This document shows positions 1-64,000 of a stretch of 64,000 bases of DNA, in pieces. A program made the translations under genes and the position numbers. Within the stretch, counting starts at the first letter, position 1. Each line of letters begins with the position of its first letter. Source of the DNA: Lophium mytilinum (lineage: Eukaryota); contig MU004189.1 of assembly GCA_010093605.1 (NCBI GenBank), positions 627,834-691,833 on the forward strand. Direction: 5' to 3'. Under the pieces are notes generated by a model that worked only from the letters and a program-made list of their open reading frames with translations, did no database searches and had not been told where the DNA came from.

Positions 1-361
1 ATCTCCATGGCGAGCTCAACCTCCACCAACTAACCAGCTACGGCGTCACGACAGCTTTCGATATGGCGGCCATGGACCTCACTTTACTCAAGACTCTCCG
101 CGAAAAGGCAGGCCTGTCCGATATCAGAAGTGCTGGTAAACCCGCCACCAGTCCCGGAAGCCGCCACAGCTCCATGCCTGGCTATCCTGCCTCAGGCTTG
201 TATCAAAGCCCATCAAAGGAGAGCAGTTCGCCGCGAAAAGGGCGGCCGAGGGCTCCGACTACATCAAAATTATGTCCGATGTCCCCGGGCTCGACCAAAC
301 CACCGTGAACGCCCTCGCCGCAGCTGCACGCAAGCACGGCTCAAGAAGCGTGCGTCCATAG
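1..361 (+). pseudogene. Amidohydrolase-family gene remnant, frameshifted and truncated; 5' part lies outside the window
   Basis: The frame from nt 3 reads LHGELNLHQLTSYGVTTAFDM...SDIRSAGKPATSPGSRHS. The family-like continuation GEQFAAKRAAEGSDYIKIMSDVPGLDQTTVNALAAAARKHG is in another frame from ~218 and stops at TAG 359-361. GVTT.FDM and EGSDYIKI are typical amidohydrolase motifs. Confidence 0.7.
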
Positions 362-2534
362 CATCACCCTGCTCCACATGCAAAGCGCTGTCTAGGGCAG
401 ATTTCATTTTCCCCGTGAGTCGGTGAGTGGCTCCTGAAATATTCTCATTTTGATCGAAAAAGATGTGAAAAGAATACGCCCCGAGATTCGAACCCAAGTC
501 CCCTGGCCTAGGGGTCGAAAAAATCAAAAATTATCAATACCGACAGATACAGACAGATACCGACAGTGTTACCAGCGCTCTGCCGATTTATAGAGGGCTT
601 AGTGTTCACCACTGCACCACTGCACCACTCCGGCATGTCTGTCACCCCGCATCCCGCATCCCGCACAGATAATTGGAAGACTGCCAAAATATTTCGAAAT
701 ATATACCCTTAAAATTGCAGCCACCTTTACTTTGTCACACACATCGGCACGTGCCCGCTGGAATTATTATCCGGCACCCCCCTTAATTTTTTTACATCAC
801 CGGTCATTGACTATGTAGTCGGGCGCACCCCAAGGATTCGCCTGCACTTTCATAGGGAGAAGGACGAATAGACCATATTGGAGCGTGGTAATAGGAAGGA
901 CTCAAAGGATCACGAAATTGAAAGAGTGGTTGAGGTAGTTGAGATATATAATGAACCCGCAGTCTGCAGTGACATATTTACTCACTATGCTGTCCGGTCT
1001 CGCTGAAGTTGCTAATTGGAGAAAGTTTTACCAGCAGGATGCGTATCCTCTGCGCGCGCTTGTCCTCGTTCGAGGGTGGATTCCATCATCATAATTCTAT
1101 TTCAGCCTTGTTGCGGCACCACGACGCTGTGCTATACCGTTTCACCAATTTGAGTACATAAGGGCTGAAGATCACCCGAGTTGTAGGAGCCTGGCTGTGT
1201 CCGTAGCGTACGGCTGTATTCTGTATAGCATGGCGGAGGTAGTGACGCTTCGCATGCCACGCAATCGGAACCTCAGTCCCTAGAAAGGACGAGCTGGAGA
1301 AAACAAGCTTTCATGCTTACTCTGAAGCGTTAGAGTCCACTTTTATAGCCCCAGTATGGATTCTCCCTGCCCAACGTGTCCACAGATCTCCAGATGCTTG
1401 CCACAAGGAATCAGGGGAGTTGTAGTCAAATAAAGGCATTTAGCGTCTATTTGTGAAGCGAGAAAGCACATACATCAGATCTTGATATGTAATATAGAGG
1501 GACAGTGATGAAGGACTTAGCAAGTGGGAGTGGACGTTAGGTTTTTCGAAGGGGACGTCAGGAACGAGCTGCCCCTGAATATTCTACTCCACCCAATCAG
1601 ATGAATGCGCTAGCATCCCTCCACAACAACGATCAGCTGAAACTTAGTGCGACGGTTCTGCCTACAAACTCTATATGTACCCTTGTAAGATCCATGCCGC
1701 AAAGGCTTCTGAAAAGGTGAGGAAAGAAAGGTCAAGACTTACAAAACTCGCTTTCCATCAAATCATCCCAGAGACCATCTCTCCGTAAATCTCTAGGTAC
1801 CGTGTCTTAAAATCATCTACCAGATTATCATAAGAAACCCCCGAACTAAATATGACTGACCATTCTATACCTCCTGCTGATGCAACTATCGAATTTACTG
1901 CTGTGTAATTACTCCAGTTTGTCTCCTCTCCTTGTCGACCACTGATTAGCCTCCCTGTAGACTACAGACACCTTCACCTTACACCATGGTCATCCTCCTA
2001 CGTACGATTCCGGCCCCGATCCAAAAACTGGCGCAGCCTGAACGCCACCTGGCAATGATCCTAATAGAGAGCGAATCCTCGCAGTGTCAGCAGCGAGAAA
2101 GACAAGTCAGCGTTGCATGGCAATGCCTCACCATTATAGTGAGATGCTGTAACACGGCTTAGATGATGTTTGTACCCGTCAATCTCTTTGCACCTAAATC
2201 TAGGTTTAGGCCACGACCATACTAGAACTCTCCCTGTCTCCCAATTGGCACGATCGCCGCGAAGATGTAACGGTCATGACCAACGGCCCCCAAAACTGCT
2301 GCGCCTCGATTTAGGCTTCTGTAAGCGCCGCATGAGCCCCCGGACTTCTCTCAAACCTCAACTACGGAACTCCAGCTTCTTGTAGTCCTAGGATATTTCC
2401 ACGACATCAATCTTAATCGCGAGCTTATATACTAAAAACGAGCCTTGGCCTCTTCTGTTGGAAATTGGAACGGAGCTTCATTATCAGCTACTCTCTACCA
2501 ACACTCTTCTGATTGAACGAGTACGAATAGAAAC

Positions 2535-2936
2535 ATGGCCGACCATACCCACTCCGCTCCCGCCGACTGCACTATAGACATCCCTCCCGTACGCCACTAC
2601 TTCTTCTCCCATCTTCAGACCTAACAACCGAAGTCCATCGACACCATCTCGCACGACCACCATCATCACCACCACCCACCTCCATACCACCCAGACCCTC
2701 CCCTCGACGTAGGGAACGACGCAACTCTAATGGCAAATTCGCACCATATCCACCAACACTACGGCACCATTCTACTAGAAAGCCCACGAGACCGCCGTCG
2801 ACGATCCCGAGAAGAGAGCCCCGCCTATCAATGTTTCGGTTTCCTAATGTTTTGTGCAGTGGCTGGGTTCATGCTATTCGTACTCTTCCAAATCTCCTCC
2901 GAGCCCCAGCCCGGCTTTCCCAATGGGCCCTGGTAG
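2535..2936 (+). CDS. Small (118 aa) His-rich protein with a C-terminal transmembrane helix, 2 exons
   Basis: ATG 2535; intron 2589-2633 (GTACGC..CTAAC..AAG) joins in frame. Product: MADHTHSAPADCTIDIPP-SIDTISHDHHHHHHPPPYHPDPP...QCFGFLMFCAVAGFMLFVLFQI...PW*. Confidence 0.65.
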
Positions 2937-3355
2937 CGCGCAGCAATAGAATCAATCTACACAACTTCCTCTCACACTCACAACTCTATTCTCACGATAT
3001 CATCGCTTCTTTGACTCATTAAACCCCCCAAAACTAGGCCGTCTAGAATTACTCCTACTCCTCTTCCCACCCCCCAATTTCCGCTTTACTCCCCTCACAC
3101 CCTTTCGCATCCCTTTAGTAACCCGATTTACCTTCCTTTTACGCCCCACCTTAGCCCTCCTAATCGTATCCGCAGCTTTCCGCTTCGCACCCCACCACAC
3201 CAACCTCCTCGCCTGCGCGCTCCGCGGTGATTCCCTAAGCAGCCGCCGCCCCACTTTCTGCTCCACCCACCGTCGCGGATGAATCACCCGTTTCCATTTC
3301 CCGAGTTTGAAGTGTAGTTTCCGAGGCATGAGACGCAGAATGTAGAATCGCGGAA

Positions 3356-4561
3356 TCAGGCCCATGGAACGATGGAGCGGCCGGGGATGGTGCCGTGGCG
3401 CCGATATAGAACACGGGGAAGTGGGTCGGATGCGGGAGCGGCGCCGGGGTTTAGGGGGGATTCTTGGAGGAGCTGTCGGCGGTGGCGGGGATTATGAGTG
3501 TGAGGACGGGAGCCTCCGCGATGGGGATGAAGGACGGGACCAGACGGGACGCTCCTCGGGCTAGACATGTTGATTGGCATCGTATGGACGGTCTCCGTAT
3601 TATGGGTTTCTTTGGCATACTTTTCGTGCAGAGCGAGGGCTCGGCGCGCGGTCAAAGAAGAGCGACGGTGGCGGTGGTAGCTGCTACTACTCCCATGGCC
3701 ACTCTTGTGATAGCCGCCGGGGTAGTTTAGGATCTTGCTCCAACAGGCTTGTGCGTCTGAGAGTGAACCCGCGGCGTGGAGAGTTGGGAGAGTAGTGCTG
3801 CCGGTTAAGAGGTCGCGCTCGAGGAGGTCGGAGGAGTAGGCCTAGTGTGGTTAGAACAGTTGAATAGTAGTAGAGAATGGAATGGAAAGGCAAGGGGAGA
3901 AGTTAGACGAACAAAGAGGCTCTGAGATAGCGCATCGATGGCTTTGTAGATTGGAGCGTTGAGTTCGGTGTGCCAGGAGCGGCCGAGAGCGGTCAAGGCG
4001 CTGGAGAGGGTTGGGATGGATTGGATGTACTGGGCTGTTAGTGTTGGGAATGAGAATTTGAGTATGAGGGAGGGGAGTACGCTAAGGTATTCGTCGTTCA
4101 TTGGCACGGAACTTTGGTTTACGAAGCTTGCCTATGTTTAAGTTAGCCGGTTGTCATTGTCCAGGTATCTCAGCATATGGATGTCTTACCTGATCAGTGT
4201 TCAGATGGAACTTCGAACGTAGCACTGATCCCGTAACGTTCCCTAGCAAATCCGCAGTACTCTACACAGCCACATCAGCACACTATTCACGCTTTTCCGT
4301 CCACATCGCAAAAAGCTCCAGCATTTAGCTTACGATAGTACTACGCAGAATAGCAAGAGAACCTGCGCCATTCGGCCCGGAAGTGGTGTAGCTTGTGCCG
4401 TTTAGCGGTGCCCAGATAGTATTGGCGGCGTTGATTATGAGAGCGGACAGGTCTCGCATATCTTGGGTCCCATCGGCGAGAGAAGCTGGGATCGAAAGCA
4501 GGCATACTAGCGCGGTAAGGCCTAAGAGTTTGACGCATGGTTCGTTGATGTTCCACATCAT
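3356..4561 (-). CDS. Hypothetical secreted protein, 4 exons
   Basis: Signal-peptide-like N-terminus (KLLGLTALVCLLSIPASLA). Three phase-0 introns (GTAAGC..TAG, GTAAGA..CTAAC..TAG, GTTCGT..CTAAC..TAG) join ORFs 4325-4561, a 24-codon exon STADLLGNVTGSVLRSKFHLNTDQ, 3805-4107 and 3356-3655 without stops. Confidence 0.7.
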
Positions 4562-5129
4562 TGTGGAACGGAACGCGTAGGAGAGAGGTAGACCGGAGAG
4601 GTGGGGTAGAAAGGTGATTTAGATGATGAGGTAACTCTGCAGAGGTAAAGGTTGCGAGAAGAAGGCTGAAAATCAGGGAGCCAATGCTGTGGAAAGGAAG
4701 AGAAGGTTCGCGGAAGATAAGATGGGTAGTAGTGTTTGTAGGAGGAAGTCGCAGCGACCCAGATGGCGTGAGGATTGACGAAGAAGGAGCGGATCACTTT
4801 GTTCCTCGTGAACATCACAATAACTTTATTCATATCAAGCTCAAAAAAAATCTCATGACAGTGACGATTCAGACAAGGTAAAGAAAAGTCACCTTTTATT
4901 AATGAGATGCTACTGGTCTCTGCACATTGAAAGGCATTGTATTAGACGACGAGGAATTCCACAGCCCTTTCAGGAAGATGAATGAGAACACAAGGGAGAG
5001 GAATCGAGATACCTATAGAAGCTTGCCCGCTAGCCATTTTGAGCAATCTACATCCCTTATAAAGTAGAAGAGCAACACCGATACACTCAGTCATAAGTCT
5101 CCAGTCAATACCGTCTCCCTCCTCAAAAA

Positions 5130-5615
5130 ATGCCACAGCCTTACCATCCGCCATCCACTCTTCACTCCGAAATCCGCGCGATGCACGACTGGATCCACCT
5201 TGAGCGACCGTCTCAACGCCTCCGCTTCACGCTTGATCTCCTCTCCCACGACATACTGAAAGAGGGCCTTCGATATCTCAGAACACTCATCGCAAACGGC
5301 ATAGCTAGGGATATTTCTCTCTATAGCCTATGGCGATCGCGGATCATGCCTTTGGACGAGAGGCAGCAAGGGTTTGCATACGCTGGATGGTCATGGCACC
5401 CGCCACAAGAAGAATGCATCGCGAGATTAGACAGAGAAGCCGTTATGACGTTCCTGATTGTGGATGTGACGGTCTACGATAGTATCATGGACAGTGTTAG
5501 AAGATGGGAGAGGGAAACCAGGCCAAGAGACGACATATGGCACTTTGATCATGAGGAGGAGGTTTGGCGGAATGAAGAGGGAGAAGAGATGGAGACTGCT
5601 TGGGATGAAATGTGA
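5130..5615 (+). CDS. Hypothetical protein (161 aa, intronless)
   Basis: ATG in AAAAAATG context, globular-looking composition with an acidic tail; no family recognised. Confidence 0.5.
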   Translation: MPQPYHPPSTLHSEIRAMHDWIHLERPSQRLRFTLDLLSHDILKEGLRYLRTLIANGIARDISLYSLWRSRIMPLDERQQGFAYAGWSWHPPQEECIARLDREAVMTFLIVDVTVYDSIMDSVRRWERETRPRDDIWHFDHEEEVWRNEEGEEMETAWDEM

Positions 5616-6758
5616 TAGATGAGTGTGCGAGAAGTCTTTTCTAGGTCCTTCCGCCAAGATCTTCAACTTCGAAACTTAAACAAATTGAGGTCGGAGTATT
5701 CTCAGACAACAAAGGACGTAAACATACGCCAGGTTTTGAAGAGTCGCACTTGTTCAGCACTCTGTCTCGTGCAGTTATATGTACTCTGCCAATGCGTAGA
5801 GTGCCTCAACAAGGTTTTGCATAGTCCAAGATGAAGAGCTTCTATCTTGTTTAGGTTTTCGAAATTGCATTCAAGCAGTAGCATATACGCACGTACACCA
5901 CGGTGGCCCGCCCTAGGAATTAGAGTATCACCTTTTTATCCCCCGCATGGCTCTTATTCATACTCTACTCACTCCCCAGAGATAAAAAATATTGTTAACT
6001 TTACCGTTCCAGCACTACTCAATCACAAAACACCATGCTCTCACCCCTCAATCCCTCCGGCGATTCTGGGGCAATTCTCTCGTCGAAATACCCCGAGGCA
6101 GGTGGGCTACACTACTTGGGGAAGTCAATAAGCCCGCACATCCGAGCGGAATCAGACCGAGAGCGCGTTCCGCCCTGTAAAGCGAGCAATGCACCGACAA
6201 AATCCGAGAGTCATAAGCGCGATCCGGGCCGCGACTGGCACATCTACTGCAGAAGAGCGATTCAGGAGGACGTCTTATATGCGGACTGGAGGCAGTAGAT
6301 GGTAGTTCTGCGCCGGGAGAAGGCTTAACCGGAGCGGTTCACGGATGTTCATGCTCTGTAGATCGTGGTAGAAGACTTCGCCGTTTTGTACTGCTGGGTA
6401 GGAGGTAATCCAAAGTGCTAGACGCGTGACAGTGATGAAGTATTTGTAGACAAGCAATAGCTGTGTAGGAGAAGGTGGTTAAAGATGCTCCCACGAGCTG
6501 CCGAAGTGGGCTTCCGCCTCAGTGTGGGGTCAACGCAGGGGCCAGGCTGAAGTGTGGAGAGCTTCTGTCTTCCATCCACCACCCATAAACACGGCCCGTC
6601 TCCCAGCCATGCGTGACTTCTTACTTCTCCGTTTCTTTCCGCTCCGAGGTTCTTTCTTGCGCCTTTCTTTCTCCTAGTAACTGTCCCTCGTTCTTGCTGA
6701 ACAGGAACCAAAAGAGAGCTCTGAACGACTGGGGAGCTTCACAACACATCATTTCGCT

Positions 6759-8443
6759 ATGCCGTCAATAACCCTCTCCGTGCGGACAGCCGCTCACTTC
6801 TCGCGATCTGCCTCAAAGGTAATTGAATCTAGATATAGCACTTCTAGCTACCGCCCAATTGCTCTCAGGCATCAAGAAAGCTAATCACCATCTCAAGACC
6901 TACCTCCCCCTCGCCCGCCTCTTCTCCACCACCCGCGCCCGCTATGAGATCAACAAAGTCCTCCCCTCGGCCTCGGCCGCCATCGCCGATATGAAGTCAG
7001 ACTCTACCCTCCTGTGCGGCGGCTTCGGCCTCTGCGGCGTCGCCGACACCCTCATCAACCAAGTCGAAGCCACCCCCTCCATCACCGGCCTAACCGCCGT
7101 CTCCAACAACGCCGGCATCGACGGCTCCGGTCTCGGCCTGCTCATCGCCTCCGGGCAGGTCAAGAAAATGGTTGCCAGCTACGTCGGCAACAACAAGACG
7201 CTCGAGAAGAAGTACCTCGGCGGCGAGATCGAGATGGAGCTGACCCCGCAAGGCACGCTCGCAGAGCGGTGTAGGGCGGGCGGTGCGGGGATCCCCGCGT
7301 TCTACACGCCCGCGGCATTCGGGACGGTGGTGCAGACGGGGGAGCTGGCGGTGAAGTATCGCACTGACAAGAGCGTGGAGAGCTACGGTGTGGCGCGGGA
7401 TGTGAAGGTGTTTGACGGGAAGAGCTACGTGATGGAGGAGGCGATCAAGGGGGATTATGCGTTCATCAAGGCGTGGAAGGCGGATAGGCTGGGGAACACG
7501 CAATTCAGGTTCGCGGCGCACAACTTCAATGGCGCGATGGCGCGGAATGCAACGACGACGATTGTGGAGGCTGAGAATATTGTCGAGCCGGGCGAGATTG
7601 ACCCCGCGGCTGTGCATGTGCCGGGCATTTATGTGGATCGTGTGATTCAGGCCACTCAGGAGAAGCGGATTGAGAGGGTTGTGAATGCGAAAGATCCCAA
7701 GGACGAGATGGCGGCGCTTGGCAGTGGTGATGCGGCGAACAAGAGGGAGAGGATCGTAAGGAGAGCGGCCAAGGAGTTCAAGAACGGGATGTACGCCAAT
7801 CTTGGAATCGGCATGCCCATGCTTGCGCCCAGCTTCGTCGATCCATCCGTCGAAGTCCAATTGCAGTCCGAGAACGGTATCCTAGGACTCGGACCGTACC
7901 CGGCGAAGGGTGAAGAGGATCCCGATCTGATCAACGCAGGCAAGGAGACCGTTACGCTGCTGCCGGGAGCGTCGGTCTTTGGGTCTGAAGAGTCGTTCGG
8001 CATGATCAGGGCGGGTAAGATCGATCTCACAATCCTCGGTGCTATGCAAGTGAGCGCGAAGGGCGACTTGGCCAACTGGATGTTGCCGGGCAAGGTCATG
8101 GGATTCGGAGGAGCTATGGATCTTGTCTCGAACCCGCAAAACACCAAGGTGGTGGTGACAATGGAGCACACGGATAAGAAGGGCCGGCCCAAGATCTTGA
8201 AGCAGTGCGAGTTTCCGCTGACAGGCAAGGCCTGTGTTTCGAGGATTATTACTGAGCTCGTAAGTATTGATCCTCCGTTGGTCTTCGAATGATGACTAAC
8301 ATATTTCACAGGGCGTGTTCGACGTAGATTGGGCCGAAGGCCTCACCCTTATCGAGCTTGCAGACGGCGTCACCGTTGACGAAATCAAGTCGAAGACGGA
8401 GGCACCATTCAAGGTTGCCGATGATGTGAAACCAATGTTGTGA
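6759..8443 (+). CDS. OXCT1: Mitochondrial succinyl-CoA:3-ketoacid CoA transferase (SCOT, fused alpha/beta), 3 exons
   Basis: Motifs [35 protein letters not shown] and catalytic QSENG. Exons 6759-6818, 6898-8259, 8312-8443; Arg/Ser-rich presequence. Confidence 0.95.
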
Positions 8444-8779
8444 CGCACTTAACTATCTGTCTCATGAAAATTTACCGTCAAATCTTTCCAGCCAGGCGTT
8501 GTATATATTTCCAAGTCTGCATTTAAGGGGAAAATAGAACAATACTCATACGCCAAGGAAATGTGCACCAATGAGTATTCATTATCCACGTATTTTACGT
8601 TGCTTTGAACCTCTAAGCCAGATTCATCGATCCGTCTAGACGCCCGACGCCAGACACTCTCAAATATCTTACAGGCGTACCTCCCTACCGTGTATCCAGA
8701 ACGAAAGGGCCTATGGTACAGTGCATCATCCACTCCAACGACTGCTTTTGGGAGATTGCTCAAAACGAAAGTGAGCTGT

Positions 8780-10228
8780 TCAAAGATATTTCTTGGGCGC
8801 GCTATTCCTTCGCTTCTTATAAACCTGCCACGCCCCAATAACCATGATCTGGACAGCGACGAAAACGCAGATGATCAGACCCATCCTTGGCTTTGCTCCG
8901 GTGACAACTGCAAGGGCTTTATTAGCATTTGCTCTAATAGAAAAAGCACGGTTGGGATCAAACTCACTACTCGACATAGCCAACGGCAACCCCTCTGTCA
9001 AACTCGTCTGCGTAACCTTAATCGCATTCTGCAGGTCGGTCAAATGCTGCTGATAATCCTTGCCCTCAACATCCCTCTGGATCGCCAGCACAATCCGTTC
9101 AACCTTCTCCACGTTCCTGCTGATGGCGTCTACGCGGTCGTGCGTAGGAATAGCGCGGTTCATGACCTCCTGGTGCCGCTGGTCCTGCTGCTTCGCGAGG
9201 TTCTCAAGTAGTTGGAAGATGTTGTTGACCTGGTGGTTGACGATTTGCAGGCGATTATGAAGATCGGCGAACTGGTCTTGCTGGTTCTTGATGTTGGCGG
9301 CGAGCTGGTCGGAGAGTTGTTGGGGAATATCGTCAGATGGGGGTGCTTGGTACTTTTGTTGCTGTTGCTGCGGGGGCGGTGGGTATTGCTGGTATTGCTC
9401 TCGGGGGGGAGGGGGCTCGGTGCGGCCCTGCTGCTGCTGGGCGCCGTTGGGGACGGACACTTCAAAGGATTGGGCTTCGAAGGAGTCTGGGTTTTCGGCT
9501 GAGGCGGCGGAGACGCCGAAGTAGTAGCCTGCTGGAAGTCTGACCTAACCATAGAGTTAGTACAATGGTTCCCGCTGGAATTTCTGAGGGATTCTTACCT
9601 TGTCTGTCCTGAAGCATGGGTTCTTGTCTATCGTGACTTGGAAGTAATCTGCGGTTTGCTTCAATTGGATAGTCGAGAATCGCCCCATATTCCGGTACGG
9701 GTAGTTGCATTGCCCAAACGACAGCGAGTCGACACTGTGGTGGTCCTTGTATGTCACGGTCCCGTCATTCAAGAATCCTCTCACGCTGCCTCCCATCCCC
9801 TTATACTGATCCACCACCATTACCAGCCCATCGAACGCCGGCGCCGTGTACAGACTCGACATCCCCACACTCTGCTGGCCATCCTTGCTATACCAAATCT
9901 GCAAATTCCCTCCTCCCCGCTCCGGCCCCGAGGCTCTGTACCTGAACTCTGCCGTCCATTCTGAATATGGGGTTGGGTTGTTGGACCACACCGCTCCTCG
10001 CATGTTTCCAGGGTATGGCGGTGTTAATATGATACGGTCTGACATCAAATTGGGCGTGTGGCCTTCACCAGACACCTTCCAGCCTTGGATTCCGCGGCCA
10101 TCGGGGGATAGTTGGCCTCCTTTGTTGCCGAAGCTCAGTTGGTCTATTACGTTCTGAGCTTGGACTGCTGATAGCGCTATGGCGGAGTATGCAGCTGCTG
10201 CCCGTAGCCTCCGTAGCGATATGTACAT
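8780..10228 (-). CDS. EMP47: L-type lectin ER-Golgi cargo receptor (Emp46/Emp47, ERGIC-53-like)
   Basis: Signal peptide, lectin domain (RIILTPPYPGNMRGAVW, FDGL, GGSVRGFLNDG), Q-rich linker, coiled coil, C-terminal TM helix and KKYL tail. Spliced from ORFs 9557-10228 and 8780-9460. Confidence 0.88.
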
Positions 10229-10410
10229 TGTGGTGGAAGAATAGCTGGGGTTGGAGCGAGTGGTGTGGATACGAATGCGCGAAGGGTGATGCGGTGGAGG
10301 TAATTAAGTGAGACGTAGGGTATTTATGTACGACGATCGCTACCTAATTGTAAGTCGTCAGCATTCAATTCACTGCTGTAGTTTCTATGCTCCTGGGTGC
10401 TTCCGTACCT

Positions 10411-10605
10411 TCAATGTGCACTGCTCCGTCGCGAGTTCGCAATTGAGACAATGCTCCACGCGACAATTAAAAACAGGGCGACGTTGCGGACTTCCTTCAC
10501 TACCTTGGTCGCCTCTGGGGTAATGTCCAGTGTGTGTTTGATAGTGATTTGGTTTGTGAAGTCGACAAGATGCTTCACTCCCACGTCGGAAAAGTCCATT
10601 GACAT
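10411..10605 (-). CDS. Possible 64-aa microprotein with a C-terminal hydrophobic helix
   Basis: ATG-initiated ORF ending VRNVALFLIVAWSIVSIANSRRSSAH; no family recognised. Confidence 0.35.
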   Translation of the reverse strand: MSMDFSDVGVKHLVDFTNQITIKHTLDITPEATKVVKEVRNVALFLIVAWSIVSIANSRRSSAH

Positions 10606-11002
10606 ATCCTTCTGGCCAGCTGTCTGCTTTGTCCGCGCTCTATCGCTTGATTGGCCGTCGTCCGTGCACCTTACCGTGCTGCTCTATTCCGGCGAACAGG
10701 AAGCAAAAGAAGGCACGGAGGATGTTTCTATAGAACCTAGAGATACTTTTAAGACATTAAGATATAGCGTAGCTATACAAATAGAGACAGGACTAAAAAC
10801 AGAGCCAATAGCTCCATGATTGACTCTAGTACAAAACACTGACGATGACATTTCCTTGCCTCACGGAGCTTGGGCCCGTTCTTTTGCCGACTTCTTTCCT
10901 CACCACCAACCACACTTCTCCACCACAACTGGACATCTGCTCATCCCAGCACTCTTGCAACCCTCGAACACTCCACCCTAACTCTCTCATCTCCCTCTCA
11001 CC

Positions 11003-12150
11003 ATGGCCGGTGACCCCCAGGAAACGTGGAGGCGGCTGCAGATGTCCCTGAAGAATGCGCAGCAGTCGGGAAGGCAATTCGGCGGAGGTCCTGGCAAGAA
11101 CGCTCTCGGAGGCGTTGCGGGATTGGTTATATTAGGAGGACTGGGCATAGTGGCGAGCAATGCGCTCTTCAACGGTACAGCCACCTCTTCGCGACCGTCA
11201 AGTCATTCGAAGCCGAAGTTTGAGATGGAATAGACGGAGACGGAGCATCAGATCACTAACACCTTTATACAGTCGACGGTGGTCACCGAGCAATCAAGTA
11301 CACCCGGATAGGCGGCGTCGGCAAAGAAATCTACAGCGAAGGTACCTATACAACCCCCTCCATTCATAATCCGCAGCATCCCTAATGACCACTAGGTACC
11401 CATATCAAGATTCCCTGGTTCGAGACGCCCATCACCTACGACGTCCGCGCGAAGCCCCGAAATGTTGCCTCCCTCACCGGCACCAAGGACTTGCAGATGG
11501 TTAACATAACCTGCCGTGTGCTATCCCGACCGCGGGTTGATGCCCTGCCGCAAATCTACCGAACCCTGGGCACCGACTACGACGAGCGCGTGCTGCCGTC
11601 CATCGTGAACGAGGTGCTCAAGAGCGTGGTGGCGCAGTTCAACGCCAGCCAGTTGATCACCCAGCGTGAGAACGTCAGTAGGCTAGTACGGGAAAATCTA
11701 GTGCGGAGAGCGGCGAGATTCAATATCATGCTCGACGATGTATCTCTGACTGTAAGCAAGATCACTATCCTCAATTTGACCCGAGTAGAATAGGATGAAT
11801 GCTAACATGAGTGACAGCACCTCGCCTTTTCCCCCGAGTTCACCGCCGCCGTCGAAGCCAAACAGGTCGCCCAGCAAGAGGCCCAGCGCGCCGCCTTCGT
11901 CGTCGACAAGGCCAGACAAGAGAAGCAGGCCACGATAGTGCGCGCACAGGGTGAAGCCCGCTCCGCCGAGCTGATCGGTGACGCCATCAAGAAGTCGCGG
12001 TCGTACGTCGATCTGCGAGAATTCGAGAACGCGAGGAACGTCGCGCAAATATTGCAGACGAGCCAGAACAAGGTGTATCTCGACTCGACGAACTTGGGCC
12101 TCAACATCAGCCAGACGGCGGTGGACAAGGCTTCGCGGGCGCAGAAGTAG
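11003..12150 (+). CDS. PHB2: Prohibitin-2 (SPFH domain), multi-exon
   Basis: [63 protein letters not shown] and [14 protein letters not shown]; four canonical introns. Confidence 0.96.
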
Positions 12151-13028
12151 GGAGATGAAGTTTGAGGCTTGGCGGCTAATGGGCCTTCTCTGCGAGGAGC
12201 AGGACAACGTTGTGGAGATTGCGCTACAGTGCGCTCTGTGTATATTTACAAAAATTCTGGAAGGCCGGAGCATTGACTGGGCTTGTAAGCTGGGATGGGC
12301 GAGTTTGAGCAATAAGTAAAATTCCGCTCTTGTCTGAATAGGAAGCATAAATTTCTCCCAACTTGTATTGGAATGTCTTGAACGCATGTGCACGGTGATG
12401 CGCTCTGTGAGGCGTCGACTTGTGAGAATCCTGACTTTAGGCATCTTTAAAGGTGTCTCTCAGCATTCTAGATCTACACGCTGACCTCCAACTATCTTCC
12501 GAAGAGGCAACTCTTAGAATGCAGAAAAGGTGTTGAGTTTAAAACAAGTCAAAGGTTGTCGATGTGTGAACACGTCAGCGTCGTTAATCCAGAGACTCGA
12601 GACTAGATTTTGAGTCTAGGTCAAAAGGATTGTGATTTGGGCCCGAGATCAGCATCCCATTGTTGACAGAGCATGAATCACATCTGGTGATCTTGGAAGC
12701 TGGAGCTCGGAGTAGGGCATTGAAGTTACTCCCAACAGAAGAAGAGCAGATTGAATCACGGCAGAGGTGTTGCCAATCTGCATTCTTTCCGAGCATATTC
12801 ATCCGACGTTGGCGCTTCCACAGTGGACTTGACAGCATGGATTCATCTTAAGCATAGTCACGCACAAGGGGCACAATATTGTAGCTGTAAATGTATTTAT
12901 GGTCTACCACCACATGGGTTGATTCATTGTTGTCCGACTACGGTGCGTATGTATAGCATATCTAACCGAGGTCTCTGTCACCCTTTACGTTCCCCTTTCA
13001 TCTCACATCGTAGATCCGGCAAGGTCGT

Positions 13029-13624
<596 letters not shown>

Positions 13625-14344
13625 TTAGCGATCAGGACAAGTCGAGATGGAGGTGCGCGGCGGGGAGGTGCAACACTGTTCGGAAGAGCAGCTTGGAAAT
13701 GTTGAGGGAGTTCAGGGGTTGAAGATGTGCGCGCAGATGATGGAGGGATGCTCACCTAGACAATGCGAATTGTCTTCCTCAGTCGTCGAAGATGCAGAGT
13801 TGAGGTTGCGGCGGGCGAAATGTATACGCAAGATTTGAAATGTGCGCTGACTAAGAGCCGAAGTGGGCTGGCCGGGGTGCAGCGATGCCGATTGCCGATG
13901 TTCAGGCGGTTGCCCGTCTCAACAGGCTTGGCGCTTGTTGATGAAACGAACCTTGACCTCGGCCGCTCTCCCGATCAGCCATCACCATCCACTGTACATC
14001 TCAATTCCCACAGTTTTCAACTGATACCTGAGCGTACTCTACACTACAACCAACCGTCCATCTCGACCGTCTTTCGAGGAGCCACACCCTACAGCTCCTG
14101 CACAAAGCACCTACTCGGCTTCGGCCCCATCACATCACCTTTCAGAGGCAGTTTGAGGAGACTGCACCTGTTCTGAGGAGAATTTAGCGACACAACCGCC
14201 CGGCGCGGACGCTTCTTGCACTGCGTGAGGTATGGTATCCTCCATCCTCCGTTCTAGATCGATGCTGACGGCTGCAGTTTCGGAACCAGAAGAATATCCA
14301 GTATTCTCGACCGTTCACCCTCCGGACTCGACGAGCATTTCAAT

Positions 14345-16369
14345 ATGCTGTCCAACACTAACATGACCTCGATTCAACGGCGACGGACCCAGCACCGACG
14401 ACAAAACTCAACGCCAACTGCATTCGAGGCACCAACAGTACGACCATTACCTGCCAATATACGACAACACAACCGTCACCGCACAGGCATGAGCCTGGAT
14501 CTTCGAGGTCTCGATCTCGATTCCATGCTCCGGTCTGGGCGGGGATCTATCCCGGAACCATTCACGCCCGTGAAATTGGAATCATACCAGCAGGACGACA
14601 GTACAGTAAGTATTACTAACCTAGGACAACCACAACAGCATCACTTGCAAGTAGCGCAGACGCACAGCATAGCCCAGCCGGGCTCCCCGGTTCAATATTC
14701 GCACTCCTCAGAACACAACTATCCTCCTTCTCCTCACACACCTCATCGGTCGTTGCACCAGCAACAGCCGGCTCCTCAGCCTCCTACTGAGCAACAGCTC
14801 AAGGAGCTTCACGAACACATCAACAAAGTCTACGGCTCTTATGGCCAAGTCTTTGTGAACATCCTCCCTACCCCTATCACGACTCCACAAAAGCCAGCTC
14901 GGCTTCCTAGCCACGAGCCACTCGACACGGCGCCAATGCCGTCAAACCTGAGTGACATGGCTGAAATCAATCTCGACCCCCCTACAGGTGCTGAGCTCAA
15001 CTTCGCCTTCGAAAACCCAGAGAGCGATATGGGGTATGAATCCTCATCATACTATACCTCCGATGCTCTCTCCCCAGGCCGTTCTCCTTGCTCTTCTCCT
15101 CGCCGAAAGTCCTCTAAGACTTTCTTGGAAGACGTTGAGGAGTACGCCGACGAGATGGCCTTCTCTCAACCCCCTTCCCTTTTCCCATCCACCCACCGCG
15201 ACTTGAACGGCCTTCCCGACTCAACCGCAGACTACCAACGGTCATCGTCAATCGTGGATCTAGACGTTGACGCCAGTATCGAGTACACCGGCATTGCGCC
15301 AGAAGACGTTCAGCGTTTCATCAGTGAACAAGATCCAAAAGACGGTCGATGGAGCTGTCTGTACCCCGAATGTGACAAGACTTTCGGCAGGCGGGAAAAT
15401 ATCCGGTCCCACGTGCAGACCCATCTGGGCGATCGCCAGTTCCGCTGCAATGGATGCGGTAAATGCTTCGTCCGGCAGCATGATCTCAAGCGCCACTCCA
15501 AGATCCACACGGGCACCAAGCCATACAAGTGCCCCTGCAGCGCTGGATTCGCTCGACAAGACGCTCTCACTCGCCATCGCCAGCGCGGCATGTGCGTCGG
15601 TGGCTTCCCAGATGCTATCCGCCGTGAAGTGAAGCGCGGGCGGCCAAAGAAGAGCCGTCCAGAAATGGAGGATCGGGTGCGAAAAGCTGGCAAGACTCGA
15701 CTACGACGAGCTCTTGCCTCAGCAGCCTCTTCATGTGCGGGTGGTTCGCCTCCTTCAGATTACAGCTCGCCCCATCACCAAACACCACCGACCTATTCCA
15801 TGGCCAGTGGGCCGGTCAATTCAGGTTCCGGGAGCGATAGCTTCGGGGGCCCACTAAGCGCTTCAAGTGATCCGTTCAGGTCAGATTACCCTATGATGAA
15901 ATTGTTACGTTGTACTAACTCTACTCACAGTTTCGATAGTGCATCAAGCCCATACAGCCATGCTTCTCCAGCCAACATCAAATACCAACCATCCAGCCCG
16001 TTCGAGGAAGACGAGACATCGATGAACCTACTTCGCCAGCTCTCCGCAGAGGGATTCACTCAGACCCCTCCAATGTCTCCTGAGAATCACGCCTCGCCCT
16101 CAGAAGGAGCCCATAGTAGCCAAACCTCACAGTCCTCAAGGAAGAACCAAAAGGCTTCGACAGCCCCGTCTACCGCTTCCCTCTCCAACCAGTTCACGAC
16201 ACCTCCGACGTCCCCAATCGAACCTACCCAAGATAGTCTCGACGACTTGTTCAACGACTTTGACCAGGGCGTGTCGTCGTGCTCGCAGTACGACCTCGAG
16301 ATGAAGGCGATGACCGACTTTACTTCATTCGACAATAACGCGCCGTATGATATGCTGGACTTTATGTAG
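14345..16369 (+). CDS. ACE2: C2H2 zinc-finger transcription factor, Ace2/Swi5 family
   Basis: CLYPECDKTFGRRENIRSHVQTHLGDRQFRCNGCGKCFVRQHDLKRHSKIH..KPYKCPC..FARQDALTRH; N-terminal HRRQNS motif. A likely in-frame 51-nt intron sits at 15880-15930. Confidence 0.88.
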   Translation: MLSNTNMTSIQRRRTQHRRQNSTPTAFEAPTVRPLPANIRQHNRHRTGMSLDLRGLDLDSMLRSGRGSIPEPFTPVKLESYQQDDSTVSITNLGQPQQHHLQVAQTHSIAQPGSPVQYSHSSEHNYPPSPHTPHRSLHQQQPAPQPPTEQQLKELHEHINKVYGSYGQVFVNILPTPITTPQKPARLPSHEPLDTAPMPSNLSDMAEINLDPPTGAELNFAFENPESDMGYESSSYYTSDALSPGRSPCSSPRRKSSKTFLEDVEEYADEMAFSQPPSLFPSTHRDLNGLPDSTADYQRSSSIVDLDVDASIEYTGIAPEDVQRFISEQDPKDGRWSCLYPECDKTFGRRENIRSHVQTHLGDRQFRCNGCGKCFVRQHDLKRHSKIHTGTKPYKCPCSAGFARQDALTRHRQRGMCVGGFPDAIRREVKRGRPKKSRPEMEDRVRKAGKTRLRRALASAASSCAGGSPPSDYSSPHHQTPPTYSMASGPVNSGSGSDSFGGPLSASSDPFRSDYPMMKLLRCTNSTHSFDSASSPYSHASPANIKYQPSSPFEEDETSMNLLRQLSAEGFTQTPPMSPENHASPSEGAHSSQTSQSSRKNQKASTAPSTASLSNQFTTPPTSPIEPTQDSLDDLFNDFDQGVSSCSQYDLEMKAMTDFTSFDNNAPYDMLDFM

Positions 16370-17233
16370 GTATACTTTAACGCCGCATACAACGATTAGG
16401 ATCACATGAGTCGGTCTCTCCACGGTTTCTTTCTGCGAGAGATGTTTTGTACAACTTTGTTAATGGATGGAATCCGGATGGCTGAAGCGAATTTTGGCGT
16501 ACTGGTTCCGGGTCTGGGCTTGGGTTCTGGCTTGGGAGTAATATTGGGCTGGATGGACAGACAACGGCAACACGGAACTGAAACGGCCTTCACGACAGAA
16601 TGACTACTCTTTCTTGCTTGTTGTTTTATAGGCGGATGCAGGATATACCATGCTCCTGCAAACCTCTTTGGATGGCGAAGGATTTTCTCCAGGTGGAGAG
16701 GAATCGCATCACTAGAATGGAGCGTGGTCGAAGGGATGTGTATGCTGGGTAGATATATTCGCGCACCAGGTAGAGTTCCGTGCCCTTTCTCTTGGGCTAG
16801 AGACTTTGACTCTCTTCGCTAGATACGTCTAGCGTTGGGTTGAGTTGGTTTCGCCTAGAGGGAGGGCATGGTTGACTCTCTGGTCACTAAATCCTGATTC
16901 GATAGATAGGACAGTTAGAAAACGAAGCGCTTGGCGGGAATTATCAGAATGCAATCCCATCAAAGATAATTAAGAATACTTGGAATGACTCCCATTGGTG
17001 TGCAAAGGTATCATTGATCGCTATTTACCGTAGACTACCTTCAGATGTGTGCATGTATAATTTCTGAGTAGTAATCTAGTTACTCGGAACCAACCTCGGC
17101 TTAAATTAAGCACCTCCCCTGTATTCAACCTATCCCCTCTTCCAACAGAAACATCAATAAAATCGCATCCTAACTTCTTCAATCTCGACAAAAGCTACCA
17201 GTCTCTCGTAAAATCAGCGAGAAACCCCCCACA

Positions 17234-18028
17234 ATGGCAGCGCCAAACAAGATCCTCCTAAGCGCCGCCGCGCTGCACACGCTGCTATCCGCGGCTCATA
17301 CTGTACGCATCCAATCACCACCACCCCCCTTTCTGATTTTCACTACCTCCCATCCCCTCCATCACATTCATGCGACTCGAATGCCACACTGACTTAATGA
17401 AAACCGTCCAGGCCTCCGGACTCACAATGTTCAAAGACCCGGCCTTTGCGCGCCTGCCCGCGATCCTGACGAAAAGGGTGCAAGCGGGCTGGTTCGAGGG
17501 GAGCGTCTTCTTTGCCATGTTAGGTATGTGTGTGTGTGCGCGCAACGCTTCATTTCAGGTTTTTCCAACTTCAGCAAGTTCCGTATCTCCATGCGGGGAG
17601 TCTAGCAATCAATCCTTCCAGTACAAATCATGCGGGCGCGGATTATCATTCTCATCCTCCACTTGCCATACCGAGTTTCCTTTCCCTTGTTGCTTTGGTC
17701 TCCCATATCTCATTCCTCTCCTCACATGTCTTTTTCACCCCTTTGGTTTGCATTTTCGTTTCCGTTGACGTTTTCCCCTCCCCTCCAATACCGCATTCCA
17801 CCCACCCTTAGATCATCCGCTCCGCTCACACCCACCACAGGCCTCATAAATTACCGCTGGGCGCACTCCGGCCTCGCCGACTCCACCGAGCTCGGTGTCG
17901 CGGGGCTCATCAGCCTTGTCTGCTTCGGCGCTGGGGGGTGGTACGCCAAATCGGGCGACAAGGCGGGGGGAGTACTGCTCACGTTCGCGGGCTTGTTGCA
18001 GGGGGTGGGTGTGAGAAGTGTGCTGTAG
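17234..18028 (+). CDS. Small multi-pass membrane protein (~122 aa), 3 exons
   Basis: Exons 17234-17302, 17412-17523 and 17841-18028 splice in frame: MAAPNKILLSAAALHTLLSAAHT-ASGLTMF...AGWFEGSVFFAML-GLINYRWA...LLQGVGVRSVL*. Confidence 0.75.
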
Positions 18029-18865
18029 AGTGAGTGTGACTGCACCTGAGATGCTGCGCTCGTGGGTGCTTTGGGGAGGGCGAGGGCGCTGTATTCGGAA
18101 GGCGAGCTGCGTCGGCTGTGCTGGGTAGACTGTGCCAGGGTGGAGATTCTTGTGGGTGATTGAAAGCCCAGGGGTTGCGTTGGGAGGGCGTGCTAAAACA
18201 GGCTGCGATGTTAGGATCTAAAGGCAGGTGAAGACTTACTTCGACATTCAAAAGCGAGACGGGTGAGTTGCAGCGACGACAGCGTGGCAAGTTGAAAAGT
18301 TCCATGAGAAGCTTCATGTATTACTGTTTCTTCGACAGTTCCTTTTCCCCAAGAGTGCACTGCACTCGGGGTGATGTGCCCATAACCCCTGAAATTCCAC
18401 AACCCAAACCGTGATCTGCCAGTCAAGACAAGTCGTGTATCCGCAGGTGTCGATCGCTGAACGCTCTAGGAGCAAATTCGTCGTTTTCCATGCCATGGCC
18501 ACACCGTCCGAAGCCATGCCCATACGGTCCGAAGCCAGACAGAAGCCAGACAGAAGCCGTGCAGGCCGTTCCCAGAATATCCGTGTCGTCATGTAGGCCT
18601 CTCCGTCATATCGCCAGCCGGTCAACCAAACCACCCATGTGAAGGAAAGAAATCAAACATTAAACAGTAGTGCAAGTGCAGTGCAGTGCAGTGAGGTAGG
18701 AAATAAGGTTACCTTTGATAAGTGTCGTCCGTTGGGCGTAAGGGCCTGAAACCACAGTCGTAACCAGCAGCTGAAATGGCTCCCGGGTACTGGTATTTCC
18801 ATCCAAGCCGACATGAAAGATAAACTTTTAGTATTCCGTGTCCCTTGTCCCGTATCATGGATCGC

Positions 18866-19915
18866 TCAGCCTCCGTGCTTGCCAATGTACTGCTTCATGA
18901 GGTCTTCGAAGGTCTTGCTCATCTTATCTACCTCGTTGTCGTTCTTTCCGGTATGTGCGAGCAAGGCAGAGAAGATATTCTGAATGTCGCGGACTTTGGA
19001 TCGCAAGTTCTGGAACTCGTAGTTGGTAACCATAGTGGGACGGACGTCAGCGAGATTTCCACGCTCGGCCATGGTGGCGGATGGAATAGCCTCGCCTAGA
19101 TGAGTGATCACGTATCGTCGGTTCGCATGGGAGATCAACCGCGACAGACGGCGGTGGTAATGATCGGCGGCGGTGACAGAAGAATCGTTCTGGAAGTCGT
19201 CATTCGCTAGGTTGGCGAGACGGGTGAGGCCCCTGTCCAACTCTTCCTCGATATTCTCATGCCAGTCAGTGTTCTCACGCACGCCGGGCATGTCTTGAGA
19301 AACATGCGGCACAAAGGGGTCCTGGGCCGTAAGTGTTGTATAGGGAAGCGGGGAGAGCAAGGCTCGGGGAGTGGCTGCGATTTGTGAGCCAACGAAACCC
19401 ATTTCATCCAACTCCAAACATCGACCTCTTGGACTCCCCAGGGCAATAGAGATCATCATGTGCTCACCTTGTCCTCGCTCGCCTGTTACGGAGGGAGGTG
19501 GAGAGCACGACGTGACACTCGCGTTGCTGTTGATAGCAGAAGGAAGGTTCTCCAGTTTCTCGTCGATGGTTGGCAGGTTACGCATAGTATACCGAAACGA
19601 ACTTGGAGAGCCGTGGCAAGGCGTATTATCTGGGACCGTGGGACAGTGAAGCTCGTCGTCAACTGTCTCGTTGTGCAAGTCCTGAACAGCGCTGAGAGTA
19701 GAGTCTACGCGCTGTAGGCCTGGCGCATCCAAGGCAACGTGCTTTCCACCGGAATATGGGTGCTCGCCAGAGACAGAGCGGGTGGCGGGTGTGTTATAGG
19801 GGTCGGAGGGGTATGGGGAGAGACTAGAGAGACTGGCAGCGCTGTCTCCACGAGAGCGCGCGCCCAGGAGCTGTCGAGGCAGCTGGACGGGCGACAACGT
19901 GTCGGCTTCTGCCAT
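18866..19915 (-). CDS. Hypothetical protein (349 aa), disordered N-terminal half and helical C-terminus
   Basis: Long ATG-initiated ORF with protein-like composition; no family recognised. Confidence 0.7.
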   Translation of the reverse strand: MAEADTLSPVQLPRQLLGARSRGDSAASLSSLSPYPSDPYNTPATRSVSGEHPYSGGKHVALDAPGLQRVDSTLSAVQDLHNETVDDELHCPTVPDNTPCHGSPSSFRYTMRNLPTIDEKLENLPSAINSNASVTSCSPPPSVTGERGQGEHMMISIALGSPRGRCLELDEMGFVGSQIAATPRALLSPLPYTTLTAQDPFVPHVSQDMPGVRENTDWHENIEEELDRGLTRLANLANDDFQNDSSVTAADHYHRRLSRLISHANRRYVITHLGEAIPSATMAERGNLADVRPTMVTNYEFQNLRSKVRDIQNIFSALLAHTGKNDNEVDKMSKTFEDLMKQYIGKHGG

Positions 19916-20656
19916 GTCAGTTCACGGTCCATGATGGAAGCTGCTCAGGAGTTAGCAGAACGGACGCACCTGACCGAGTCGGGAACATCTCCATTGCAGT
20001 AGTCCGTGCGGTGGTGGTTGAAGAGATGAACTGGTAGTGACTGTAGCGGGTGGAGTGGAGTGGAGGAGTGGAGGCGGGGCGGCCGCAGACTTTGTGATAT
20101 GGGGTTGCGGAGAGGCGTGCAGGTGCGCAAACAGAGAGCCGAGGGAAGGACTGATGGTGGGCAAGTTTGATGGTGAGAGGGCGAGTTTGAGGAAGGTGCA
20201 CGACGTGGGGAAAACGCAGGCGAGATATCGATATAAAGCAATCGGCCCAGCTCACCTGCCCGCCTCGCTATCGTGGCAGCTGCCAGCGACCAGGGAGAGT
20301 CACGGTGAATGCTTGATTCTGCCCTGGGGCCCCCGCAATCCGTGCTTTGGCATCGTGGTATCGTGGCCAATTCCAGAGCCTCATCCGCACCTGGCTACAT
20401 CCCCGCCACCACGTTTCCCCCACGCCCCGCTGTGTGTCCATGGTACTGTGTATCGGCACGTTACTGAAACACCTATCGTGTGTAGTTCAGCTTGCGAGCC
20501 CTGATGTGGTAGTCCTAGCTATTCATATGGCACGCTAGATGGAAGCGAGATAGTAGAGAGTGAAAGTTGTTTCTATTACCTACCATACATAGCTCTCTCG
20601 ACACACCATGCTCACTATCTCTTATCCATCTCTATACTGCCTTTCTCTACCTCTTA

Positions 20657-21690
20657 CTAACCAGCAGATGCTTCATCTCCCCCATCGTCGGGATCGGTTC
20701 TTCTTGAAGCGCCAGTCCTGGCACGAGCAATCGATATCTCAACCGATGGGGTTCTGAACACCGATGTCGACGACGGTAAGTCGTGCATCGCGATCACTGG
20801 AGCAGGGGTATTGCTCGGACTACAGCCATTTGGCAAAGGCAACACGGCATTGGACCTGGCCGATGTCTTCTTATCTATTTTTGCTTGAATCCAAGGGACT
20901 AGGTTGAAGTAGCCCCCGCATGCGAAGACACCAAGCCACAGCACAAACTCGGTACCATAGATGATCAGCCCTAAAACGTCCATCCTGGGCTGGAACAGCA
21001 CCGAGACAAGGGAGAAGATGTCTCCAGCAGCGTCGATGCCGACGAAGATAAAGGATATCCCGCGCACCGTTCGGTGGACGTAAATGTCCCAGTAATGGCG
21101 GAGTACACCAGCCGCGAGCAAGACGGCAGAGAGGATGGCCATGAGCGTAATGGGCCACTGGATGTCTCTGGAGTGGGCAATCCGTAGGGCTACGATGAGT
21201 GCCGCTTCTAAGCCCCCCATGAATAGAGCAATGGGAACGACTACTACGAGCGCACGCAATACGGACCATTCCTAAGCAAGGTCAATAACATCCAACGCCA
21301 TGAGCCGATCTGATAGGGCCTACCCTCTCATAATAGAAACACTGGATCCACGTCAACAAGCTTAAGAAGGTCAAGATCTGGGGCTGAACCTGGAGAGCAA
21401 TATTGAAGTTCTTCACGACATTGTACACTCCAAGGGGAACCCCAGCCCATGCCCAAAGCATCATCATCGTAGGCTGCAAGCCAACGGCATTATGCCTTCG
21501 ATAGTTGATCACGATTTGCGGGATCAGCTACAAGGGCAATGAGCAATTGGTTTGGTGGATTTGAAGTCTAGATACGTACTTGGACTGACCAGCATATCTA
21601 ACACGAGAATCAGTGCCTGTAGGTGGTTCAAGTGCCAGTACATACGGCTCCAATCGTCCCCAAGACATTCGCAGCAACAGGAACATCCAT
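20657..21690 (-). CDS. PQ-loop repeat membrane protein
   Basis: MDVPVAANVLGTIGA..CWSVQLIPQIVINYRRH, NIALQVQPQ and RGISFIFVGIDAAGDIFSL; multi-exon. Confidence 0.88.
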
Positions 21691-21877
21691 GTCTTCAGGT
21701 GGTCCCTTTTCAGACGATACTGGTGAAGAACATCATCAAAGCATGAAGTCGGCAAAGGGCCGATAACGGAGGACGTTCCCGGAGCCGTTCCTGCATGCCA
21801 AGCAATGCACAGACGGGCTTTTACTCATCTCGAGATGGCAAAGTTCAAGACATCACCAACTCTCGCTCCACACAGCC

Positions 21878-22518
21878 ATGGCCGCCTCAGAACCCTCATT
21901 ACTAGAGGCGCAAAAGGCTGACTCACGCGATGAGCACACTCCCAGATTCTCCAAAGGCGTAGAGCTAGGCCCAGACGGCAAACCGTAAGTCCTACAGCTC
22001 CCAAACCGCATTACCAAGCTCGCCCACACCTATCTAAATCCCCAACTAACACATTCTCTAGCTGCCGTACCTGCACATCCTCCTCGGAATGGAAAGCCAT
22101 GTTCAAATCCGCCAAAATCCCCTCCAAAACCCCCGCCGTCACCACTTCTCCACTCGCCATCGCCGACCGCACCGACTGCCCCCCCGACATCGAGCAGCTC
22201 GGCCGCGCCTCTTGGACCCTCCTGCACTCCATCACCGCCGCCTACCCCTCCAACCCCTCTCCAGCCAAGCAAACCGAGACGCGCGACTTCCTCTCGCTCT
22301 TCTCGAAGCTGTACCCGTGCCATACCTGCGCGTCCGATTTCCAGACCTGGTTGAAGGAGGGTCGGAACGCGCCGCGGGTTAGCTCGAGGGAGGAGTTTGG
22401 GCGGTGGATGTGCGAGGCGCATAACGCGGTCAATGTGAAGCTGGGGAAGGAGAAGTTTGATTGCGATCGGTGGGAGGAGAGGTGGCGGACGGGGTGGAAG
22501 GACGGGGGGTGTGATTGA
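21878..22518 (+). CDS. ERV1: Mitochondrial FAD-linked sulfhydryl oxidase Erv1/ALR
   Basis: GPDGKP-CRTC shuttle motif across an intron, DCPPDIEQLGRASWTLLH, YPCHTC, CEAHNAVN and FDC. Confidence 0.95.
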
Positions 22519-23127
22519 ATTGTCTCTCGGCGGGATGTGTGTTTGTATAGTTAGTGGTATTTGTTGCATAGCGGGTTCAGGGAGAGCAGGGGTCATCCAC
22601 TCTGGGCATTTACAAGGCGTTTAGAGCTCTATACTCCACCACGATCAGAACGATCAGATGCATAAACATGTATATCTAGGTATGTACAGGTAAACAATGT
22701 AAATCATCCAACTCCACCAAATCTCAACATTACCCCACGCGTCAGTGTATTCCTTCGTCTGTTTGCGTACCATACTTCCTCCTCGAATATGTGGGTCTCG
22801 TCCCATACCGACCCAATAACTACCTCACCCGCTACAACGAAGCATAACCGTACCAAACTCCGCGTTCTACAGCCAACGTCATGGAACTAGAGGTTGTATA
22901 TACATCATACTCCCCGCCCTCCCTCCTCGACTTCTTCCCACTCTCCTCTCTTCCTCTCCGAGCTCCCATCACGGCAACTAGCTACAATGACGGAATAACA
23001 TAAGCCCAAGCGTGGCATACGCTCGCCGTTTAAATCTCACCTTCTCGCACGAAATCCCCTCAGCCTCAAATCCAACCCAAGCAACCAGCCTACCAAAGAG
23101 CCGCCCTCCTCACCCACCTCCCCAAAA

Positions 23128-23861
23128 ATGGCCCCCCTCGTCCTCGTTCCCCCACCAAAAGAAAAACCCCACCACCCGCACTGGCGCGCCGAAGTCATCG
23201 CCGGCGTCTTCACAGCCCGTACGCCCCCTCCTCTGCCCCCCCTATCACCCCCCCTTCCCCAACCCATAACTAACCCACCATCCGCTTAGTCATCCTCACC
23301 TGCCTCCTCACAATCCTCCTCCACGCCTACCTCACCCGCCGCCGCCTCACCCGCCTCGCCCCAGAACCCCCTAACCCCCCTAACTCCCGCGCCTCCTCTG
23401 TCTGGCCCGCCCCCCTCCTCCGCTTTCCCTCCTCCGCCTCGTCCCCCGGCTGGGTAAGCGCCGGCACCGGCGTGTCCGAGAAGCGGTACTGGCGCAGCGT
23501 GGCGGCGAGCGGGTGCGCCGAGGTCGCGGAGCGGAAGCTGAGTGCGCAGGGGTATGTTGGGGTAGCGGAGGTGCGGCGGAGCGGGAGTGGGATGAGCGGG
23601 ACGACGGTGGGTAGTAGTGCCGCGGACCCGCCGGGGGTGAGGGTTGGTTATCGGCGGGCGGATGAGGGGGTGTTTGGGGGGTTTGGGAGTGTGGCGTGGG
23701 TGGATGGGCGGCGGGGGAATGTGGAGAGGGAGAAGGAAAGGGAGATCGCGAAAAGAGAGAGGGGAGAGGATGGGCGGGAAGATGAGGAGAAGGAGGTGGT
23801 AGAGGAAAGGGGGGAAAAGAAAGGGGAAGAGGGTGTGCGGAATGCGGAGATGAAGGTGTAA
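23128..23861 (+). CDS. Hypothetical single-pass membrane protein, 2 exons
   Basis: ATG 23128; the GTACGC..CTAAC..TAG intron joins EVIAGVFTA-LILTCLLTILLHAYLTRRR in frame with ORF 23472-23861. Shows the C-rich 5' / G-rich 3' pattern of genuine genes in this window. Confidence 0.65.
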
Positions 23862-24476
23862 GAAGAAACAGGGGCAGGGGTGAGAAGCATGGATCGGGAG
23901 TAATAAAGGAATCGTAAGAGATGAGAGTATAGTACTCGGGAGTTTTCAAAGCCTTCATGCCACACCATTATTTCAAGACCCTTTCATTCACAAATCTATT
24001 CCTTTTGACTAAAAGAAAATGAAACACATCTTCTCATAAGAGCCATCCCACATCCCTATCCTAATCCCAGCCCACATCGACCAGGACCCATTTATCCGAC
24101 CAGGCCGCCACGTAGAGCGCTCATCCTCTCATGAAAAGAACAAGAACAGAAGTCAATGAAAGGGGGGGAACCGAGACCAAAGTATGATAAAGCGGGGAGA
24201 CAAGACGACTCCGCAAATCCGTAGACCGTTGTGTCAATGCAAGAGATGTGTTTGTGAACTTTGCTACAAAGCCCTTTCTCGAGAGCTGCCAGATTCGTCT
24301 CTGCTGGGATGTCAAGCAATCCGATATTCGCGCTAGGAAGTGAGAATGGAAGAATTGCAGCCAACGTGAGCATGAAAGATGGCTTTCTAGCATCCCAATC
24401 AATTACCAATCAAGCTCAAGTTGATGCCAAATATTCTCAGTGCCGGTAGTTACCAAAGATGCGCTATAGTGCAAGC

Positions 24477-25748
<1,272 letters not shown>

Positions 25749-28700
25749 GGCGCTTGATTTCTGGGGTATAGGTGCGCGAATGCGCTGATATTGAGTAGAG
25801 CCGGAGTTTGTGGTTCTGTGGTTCGTGTTTGATCAGAGAGAAGGCAATCGGTGTGAGGCGAAGAGGTATGGAGGTAAAATCTCGGCAGATCTGGGTTCCA
25901 TTGTCTCGTCAGTCGAGTTTCAGACAATGAGGCTGAATAATGAAATGTCTCCAGGGACGGAGGAATGCAACACCGCCGACTCTCGCTCGCCAAGGTCCTT
26001 TGCGAAGACTCTTTCGACGTCAACCTCAGCCTTCGCGAAGGGGCAGCGCACGAGGACCGATCTCCACCCATCCTCCACCGGAACATTGGCAGATGCAATG
26101 CCTATCTAAAAAACAAATGTGCAGCTCCTCAAGCCCGGAGGACCCTGCGGCGCACAGTAGAAAAGAGGAAGGCCCACTTACCAGGTCGACGCTGACTCGG
26201 TGGTGCTGCCCTGACTGCTATCGCACACTACGATATGCAAACAAGCTGATTGTCGATGTTTGAGGAATGGTCCGTAGATGAGTTTGACGCAGGAACCGTG
26301 GCTCGCTCGGACTTTGTTCCTCTCGGACCAGATTTGCAGGCGCACAAGCTGCGGCGGTCGAGGATTGTGGGGGACGATGCAGCCAGCCGGCGGGCGATGG
26401 GTAGCAACTTGGCTGCGTAAAAGCCGGTGCTGTCAGGGGGAGCGGTGCCCTGGCGGGGTAGGTAGGTCTTCTGAGCAACAACTCGGTCAGCGTCGGGAGG
26501 CCTTTCTCGCTTGCCCGCTGGCAGAGCACGCGGAAGAATCGTGGTCGTCGACAGTGGCTTACCTTGGTGTCGTGGCGGTTGCAGGTGGTCGAAGGCTATC
26601 GTGAGTGCGGCGCGGCCTGGATGGCGGGGTTGGAGGTTCGCTGGCTGGGGACGGTGGGAGTCAAGCTCGTCAAGCTCGTCGGTCTGGTCGAGCTGCAGGG
26701 TTTCGGCATGCACGTCGCGGGCGGGAGACGGGCAATGGCGGCGGGAACAGAGAGAGAGGAAGGGCACGGAAGGGCAGCGGGGCGCACGAGTGTTTTTGGG
26801 GTCTTGGGGACTTGAATTGAAGCCCCGTTTGCTTGCGATGCGAGCTGCTGGTCGGGCCCCTAAGCGCTGGGAGAGCAGAAAGCACCGAGTCGGCGCCGCC
26901 CCATTGGTGTGGCAGACGTGCATGTCTCACCCGAACCTTCACGCCCGGCCATTGGCATCCCCTCCCTGTCCCAAAGACGCTGCATGCTGCTCTGCGACAG
27001 CGCCTACTGCGCCAGCTTCATTCATCACGCCCCGAATCCCAACAGCGCCCCCTCTGCCGCCCGCTATCCCCTCCGCGCGCGAATCGCAGCGACGGGACCA
27101 TGCCGCCGTCAGCCCCCAGCCGCGGGGAGCTTCCTCGCTCCGGCCAAGCTTTGTAGGGCCATGTCTGAAACCATAGGGCCCCATAGAGTCCTGTTTGACC
27201 TCTGTCCCGTCAATCTTAGCTGGCCTGTAAAGAGGTCGCCCTAAGCCATGCGGATATACACCATCCCGAAGCTATTGGTCCCCTTCGACGACTGACAGCC
27301 CTAGTGTGGAGTGTCACCATTCAATCGACTCACAAACCTGTCTAGCCCCAGCTATCATGAGTCCAGTCTCAGCAAGATAGCAAGGACAAGACCTGTAAGC
27401 TCTATTAGGCACCTTCAAGTCAGACCAACGTTCCGACTACCATGGCTCCACTGGACGACCACCGAGTTTCAGCCTCACAGCCCATCACTCCAAAAGGCCC
27501 ACTTCACAGGCCAGACACCCCTTCCTAGAACCAGCTTGTGTTGGTGAGGGTACTGATGTTTTAGCAAGTACGCCTTGCTCTCTTACCTCCATAGGATCCT
27601 ACCAACGTCCACTGTATTCCGCTTTCGAACCTGAGCCTACGAGCTTCCCTACGAGCTTCAAAACTGAGCAATGACTAAGCGATGACTAAGCTAACGTGGG
27701 TCCATGGCTATGGGGTTCTAAGCTGTACTGCGTGCTCGACTTCTGCAATTTTGGGATTGAAAGGATCGAGAATTCATGATCGAGCAAAGACGACGAGAGC
27801 AGTTCCGGGCAGCAATCAAGAACCTGGAAACTTAGGAGCGACGCAATGCATCCTGTCATGCTCGCCTACGTTATTGATGGCTGGGCTCCTCTTGTGCCCT
27901 CGACACCAACCGCACTCTTATTATAAGCTTCCCTAGAATAATAGATCTAGGTATCTATCGAGGTCGTAGCCACGAAGGTGGACGTCCAGAGGAGGCTCGA
28001 GAGGTCGGGATAGACGAAGATACGGAGCTAGCTAGTAGACTCAGTGCTCGCAGCTCGTGGAGGGAACGCTCGCCGCGGGAGGCTTTCGATAACTTGGTCA
28101 CAAATGGCAACTGGGCTGGAGGAGAGAGAACAAGTGGAGTCGCATGGCATAGCTCTGATAGAAGAGTGTAAAAAGCGAGGGAAGATTAGCAGAGTGAGGA
28201 AGATATTAACGAGGAGAATAGGATGGCCGAAGTTGGGCAGGTGAGTTCAAGACCGGAAACTTTTCTACAACATTTAGCGGTGACCAAATGATAGCTATCG
28301 TAACCATCGCTCTCTTTTAGTCTTCGACGCGGTGCACTGTCGATTTAGTGTCCCGTTGTGATGATATATCACGTGACCGGCTCTATCGAGTGTTCTAGGA
28401 GCCAAATTGAAATCATCACCACGCTTGATTACGGCGCGGTTGACAGAGTATCGAGACGAAAAGCTAAGAAGATTTGATTTAGAATGCCAGTTTGAAATCG
28501 AAGAATGTAGTGATAACACAAAGGTAGCCCGCTAAACGAATTACTAATCACTTTAACTCGACATGCTTTCTAATCACGTCTTTGTTAAGCATGAAGTTAC
28601 TGACAGATATAATTTAGAGTCGCTAAATCGTGTAGCAGCGCTGTTTCCATTACCAGACTGGGTAAGTGATCAATCCCTCCTGTCAGCACTTTGCAGACCT

Positions 28701-29002
28701 CAATGTCGTGACTGTTTTTACGTACACAAATCCACTGCCTCCAAATCCAATTCCTTCAAATCTTCAAATCTTCATTCCTTCATTTCTCTATTTCTTAACA
28801 ATCAGACCTCTCGGCCACCCCGAGGATATCTCAAGTATATATCGGATCCTGCTCTCACCTTTGACTTGACAACGATAATACCACGCTCAGCTTGTGCATC
28901 ACTGATTCCTCTCCTGATATAATTTATAAACTTGTCCCCAACACAACTTCAAAAGCTCTCAAAAACTACCATCAGACTCCAACACTTACGAAATAACTCA
29001 AC

Positions 29003-30133
29003 ATGACCTCCACTCCCAAAGTCGCTCTCATCACCGGGTCCAATGGCATCACCGGCGCAGCCATGGTGAACCAACTCCTCTCCTCCCCGTCCTGGACCCG
29101 CATCATCGCCGTCTACCGCACCACTCCCACCAACATCCCCCAAGACCCTCGCCTCTCCATCGCCCTCGTCGACCTCAGCCAGCCCGCCTCGGAAATCGCC
29201 ACCTCCCTCACAGCCCAGAACGCAACCGGCGTAACGCACTTCTTCCACTTCGCGTACAAGCACCACTCAGACCCGCAAGCCCTCGTCGACTCCAACGTGC
29301 CCATGTTCGCTAACACCCTTACCGCCATCGACGACACCTCGCGCTCGACACTGCAGCGCGTCATCCTCCAAACCGGCGGCAAGACCTACGGCGTCTACTT
29401 CCGCGCCGCGCTCATCGAGCCCACCCCGGAACACCCCATCCACCCACGCGTTTCCGAACCCGCCGCACTGCCGCTCTTCTACTACGGCCAGGAGGACTTC
29501 ATGCTCGCCCTCGCCGCGAAGCGCAGCTGGAAGTGGAACGTGACCGTGCCCTTCTGGATCAACGGCTTCACGAAAGGCAACGGCATGAGCTACGCAACGA
29601 CGGTCGCGATTTACTTCACGCTGCAGAAGGCGGCGGGGCGGCCGGCTGTCTTCGCGGCGTCCGCGACTGATGCGAGCGTGAGTAAGTACATGAAGCCGCA
29701 GCACATGAGCAGCGCGCGGCATATCGCGCGGTTCACGGAGTGGGTGGCCGACAATGAAAGTGTGGGGAACGAGTGGTTTAATATCGTGGATGATACGAAA
29801 ACGACGTTTGCGGATGTGTGGGAGAGCACGGGGAGGTATTTTGGGGTGCCGGTGGCGAACGAGCCGGGCTTCGATCTCATTGCGGATGTGGAGAGGCGGC
29901 TGGCGGCGGGGGAGTGGGATAACGTTGTGGAGAAGTATGGGGGCAGTAAGGAGGCGTTGAAGTATGCGACTTGGGAGACGCTGGCGTGGGCACAGGCTGG
30001 AAACTGGGGTGCGGATGTGAGTATGGATAAGGCGATTAAGGCAGGGTGGACGGAGACGGTGGATACGAATGTGGAGTTGGCGAGGATCTTTGATGAGATG
30101 AAGGAGGCGGGTGTTATCCCTGATATCAAGTAG
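29003..30133 (+). CDS. PRISE/VEP1-like (progesterone 5-beta-reductase, SirQ-like) atypical SDR reductase
   Basis: ALITGSNGITG Rossmann motif, VTHFFHFAY, VILQTGGKTYG, FYYGQED and SMDKAIKAGW; intronless. Confidence 0.85.
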   Translation: MTSTPKVALITGSNGITGAAMVNQLLSSPSWTRIIAVYRTTPTNIPQDPRLSIALVDLSQPASEIATSLTAQNATGVTHFFHFAYKHHSDPQALVDSNVPMFANTLTAIDDTSRSTLQRVILQTGGKTYGVYFRAALIEPTPEHPIHPRVSEPAALPLFYYGQEDFMLALAAKRSWKWNVTVPFWINGFTKGNGMSYATTVAIYFTLQKAAGRPAVFAASATDASVSKYMKPQHMSSARHIARFTEWVADNESVGNEWFNIVDDTKTTFADVWESTGRYFGVPVANEPGFDLIADVERRLAAGEWDNVVEKYGGSKEALKYATWETLAWAQAGNWGADVSMDKAIKAGWTETVDTNVELARIFDEMKEAGVIPDIK

Positions 30134-31092
30134 AGACGCTTTGGGGAGCTGTTTATTGAGAGACTGCTTTAGGTGGAGTTGTTTGCAAAAGGAGTTAGGT
30201 TTCTGCAGATAGACATAGAAGTTACTTGCTATGGATTTGATATTTGGGTGTGTGCAGATACTACCTTTCTTGCTGAAGGAAGGGGTGACGACTTGGACTC
30301 CCCTGTCACGCCCAGTTCTCTGGGTGCTTTCAAGGAAGGCAGACATATCGGAATGCTGGTATTTGATAATCGAGCCCCTGACAATTCGAACGCTCTGGCA
30401 GTCAGTTTCGCTAAAGGCTTCATATCCTCCATCTGTTTACCAGATAACCCAAAACCTAGAAACTGGTTTCCAAGGCACTTCGCCTGATTCTTAATACGTT
30501 GCAGCTCCACAGATGTCTGTACACACCGATTACTTTCAAGGGGCTCGGAAAGTCATCCTTATCCATTGTCACGTGCCCATCGATTCCATCGACCAAGGAA
30601 TACCAAAATAGAAATACTGCCTTGTAGGCAGTTCTGAATGTGATCAAGAGGGGCCCGAAAGCTAGGTTAGCTATCATAAAGTCGTGTTATAACCGCTGAC
30701 TATGACAGGCATGGATTCCACTGTGCCCCATTAAACGCCGGGGCATAGGGGTTTTGGCATGCTGTGCCGCAGTGCTGCGAAGACACAAGATGGACACTTG
30801 TCATTGCTATAAAAATCGGCTTGCTCTAGCTGTGCAAATTTCCAACCTCTTTTGCGTAAGAAGGAGTTTGCATGTTTTGGGGTCAGCTTAAAGGAACATC
30901 AACAACCTGGGCAGCTCTCCGCAAGTCTACCACATCTCAAAATATATCCTGGCTTAACTGACATGATAAAGTTTTGCGCGATTTCAGAAATTGTAGTCTT
31001 TCCATTGTATTGCTTATAGTTGTCGTCGGCATATGCGGCTGTCAAAGTAGTAGCAAAGGTTCTTGCTTGCGACTCAAAGAAACAGACTCCAT

Positions 31093-32994
<1,902 letters not shown>

Positions 32995-33111
32995 ACTATG
33001 GCCAATACGTACTTAAACCTAACATCTCGAAGGTTGGACTATTAGAGGCATTAAAGAAGGGGTCTTGGCTTTATCAAATTGTAGAACGTCGAATTCGTAC
33101 TTTCCCGTTCA

Positions 33112-35661
33112 TTACGTTAGGAATACCGTACACCATTCCGGATTGCACTGCTCCCACCTCCGCATCTCCACAGTGCCGACACAGAGTCTTCGAGCAATAC
33201 CATGCGCGTCCCGCTGGATAATCATCACGTGTAGATACCAAGGGGTGTCACCCGCAGTTGGTAGCATCATGTTCCCTGAGACATGGAGTATCGAGTGTGT
33301 TTGCGCGTACCTCGATTGCTCAGCAAGAATACCAGCAGAGAGGACAATGATCTCGTGCGATGCGCTCGTGTCTAGAATATCTTTTATATAGGCACGATGC
33401 AGTCTTGAGGTTTGGCCGATTGAAGTTCCGCTTTGATCGAGAATCTCGACGTACTCCATGTCGTCCTCGTTTCCTACGTGCTGGGGACGTAATGTGACAG
33501 TTGCTAGAGTTGTAGTGAACACAAGGCTCCCGGGGTACTTTGCTGCCTGTTCTGCAATGGAGCGATCTAGCTCGCGAGAGGATATCGCCCAAGGATTGTG
33601 TGGGCACTTCCGCCACGCGGTCTCCGAATCGCTAGCCGCAGGCATAAACCGCATCTCGGGATACTCGTTGTCAACAGCAGGTAGATCCTGCATACTTTCA
33701 AGCCGCACAGTCTTGAAGAACCAAGCATCATCCGCATCAACTCTTCGCAGACCGTGTTGTGCATCTTGGAAGTAAAACCGAACCAATGTGCCAACTTTAA
33801 GTTTTTCCACTCTCGAGTTCAAGTCGTATATCGCACGACCTTTCCAAGCCGCCCAACTCCAACTCGGGATACCAGGAGCCTCGTCTCTTTTCTGACTTTC
33901 AGCACTGTTTTCCCAGAGGAGAGCCTGTGAGAGGAACCGTTCGGGAAGCCCGAAGATCAATGGGGCACCTTGCTCTTTCGCAAAAATGTTCCCGATGCCT
34001 GCAAATGCATTCAAGATATCACTTCCAAACGACAGGTCCCGCGATGTATAATCTACCACAGTAGTAAAGTATTGTGCAGGTAAATGGAAGTTCCAAGGAT
34101 TCACAGTAGCTCCAAACTCCCCGACATCTTCCTGTTCCGCGTCTCGACGACAAAGAAAATAGGCCTGGAATTCTGTGATGTATATCGCTCGGCGGGATAA
34201 GACACGTTCTTGGTACGTCCATCCACGGGTATTCCAGAAAGAACTTATAACGGTATGCTTGAAATTGTCGACAATAAAGCGGAATTTGGGGTGGAACCTA
34301 CGTGTGTGATCCCACAAAGCAGATCTTCGGGGATGACCGGTCACACCCGGTAAGCCAGCACCGGGGGGAGTTGCTGCGATAATGGTGAAGGCTGCGATAT
34401 TGTAGATACGGTCCATAGCTTGTATTTGAGAATGCTTGGATACCGGGTCATCTTGGACAATGCAGAGCCTATCGACCCAAAGATACTGCTCGTTAAGGCT
34501 TTGGCAGAGGGTTATGGCATCTAGTATAACGGAGGGAATTCCACCGAGCTTAGCTAGCGAACCTTCTTCTTGAAGAATCGTGATGTTCGATCGTTCTAGT
34601 TGGAGTTCCGGAACTCCAGACGGTCCTCCCCATGTGTAACTCAAAGCGGCGTAACTGGTGATGGGCTGACTAGGTAGATCAACGACGCAGAGACGTTGGG
34701 TGTCTATCGCTTTGAACCCCCGAGGTAATGATGTCTGGCTACGATCCAGATCGCACTTGGGTCCATGGTTGTCTCGACATCTTCTAATCCACTTCGAGAC
34801 AAGATCAATATTGATATTCGAGCACTCCCATGGCTTCAAAGAGAGTAGCCGGCTGGTTGAATGTGCGTATTTAAGTTCGAGTTGAAGGCCAATCGTGGGC
34901 TGATGTAGGCCAGGTCCACCCTCTGGAATCGTTCTATGACACCCAAGCACAGGTTTCTCCCGTGGAGAGCCAGTGGTGCTATTCATAAGTTCGTACCCGT
35001 CGACTTCTGGGAAGGTTTGACGTAGTGTCGAGCCTCGAGAGGCTGTTACAACCAGATAGAGTACGACTAGAAACTGCTTTTCATCCGTTTCTGTTTCCCA
35101 CTTGGAAACTTCGAGTGTGTGTGGTAATCGAAGGTCACTAGGATCAATGCTGTGTCTTCCTGATTTCTGGAAAGCAGCGGGGTCGAGGGAATTAAGTGCT
35201 GTCTGCCCCAAGCAGTATGGCCCCATGTTTTGGACCTCTGCTTTAAGCAAGTCCTTTCGTACGGCCTCGTCTGAGACAGTGAATCTAGACAGAATAGCCG
35301 TCGCGACTTGTCGACACATCATGCACTCTTTGCTTTCTAAAAGAGCCCGGAGACTTCTTCCAGGCAACTGCTGCCATTTTTTCGTGTCTCGCAAACACTG
35401 GAACACATGAACTGCGTCGTTCCAAATCTGACAATCTTCACACAGCTGGGGGTTCTGGGCAAGCGACTTTAGACAAATTCCGCAATGCGAGCTGCGACTT
35501 TGTTCTTCGGGGTCGAAAGCAGGTGTGGGTGCTCGTGTTTCTCTGAGAACCAATCCGCGAGGCCGACGTTGAGAGAATCGCGAGGCCTCTCTTGTACTAC
35601 TTGCTAAGCCAGTGCTGGAGGAGATAGCGCCACTGAAACTTGGGACGCGGTTATCGGCCAT
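33112..35661 (-). CDS. HET-domain (heterokaryon incompatibility, PF06985-type) protein, 849 aa
   Basis: YAALSYTWG, YLWVDRLCIVQDD, QIQAMDRIY, WNTRGWTYQERVLSRR, DILNAFAGI and PSWSWAAW; intronless. Confidence 0.92.
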   Translation of the reverse strand: MADNRVPSFSGAISSSTGLASSTREASRFSQRRPRGLVLRETRAPTPAFDPEEQSRSSHCGICLKSLAQNPQLCEDCQIWNDAVHVFQCLRDTKKWQQLPGRSLRALLESKECMMCRQVATAILSRFTVSDEAVRKDLLKAEVQNMGPYCLGQTALNSLDPAAFQKSGRHSIDPSDLRLPHTLEVSKWETETDEKQFLVVLYLVVTASRGSTLRQTFPEVDGYELMNSTTGSPREKPVLGCHRTIPEGGPGLHQPTIGLQLELKYAHSTSRLLSLKPWECSNINIDLVSKWIRRCRDNHGPKCDLDRSQTSLPRGFKAIDTQRLCVVDLPSQPITSYAALSYTWGGPSGVPELQLERSNITILQEEGSLAKLGGIPSVILDAITLCQSLNEQYLWVDRLCIVQDDPVSKHSQIQAMDRIYNIAAFTIIAATPPGAGLPGVTGHPRRSALWDHTRRFHPKFRFIVDNFKHTVISSFWNTRGWTYQERVLSRRAIYITEFQAYFLCRRDAEQEDVGEFGATVNPWNFHLPAQYFTTVVDYTSRDLSFGSDILNAFAGIGNIFAKEQGAPLIFGLPERFLSQALLWENSAESQKRDEAPGIPSWSWAAWKGRAIYDLNSRVEKLKVGTLVRFYFQDAQHGLRRVDADDAWFFKTVRLESMQDLPAVDNEYPEMRFMPAASDSETAWRKCPHNPWAISSRELDRSIAEQAAKYPGSLVFTTTLATVTLRPQHVGNEDDMEYVEILDQSGTSIGQTSRLHRAYIKDILDTSASHEIIVLSAGILAEQSRYAQTHSILHVSGNMMLPTAGDTPWYLHVMIIQRDAHGIARRLCVGTVEMRRWEQCNPEWCTVFLT

Positions 35662-36127
35662 GCTGATAAAATATATCTCGGACTGCTAGGCAGACCGGCC
35701 AAACAGGTTGAGAACCAGCAACACATTGGGAAACTAGTAGGGCAAAGGAAAGCTCGGGGTTAAAAGTATTCGCTGAGTAGTGCGACCTGAGTAGAGGGTG
35801 AGTTGCAGTTGATGTAAGCTTGTATCCGAGTATGGATACGGCGCTTACTTTGTAAGGACTAGACAATCTCTGGGCACTCACTATACTAGCATCAACTGGA
35901 GCACTACACAGCACAGTTATACAAAGAGCTTCTGGAGATGAATACTCCACAATCGTAAGCTAGGGAGAGAGCTGACTCGATAATGTCTTGTTTGCTGACC
36001 ATCTTTTATTAGGCATCAGAAACATGATCCCAACACATCCCCACACGCTCTTAGATGGGCAAAACAATAGTAGAAAGACAACAGCCTCAGGTATCAATGG
36101 GATAAGCATTAGGCTACAAAGCGAATG

Positions 36128-37811
36128 TCACAGAATCTGGTCGCGGGTCGTAATAAACTCCTTGTATCTCCCCAACGTCCACCGCCTCGCCGTCTTGCCC
36201 CAAATAATCATCGGCAAAGATGTCAAGATGAAAACGCAGCTCAAAGCGCCAATCTCACACATGACGTCCGTGACAGACTGCGCCGCAAGCCAGCTGCCGG
36301 TCGCAAACGTGAAAATCATACCAAGGGTATTATTGACGACGGCGACGCCGACCATGCCCTCCAAGCTGGGGAAATGTTAGTTGCTATCTGGGAAGCGGGT
36401 TTGAAGAAACTTACACCATGTCAGGATAGCAATCCATGAGATATGCCATGGAAAGATCTCCTGCGCAGCCCCAGCCAAAGCCAATGAAGCCCAGCCCAAC
36501 GTACGGCACTCGCCAGGACCAGCCATTGTTGGTGCCTATGCCAAAGAGTATGAGTCCCAGTGGGCTGAATATAGCGGCGGGGAACATGAGCCAGAGTCTG
36601 TGCTCGGCTTCTGCAATACCGCCATTCCGCCTAGCCATCCATCGCACAAACACATCAGAGAAGTAGCCACCGTAGATACAGCCGATGAAGGAGCCAATGA
36701 TACATGGGACGTTCATAACGGCGTCTTGTGCGTCAGTGTAGTTCCACGGCGGGCCGTACCAATTGTCTTCTTCGAGCGTGAGGTAAAAGGTCAACCACGC
36801 ATCTTGCGCGCCCCACTGCAATCCGGCGAAAAGGACAGCGGGAAATGTGAAGACACGAAGCATGTGCCACAGTCGTTGGCCATATTGCTTGAACCCGCTA
36901 CCTTTGAGATTGGGAGCGGGCGTGATCAGAGCGATGCGCTTCCAGTACGGCTTGCGAGAGGGGAGAGACTCGAGCTCGCCGACATGTACGACAGAGGCTC
37001 TGCGCTCTTGGAGTGGGTCTTGTACTGGCGATCCCTTCTTTTCTGCGTCACCTTCAGCACTGAAAGCTGGTGGTTCGGGCGATTCACCAGACTGACCATC
37101 GAGTATATGGCGACGGTCAAACGTCGTTTCCTCGAGACCGAAGAAGAGAACCACGAGGGTTGCGCCGGAGATGATGACCGCGAACCAACCAATCCAGCGC
37201 CAGCCCAAGGTGCTATCAGCAATGTAGCCAGCAATCAAAGGTCCCAGGTATGTGCCAATGTTTGTAGACAAGACGTAGAAGCCCAGGACGGTGCCGCGTT
37301 GGTGCTGGAAGAAGATGTCAGAGAGCGACGTCTGGACAAGCGCCTCAGCGCAAGACTCGGATGCGCCGACGAAGAATTGGCTTCCAATTGAGTCGCCGCT
37401 GCTGTGGACACGGGCAAACCAGGCAGCACCGCCGAGGCCCATTGTAATGCAGATCAGGTAGTTCAGCCTGCGACCGTACAGCGTGACGATGGGCGCCAGC
37501 AACAACGTCATGTACCCGATTGCGATGAAAAGCACGCCGGCCGCGTTATTGATCTGGTCGTATGATATCCCAAGCTCTTCATTCTGCGAGTCCGCGGCAG
37601 ACCCGGCGTCGTTGGAGGTGGCCGCGGTCAGAGCTGCTATGAAGCACACGAGCGTTGCGTGCCAGTATCTGCGCGCCGGGCTCCATCGTAGCGGGTCGTC
37701 TGGGTTGGAACTGGGTTGAGGGATGAGTGTGATTTCGCTTGCGTCAAGAGCCCCGTCCGCCTGTACGTCGTAGAGCCGAACGGTACCTGGTAAGCTGGGC
37801 GAGTTTTCCAT
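36128..37811 (-). CDS. HOL1: MFS transporter, HOL1-like
   Basis: LIPQPSSNPDDPLRW, LYGRR, DIFFQHQRG, LGWRWIGW, GLQWGAQDAWLTFY, AEAEHRLW and GDLSMAYLMDCYPDM; one intron near the 3' end. Confidence 0.88.
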
Positions 37812-38245
37812 CGCTATGTATCCATGAAGGAGAGAGGAGTGATATGCACATCTAGAAGCTGAGGAGGAGTAGCTGAACCACTTACTTAATGCTGCGCTAC
37901 CTTATCTCTTAGTCTCTTTGCGGCATGACAACCCATCCCACGGTGGCGTATTTTACTCATGTGATTCGGCAGCAACTAAACCTGGATATCATTGCATTCG
38001 ATGTGACGGCAGTTTGTTTCGTTCTTCTGCTACCCTTGTGCTCGGTTCTCTATCTGGCATGAAAGTCCTGGAGGCGAGACCCAATTGGGAAGGTTGTTCG
38101 TCATCACGTGAGATTTGTCAAATAAGCTCAGCAAGATCATCCTTCTTGTGGTCCCATAATTCTAGCCGACTTTACAAGCTCAGATACACATCAGAGTACA
38201 TACATAGTACACGCACACACGGAGGAGCGATCTTGAGCCGCTGAG

Positions 38246-39136
38246 ATGGCTGGCATCTTCGAGCCGAAGCTCGCACCAGCTCTCCGAACTCATCTCGAAG
38301 GCATTGATCTGCAAGCACTATCCCGCATCGACTCCTCCCGACTCGCGAGCAGAACCATCCCCAGCATCGGCTCGATTGAGCTAGTCAACGCCCACGACTT
38401 CGACAAGAAGTACGATGCGCTCTACATCAAAGCATTCCCCAAAACCGCCGAACGTGAGCGCTCCGACCTCATCGTCGCGCGCCTCGCTGCGCAATTTGCG
38501 GGGAGACGAACCAGCCTTGCGCCGTATCGGATCGTGGGGATCAGGGACGCTGAAGATGAAGCAATCGGGGCAGCTCAGTTCTCTGTCCTTCCGATCAAGG
38601 GGGGCGAGTTTACGGTGCCGTATTTGCAGTACATCTATGTAAGAGGCGAGAATAGACGCCAGGATATGAGCGAAGTGCTGCATACGATCACACTCGCAGT
38701 CGCGGTGGCTGATGCGAGGCAAATGGGCAATAGGATTGTGCCATTTACCGTCTTTGAGACGGAGCCGCCGGGGTATGGGGAAGATGAGGAGAGTAGAGCG
38801 TTTAGTGTGACGAGAGCGCAAGTACATAGCAAAGGGGGTGCCGTGGGTGTAGTCCTAGAGAAGGATGGAAAAGAGGTCAGTCCGCATGTGCAGCCAGGCT
38901 TGGAGGTTGGAGATTCGCCATTGAGCTTGATGTGGGCTGTGAGACAGAGTCCCCTGCCGGGGAGAGAGTGGAGAATAGAGGATCTCGGGGAAGACCTCAT
39001 GGCCGCGTACTATCAGAGCTCAAGGGATGAAGGTTTTCCAGAGGAGAATATCAGGCTTGCAGAGAGTATAGTGAAGGAGAGGTGTAGAGGGAGTGAATGG
39101 AGGCTGATGCCGTTAGATCAGGTCAAGTTCCACTAA
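38246..39136 (+). CDS. Uncharacterised protein with a GNAT (N-acetyltransferase)-like pattern, 296 aa
   Basis: Intronless ORF. LYIKAFP..ERE helix, a beta strand IGAAQFSV and PYLQYIYVRGENRRQDMSEVL resemble the GNAT acetyl-CoA-binding motif A. Confidence 0.7.
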   Translation: MAGIFEPKLAPALRTHLEGIDLQALSRIDSSRLASRTIPSIGSIELVNAHDFDKKYDALYIKAFPKTAERERSDLIVARLAAQFAGRRTSLAPYRIVGIRDAEDEAIGAAQFSVLPIKGGEFTVPYLQYIYVRGENRRQDMSEVLHTITLAVAVADARQMGNRIVPFTVFETEPPGYGEDEESRAFSVTRAQVHSKGGAVGVVLEKDGKEVSPHVQPGLEVGDSPLSLMWAVRQSPLPGREWRIEDLGEDLMAAYYQSSRDEGFPEENIRLAESIVKERCRGSEWRLMPLDQVKFH

Positions 39137-39339
39137 ACTTAATGTACTAATGTAATACACTTCATCACTATGGGAAAGTTTCTTGTCTTCAAGTTCCCGA
39201 AGCAGTTTTTCGCAAACATAACGTCTAGCCTCGCCGGTGTGAAAGCAGCTGTGGCCGTCATAGACGCAATGATACCTCATTCACTCTCAACTTCCCTCAT
39301 CGCTCTCCTCCATCATCGCCAGAACATCAATCCGGCTAG

Positions 39340-39669
39340 TCAATCCGCCGTCTTGCCCATAGGAGGATACTCCTTCCCTTCCTTTGTGACCTTCGGCTCA
39401 CAAGTGCACCTCTCAGAATCTGCAACAGAGTCCATGACGCTAGGCACGTGGTTGCCGCAGCCCCACCATGTTGATTTCTCTATGAGGATAGGAGTTTAGC
39501 GAGGGGTTAGTGAAGGGGGGAGAGAGGAGTGAATAGAGATAGTGAGCGTGAAAAGATGATCTAAAGTGATTGGAACGGATTGAACCGGAAATGAAAGTAC
39601 GAAATGCGACTGGAATGGCGGGGTGAAATGAGACGTACGACAGATGGAGCAGGTTGCTTTCTTGCACAT
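39340..39669 (-). CDS. 56-aa Cys/His-rich microprotein (putative zinc-binding), 2 exons
   Basis: Exons 39669-39639 and 39479-39340, intron GTACGT..TAG. Product: MCKKATCSICQKSTWWGCGNHVPSVMDSVADSERCTCEPKVTKEGKEYPPMGKTAD*. A TATA-like element lies upstream near 39755. Confidence 0.85.
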
Positions 39670-40090
39670 GGTGAGATGTTTGCTTTCTTAATTTCTTGGG
39701 TTCGTGTTTGTTCCGTGATCTTGAATAATGCTTGAAAGGTCAGGGCGGTCGTCCTATAAATACCTCCGGGATGTAGTTTCACCTCGCCGAGCCAGTTAGG
39801 TCGCCGAGGCGGGCTTGCTTATCGGATTAGTACTGGTGGCGATTTTATAGTCCATCATCCAAACAGACATCTAGTCAGACACTTGTATTATTGTTTCCTT
39901 GCAAAGGTGAGTAGAATTGTGGTGGGATCGAGATTATTCTATAATGCTCCATCGACAAGCCCCCGCAGGCTATGCAAAACCTCGCAATGACTAATTCGTC
40001 CTGACTGGAAGCAAAGACTGGCTTTTTGTGTTCCCGCCCCTTCCATACTCCAATGCCCGTTAGCACGTCGACAAATGTGTGATGGTAAGA

Positions 40091-42062
40091 TCAATCAAAT
40101 GTGATCTTCGTAGCTTTCTTCATATCATCGCCAGTATCCTTGTAAAACGCGCCATATGCCTCATGAGCCTTCTTCTTAACCGTAGTACCGAACTTCATCA
40201 GTTCCTCGGGAACCGGCTGACCCGCAGCCTTCAAAACGTTGATCAATCTATTAAAAGTTGTCAGCAAGAGTAGTTTCTTAACAGGTGGCGGGTCGAACTT
40301 ACGCTCCAGACAACCCCTTATCCACTTCCGTGAACAACGTAATCGCGAGGCCCTCCTTACCCGCACGACCAGTACGTCCAATCCGATGGACATAGTCTTC
40401 CGCCGTCAACGGGAAAGTGACGTTGATAACCACCTTAACCGACGGAATATCCAATCCTCTCGCAGCCACATCCGTCGCCACAAGCAACGGCACACTCCCG
40501 TTCTTGAAACTCTCCAAGCTCTTCGTGCGCTGCACTTGGCTGAGATCGCCGTGAATGCCAGCAACTCTGAAACCCTTTTGCCGGATGTATCCCTCAACTC
40601 TCGTTGCTTCCTTCTTGTAAAGGCAAAATATGAGGATGCGATCATCCTTGTCCTTTCCAGACTGGTATTTCTTGATGAGTTGGAGAAGTCTAAATTCCTT
40701 GTTGCGCGGGTCTACTACTTCTACGATCTGCTGAATACTCTTGTTTGCCCGTAGTTCTCCGGATGGATTGTCGCCAATGGCGATCTTGACCGGGTCTTTC
40801 ATAAAGGTGGACGCAAGGTCGCGAACGGAGGTCGGCCAGGTGGCTGTGAACATGAGCGTTTGACGGACAGTTGCGGTACAGTTAATAATCTGGCGAATGG
40901 CCTCCTCGAAACCCTTGTCCAGCATACGGTCCGCTTCATCGAGGACGACGTAACGAGCTTTCCCCAGGGGCGCAGCATTGTCGCTGACGAGGTCGTTGAG
41001 ACGGCCAGGTGTAGCGACTACAATATGAGCGGTCTTGAGAGCGTGGATCTGCGGTTCTCGGGGAACGCCGCCGTAGACGCAGACAACTTCTAGTCCAGCA
41101 GGGGTAGCAAGCTTGACGAGTTGTTCGTGGATTTGGCTAGCCAGTTCTCGTGTAGGGGAGACAATGACAGCTTGTATACCCTTGCGCTCGCTCTTCGGTA
41201 AGGAAGTGATGTATCGGATACAGGGCACACCAAATGCTAGTGTCTTCCCGGATCCAGTTTCAGCCACTCCGATCATATCTCTTCCAGCGAATAGCGCTGG
41301 CCATGAGGCAGCTTGTATAGGCGTGGGAGAAGTGAAACCCGCAAAAGGCGCAAGCTGTGACTTGTCCTTGATAGGCAAGTATGAGAATTTTAGGAGTGGT
41401 CGGAAAGTAGGGGAGCTCAATAGCGGGTCGGTGACGGTGATGAAGTTATCTGTGAGATAGGTGTCTACCTCCGATTGTGGAAGTGCGCTCAATGCGGCAT
41501 CCTCTGTATAGCTGCCCTCAACCGCGCCAGCGCCTCCAGGGGTTACTGGTTTCGACGGAGTATTGGAAGAGCCATTCGGTACTGGCATGGACAGGGCAGG
41601 CGTATCACTGTCGGACTGTTCCTTGGCCTTTGCCAGCTTCTTGGCCTTCTTTTCCGCTTTTCTTGCAGCTTTCGCCGCCTTCTCTTGTGCCTCTGTGTCA
41701 ACCTCCGCTTCAGAGGAGGCATCCACACCATTCTCCTCCTCTGTATCCTTGTTCTTCTGCGCCTTCTTCGCTTCCCGCGCTTCCTTCTTCGCCAGTTTCG
41801 CAGCCTTCCGCTCAGCCTTGGAAAGTTTCTTCTCCTCTTGTCCGGCTTCAACTGTGCCATTCAATTTTGCAGGCGACTCTTCGCTCGCGCCATTGCCTAT
41901 CTCCGCGACTGCATTTCCATCTCCAGGTGCATCTGCGGTCGTGCTGAGCTTGTCGGTGTTGCGCTTGCTTTTGTCCTTCTTGCTCTTCTTTCTTGCAGGT
42001 ACTTCCGCATTGGAGCGCGAAGCATCCTCCGCTACAGCGTCTTCGCGGATTCGTTTGCCCAT
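40091..42062 (-). CDS. DBP3: DEAD-box RNA helicase Dbp3 (60S biogenesis)
   Basis: K/E-rich N-terminus, [24 protein letters not shown] and [10 protein letters not shown]; the last exon ends [27 protein letters not shown]. Confidence 0.95.
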
Positions 42063-42279
42063 GGTTGAGTGTTGGGGAGATTAGAGAGAAAAAGTTGCGA
42101 ACCACCGCTTAGAAAATTGAGACCTGGGAGATTTTTTGGCCAAGATTTCACCGGCGCCGAAAAGAAGCCGATTGGTGAAATGGAAGCACGTCACGTGAAA
42201 TCAATCATACTTCACGATCCTATATGTTACCTTCCTTTTGGTATATTGAAGCACTACAGGTGGTGTTATAAACGTGGAA

Positions 42280-42321
42280 TGAAAATTTCGTTCCAGCAAG
42301 ATCAGAGGGCTGAAGGATGAG
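42280..42321. promoter_or_regulatory. RRPE-like (TGAAAATTT) and PAC-like (GATGAG) elements upstream of DBP3
   Basis: TGAAAATTTC at 42280 and GATGAG at 42316, ~220-260 bp upstream of a ribosome-biogenesis gene. The motifs are short and could occur by chance. Confidence 0.3.
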
Positions 42322-42802
42322 ACGATGTTGAGAGGTCATTTAGAGTGATAGACTTCGATAGCATCCTTGATAGCCAGATTTAAGACATGACGCTGGATTT
42401 CGAAGTACGTTCAATGTAGAGATAATCCTATAGAGCACGAAGCAACGAGTCACCAACTTTATCTATGTACTACCGCCCGAGGTGACTTCAATGGTTTCAA
42501 GCCCATCGTCACCTTAGATCGGGACTTCCTTCAAAGTACTCATACCTCCTTGAAGCCTGCCTCACAAGCCGTTCAGGCAACATCAAAACAGTGCATCCAA
42601 CCCAATCCCAGCACCGTGCCTACCTCTCCACCCAACCCAGCAAGAGCAAACAAGCCGTTTATAGCCCTCTACTCCAACTCTTCCCTTCTCTACCTCCATT
42701 TCTCTCACACCAAACCCAACACAACTCACTACTCAATCAACTACTCACTCACTACCCAATCCATCAATCCACCACCAAACACCCACCCCCAAAACTGCCA
42801 CA

Positions 42803-43506
42803 ATGCCCAACCCCGCCATCGCCGAACTCATGAACGACACCATCGCCCGCGGCAAAACCCCGCCGCCCGCATCCCAGAACCCCTCGGTAACCCTCCCTCC
42901 CTCCCTCTCCCCTTCCTTAATCTAACGTACCCCCCAGCCCGACTCCGAAAACTCACCCCCTCCTACGCCCCCCAACCTCACCGACGAAGTAGCCGCCGCC
43001 ATGAGCGCCGCAGCCTTGCGCGCCAAAGAAGCCGTCGACGAAGCGGCAAAAGTTGCGCAGAAGGCGCTTGAGAAGCTGGAGATTGGGACGGGGGAGGGGG
43101 GAATTGTTGGGGGGGATGGGGTGATTGGTGAGTTTCTCCTCTCTGCTTTTGTTTACGCGGATGAATGCTGTGGTGGCTGACGGTTGGTGTTGTAGGCGGG
43201 CCGCTGCAGGGGATTGGCAACACCGGTGCCCGATCTGAGGCCGCTGTTGAAGAGAAGGGGAAGGGCAAGGCGACTGCTGAGGCCACCGTCGAGGAGAAGG
43301 GGAAGGATAAGGCGGCTGCTGAATCCACCACCGACGAGAACAAGGCAGCGGTTAAGGTCACTTCCGAGGAGAAGGGGAAGGGCAAGGCGGCTGTTGAGCC
43401 CACCGCAGAGGAGAAGGGGAAGGGCAAGGCAGCGGTTGAGAAGGGCGATGAGGAGAAGAAGGATGCTGGCGGAGACGAGAATGTGATGGTTATTAGTGAG
43501 AGATGA
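42803..43506 (+). CDS. Hypothetical low-complexity protein with EEKGKGKA repeats, 3 exons
   Basis: ATG 42803; introns GTAACC..CTAAC..CAG and GTGAGT..CTGAC..TAG splice in frame to ORF 43165-43506. Confidence 0.7.
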
Positions 43507-44222
43507 GCTAGGTAGGAGGGAAGGAAGTGCGAGAGTGCTGATGAGGGACGAGGAAGGGGAGCATTGGGGGTTATGAGATGGTATCGTGAATCCCGGCCGT
43601 AATACGGATAAAAGAATGGTTGGTATTGGAGGTTATGAAATAGCATTGTCATCCCCAGCTCTAGTACGAGCGATGATCGAGCGAAAGAGAACAAATATAA
43701 TGCACTAACCTGCTAATTTCTGAGGTGGCCTGATGCAATATGAAAGACAGAAACATTATGTTGTGAATGAATACGTTCTGAACACACTGATATCACACTG
43801 GTTCAGCGCCACTTTTGAAAGCTGGACAGCATTATCAAGAGTACTTCCCATGAAAGGAAACCGACCAGTCAAGAGGCAGCTTAGATTCCACTATATGAAG
43901 CTTGACGTCGCACCCAACTTTCCAAAACCCCCTAGGGGTACAACAAGCAGTGGCAAACTAGCGTGCACAAACCAAAGCCTGTCGCTGTATGATTATAAGT
44001 ATGAGTATGAGTATGAGTATGAGTCTGATATCCAAGCATGAGTAGCGTTGTCGTAAAATCCGTCCGTCCCAATGATGCCAAGGAAAAAGGAAGAGAAGCC
44101 CGCTCTACCACCTACAGCTCGCTCAAGACACAAAAACGCCCGCATCATCTAACCCTCTACATGTATGCCTCCTTAAAAGTTACACCCAACGTCCAACAAA
44201 GCCTTCACATCTGCTATCCACT

Positions 44223-46058
44223 TCACGCCTCACCATACACCACACTCCCACTCCCCACGCTGCCACTCATATCCCAGAAATTGCGGTTCCGCCCACTGCC
44301 GCCACTCCGCTTGCTCTTCTTTGTGCTCTGGCTCGCGCAACTGCTCCCCGTCCGCTGATTGCCACTCGCGCTCCTCAACACTGGATTGCGAAGTGCTAAA
44401 CTCGGTACAGCCGGCGTATGGCTGTGCAGGTAATGCCGGTGTAGCAGATCCCTGCGTTTGTTCCCAGACTGCTGAGATGCAACAGCCCGGGACACGAGGG
44501 GGTGGTGCTGGCGGATTAGGGCAGCCCGTCGCGCGGAGATGAGGTCGGAGGCCATGACTGTCGGGTCTGCGGGTGCGGAGCTACTGCGTGGGCCTAAAGG
44601 GGCGCGGCGCGTGGACGTGGAGGGGCGGGAGGTGAAGCGGGTGGTGAGGTAGTTGAAGACCATCTTGACGTCGAGCTCACGCTCCCAGTACTCACGGTCT
44701 TGTTGAGTGCGGGCGAGGTCGTCGGCGGTAGTCGAAGTGGGGCGTTGATGTTGGCGGAAGGACTCGAGGAGGTCGGTTTCTTCTTCCTCTTCGATTCCCC
44801 ATAGAGAGGCGTCGCTGTAGGTATTTTGCTTTTGGAGGGTGGGGGCGAAGATGGCGGCGGTGGGTGAGGGTATGGAGGACTGGGTCGTTGCGAGAGGGGA
44901 GGTTTCGATGTTCGTGGTTTGGAGAGGAGGGAGGGAGAGGCCGGCGTAAGAGGGAGCTTCTTGGGTGCGGAGGTAGGTGCTGAATGCGCCTGGGTGCTCT
45001 GAGAGCTGGTGGACGAGGACGCCGAGCTCGCGGGCTATCCGTTCAAGAAGTCGGTGTTCCCATGGGTCGCCGGAGAATGGGCTATCCTGAACATCCCCAA
45101 GCACTGTCTCCGTGATGCTCTTGGTGTCGGGGACAGAAGTCGACTCAGGGGTGGCCTCCAGGGGCAAGGATTCTCCAAATATAACAGACAAAATGTTTTC
45201 GTCGATGCCCATAAGATCGTGGATGATTCGTCTTGTAAAGCGCTGCAAGACAGATAGATTTTCCGTGTTGTCTTCGGACGAATGTTGAGCTTCTTGCTGC
45301 GCCCCTGATGTGGTGGACCTTGCCCGAGATGAAGCCTGTTCTTTTTGGGTTGTGTTGCTCTTCGCCGCACTCACCAAGCTCATTCTCCTCCGCCGGCGTG
45401 TCTCCTTTTCGATCTCTTCTAACAGGGCCTTGCTCTGTTCCAGCCTCCATTTCTCAATCCTCAATCTCCGATTATCTTCATGATCGAGCTCCTCAGTCTC
45501 CTCTAACGCATCCAGCCTCCTCTGGACACTCGATCTCCTCCGCTGGTGTACCCGCCTCCGTGGACTTGACCGCTCAAACTGCCACAGCTGTTCCTGGATG
45601 GTTGAGCCATCGGCTTGGAATGTGCCGAGGCCATCGTGGGTGGGCAAGACAGTCTCTCCGCTTTGTATCAGCCTCCTCGACGGGGCACTGTATTCCGACG
45701 GCTCGTGGAAGGCGTGTAGCCCATCATCCAGACTGTCTAACTCCGCCTCCTCCTCCAGGTCGGTACCCTGGCATGTGAGGTTGTCGTCATCTTGGTCGGA
45801 GCGAGCAGCGGTGTCGAGAGAGCCGAAGTCACTGAAGCGTGATAGGCCAAGCGTGCGAGGTGTTCGTTCAGTCGAGGTAGTTTGTGTGCGCGCGGTGGTC
45901 GATGGAGCGGTGGGCGAGAAGAGGACCCATTCCTCCGAGTCCTCTAGAGGCCGCTTGCGCTGTGGTGAGGGGGCGGTCTCGAGAGGAGCGGGCTGCTCGG
46001 GCTCGTGGTAAGATAGCTGGCGCGACTGCTGCGGGCGGTGGTGCTGGCGGAAGGCCAT
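44223..46058 (-). CDS. Hypothetical fungal protein (611 aa)
   Basis: Long intronless ORF with ordered blocks (EEWVLFSP, LPTHDGLGTF, RIEKWRLEQS, LLERIARELG..HPGAFSTY). Confidence 0.85.
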   Translation of the reverse strand: MAFRQHHRPQQSRQLSYHEPEQPAPLETAPSPQRKRPLEDSEEWVLFSPTAPSTTARTQTTSTERTPRTLGLSRFSDFGSLDTAARSDQDDDNLTCQGTDLEEEAELDSLDDGLHAFHEPSEYSAPSRRLIQSGETVLPTHDGLGTFQADGSTIQEQLWQFERSSPRRRVHQRRRSSVQRRLDALEETEELDHEDNRRLRIEKWRLEQSKALLEEIEKETRRRRRMSLVSAAKSNTTQKEQASSRARSTTSGAQQEAQHSSEDNTENLSVLQRFTRRIIHDLMGIDENILSVIFGESLPLEATPESTSVPDTKSITETVLGDVQDSPFSGDPWEHRLLERIARELGVLVHQLSEHPGAFSTYLRTQEAPSYAGLSLPPLQTTNIETSPLATTQSSIPSPTAAIFAPTLQKQNTYSDASLWGIEEEEETDLLESFRQHQRPTSTTADDLARTQQDREYWERELDVKMVFNYLTTRFTSRPSTSTRRAPLGPRSSSAPADPTVMASDLISARRAALIRQHHPLVSRAVASQQSGNKRRDLLHRHYLHSHTPAVPSLALRNPVLRSASGNQRTGSSCASQSTKKSKRSGGSGRNRNFWDMSGSVGSGSVVYGEA

Positions 46059-46138
46059 GATTGTGTATGCTGGAGCTGGACGGGGCCCAGTCCGCGTGAG
46101 GTCGCTGTCTCAGCGGGATTGAGATGGAGCGAGGGATG

Positions 46139-46142
<4 letters not shown>

Positions 46143-46182
<40 letters not shown>

Positions 46183-46192
46183 NNNNNNNNNN

Positions 46193-46287
<95 letters not shown>
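46143..46287 (+). repeat. Poly-G tract spanning a 10-N assembly gap
   Basis: G homopolymer on both sides of N at 46183-46192. Confidence 0.9.
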
Positions 46288-46289
<2 letters not shown>

Positions 46290-47830
46290 GGAATGGATCG
46301 CCGAGAGCTGAGGTATTGATCCGGCCGCGCGAGGAGAAAGACGCGGTCCACAGGAGTTAGAAGGTAAGGCGTAAGTGCAAAGGGCCGTTGGGACAGGATG
46401 TCGTCAGAATACTAGCTGGTGGTGCCAGATGACTTGTACGTAGCAGGGATGCCCTCTCGGTCGGCAAGATGGTGATGTCGTAGCGATAGGAGCGGGGACG
46501 GGGGAGAAACAAAGACAGCAAAGTAGGAATATCTAGGTAGATGAAGATGTAGGTAGCAGGCAAGGGGAGAACTAAAGTCGTCTATATCAGGAGGGCATGC
46601 ACGGAAGGCGAGACAGCCTCAGGGGTGGGCTTGACGCGCTGGACACGGAGCTGATGATGAGCCATAAGCTGCAGCGATAAGGCCTTTATCTGATGCCCCG
46701 TCGTTACGAGCTACTCTATCTTGACCTCCATCTATTGCTCACTATTACTCCGAGGAATACGCACCCATCGCGTTACTTTCGGCGACGACTCAAGCCCGCG
46801 CAGATGGAACAATCCTCCAATGCCGACTTATCGGCATTCTCTCGCATCATATGTGTCCTGTCAGCCTCTCGCGCCAAACACACCACATGAGGCCTCCCAT
46901 GCTCCGCTACCGCTATCACTAAGCCTTACGAGGCTGTCAGGCTGTTCTACGCCTGATTACTTTCCATACCCGGTACTCCTACAACCTTGACCTTGCGATA
47001 AAAAAAATAGAAAGAAAACTCAAATAAAAGATGGAAATGCCAACAGGGGGCCAGTACCCAATAGCTCGAACACACTTAGCTACAACCTGAGACGCATCAT
47101 GGACGACGCACTAGCTCTATCAAAGCACCCCCGAACAACCTTCCGAGCGGTGTCGGATGGGCACTGGATCTACATGATGCCTTGCCACAAAGAACAGAAA
47201 AGTTCGTAGTTTAGCGTCGAGCTTCAACCCATCATCCTACAGTAGATCTTGACCCCCACTTCTTCTATCGTATCAGATTTGTGACGGTCTAAAGCAGTCC
47301 ATAGAAGTCAGGGTACAACTGGCACAGCTGGTACACAAGTATGAACAGGAGTTAAGTTAGTCTACGTGTTTCCTTCCCAAGTATAGCCTGTTATTATAAC
47401 ACCGCTTAATCTTGAATATAAAGTTATATCGTCTATCTACGTGTTATACTTCCAATCCCCATCCTGAAATAGCTGCTGAGCAACTAGTAAAATCAGATGT
47501 TCTGAGCTCATCTGAAATATATTGGTAGACTCGGGAGAGGTCACAATTCACAGGTAAATCAGAGCTCTAAAAACTCCAAGAACGGCAAGACGAGTGCATG
47601 CAAGAAACATGCCTAAAACAGAAAGGGTATCGTGGCATTTCTCTTCCTAGGTATACACTCGAAACGCCTACTGGTATCCTGGTATCCGTAGCGAGGTATT
47701 GTACAATCTGGTATCTCTGCCGGTAAGAATAAAAGCAATGTTCACGCGCCTGGCTCCGCCTGCCAAAACACCAATTCCAACCCGCGCCCGCTAAATGAGT
47801 GTTGTCAAAAGTCGTCCGTCGTCCGTCTTA

Positions 47831-49806
47831 TCAGATTTCATGCGCAGGCTCTTCAGGCCCTACAAATCTTTTTACATCCTCTTCACTCATCTCCTCCCCC
47901 TCGCCTACGCCTTCGTACCGCCTCAGCCGTCGGTTTTCCGACCGCCCTATATAGCTTTTGATCGCGCACTCGTTATTCCCCTGGCAAATCTTTGTGCGGC
48001 CAAGATTCTTGAATCGTGGACCTAGTGGGCCGTTGACGTAGTGGTATTGGCCCACAAAGCGATACTGGCGCGGGTCGTCGAGCGGGTAGAACTTATCCCC
48101 CCAATGGCCAATGAAGTAAAACCACTCGGTCGGCGCAAGGGGAGTGATGTTAGAGCTGCGGAGGGTGTCGTTGACGTAGTCGTAAGTGTAGGCGTGGGAA
48201 TTTAATAGAGGGTCCCAGAGGGGACCGCGGTCGGTCACGTCGTGGAGCAGGCCGCCGGGAAGCACGTAGGGGTGGGTGCCGGCGGTGGCATACATGGCGT
48301 GGGTGCCGGTTGCGGAGTAGGCGATTGGCTTGAAATCTGTTAGCTTCCTGTCTATGAGTATTCCGGAAAGGGGGGACACACTCTCTTCCCGATCTTCTCA
48401 ACCGCTTCGTAGCTGTACGCGTCGCCAAAATTGTGCTCGCTGTAGAAGATCGCCTTTGGCTTCCCATTGTGGAATCGCACGACTGTATGCTCCCAATCAC
48501 CAACATGGTTCCCAAACCGCACGTTGAGAACTACGTTGCCAAGATTGTAGCTGTAGAAGAAAAACCAAAAGGCATCGACCACGCCTTCGCCTTTGTCGAC
48601 CACAACAAGTACCGCAGGCGCATCGCTACGGCCGCCGATTGTCCGTTTACCCCGACGGCGAAGAGCTTCGGGGCGCAAATCCTCCTCCTCATCCTCGTCA
48701 TCTACGAGCTCTTCGCCTTCCGGCGTTTCGACTGGGACCTTGGAGGATTCCCCTGACGATTTCGGGGCGGGTCTTACGCCACCCTTGTCCCTCGTACTGC
48801 CTATACCGACGTCATACCACTTCTCGCGCTCATCGTCTTGGACTTCGCCATCAATTCGGCCGTCCCAGTCTGCCCAAGGCTGCGCTTGCTCGTCAGGGTC
48901 TCCGGGTCGGTTGGGAATGTTAATGGCACTCCCCAGCCATTCCGGACGCTCCTCGACGTTATCGTCGCTCTGCAGATATACAAATCGGCCCCAGGCGTTC
49001 AGTTGGTCAAGATTCGTCAAAGTTGGATGATCGGATTGTGCTTGTAAAGGCGTATAGTTAAGGTGGGGCGTGGTGTGAATAAGGTGCTCCGCTATGTCAC
49101 TAGGCCAGAACTGCTCTCCTGAGTAGAGATATACATATGGCGCGTATTCTAAAACGTATTCGGGCACCTCGCGCAGCACGCGCTCGTCGTCGGACCAGTC
49201 TTCGGGACGCGATTTCCCGCTAGTCCAGAAGGAACTGAGGTCGTCCGCTTCGACAACTGGTTTCTGCTGCTTCCTAGATGTCTTCACTTTAGGACCAATC
49301 CATCCGGCCTTGTTCAGGTGGGCAAGCCCGCAGAACCCGAACCAGTTGCAAGCCTTTCTGTCCAGCCAAGAATGCGAGGATGCAACCCACTGTTTCTCGT
49401 CCAGACGCTCCGAGTATGGTGTGAGCTTCTCGAAGAGAGAGTGCTGGTAGAGTTGGGAAAAGGTGAATAGGCTTAAGAATGTTGAAACGACAGCGATTGG
49501 TGCTTTCCGACCCTTCATTTGGGGATCGGAGCAGTCGGATGGCCCGCCGACTGACACAGAGTTTGGCGGTGGGACTTGCCCGGGCTTTTCACGCAAACGA
49601 TGGTGTACGGGTAGGTCTATGGTAGGTTCGAGGGAGAGTTGGGAGGCGGCCGGCGCAACAACGTCGTTATACGAGACTGGAGGAGAGAGATCCGCTACCG
49701 GAGCGAAGTTTGGTAAAACTGCGGAAGATATGGAGGTCGGCGGAGAGGGGAGGAGCTCATGGAGCGGCGCCTGGCCGAAGCCATGGTGGTAAGGCACGAG
49801 AGGCAC
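47831..49806 (-). CDS. VPS62: Vps62-family protein; start uncertain (ATG 49518 or an upstream exon)
   Basis: YAPYVYLYSGEQFWPSDI, DAFWFFFYSYNLG, FGNHVGDWEH, YSATGTHAMYAT and GPLWDP; intron near 48330-48380. Confidence 0.88.
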
Positions 49807-50699
49807 TGGAAAAGCGGCACCATAAGGTTAGCACAATTACCAATTGGACAAAATGGGACAGCATGACAAGTACTCGGTGAAGAAAGTGCTAGGCCGAAGC
49901 TTCCGGAGTGGATGACAAAAGCTTATCGCCGATGCCAGCAAGGTGAATGCACGGGAGCCTGCGGCTTGTGGAAGCGCCGGAAGATCGACGTCAAGGAAGA
50001 GCGGGCAGCGGTTGCACTATTGGGAGCTTCTCGGGGGAGAATCGGGCTGCTATGGGTGTGGTCGGAGGCCAGAGTGATGATGGAATGACGGTGAGTTGGC
50101 GGAGGGTGCCCAAAGGCCCGCGCTGCTCGGAGAGGGAGGGTGGAACGGGACTCTGGAACGGGACTCACTGTCGATATGTCACGTCGGCCCCACGCTGGCT
50201 GGCGGCCTTGGCTAGGGCGGTGGAGGGCGAGGATGAATGAGCGGTGTCGCGGGCATCTGCGGCGTGAATTGGATGCGCAGATGGATGAATTGTGTTGTGT
50301 CTGGTCTTGAGAGGGACGGCCAGCGCGGACAGCTTATGATGTGGCGGGCTGAAACCAACCAGCGGCTGTCCTCCGAGTTCCGCAACGATTCGCTGATCCA
50401 ATAGTGGCATCACGTGCAAGCGCCTGGGAAGTTTGACGTCAGCGCAGGTCTCACCTCGAGACGGTATACGCGATACGCGATATAGTACATTCACTTCAAT
50501 GTTCACGGCTAGTTCCGCGAAGTTGTTCAGCGAAGAGGGAAACCGGCGATGACTTCATGGCTGAACAGATGAGTCTCCGGTAGAAGCAACGACTCGGGGC
50601 ACATTGCAACCTTGAACTGCCGTAGATTATCCACCCGCAAACTCTAATTCTGACCTCAAGCTGCAACAACCTCACTAACCAGTATCCCTGCAAACGAGA

Positions 50700-51668
50700 A
50701 TGGACAAATCAGACGACGACGAGTGGGAGTATGAGTACGACGAAAACGAGACAGAGGAGTTCTACGTGACCCTCGACCTGTCCGGCATCCTCCCAAAAGG
50801 CCAGGAAGGCATCGATCCAGCATACATCCCGTCTGAAGAGCGACGCTACACAGGCCGGCCCTCGTATAAGAAAACAAAGTCAAAAACAACAATGGCGGCA
50901 GCCAGCCTGCTAGCAGCGCAAGACTCGGCTCCAGGGCTATCTCCAGAGAGCGAGACAGAGGCCCTCGACTCGAGCCGCATCCAGATAATCGATCTGCACA
51001 CCTCAAGTCCCCTCATTGCGTACCAAGGCCAGCTATTGAGTTGCCACTGGGCTTCCACTGTTGGAACCGACATGCTGTTTGCAAAACAAGATCCAGATGC
51101 AGACACACAGCACACTCTATTACGAACAATACCCCCGTTCGATCTCCTAGGGCTGAGCTCAACCAAACTGATGGCATCCACCGCTAAACTGCGACCTCGA
51201 GATAGCCATCCAGTCATTGAGAAAGAAGCAGCCCCGTCTTTTGACCAGGCAACGCGGACGCAATTTTCGGGTACGACAGGCACGAGCGGCACCGATTCTC
51301 AGCTCAAAACTTCGAAAGCGAAGATCAATCAACAGAACTTCTTGAGCCGGCTTGGGGCTGCCAATGCGAAGAGGAAGAGGGATGATGACTCGTCGATAGG
51401 ATTGCCGACGAGGGCTGGTGGATACGCTTTCGTGAGAGAAAGTGAATCCCCAGAAGATACGTTAATCTCTGGCGACCTTCCTTCAATAGCAGATGAAGAA
51501 ACGGTGGCGGTAGAAACGGAATTAGCTGAGAGCGGGTTGGTTTCGGGCCCCACCCCATTGGTAACTGGTGAAGAAGCGACAGTGCGCGAATCGATAGAGG
51601 ACAGAGCAGTTCCAGGTCCAACACCTTCATTGGCCGACGAAGATACAGTCATGATTGAAAGCGGGTAA
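50700..51668 (+). CDS. TFIIIC subunit (triple-barrel / TFIIIC_sub6-like) protein
   Basis: EWEYEYDENETEEFYVTLDLS and IQIIDLHTSSPLIAYQGQLLSCHWASTVGTDMLF. Confidence 0.75.
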   Translation: MDKSDDDEWEYEYDENETEEFYVTLDLSGILPKGQEGIDPAYIPSEERRYTGRPSYKKTKSKTTMAAASLLAAQDSAPGLSPESETEALDSSRIQIIDLHTSSPLIAYQGQLLSCHWASTVGTDMLFAKQDPDADTQHTLLRTIPPFDLLGLSSTKLMASTAKLRPRDSHPVIEKEAAPSFDQATRTQFSGTTGTSGTDSQLKTSKAKINQQNFLSRLGAANAKRKRDDDSSIGLPTRAGGYAFVRESESPEDTLISGDLPSIADEETVAVETELAESGLVSGPTPLVTGEEATVRESIEDRAVPGPTPSLADEDTVMIESG

Positions 51669-51897
51669 ATAGAGAAGGGGTTGATGCCAGATGGCCAAGC
51701 ATCAATGTCTGTGCAGTAAGCAAACGAGGGCTTGATTGAGAGTTGATTTCCTCAAGCGTAGAACATGTTTTATACCCTTCAAGACAGGTACGGCGGCTAC
51801 GAAAGTCATATAAAATGCTCAACCACACAACATCAGTACTTCATTTGCAACTCGAAGACATTAGTGTGACTAGGCGATTCTCTTGCTCTTGTACACT

Positions 51898-53260
51898 TCA
51901 ACTCTTAAACCCAATATCCCTCCTGAACGTCCACGTTCCCCCATCCCCGGAAACAGGCTTATAGCCTAGTACCCCCTCAACAAAACTCAGCAACAGCGTC
52001 GGACTCAACACGAAGTTCATCCGCGAGCCCTGAGTACTGATCGTCAACCCATCAAGCACAATCCCGAGGCCGAAGGGGGACTCGTGAAGTTTTAGGGTCG
52101 CGGCGGGGGGCTATGAAACGGATCCCATCAGCAAGAAGCTCATTTCAAATAGTTTAAGGTACAAGGAGTATACACATACCCTATTCGCTGTATTATTATC
52201 CCTCTTCGTCCACCGCTCCAAATACCCCTCTACCACCTTCAGCGACGGCGGATGCGAACACTGGATGCTAATCTCTTTCGCGTGCGGCGAGTACATGATG
52301 ATCATGTGGTAGGGCGGTTTGAGGGCGAGATACTCTGGACGCGGGAGGGTGGCTACGTCAGGCAGGGTGTCCAACTCAACCGCAGCCGCAGTCTCCGCCT
52401 TTTTCTGGACATTGGCGGTCGAGGGGCCGGTGTCTCGAGTGGAGATAGCTCCGCTTGTGCTGTCTACTTCTATGTCCGCCCATGAGTCGTCTGGTACTTG
52501 GCGCTGGGATAGCGGGGTTGGAGCAACGGGAGGATCGAGGCAGGCGAGGAGGTCTTCGCTGAAGCCGCTGGAGAGGGATGACGTGAGGTTGAGGGGGGCT
52601 TTGGGAAGGTGGATGGTGAAGGCGGACTGGGGAGCGGTCCAGGTTGTGGTTGGCCGAGGGGATGGGGGTTTGGGTAGGACCTGGGGTGGTTAGAGAGGGA
52701 AACGATGGTTGAGACTGAGGCTTAATTATGAAGGTTGAGAATGAAGCTTAAAGATGAAGGTTGAGGTTGATGTGGTACTGGCTTGGTATCAAAAGCGACA
52801 GGTTAAGAAATCGGAGGAACTTCCAATTCAAGTGGGAACGACTCGTGATGTTGCAAATGCAGACGTATGAAATCAATTTTATGCTCACTTCAAGCCTGAT
52901 CTTCACCTTATGCGTCTTACCTAACTCTTCCAGCACCTTCTCAGTCCACTCCTCATTCTTTTCATCATCAAGCAGCGTCGTCAATGCGTCACACCAAGCG
53001 CTCACGACCGCGCACACACTCGGGATGAAGGTTGATGTATCAGGGTAGTGCGGCTGCAGCTCTGCCCACAGCATCTGCCATTCAGGCTCGCAGTCGATCC
53101 GATAGCCGACCAGATCCGAAAGAGCTTTTTGGGCTTTCTGGAGCTTCGTGTCTTCTTTGGACCAATTGTCGCGAATGTCAATCTTGAGGCGCGTGGGGCT
53201 GAAAGTGGCTATTAGAGGGATGTACTCTAAACGTAAGCGGTGAAGGACTTACAGGGACAT
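51898..53260 (-). CDS. Uncharacterised protein, 4 exons
   Basis: ATG 53260; three canonical introns. Product: MSLPTRLKIDIRDNWSKED...WQMLWAEL...LPRPEYL..PPYH..IQCSHPPSL..YLERW...LLLSFVEGVLGY...WTFRRDIGFKS*. Confidence 0.8.
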
Positions 53261-54168
53261 CTTAAATTTGAAAAAATATATTCAATGCAATCTCGAGGGC
53301 TCTTTCTTCTGAATAAATGCGTTCAGCTTGATGCAGAAAATCTTCCTGCACTGATACCAGCAACCATCTACCCCACGGGAGCCCCCCTTTTATCCCCCCC
53401 CCACCCCCGTTCACATCTCCACAACCCCTCTACACAGCCACCTCCCGTCAGGCCCTCGCCGCAGGAACCCCTCTCCCGCATAGCTGGTGCCTGACATAGC
53501 TCCTACCGGCCCAAGCGAACACGCGTGCTAAGAGACGCTCGATCCCGCATTGCGGCTGGTGTCCTAGGCGGTACCTTTGTGGCGTTACAGCCTGCTCTGT
53601 GGTCCGACACCGCCATCGCAGACCATATCGGGACTTCACAGTCATTCTATCAGGGCCTAACAACGCAATCTTCACACGAACAGGGTTAGGACAGACGAGA
53701 AGGAGCTGAAAAGCCCCCCGCGTGGAACATGACATTCGGTCTTTTATTGAGTAGAAGGCAAGGCAACCAAATAATAGATGCCGGCACAAAATGCACTAAA
53801 TTGCCTAAAGCAAGCCGAAACTGCATGCACTTCACGCTATGCACATCAGGCACATCTGGGCCCGCGGCTCCTATTTTGGCTCGAAACTACTCATGCAAGC
53901 TTTGCCAACGGGCGTTCGTAACAGCGTTCAGCTGAACAAGCTTTCAAGGGTCGATGGTGCTGGAGCCTCAACAATGAGCGAGGGGGCGCTTATGGTGCCG
54001 TGTTAGTGAGGGGGAGGGGCTGAATGGCAATTGTATATAATGTAGGTACAGCCGCGGGAAGAGAGGGAGTATCCAGCTATCAGAAACCACTCAAGGGTTC
54101 AATTGATCCATTTCTACTCTCTATCGTCCGAAGTTTCCAGAAGATTATAACCCAAATCAACTGCTATC

Positions 54169-55238
54169 ATGCCTACTGTCCTTGAACCTGCTGCAAAGCT
54201 TCCTTTAGCCGTCCGCAAGAATGGTGAACACACTCCCCTCTCTTCATACATTCTCAGGAATCAGAGCTGATATACGCAGTGCGTGACAAATTCGAAAGCA
54301 AGAAGGAAGGTCTAGAAAAGCAACTGTCCGACATCCTCGGCGAGACATGGAAGATTGACATCAACCCCAACGCCATCTACGTGTATGCCGAAGACAACAG
54401 CTACGGCAAAGACAACCTGGGAGGTTGCTTGCACTCGTAAGACCAACTCGCTCCGCACAACTATCCCTCCCCTACCCTCCCACCACTTCCCGAACCAACC
54501 CTCTCACTAACCCAACCCCCCAGCTACGTCGCCGACACCATCTGGAACCTAAAATACTTTCTCGAAAAGCACGGCGACCTCGGCAAGACCGAGCTCAACA
54601 CCGTCGCCACCGCCCACACCCTCACCCTCGCCTTCGACGAAAGCGGCACCGTCCGCTATGCCTCCTGCGACATCCACGACGGCACGCTGCGCCTCCTCTT
54701 CCAAGAAAACAACCTTGGGACCAACATCAGCGCGGCCACGAAGATTGAGCAGCTCGAATCCGCCTTGTGCGCCGCGACCCCCGACGCCCCGCTCTCCTAC
54801 TCCGCCCGCATCAACATCGCCAAGGCGTGGGACGCCAAACTCCCCGAACTACAAAAGAAGATCGGAGCACAGCTCGCCAACGACAAGATCGTGCTCGATC
54901 CCAACTTCGTCGCCGTCTACGCCGCGCTCAAGGCCGCGCCGGTGGTGGCGAAGGAGCGCCCGGATTGGGAGCAGTCGCTAGGGTACATCATGAACCAGTA
55001 TTTCAACGGGCTGCTGCATACGCTGGCGTATCAGAAGTTTGAGAAGGACGACATGCTGCAAGAGGGGTTTGCGGAGGCGGTGGAGAAAGGGGAGATTCGG
55101 TTCCGGGTGGTGGAGAAGCTGGGCCGGACGTATAATGAGAGTGTTATTGAGGAGGGCGTCTTCTGGATGCAGACGAAGCCGGAGACTTGGGCGACGAATT
55201 GTGGGGATGTGGGGAGTGATGTTGTGAATCTGTTGTAG
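54169..55238 (+). CDS. Uncharacterised protein made of two internal repeats, 3 exons
   Basis: ATG 54169; introns 54224-54279 and 54437-54523. Product: MPTVLEPAAKLPLAVRKNVRDKF...DVVNLL*, with strong codon bias. Confidence 0.88.
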
Positions 55239-55439
55239 GAGTTTGGAGCAGAGATACAGAGGAGATTGGTTTCTGCGCTTTTGGACTGTGAGACCTAGGA
55301 GCTAAGATGTCCTGAGTGATGGCCCTTTCGACGCTGGCCTGACGCGAGAGCAAGAAACGGGGGCTCTGGTTCATGGTTTCCGACTTAACTCTGGAACTAT
55401 CATCTACTCTAGAAATCAAAGGCCTCGGAGCTTGACACC

Positions 55440-56080
55440 GTGAGAGGTCCTCGTAATCTGGCCCGTTATGGGTGCAAATTTCCGGGGGTGCCAGATTACG
55501 GACTGGCTCCCGGTTATACATCTCGATATTATGTAAATCGTTGGCTTTTTGTAGGTCTAATTTGTAGGCTTGCGAGCTTTACATCGCAAATCACATGGCC
55601 CTTTCAAGCTCTAAATCTCCAGGGGTGCGAGATTGCGGACTGGCTCCCGTTTATACATCTCGACACTGCAAATTGTTAGCTTTTCTAACGGTCTAATCTG
55701 AAGACTAGCGAGGTCCGCATTGCAAACAGGACTTGATCTTAGACCTATTAGAGCGACAAGTTGTCAGGTGTGCTAAATTGCAGACTGGCTCCTGTTTATA
55801 CTTCTTAACTCGACCTAGTTTGATAGGTTTCCAGGTGTCTAATATAAAGGCTCCTGAGCTTTATATCGCAAATGCACTCAAAACCAGGCCCATTGAAGCT
55901 CCTAACTTCCAGGGTACGAGGCTGCGGACTGGCTACCGCTCATACTTCTCACCTCTACCAAAATCGGTAGTTTTACGAGGCCCTAATCTAAGTGCTCGCG
56001 AGCTTTATATCGCGAAAAGCACTTAAAACCAGACCCTTTAAAGCTTTGAAGTCCCAGGGATGTGAAATTACGGACTGGAG
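55440..56080. repeat. Degenerate tandem array, ~137-146 bp unit, about 4.5-5 copies
   Basis: C(G/A)GACTGG(CTCC) at 55499, 55636, 55781, 55925 and 56071. GAGCTTTA(C/T)ATCGC-like motif at ~55574, 55710, 55857 and 56000. Confidence 0.8.
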
Positions 56081-56381
56081 GGCTCTAGTCTGCTAGGTAG
56101 ACAATAGCAAAAAGCAGAATAGAGTCGTGGCGGGCAAGCTCCAGGATTGAGACCACTTAACGCCTCGGTTCAGTCGAGTCGATCACGACCCCGCAAACCC
56201 CAGCCATTTCATGCCCATGGAGGAAGAGATTAGCCATAAGAGATTACGTGAAACTGTCTTCCAAATGCTCGTGCCTTTGACAGGAGATAACTATCTTGTT
56301 TTCCCAAGTGCTCTCAACACAATTGAATAGCTACTTACCTCTGCCTACTTGTAGTACTAAACCTCCTTTCAGTCTAGCACG

Positions 56382-57679
56382 ATGCCTATCCGAAGCGATT
56401 GGAAGCTTCAACGTGAAGGTGAGCTCTGCCATCCTACGCATCTAATGTCATCCACAGCACCACTGACAACCATCCACTAAAGGAATCACCGTCGACACCA
56501 TCGGACGCCTGATCGGTAGGACCCTTCTTAATCCTGCAATCACACTTCCGCTGCTTCTCGCGGCGAAGTACACCGTCAAAGGCGAGGCGCTTGCTACAAA
56601 CCATGGACGCACCCTGAAGAACTTGAAGACGCTGGTGTACTGGGGACTGGCTCGATATGTCTCCAAGCTCCTTGATAGCGCTGTGGCGAACAACTGGACG
56701 AACGACCAGTATGATTGGGATAAAGAAATCGCAGTGGTGACGGGAGGATCTGATGGGATTGGAGCTATCGTAGTGAAGCTTCTTGCAGAGAGAGGTATCA
56801 AGGTTGCTGTTTTGGACGTCCAGCCACTGAAGTATGAAGGTGAGTCGATGTACCCTTATTCTTCGCAACTTAATCATACCTCGCAACCTCCCCCGGCCCT
56901 CATCCACCTTGCTCAACACCGCAGCTAATCCATCCCAATTTGCAGCCTCCCCAAGCGTCCACTTCTTCCAGTGCGACCTCTCCTCGCCCTCCTCCATCGC
57001 CTCAACCGCAACATCCATCCGCACCTCCCTCGGCGACCCCACCATCCTGATCAACAACGCCGGCTGCGCGCGCGGCAAAACTATCCTCTCCACCACGGAG
57101 AAAGACCTCCGCCTTACCTTCAACGTCAACACCCTCTCGCACTACTTCCTCGCGCAAGCCTTCCTCCCCGCTATGATCGCCGCCAATCACGGCCTTGTCC
57201 TCACCGTTGCCAGCACCGCCGCCTACCTGACCGCGCCTCAGATGGTGGACTACGCCGCCTCGAAAGCCGCGGCCCTCGCCTTCCACGAGGGGCTTTCGGC
57301 GGAGCTCGCGACGGTGTATAATGCGAAGAAGGTGCGGACGGTAGTCATGTGCCAGGGGTATACGCGCACGCCGCTGTTTAAGGGGTTCGATGATAGCGAT
57401 CGGCGCGGGGCGGGGTATGCGCTGGAGCCCGAGACGGTGGCGGAGGAGATTGTCAAGGCGGTGCTGGTGGGGAGGAGTGGGCATGTTATGCTGCCTGCGG
57501 CGAGCTGGTTCGTTGTGCAGCCAGTGCGGGGGTGGCCGCTGTGGATGCAGTATGGGATTAGGAAGAGGCTAGCGAAGCTGATGAAGGGGTGGGACGGGAG
57601 GCAGGTTGTGCAGCCGAGTGAGGGGAAGATAGAGGATAGTGGGGTGTTGGTAGAGTCAGAAGGGGAATCCAAGGATTAA
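56382..57679 (+). CDS. Short-chain dehydrogenase/reductase (retinol/17-beta-HSD11-like), 3 exons
   Basis: WDKEIAVVTGGSDGIG, PTILINNAG, TFNVN and DYAASKAAA (YxxxK). Confidence 0.92.
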
Positions 57680-57784
57680 GGGATGTATAGTGAGTTCGAT
57701 AGGTGGTTCGGTTGGTTGCTTTTGCACCCTTTTGTCCATGAAAAGTACTCACGCTATGGCTACACGTTGTGGGGGTACACAAGG

Positions 57785-58060
57785 GACTTTTGACCACACG
57801 ATGTCTAGCAATTGGATTTTTATACGGTTCGATTTGTTACCTTTACTCACATTTATGGAAAGAGATCGGTCACACAAAGGCTCCATATTGAGGAGGTTGT
57901 TGACGGGTTCACAGACACCAGGCGTCTGGCAATCTAGTTTCAACGCGGTTCGACTCGTTACTTTTGCTCACATTAGTACCAGGAAGGCGTTCGCGAGGTG
58001 ATGCCAAACACGCTTCGTCTATGAATGATATAATGGCACGGTTCGATTCGTAAGTTTTGT
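57785..58060. repeat. Degenerate direct repeat, 2-3 copies, with a CGGTTCGA core
   Basis: CGGTTCGATTTGTTACCTTTACTCACATT (57825), CGGTTCGACTCGTTACTTTTGCTCACATT (57946) and CGGTTCGATTCGTAAGTTTTG (58039). Confidence 0.6.
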
Positions 58061-58273
58061 TAAAATATGGACAAGGTAGCTTGACGTCGGACTGTATCCC
58101 AGTCCTAGCAAATACCATTAAGTATCTCTATCTCACTAAACTTCTATCATTCTTGCAATCACAAGCAAAAGGTCCACTTGTTTTACTCAACCTGTAACTG
58201 TATAAGACTCATTCACGGTACGCGGGTTACTCCCAAACAACCAAAACACCTCCCCAACAAATCAAACAACGCA

Positions 58274-58831
58274 TCAAATCTCCTCCGACTGATCAGACGT
58301 CACCCTCACCCAACCCTCCCCCCTCTCCCACCTCTCCTCCACCTCCTCTCTCTCCCTTCTCCTCGCCTGCTCGCTCTCGCTCTCCATCTCCCTCCCCTCC
58401 AACCTCCCAACCCTCTCACCCATCTCATCCTTCAAACCATCCAACGCGCTCCTCACCCCCCTCACCTCCTTCTCCACCTCCCTCCTCAAATCCAGGCTCT
58501 CAGCCAGCTGCACCCTAATCGCCCGCGCGAGCGTCCCCTTCACCCGCTCCATCTCACCCCCCAACCCCAGCACCTCCGCATCCAACGCATCGAGATGACA
58601 CGACTGCAGCGAGAGGTCCGAAAGCGCGTACTCCCCCCTCCCCGGCGCGAGGACAGGGGAAGAAAGGGGGAAGTGGACGCTGCGGCTGCGGGGGCGTTTA
58701 GAGGGCGTTTCGGGGGAGTCAAGGGGGGCTTTCCGTTTGAGGATGCTCCGGGTTGTTGATGGCGGAGTGGGCAGGGGGCGCGGGTATTCCTGGGTGGAGA
58801 GCGGGGTTGGCGTTCTCGGGGGCGGAGGCAT
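58274..58831 (-). CDS. Hypothetical protein with SILK and RVxF-type motifs and a C-terminal coiled coil
   Basis: MPPPPRTPTP...RSILKRK...RSRSVHFP...LDLRREVEKEVRGVRSALDGLKDEMGERVGRLE; has the genic C-to-G skew. Confidence 0.6.
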   Translation of the reverse strand: MPPPPRTPTPLSTQEYPRPLPTPPSTTRSILKRKAPLDSPETPSKRPRSRSVHFPLSSPVLAPGRGEYALSDLSLQSCHLDALDAEVLGLGGEMERVKGTLARAIRVQLAESLDLRREVEKEVRGVRSALDGLKDEMGERVGRLEGREMESESEQARRREREEVEERWERGEGWVRVTSDQSEEI

Positions 58832-59701
58832 GGATGCCGGCTGTGTTGGATGAGGTGGAAGAGTTAGAATGGGAGTGGTGATGCTCTTTGGGCTCCGTGG
58901 TGTCGGGTTGATGAGCGGCGGCGGCTTCGCTTTTCTTGCGGCGGTGGCGCAAGATGAGGTATGTGATGCACATGGGAGGGTAGTGGGGCCTATTAGGGTT
59001 ATATGGTAGTAGAAGTGGGTGGGTTTGAAGGATGAGTGTGAAAGGGGTCGCGGCGTAGTTTTTGTAGTGATGGTGGTCAGGAGGCTTGTTGATAGTGAAA
59101 GAGAAAGGGTCTCCCCGAACAGATTGACGCATGCGGCAGGGCAATGACCCATGGATACGGATCTTGGGACTTGTCTTCAAGAGAACTGTTGTAACGTCGC
59201 GTACCGTACTTCGAATCTTCTTGTCTGTGGCCGTTCTCATCCATCACGTGAGCGTCACGTGCCAGATAACAACCCAGATGTGGGAAACAAACTCAACAAC
59301 TCTCCCAATCATAAATTAGAAGAGCTGCTCCGATGATACATCTCTCAACGCCTTGCGCCACAATAAACTCATGCGAGCAATACGACCTCACATTGAAATA
59401 GCTCTAGCTCGCCAAGTGCTCCAAAGTAAGCACTCGTCATCCCGCTCCCGTCCAAGATTCCACCGGCTCGTTCTCGACTCCACCCACTCCCGCCCGCCAG
59501 GCCACCACCGCCGTCATGTCACCGCCTGAACCTCAAACTTTCCTACACCGCGTTTCCATTGCGCATACTCCTTCAAGAGCAGCATACCCACCTAATTGAC
59601 ATCCTCATCTACGTCTCAACCGAAATCACACCAACCCCGAACCACGGCCTTTCCAACCCCCCGAAACCCTTACAGCCTACCTCAATTCGCAACAGGCACA
59701 A

Positions 59702-59989
59702 ATGTGCTTCTTCACCACCACCGAAACCCGCGACGTGCGCCACGGCGTGACTGACCCGCCGCGGCACCGCTCCCGCTACTCCGCGCACCCGCCGCCGGGC
59801 GTTGTGCGGGTGCCGGTTGAGTACCGGCGGTCGCGAGAATACGACACATACCGCACGAGTGTGGACCGGGTGGCGTATCGGGAGCCGAGGGAGCCGCCGC
59901 GGATTGAGTATGTGACGCCGCGGAGTAGTCGGGGGCGGGTCGGGGAGGAGGACACGTACCGGCGGAGTGTGACTTATGTGAGGGATTGA
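59702..59989 (+). CDS. Small Arg/Tyr/Pro-rich protein (95 aa)
   Basis: CACAAATG start context and C-rich 5' / G-rich 3' codon pattern. Confidence 0.6.
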   Translation: MCFFTTTETRDVRHGVTDPPRHRSRYSAHPPPGVVRVPVEYRRSREYDTYRTSVDRVAYREPREPPRIEYVTPRSSRGRVGEEDTYRRSVTYVRD

Positions 59990-60195
59990 GGGGAGGGGGA
60001 ATACTGTGGGTTAGAGGATTGGGAAAAGAGGAAGATGAGGGGTGGATGATGGGATTGCAAAAGGGTGCTCTGTGGGATATGTCGTGGGAATGATTTGATG
60101 TGTTATGATAGCATTGGCGTCTCTATGATCGGATTGGCGTAAGACCTGGTATATATATTCGCCAGCATCTAAGCATTGTTCCTCCATCTCCATCT

Positions 60196-62048
60196 TCATC
60201 CGTCTAATACATCAGACGTAACGGTCACTCGAAGCCCCTTTGAGTCCAGTTTCGCAACCGGCATAAAGAAGTCATACTGGATATGAAAATCGGACTCATC
60301 AGTCTCATATAACTCAAACGTAAACCGACGAACTACCGCCGCAAGCCCTAGGTAGATTTCCGCGTATGCGAGACTACATTACAATTAGCACTTTCATTCC
60401 CTTCATGAATCACCAAAATATCTAAGAAAGGTGCTAAACCCACTTCAACCCAAGACAAATCCTACTCCCACCCCCAAACGGATTGAAATAATGCTCCAGC
60501 GGCTTCCCACTCGCCGTCTTCGGATTCCCGAGCCACCGTTCCGGAATGAAAGCGTTCGGATCGGCGAACACGCTCTCATCAAGCATGAAATCTAACAGTG
60601 TCATTGACACCGGCGTCCGCGGCGGGATAACTCATTCTTTATACCGCATCACGCCCTCCGCCAATCTCGGCATCCGCGTCGCAACCCCGAATCCCAGCCG
60701 CAGGCGTTCTTTTACGCACGCCGCGAGGTACGGCAGTTGCTCTAGCCTGACCCAATCGAGCGGCTGCGTTGGGTCTGGGAGCGCTTCAAAGAGCTCGCTA
60801 CGGAGGCGCTGATGGATGCGGACGTTGTTGGTTACGTGGAAGGTGGTCACGCTGAGTACCCAGGCTGTGGTCATGATGCCGGCGCCGACGACAGTGGTGG
60901 ATTCGTCGACGAGGCGGGTGATATTTTTTTCAGCGGGTGGAAGCGTGCTGGTGAGAATTTCGTGCATAACGGTGGGGCGGGAGGGGGGCTTGGTGGAGAG
61001 GTCTTCACCTTGGGTCAAGCGAGTGCAGAGGGCGACAAGGTCCTGGGTGTCTTAGGGTGATGGCTGAGTAATGGGAGTAATGGGAGTAATGGGAGTAATG
61101 GGAGTAATAACCCAATGTAGTCGAAAGAAAGGTTCCATAACGGGATTCAGAGCGTTTGCTAACTTGACGGGAAGTGCTCGAAAGCACTGCCAGCATTTGA
61201 TGATAGATGTATACATGACGGACTCGGAAGGCTACTAACCGGCAAGAAGAACGGAAAGTGCGTCTGCACGTGGCCAAATCTATAGGCGGCAAGAAATGCC
61301 TCGTGCATGCTGTCCTGGAAGCCAGGAGACTTGAGTTTATCGTAGCAAAACCCAAACGCATATTCCATAGTCACATCGCCAATATAAGCGGTATAGCCAT
61401 TATGGAGCATAACCATCTTTCCAGTCTAATTGTATTGTGCGATCTGCTCACATTGGAGGGCGAGCTTCTCTCGGATAATGGGTTCATACTTCATCATTGC
61501 GCGTCTTGAGAACCTGAAATGGTCGTGAGCCTTACAGAAGGGATGACACAGTGTATGGAATCAAAATGACTAACATGGGGTTTAACGGCGGCCGACGCAA
61601 CCGGTGCAGTTCGTGAGGCACCGTTGCAAATGTGTTACTTGGGATACCGAAGCGATACGCCATCCACTCCAATTTATCCGCCTTGGGGTTCCTAGTGTAG
61701 AGCTCTTCAAACTACTCGGCGTCGGAGACGTGTAGCTCTGTCGGGTTGATGCGGACGATAGGTCCTAGGGAGAGGTTAGGTAGAAGAGAGTAGCTCTAGC
61801 ATAGTTAAATTTGACTGGGTCGCCTAGGTACCGTATCTTCTATGCATCTCTTGCACCTTGAAGGAGAACTTTCCTCCATTATTGTAGACGATGTCGTAAC
61901 ACGCCTCATACCACTTCGTCAAGGCGGCGAGTTTGGGACCCGTGAATTTAGCAATCGGGCTCAGGTAGAGGCTATAGATAGCGAGACTTGTAGCATAGGT
62001 AATAGAGGCCACGAGTAATAGAAGGGGAAGTTGAGAGGAGATAGCCAT
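60196..62048 (-). pseudogene. Cytochrome P450 pseudogene (trichodiene-oxygenase-like group)
   Basis: GPKLAALTKWYE, YGPIVRINP.ELHV, GAG..TT, KERLR, FIPERWL and FGGGSRICLG. In-frame stops at 61712-61714 (TAG) and 60632-60634 (TGA), with a broken frame in the middle. Confidence 0.9.
61066..61108 (+). repeat. 9-bp minisatellite (GAGTAATGG) x ~4.8 inside the P450 pseudogene
   Basis: Exact tandem copies read directly from the sequence. Confidence 0.9.
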
Positions 62049-62835
62049 AGCTATAAGTGAGAGGCAAACTACATGAAAATGAGGACACGATTTTTCAAGA
62101 GCAAGTGACCAAGGATCGAAAGGTACAAAAGACACAGTATATATAGTAGAAGAATCTACAACCAACCGCGGACGCCCATAAATCTTCCTAGGTAGTAGTC
62201 TTCATGTATGCGCCCCTATATGGGCATAGTCATAAACAGAGACGCTTGTATAGCGCTCATTAAGAGCGACATGCATCACGATGGTCGCACAATGACTGGT
62301 AGCTATTGGATAACAGAGTAGAAGACAGCGGCTCCGCGCAGAAGGCTTCTGCAGTACTGAGGCACAGTAGATGCACGAGGCCGGAGCATAGCCGAGTGAA
62401 GCCTGCAGGCCGGTAAAGACCCTTGAGCGTAAAACGGAGTTTTGCAGGAACTTGATCCCACGAGCATTTGATACCCTGCAGCTCGAAACACCTTGGGATA
62501 GGCGAGTCTACACCAGGTCTCGCTCCCGGGAAAGCAGCTGAATGGCCCGCTGGTATTTTCTCGGTATAGCTTTCGGACGTACTGTTTTCCGGAACTCTTC
62601 ATATGGTGTCGCTGCGGTAATGCTATGAAGATAGTGGTGGAGCCGTACTCCCATTAGGGCGAACTGATTTGTGATCGGCTAACATGAACGACTTCACCTG
62701 CCTAAAACACTCTCCTCTTTTTTCCAGGTAAAACAGCAAGCGGGGCAACAAGGTTGTTTCTCGTCGAAGGATTGTTCGTACAAGCCGTGAGAGTTGTGGC
62801 ATGCCAATACGCCAAAGAGATCACACTTCCAGTGT

Positions 62836-64000
62836 TCATGACTGCATCGCCTCCTCTGTCTTCGCTCTTTTGCCTTCACCCGCGGCCTCTCCGTCAGCCT
62901 CCAGCTTTCTCTTAACTTTGCCATTAACCTCCTCTTTCTTCGCTTCTGTGGGCTTCTTTTTCCTTACCAAACCAGTGAGGTCGTTTGCGCCCTTTGCAGC
63001 CTCATCAAGTCGCGCTTTCTGGGCAGCTGGATCGGCACCGAGGAGATCCCCGAGGAGTCCCTTGAAGAGAGCCGGGTCTGCGCCAGAGAGGTCTGCGAGG
63101 GGATTTGTTACTTGCTTCGTAGGGGGAGCGCGGAGGTCGTTCAACTATGTTTGATTAGCAGTATGATCGTAGCCTCGAATCACATCATGCGTACGCGCAG
63201 GTTCATCTCTTCGATCATCTCCTTGACGTCTACAATAGACATTATGTGGTCTTCCTTCTTGGCCTCGGGGAGTGATGCGAGTTCGGCCTCCTCCTTTCTC
63301 AGGCGGAGCTGTAGGGACGCGATAGCTGCTTCCATTTCTACAGCAGCTTCCTCTCGCAATGCCATGTCGATCTCGGCATTCTGTGGATTCGCGTCCACAC
63401 TACCGCTAGCCTCCTGTTCGCGTTGTGCATCTCGAACAGCGGACACTGACGCAAACTCAAGGGACAAGGACAGCTTATAATGACCTTCGGCTATCATTGA
63501 CGATTCTTGGGGATACAATTGCTTTCGTAGCTCGATGGCGGCGCGGGAATCTGATATCGCGTCTAAGAATCGCTCGTTCTCAAGCGATATCTCAGCCTGG
63601 AGGTCATGAGTGTCGGCCAGGCGTTCCTTTATATGTCGAACTTCGGGTGTGTCTTCCGATGTAGATGCAGCTTTGCCTTTGCCCTTAGAGTCCGCCTCTG
63701 TGCTAGACACATCCTGTGATGTCAACGCCTCCAATTGTCGCGAGAGCAGTACGCGTCCAACGTCGAGGATCTCGTATGCATTGGCAAAGTCGTCGTCCTC
63801 GCCCTCTTCGTCTCCCTCGCCCTCCTCTTCCTCTTCTTCTGAATCAGTCCAGTTCTCGTCGCCTGTCAACTGGAAGAATGGCTTGTTCTTCACATCATCC
63901 GCCGGCTTGTTTGCGCCGGCTGGGTCTTCGGTGCCGTTTGCAGGCGCATCACTCGAACTGGCCTCCGCTTGGGCTTTCTTGTCCTTCTTCGACTTGTCCG
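62836..64000 (-). CDS. SIM3: NASP/Sim3/Hif1-family histone chaperone (SHNi-TPR); 5' end outside the window
   Basis: Acidic tract, then DDFANAYEILDVGRVLL, RLADTHDLQAEISLENERF and IAEGHYKLSLSLEF; the last exon has ANDLTGLVRKKK. Confidence 0.9.

Follow-up and report, generated by a model that had tools for sequence, protein, structure and literature searches.

A head-to-head pair of fungal genes with one domain in common, tentatively read as an adaptor module

Introduction

What do two diverging genes do together when their proteins start with the same domain and neither has an annotation or a Pfam model? Genes A and B of Lophium mytilinum, which lie head-to-head in a 64,000-nucleotide stretch of contig MU004189.1 (the window), raise this question; A alone counts hundreds of clusters. 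No paper was found in the literature for six locus tags, the families or the head-to-head arrangement of the pair. A preliminary description had suggested that the two proteins make up a two-component module, for instance a heterocomplex or a sensor/effector pair of the kind seen at nonself and toxin-antidote loci. Here, the gene models, the shared domain, the predicted folds and the distribution of the pair are analyzed, and the possible functions are weighed.

Results

Gene models and splicing

Gene A: 54169..55238, plus strand; exons 54169-54223, 54280-54436 and 54524-55238; 308 aa; two tandem units.
Gene B: 51898..53260, minus strand; exons 53260-53253, 53198-52889, 52680-52180 and 52110-51898; 343 aa.
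Divergent spacer: 53261..54168, no strand; 908 bp here, against 962 bp in L007 and 651 bp in L011.

The translation of gene A is identical to protein entry P0001, and that of gene B matches P0011 at 343/343 residues. All five introns (two in A, three in B) are absent from the contigs of run X3, which we guess to be an RNA run, none of the runs with this locus being registered as RNA, and which joins the exons at the predicted canonical ends, while the DNA run X1 skips 0/5. Both genes are therefore spliced, and the exon models and X3 contigs agree with the preliminary description of two spliced genes diverging from a 908-bp spacer. The X3 contigs break off at 53359 and restart at 53435; because such contigs cannot reveal transcript starts, starts and expression levels are left unclaimed.

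Each gene is present as a single copy in this genome, and the Mytilinidion homologues are 85-87% identical to the Lophium pair. Exon 3 of gene A, compared with the metagenome locus L007, gave a dN of 0.26 and a dS of 1.36, which indicates purifying selection; for exon 3 of gene B, dS was saturated in the comparison with a metagenome locus.

The domain common to A and B

A repeat 1: 54190..54779, plus strand; about residues 8-156; zincin-like alpha/beta unit without HExxH, from profiles and fold comparison.
A repeat 2: 54780..55235, plus strand; about residues 157-308; carries the best conserved residues Y230, D246, E251 and G282.
B N-terminal domain: 52528..53260, minus strand; residues 1-157; distant third copy of the unit, from profiles and the fold neighbours common to A.

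Protein A consists of two copies of a unit of about 150 residues. The alignment of repeat 1 with repeat 2 gave a z of 5.3 (0/2000 shuffles were as good), and the profile-profile comparison gave a probability of 99.4% (E 5.5e-22, 138 columns), in agreement with the internal duplication proposed earlier. Two copies are found in 155 of 160 sequences of the A family, three in one sequence and four in an Ambispora protein.

The N-terminus of B had also been proposed to repeat the A pattern, and this is borne out by several comparisons. Its profile matched repeats 1 and 2 with a probability of 79% each (E 1.6e-5, scores 36.7 and 36.8) over the first 74-81 columns only, above the scores of the reversed profile (18.6 and 16.2) and of block shuffles (40 each; maxima 28.9 and 22.7). 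An HMM built from 139 A repeats alone matched the N-terminus in 10/15 B proteins and nowhere else in them, and the AlphaFold models of A and of residues 1-157 of B have the fold neighbours 3pt3, 4l7a and mt-SAF6 in common. A and B thus have one domain in common, with the sequence signal in B limited to the helical first half of the unit; the second half is predicted from the order of secondary structures and the common fold neighbours.

Fold and conserved residues of the unit

The AlphaFold model of A has a pLDDT of 97.8 and a pTM of 0.90. Its comparison with known structures returned many rows of the zincin type, with Z of 4.8-6.5 and rmsd of 3-4.6; none exceeded Z 6.5, and on the scale of the comparison tool a Z below about 8, for A as for B, possibly denotes a common arrangement. 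In the best row, a whole zincin catalytic domain aligns with repeat 1 and runs on into the first part of repeat 2 (Z 6.5, rmsd 3.3, 109 residues). The viral structure models also contain weak zincin-type rows. We suggest, from the predicted models, that the fold of the unit weakly resembles that of zincins, a feature new in this analysis. As judged from the sequences, the unit has no zinc site: HExxH occurs in 1/160 A and 0/15 B sequences, the lone case lying near residue 275 and not at the equivalent helix; no His is among the commonest residues after the sheet (146-151 or 300-304); and the metal-binding helix is missing in both repeats. The near-invariant polar residues of A are E251 (99%), Y230 (98%), D246 (96%), N96 (95%), R20 (94%) and H102 (82%).

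The C-lobe of HECT E3 ligases (UBR5 3pt3 and others) aligns with repeat 1 of A (Z 5.9, rmsd 3.0, 88 residues) and with the N-terminal domain of B (Z 5.2). The hairpin turn that we take to be the site of the HECT catalytic Cys, placed on A by the motif rather than by superposition, carries no Cys; residue 122 is His, and K, H, S and R are the commonest residues there across 119 A sequences. HECT was not matched by Pfam in the 119 A or 15 B sequences. The tandem repeats of TCAIM and of trypanosome mt-SAF6 align across both units of A (Z 4.5-5.3, rmsd 11-12), the TCAIM row being weak (Z 4.5, rmsd 12.4). Foldseek found no match in the PDB at E <= 0.001 for the A or B model, and the best E values in PDB sequence searches with the A and B profiles were 1.1 and 0.27. 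One row from a viral model, at E 9e-4, was distrusted for its rmsd of 18.9.

The linker and the C-terminal domain of B

B disordered linker: 52372..52527, minus strand; residues 158-209; pLDDT below 50; apart from the motif, conservation averages 0.31-0.34.
Acidic W-x-x-[ILV] motif in the linker: 52462..52491, minus strand; residues 170-179; candidate Atg8-interacting motif; conservation 0.75.
B C-terminal domain: 51901..52371, minus strand; residues 210-343; fold like that of KCTD-CTD, GFRP and Q4D6Q6 (Z 6.4-8.2); invariant S248 and H249.

B is composed of the unit, a disordered linker in which one W-x-x-[ILV] motif is conserved, and a second domain; its AlphaFold model, from an alignment of 15 sequences, has a pLDDT of 74.7 and a pTM of 0.47. 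The W of the motif and an I, V or L at +3 are present in all 15 B homologues, from ascomycetes to agarics, and the motif is also found in the B fragments of loci L006, L008, L011, L012 and L014. Only 1.1% of 20000 linker shuffles yielded such a pattern. The core of the LIR has been defined as [WFY]xx[LIV] with acidic residues upstream (PMC7297954), and the B motif has this core, the upstream acidic residues, a disordered setting and conservation. It is therefore a candidate Atg8-binding motif by resemblance, new in this analysis. A second W-x-x-L, in the folded N-terminal domain of B, fits the same pattern, so that the pattern alone is cheap. Ala occupies +1 in 14/15 B proteins, a position at which Atg8 binding is less strict, and another partner may thus be meant.

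For the C-terminal domain, the top rows (Z 6.4-8.2, rmsd 2.5-3.5 for most) cover residues 226-340 and comprise mt-SAF subunits (Z 8.0-8.2), Q4D6Q6 (7.9), the KCTD1 CTD (7.1) and the H1 domains of KCTD16 (6.7) and KCTD8 (6.4); eIF1/SUI1 (6.1) and GFRP (5.5) follow lower, the KCTD, GFRP and Q4D6Q6 rows together ranging from Z 5.4 to 7.9. The PDB profile search gave no KCTD-CTD or GFRP match by sequence, and Pfam no BTB match in the 15 B proteins. On the predicted model, we tentatively suggest a likeness between this domain and the KCTD/GFRP fold, which forms rings (Z 7-8); this, too, emerged from the present analysis. S248 and H249 are present in 15/15 sequences. The KCTD1 CTD and GFRP are pentamers, and a long flexible linker joins the two domains of KCTD8/12/16, according to PMC7618933.

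Linkage and distribution

In all three Dothideomycete pairs examined (Mytilinidion, Zopfia and Lepidopterella), the accessions are consecutive, B before A, and lie on contigs of equal length; this count was made without the B genes of Magnaporthiopsis, Xylogone, Galerina, Mycena, Lindgomyces and Clohesyomyces. A and B are also head-to-head in two of the three informative metagenome organisms, L007 and L011. The latter is Agaricales-like: its B is nearest to that of Galerina (46%), and the tree places its A, with a support of 0.999, in a clade that has Hypsizygus, Mycena and Leucocoprinus as its named members. In the third, L008, A was not found within 3.0 kb upstream of B and may lie elsewhere. 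The adjacency anticipated in the preliminary description therefore extends beyond the Pezizomycotina, with the L008 B standing apart.

Four of the five intron positions are common to the window pair and L011. For L011, the greedy splice models left out a small exon of A and an intron of B, and for L007 they set one intron of A and one of B in the wrong place, so identities at these loci are rough. The neighbours differ: the gene beside A is Frag1/Sfk1 in L007 and an SDR in the window, and none of the 468 window ORFs outside the pair matched the nine metagenome loci. The pair was thus kept head-to-head while its neighbours changed.

Spacer palindrome of 12 bp: 53926..53937, no strand; related words at 54097-54108 and 53319-53328; weak candidates for joint regulatory sites.
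Two words of 12-13 bp are common to the spacers of the window and L007 (18/500 shuffles reach 13) and were not found in that of L011. The general pattern is not enriched within the window (3 matches; 41/100 shuffles reach 3), and the exact 10-mer test used a word chosen after being seen.

The A family comprises 726 clusters at 50% identity, among which the matches listed include chytrids, Glomeromycota, ascomycetes and basidiomycetes. B has 15 homologues, with additional copies in Clohesyomyces and Lepidopterella. A seems to be much more widely distributed than B, and may thus often act alone. Pfam searches with 119 A and 15 B sequences gave no family that matched more than one member, and PADLOC, NCBIfam and PHROGs returned nothing convincing for eight proteins, which is in line with the earlier view that the pair belongs to no characterised family. 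No prokaryotic or viral relatives were found in GTDB genomes, IMG/VR, plasmids or phages by word-based or tblastn searches, which need close words and could let remote relatives escape. The ESM Atlas contains eukaryotic clusters without names at scores of 0.92-0.96. For the resemblance to small uncharacterised bacterial or amoebal proteins suggested in the preliminary description, one 141-aa cluster, mostly Discosea, is no more than a sub-threshold lead (0.77).

Discussion

Adjacency kept beyond the Pezizomycotina argues for a two-component module, and a head-to-head order maintained from a Dothideomycete to an Agaricales-like fungus despite changed neighbours was likely selected for the two genes to act together. 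We consider it probable that the A and B proteins act in one process. Both are soluble by a simple hydropathy scan run without a signal-peptide predictor (highest 19-residue values of 1.33 for A, 1.57 for B and up to 1.82 for B homologues), which fits the cytosolic location given in the preliminary description. Our tentative reading is that they are a cytosolic adaptor module that is co-regulated and has no enzymatic activity, with B as an oligomer acting together with A, perhaps in selective autophagy. The unit would be a protein-binding module, the two copies in A packing as one rigid body as the pTM of its model suggests. By analogy with KCTD CTDs and GFRP, the C-terminal domain of B may build a ring, and such an assembly is proposed to display several units and several motifs; A might dock on B via the common units or by catching the motif of B. 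The predicted complex of full-length A and B scored 0.56 in three runs, in which alignments were unused, against 0.65, 0.00 and 0.00 for unrelated controls, and so speaks neither for nor against such docking.

That the motif binds Atg8 is a doubtful proposal; B would then be a multivalent receptor in selective autophagy, and A the partner that binds its cargo or caps it. The fullest form of the idea is unlikely as a whole: a ring-shaped multivalent Atg8 receptor B on a KCTD/GFRP-like hub, with A as a zinc-free zincin-like tandem that caps B or recognises cargo in folded form, and with a single bidirectional promoter for the two genes, in a module for selective autophagy or quality control in filamentous fungi that predates the ascomycete-basidiomycete split. 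If the autophagy reading holds, filamentous fungi would have a receptor of a new type, and the KCTD/GFRP fold a use in fungi.

Shared regulation alone might also account for the locus. An old inverted duplication would leave two paralogous N-termini on either side of a single promoter, and both genes would be kept for the same response without physical partnership. Paralogous starts placed head-to-head are the expected remnant of such an event, the spacer is short at three loci and has words in common between the window and L007, many of the matches to A show no B partner, and at L008 B has no A upstream. Fungal gene order decays fast, however, and persistence from Dothideomycetes to an Agaricales-like fungus with changed flanks is long for promoter sharing alone; the words common to the window and L007 are also missing from L011. 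We regard this explanation as rather unlikely. That A or B, or both, is a new kind of enzyme, A acting via its inter-repeat cleft or B via S248 and H249 with the partner as regulator, is the least probable of the readings. The near-invariant polar residues of A, its best structural row, the invariant S248 and H249, and the description of GFRP, which the B C-terminal domain may resemble, as an allosteric enzyme regulator (PMC7618933) are in its favour. These have to be set against the helix after the sheet, which has no His in either A repeat, the conserved charges of A, which could form putative inter-repeat salt bridges, and the finding that no enzyme genes travel with the pair across loci.

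It had been proposed that the module is of the nonself or toxin-antidote kind, one protein being toxic or death-triggering and a partner with the same domain restraining or activating it. The oligomer-type domain of B and the extra B copies in Clohesyomyces and Lepidopterella would suit such a role, as would the precedents discussed below. However, A and B are single copies in Lophium, they are closely similar to the Mytilinidion pair, dN is far below dS in exon 3 of A, and introns are conserved across phyla. The hydropathy scan gave no clear membrane segment in A or B, Pfam found no NLR, HET, HeLo, gasdermin or other effector domain in the 119 A and 15 B sequences, and PADLOC gave no match. 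Nothing found positively backs this role, which is not supported and seems quite unlikely; if it held, the pair would be a new fungal effector-antidote family. Of the earlier proposal, the module therefore stands on the kept adjacency, whereas its nonself or toxin-antidote flavour finds no support, given the single copies, dN below dS and the lack of a match to any defence model. We return to the adaptor module, and compare its parts with known systems.

Comparison with known systems

The doc-1/doc-2 locus of Neurospora, like A/B, consists of linked paralogous hypothetical genes. The DOC proteins are, according to PMC4831770, 828-920 aa long, two with membrane segments, and show divergent haplotypes and trans-species polymorphism, whereas A and B are small, soluble proteins that are not known to be homologous to them. 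In the effector-associated domains (EADs) of bacterial conflict systems, one domain recurs in neighbouring genes and has been proposed as an adaptor for like-with-like coupling (PMC7159879). EADs, as described there, are bacterial, small, helical and fused to NTPases and toxins, partners that are missing at A/B.

The upper subdomain of zincin metallopeptidases (BACCAC_01431 4l7a, Wss1, M1 aminopeptidases and lethal-factor domain IV) weakly resembles the predicted unit in its helix-strand-helices, three-stranded sheet and following helix. The unit, however, lacks HExxH and the third ligand and occurs in tandem repeats, and the low scores perhaps denote a common arrangement only. With HECT E3 ligases the likeness is confined to the C-lobe, A having neither an N-lobe nor Cys at the hairpin turn. 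TCAIM, a mitochondrial DNAJC co-chaperone, has repeat motifs that bind a folded enzyme client and promote its degradation (PMC13311838); A has no J-domain match or sequence similarity to it, and the repeat geometry differs.

KCTD1, KCTD8/12/16, GFRP and the kinetoplastid Q4D6Q6 may be like B in the fold predicted for its C-terminal domain, and KCTD8/12/16 are also like it in the long linker. KCTDs carry a BTB domain at the N-terminus; in B, the zincin-like unit homologous to those of A takes its place, and the ring state of B is predicted by analogy. Selective autophagy receptors such as p62/SQSTM1 and yeast Atg19 combine a self-assembly domain, an acidic W-x-x-hydrophobic motif in disorder and a second folded domain. 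B, in which Atg8 binding is only predicted, has no PB1, UBA or other homology to them, but its predicted layout is the same and it has, in addition, a linked partner gene.

Gene models and surroundings

The start codons of the two genes, A and B, point in opposite directions across 908 bp, and the preliminary description of two spliced genes diverging from a spacer of this length is borne out by the exon models and by transcript-like contigs. All five introns have canonical ends and are absent from contigs of sequencing run X3 (presumed RNA), whereas intron skipping was seen for none of the five in the DNA run. In a search that scored the best candidates only, the L. mytilinum genome held one copy of each gene, and both products are labelled hypothetical protein from this Dothideomycete.

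Gene models and neighboring genes
54169-54223, 54280-54436, 54524-55238, plus strand: exons of gene A (308 aa, identical to database protein P0001)
53260-53253, 53198-52889, 52680-52180, 52110-51898, minus strand: exons of gene B (343 aa, identical to database protein P0011)
50697-51668, plus strand: TFIIIC subunit triple-barrel gene (PF10419, E 1.5e-21)
47831-49827, minus strand: Vps62-like gene (E 1.2e-4, below the cutoff)
56381-57679, plus strand: short-chain dehydrogenase gene, on the other flank of the region

The TFIIIC gene converges on B at a distance of 230 bp, and a single X3 contig spans both. At 55459-56016, just 3' of A, a ~140-bp sequence recurs in three or four degenerate copies (66-82% alike); short pieces of it match other contigs of both runs, which marks it as a dispersed repeat. 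A long G/C homopolymer run at about 46150-46300, which adjoins a gene at 46109-44223 and contains the window's 10 N letters, is probably an assembly gap. Minus-strand exons at about 60200-62200, with a heme motif in translation, presumably belong to a cytochrome P450.

A shared unit in A and B

Profiles of the ~150-residue unit were compared using 72 near-full-length A and 15 B sequences. The two repeats of A match each other with a probability of 99.4% (E 5.5e-22), and the B N-terminus matches each of them with 79% (E 1.6e-5), in an alignment confined to the first 74-81 columns; scores for reversed and block-shuffled control profiles were much lower. Both the internal duplication of A and the shared pattern at the start of B, as read earlier from the sequence, stand. 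An HMM built from A repeats alone matched the N-terminus in 10 of the 15 B proteins and nothing elsewhere in them, and profile-profile comparison found no unit in the C-terminal half of B. The unit is modular: of the 160 sequences of the A family, many of which are fragments, 155 hold two units, three hold one, one holds three and one, from Ambispora, holds four.

The model of A is confident (pLDDT 97.8, pTM 0.90), which suggests that its repeats probably pack as one body. Its fold neighbors are zincin metallopeptidase domains, HECT C-lobes, mt-SAF6 and TCAIM, with Z scores of 4.5-6.5, which permit a common arrangement only. Conserved in both repeats are G66/G224, Y72/Y230, G124/G282 and N138/N296, and further conserved residues are R20, N96, D246 and E251. 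HExxH, the zinc-binding mark of a zincin peptidase, is present but misplaced in one of 160 A sequences and absent from all 15 B sequences; the unit lacks a zinc site, and we rejected this assignment. A HECT ligase was likewise rejected, as A has no Cys at the catalytic position, which we located by means of the HECT motif. Nor is B a KCTD protein, as Pfam found no BTB domain, the defining N-terminal feature of that family, in the 15 B sequences.

The model of B, built from 15 sequences (pLDDT 74.7), has three parts. Residues 1-157 have the same fold neighbors as A (3pt3, Z 5.2; 4l7a, Z 4.8; mt-SAF6, Z 5.0), and residues 158-209 form a linker that is predicted to be disordered. For residues 214-343 the best alignments are to mt-SAF subunits of trypanosomes (Z 8.0-8.2) and to Q4D6Q6 (Z 7.9), followed by the KCTD1 CTD (7.1), KCTD16 H1 (6.7), KCTD8 H1 (6.4) and GFRP (5.5). 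Published work describes nearly identical pentamers for the KCTD1 CTD and GFRP (PMC7618933) and a resemblance of KCTD8 H1 to GFRP (PMC6851490). The linker contains a single conserved island of ten residues (conservation 0.75, against 0.31-0.34 around it), with W173 and an I/V/L at +3 in all 15 B sequences and acidic residues on both sides. It agrees with the LIR/AIM core definition given in PMC7297954, where pattern-based predictors are called far from perfect, and is a candidate Atg8-binding motif; the Ala at +1 is nearly invariant, which may mean that its partner is another protein.

Distribution and linkage

The profile search with A returned 726 clusters at 50% identity, 150 of them listed, and the named members of the family include proteins of a chytrid, Glomeromycota, Agaricales, and Eurotio-, Leotio-, Sordario- and Dothideomycetes. 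B homologues were found in Dothideomycetes, Magnaporthiopsis, Xylogone, Galerina and Mycena by a less sensitive search, so that the two counts are not comparable. Pfam, NCBIfam, PADLOC and PHROGs hold no family fitting A or B, in agreement with the first impression that no characterised family is involved. No publication on either family was found in listings of mostly open-access articles, and either protein could appear in expression or proteomics tables beyond them.

Several records deserve comment. The top A match, P0026, is labelled as the chytrid Rhizophlyctis rosea and sits near Dothideomycete proteins with weak support (0.77), reflecting transfer, contamination or tree noise. Several Fusarium homologues of A (P0071 cluster) are named 'mitochondrial dicarboxylate transporter'; a 616-aa record there has a pair of units spanning 63-362 and additional sequence, so that a fused gene model is the probable source of the name. 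The A homologues P0037, P0043, P0050, P0057 and P0071 carry an N-terminal extension of 60-90 residues, with a charged, helical-looking beginning and then an S/T/P-rich stretch. Clohesyomyces has two B genes, and Lepidopterella has a second B record (P0016, P0018 and P0019 taken together); this second Lepidopterella record is shorter, lacking part of the N-domain and retaining the linker motif.

Whether orthologues stay adjacent had been raised as a check, and in most of the informative cases they do. In all three pairs looked up (Mytilinidion, Zopfia and Lepidopterella), B comes immediately before A in accession number and the contigs of the two have the same length, although accessions do not give orientation. 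Nine metagenome loci with B collapse to four organisms, three with >2 kb upstream of B: a head-to-head A gene lies 962 bp away in L007 and 651 bp away in L011, but none lies within 3.0 kb in L008. Alignment of L008 (1-2837) with the near-identical locus L010 (1-253) ends ~210 bp upstream of B, and the missing A may thus reflect local rearrangement. The B of L011 is nearest to Galerina (46%), its A clusters with Hypsizygus, Mycena and Leucocoprinus proteins (support 0.999), and the two introns of A and the first and third of B share codon and phase with the window. The arrangement thus spans ascomycetes and, judging by this similarity, basidiomycetes, the latter through one contig, L011; inheritance is a simpler reading than ancient transfer of the locus as a whole, which is less likely. 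The neighbors do not travel with the pair: none of 468 other window ORFs matched the nine loci, and in L007 a Frag1/Sfk1 gene adjoins A.

Proposed function

We tentatively favor, at somewhat less than even confidence, a co-regulated adaptor module without enzyme activity, in which B is oligomeric and A is its partner. B would oligomerise, perhaps as a ring, via its C-terminal domain, thereby displaying several units and several motifs, and A would contact it as a rigid double unit. The unit might bind folded proteins, as reported for TCAIM repeats (PMC13311838). If the motif does bind Atg8, the module would bring cargo to autophagy.

It is also conceivable, though rather unlikely, that A and B share a promoter without physical contact. 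A nonself or toxin-antidote pair, as suggested in the preliminary description, is unlikely: the doc locus (PMC4831770) and the EAD adaptors (PMC7159879) offer precedents, but A and B are each single copy, exon 3 of A is conserved against L007 (dN 0.26, dS 1.36), and neither protein has a known effector domain. The invariant polar residues of A, like S248/H249 of B, would suit a new kind of enzyme in one or both proteins, a reading we regard as improbable.

A and B make up a genuine two-gene module, previously undescribed and apparently ancient, whose anatomy is concrete and testable and whose roles are putative. In their mode of action they may resemble oligomeric adaptors of the KCTD type or of the type of p62 and Atg19.
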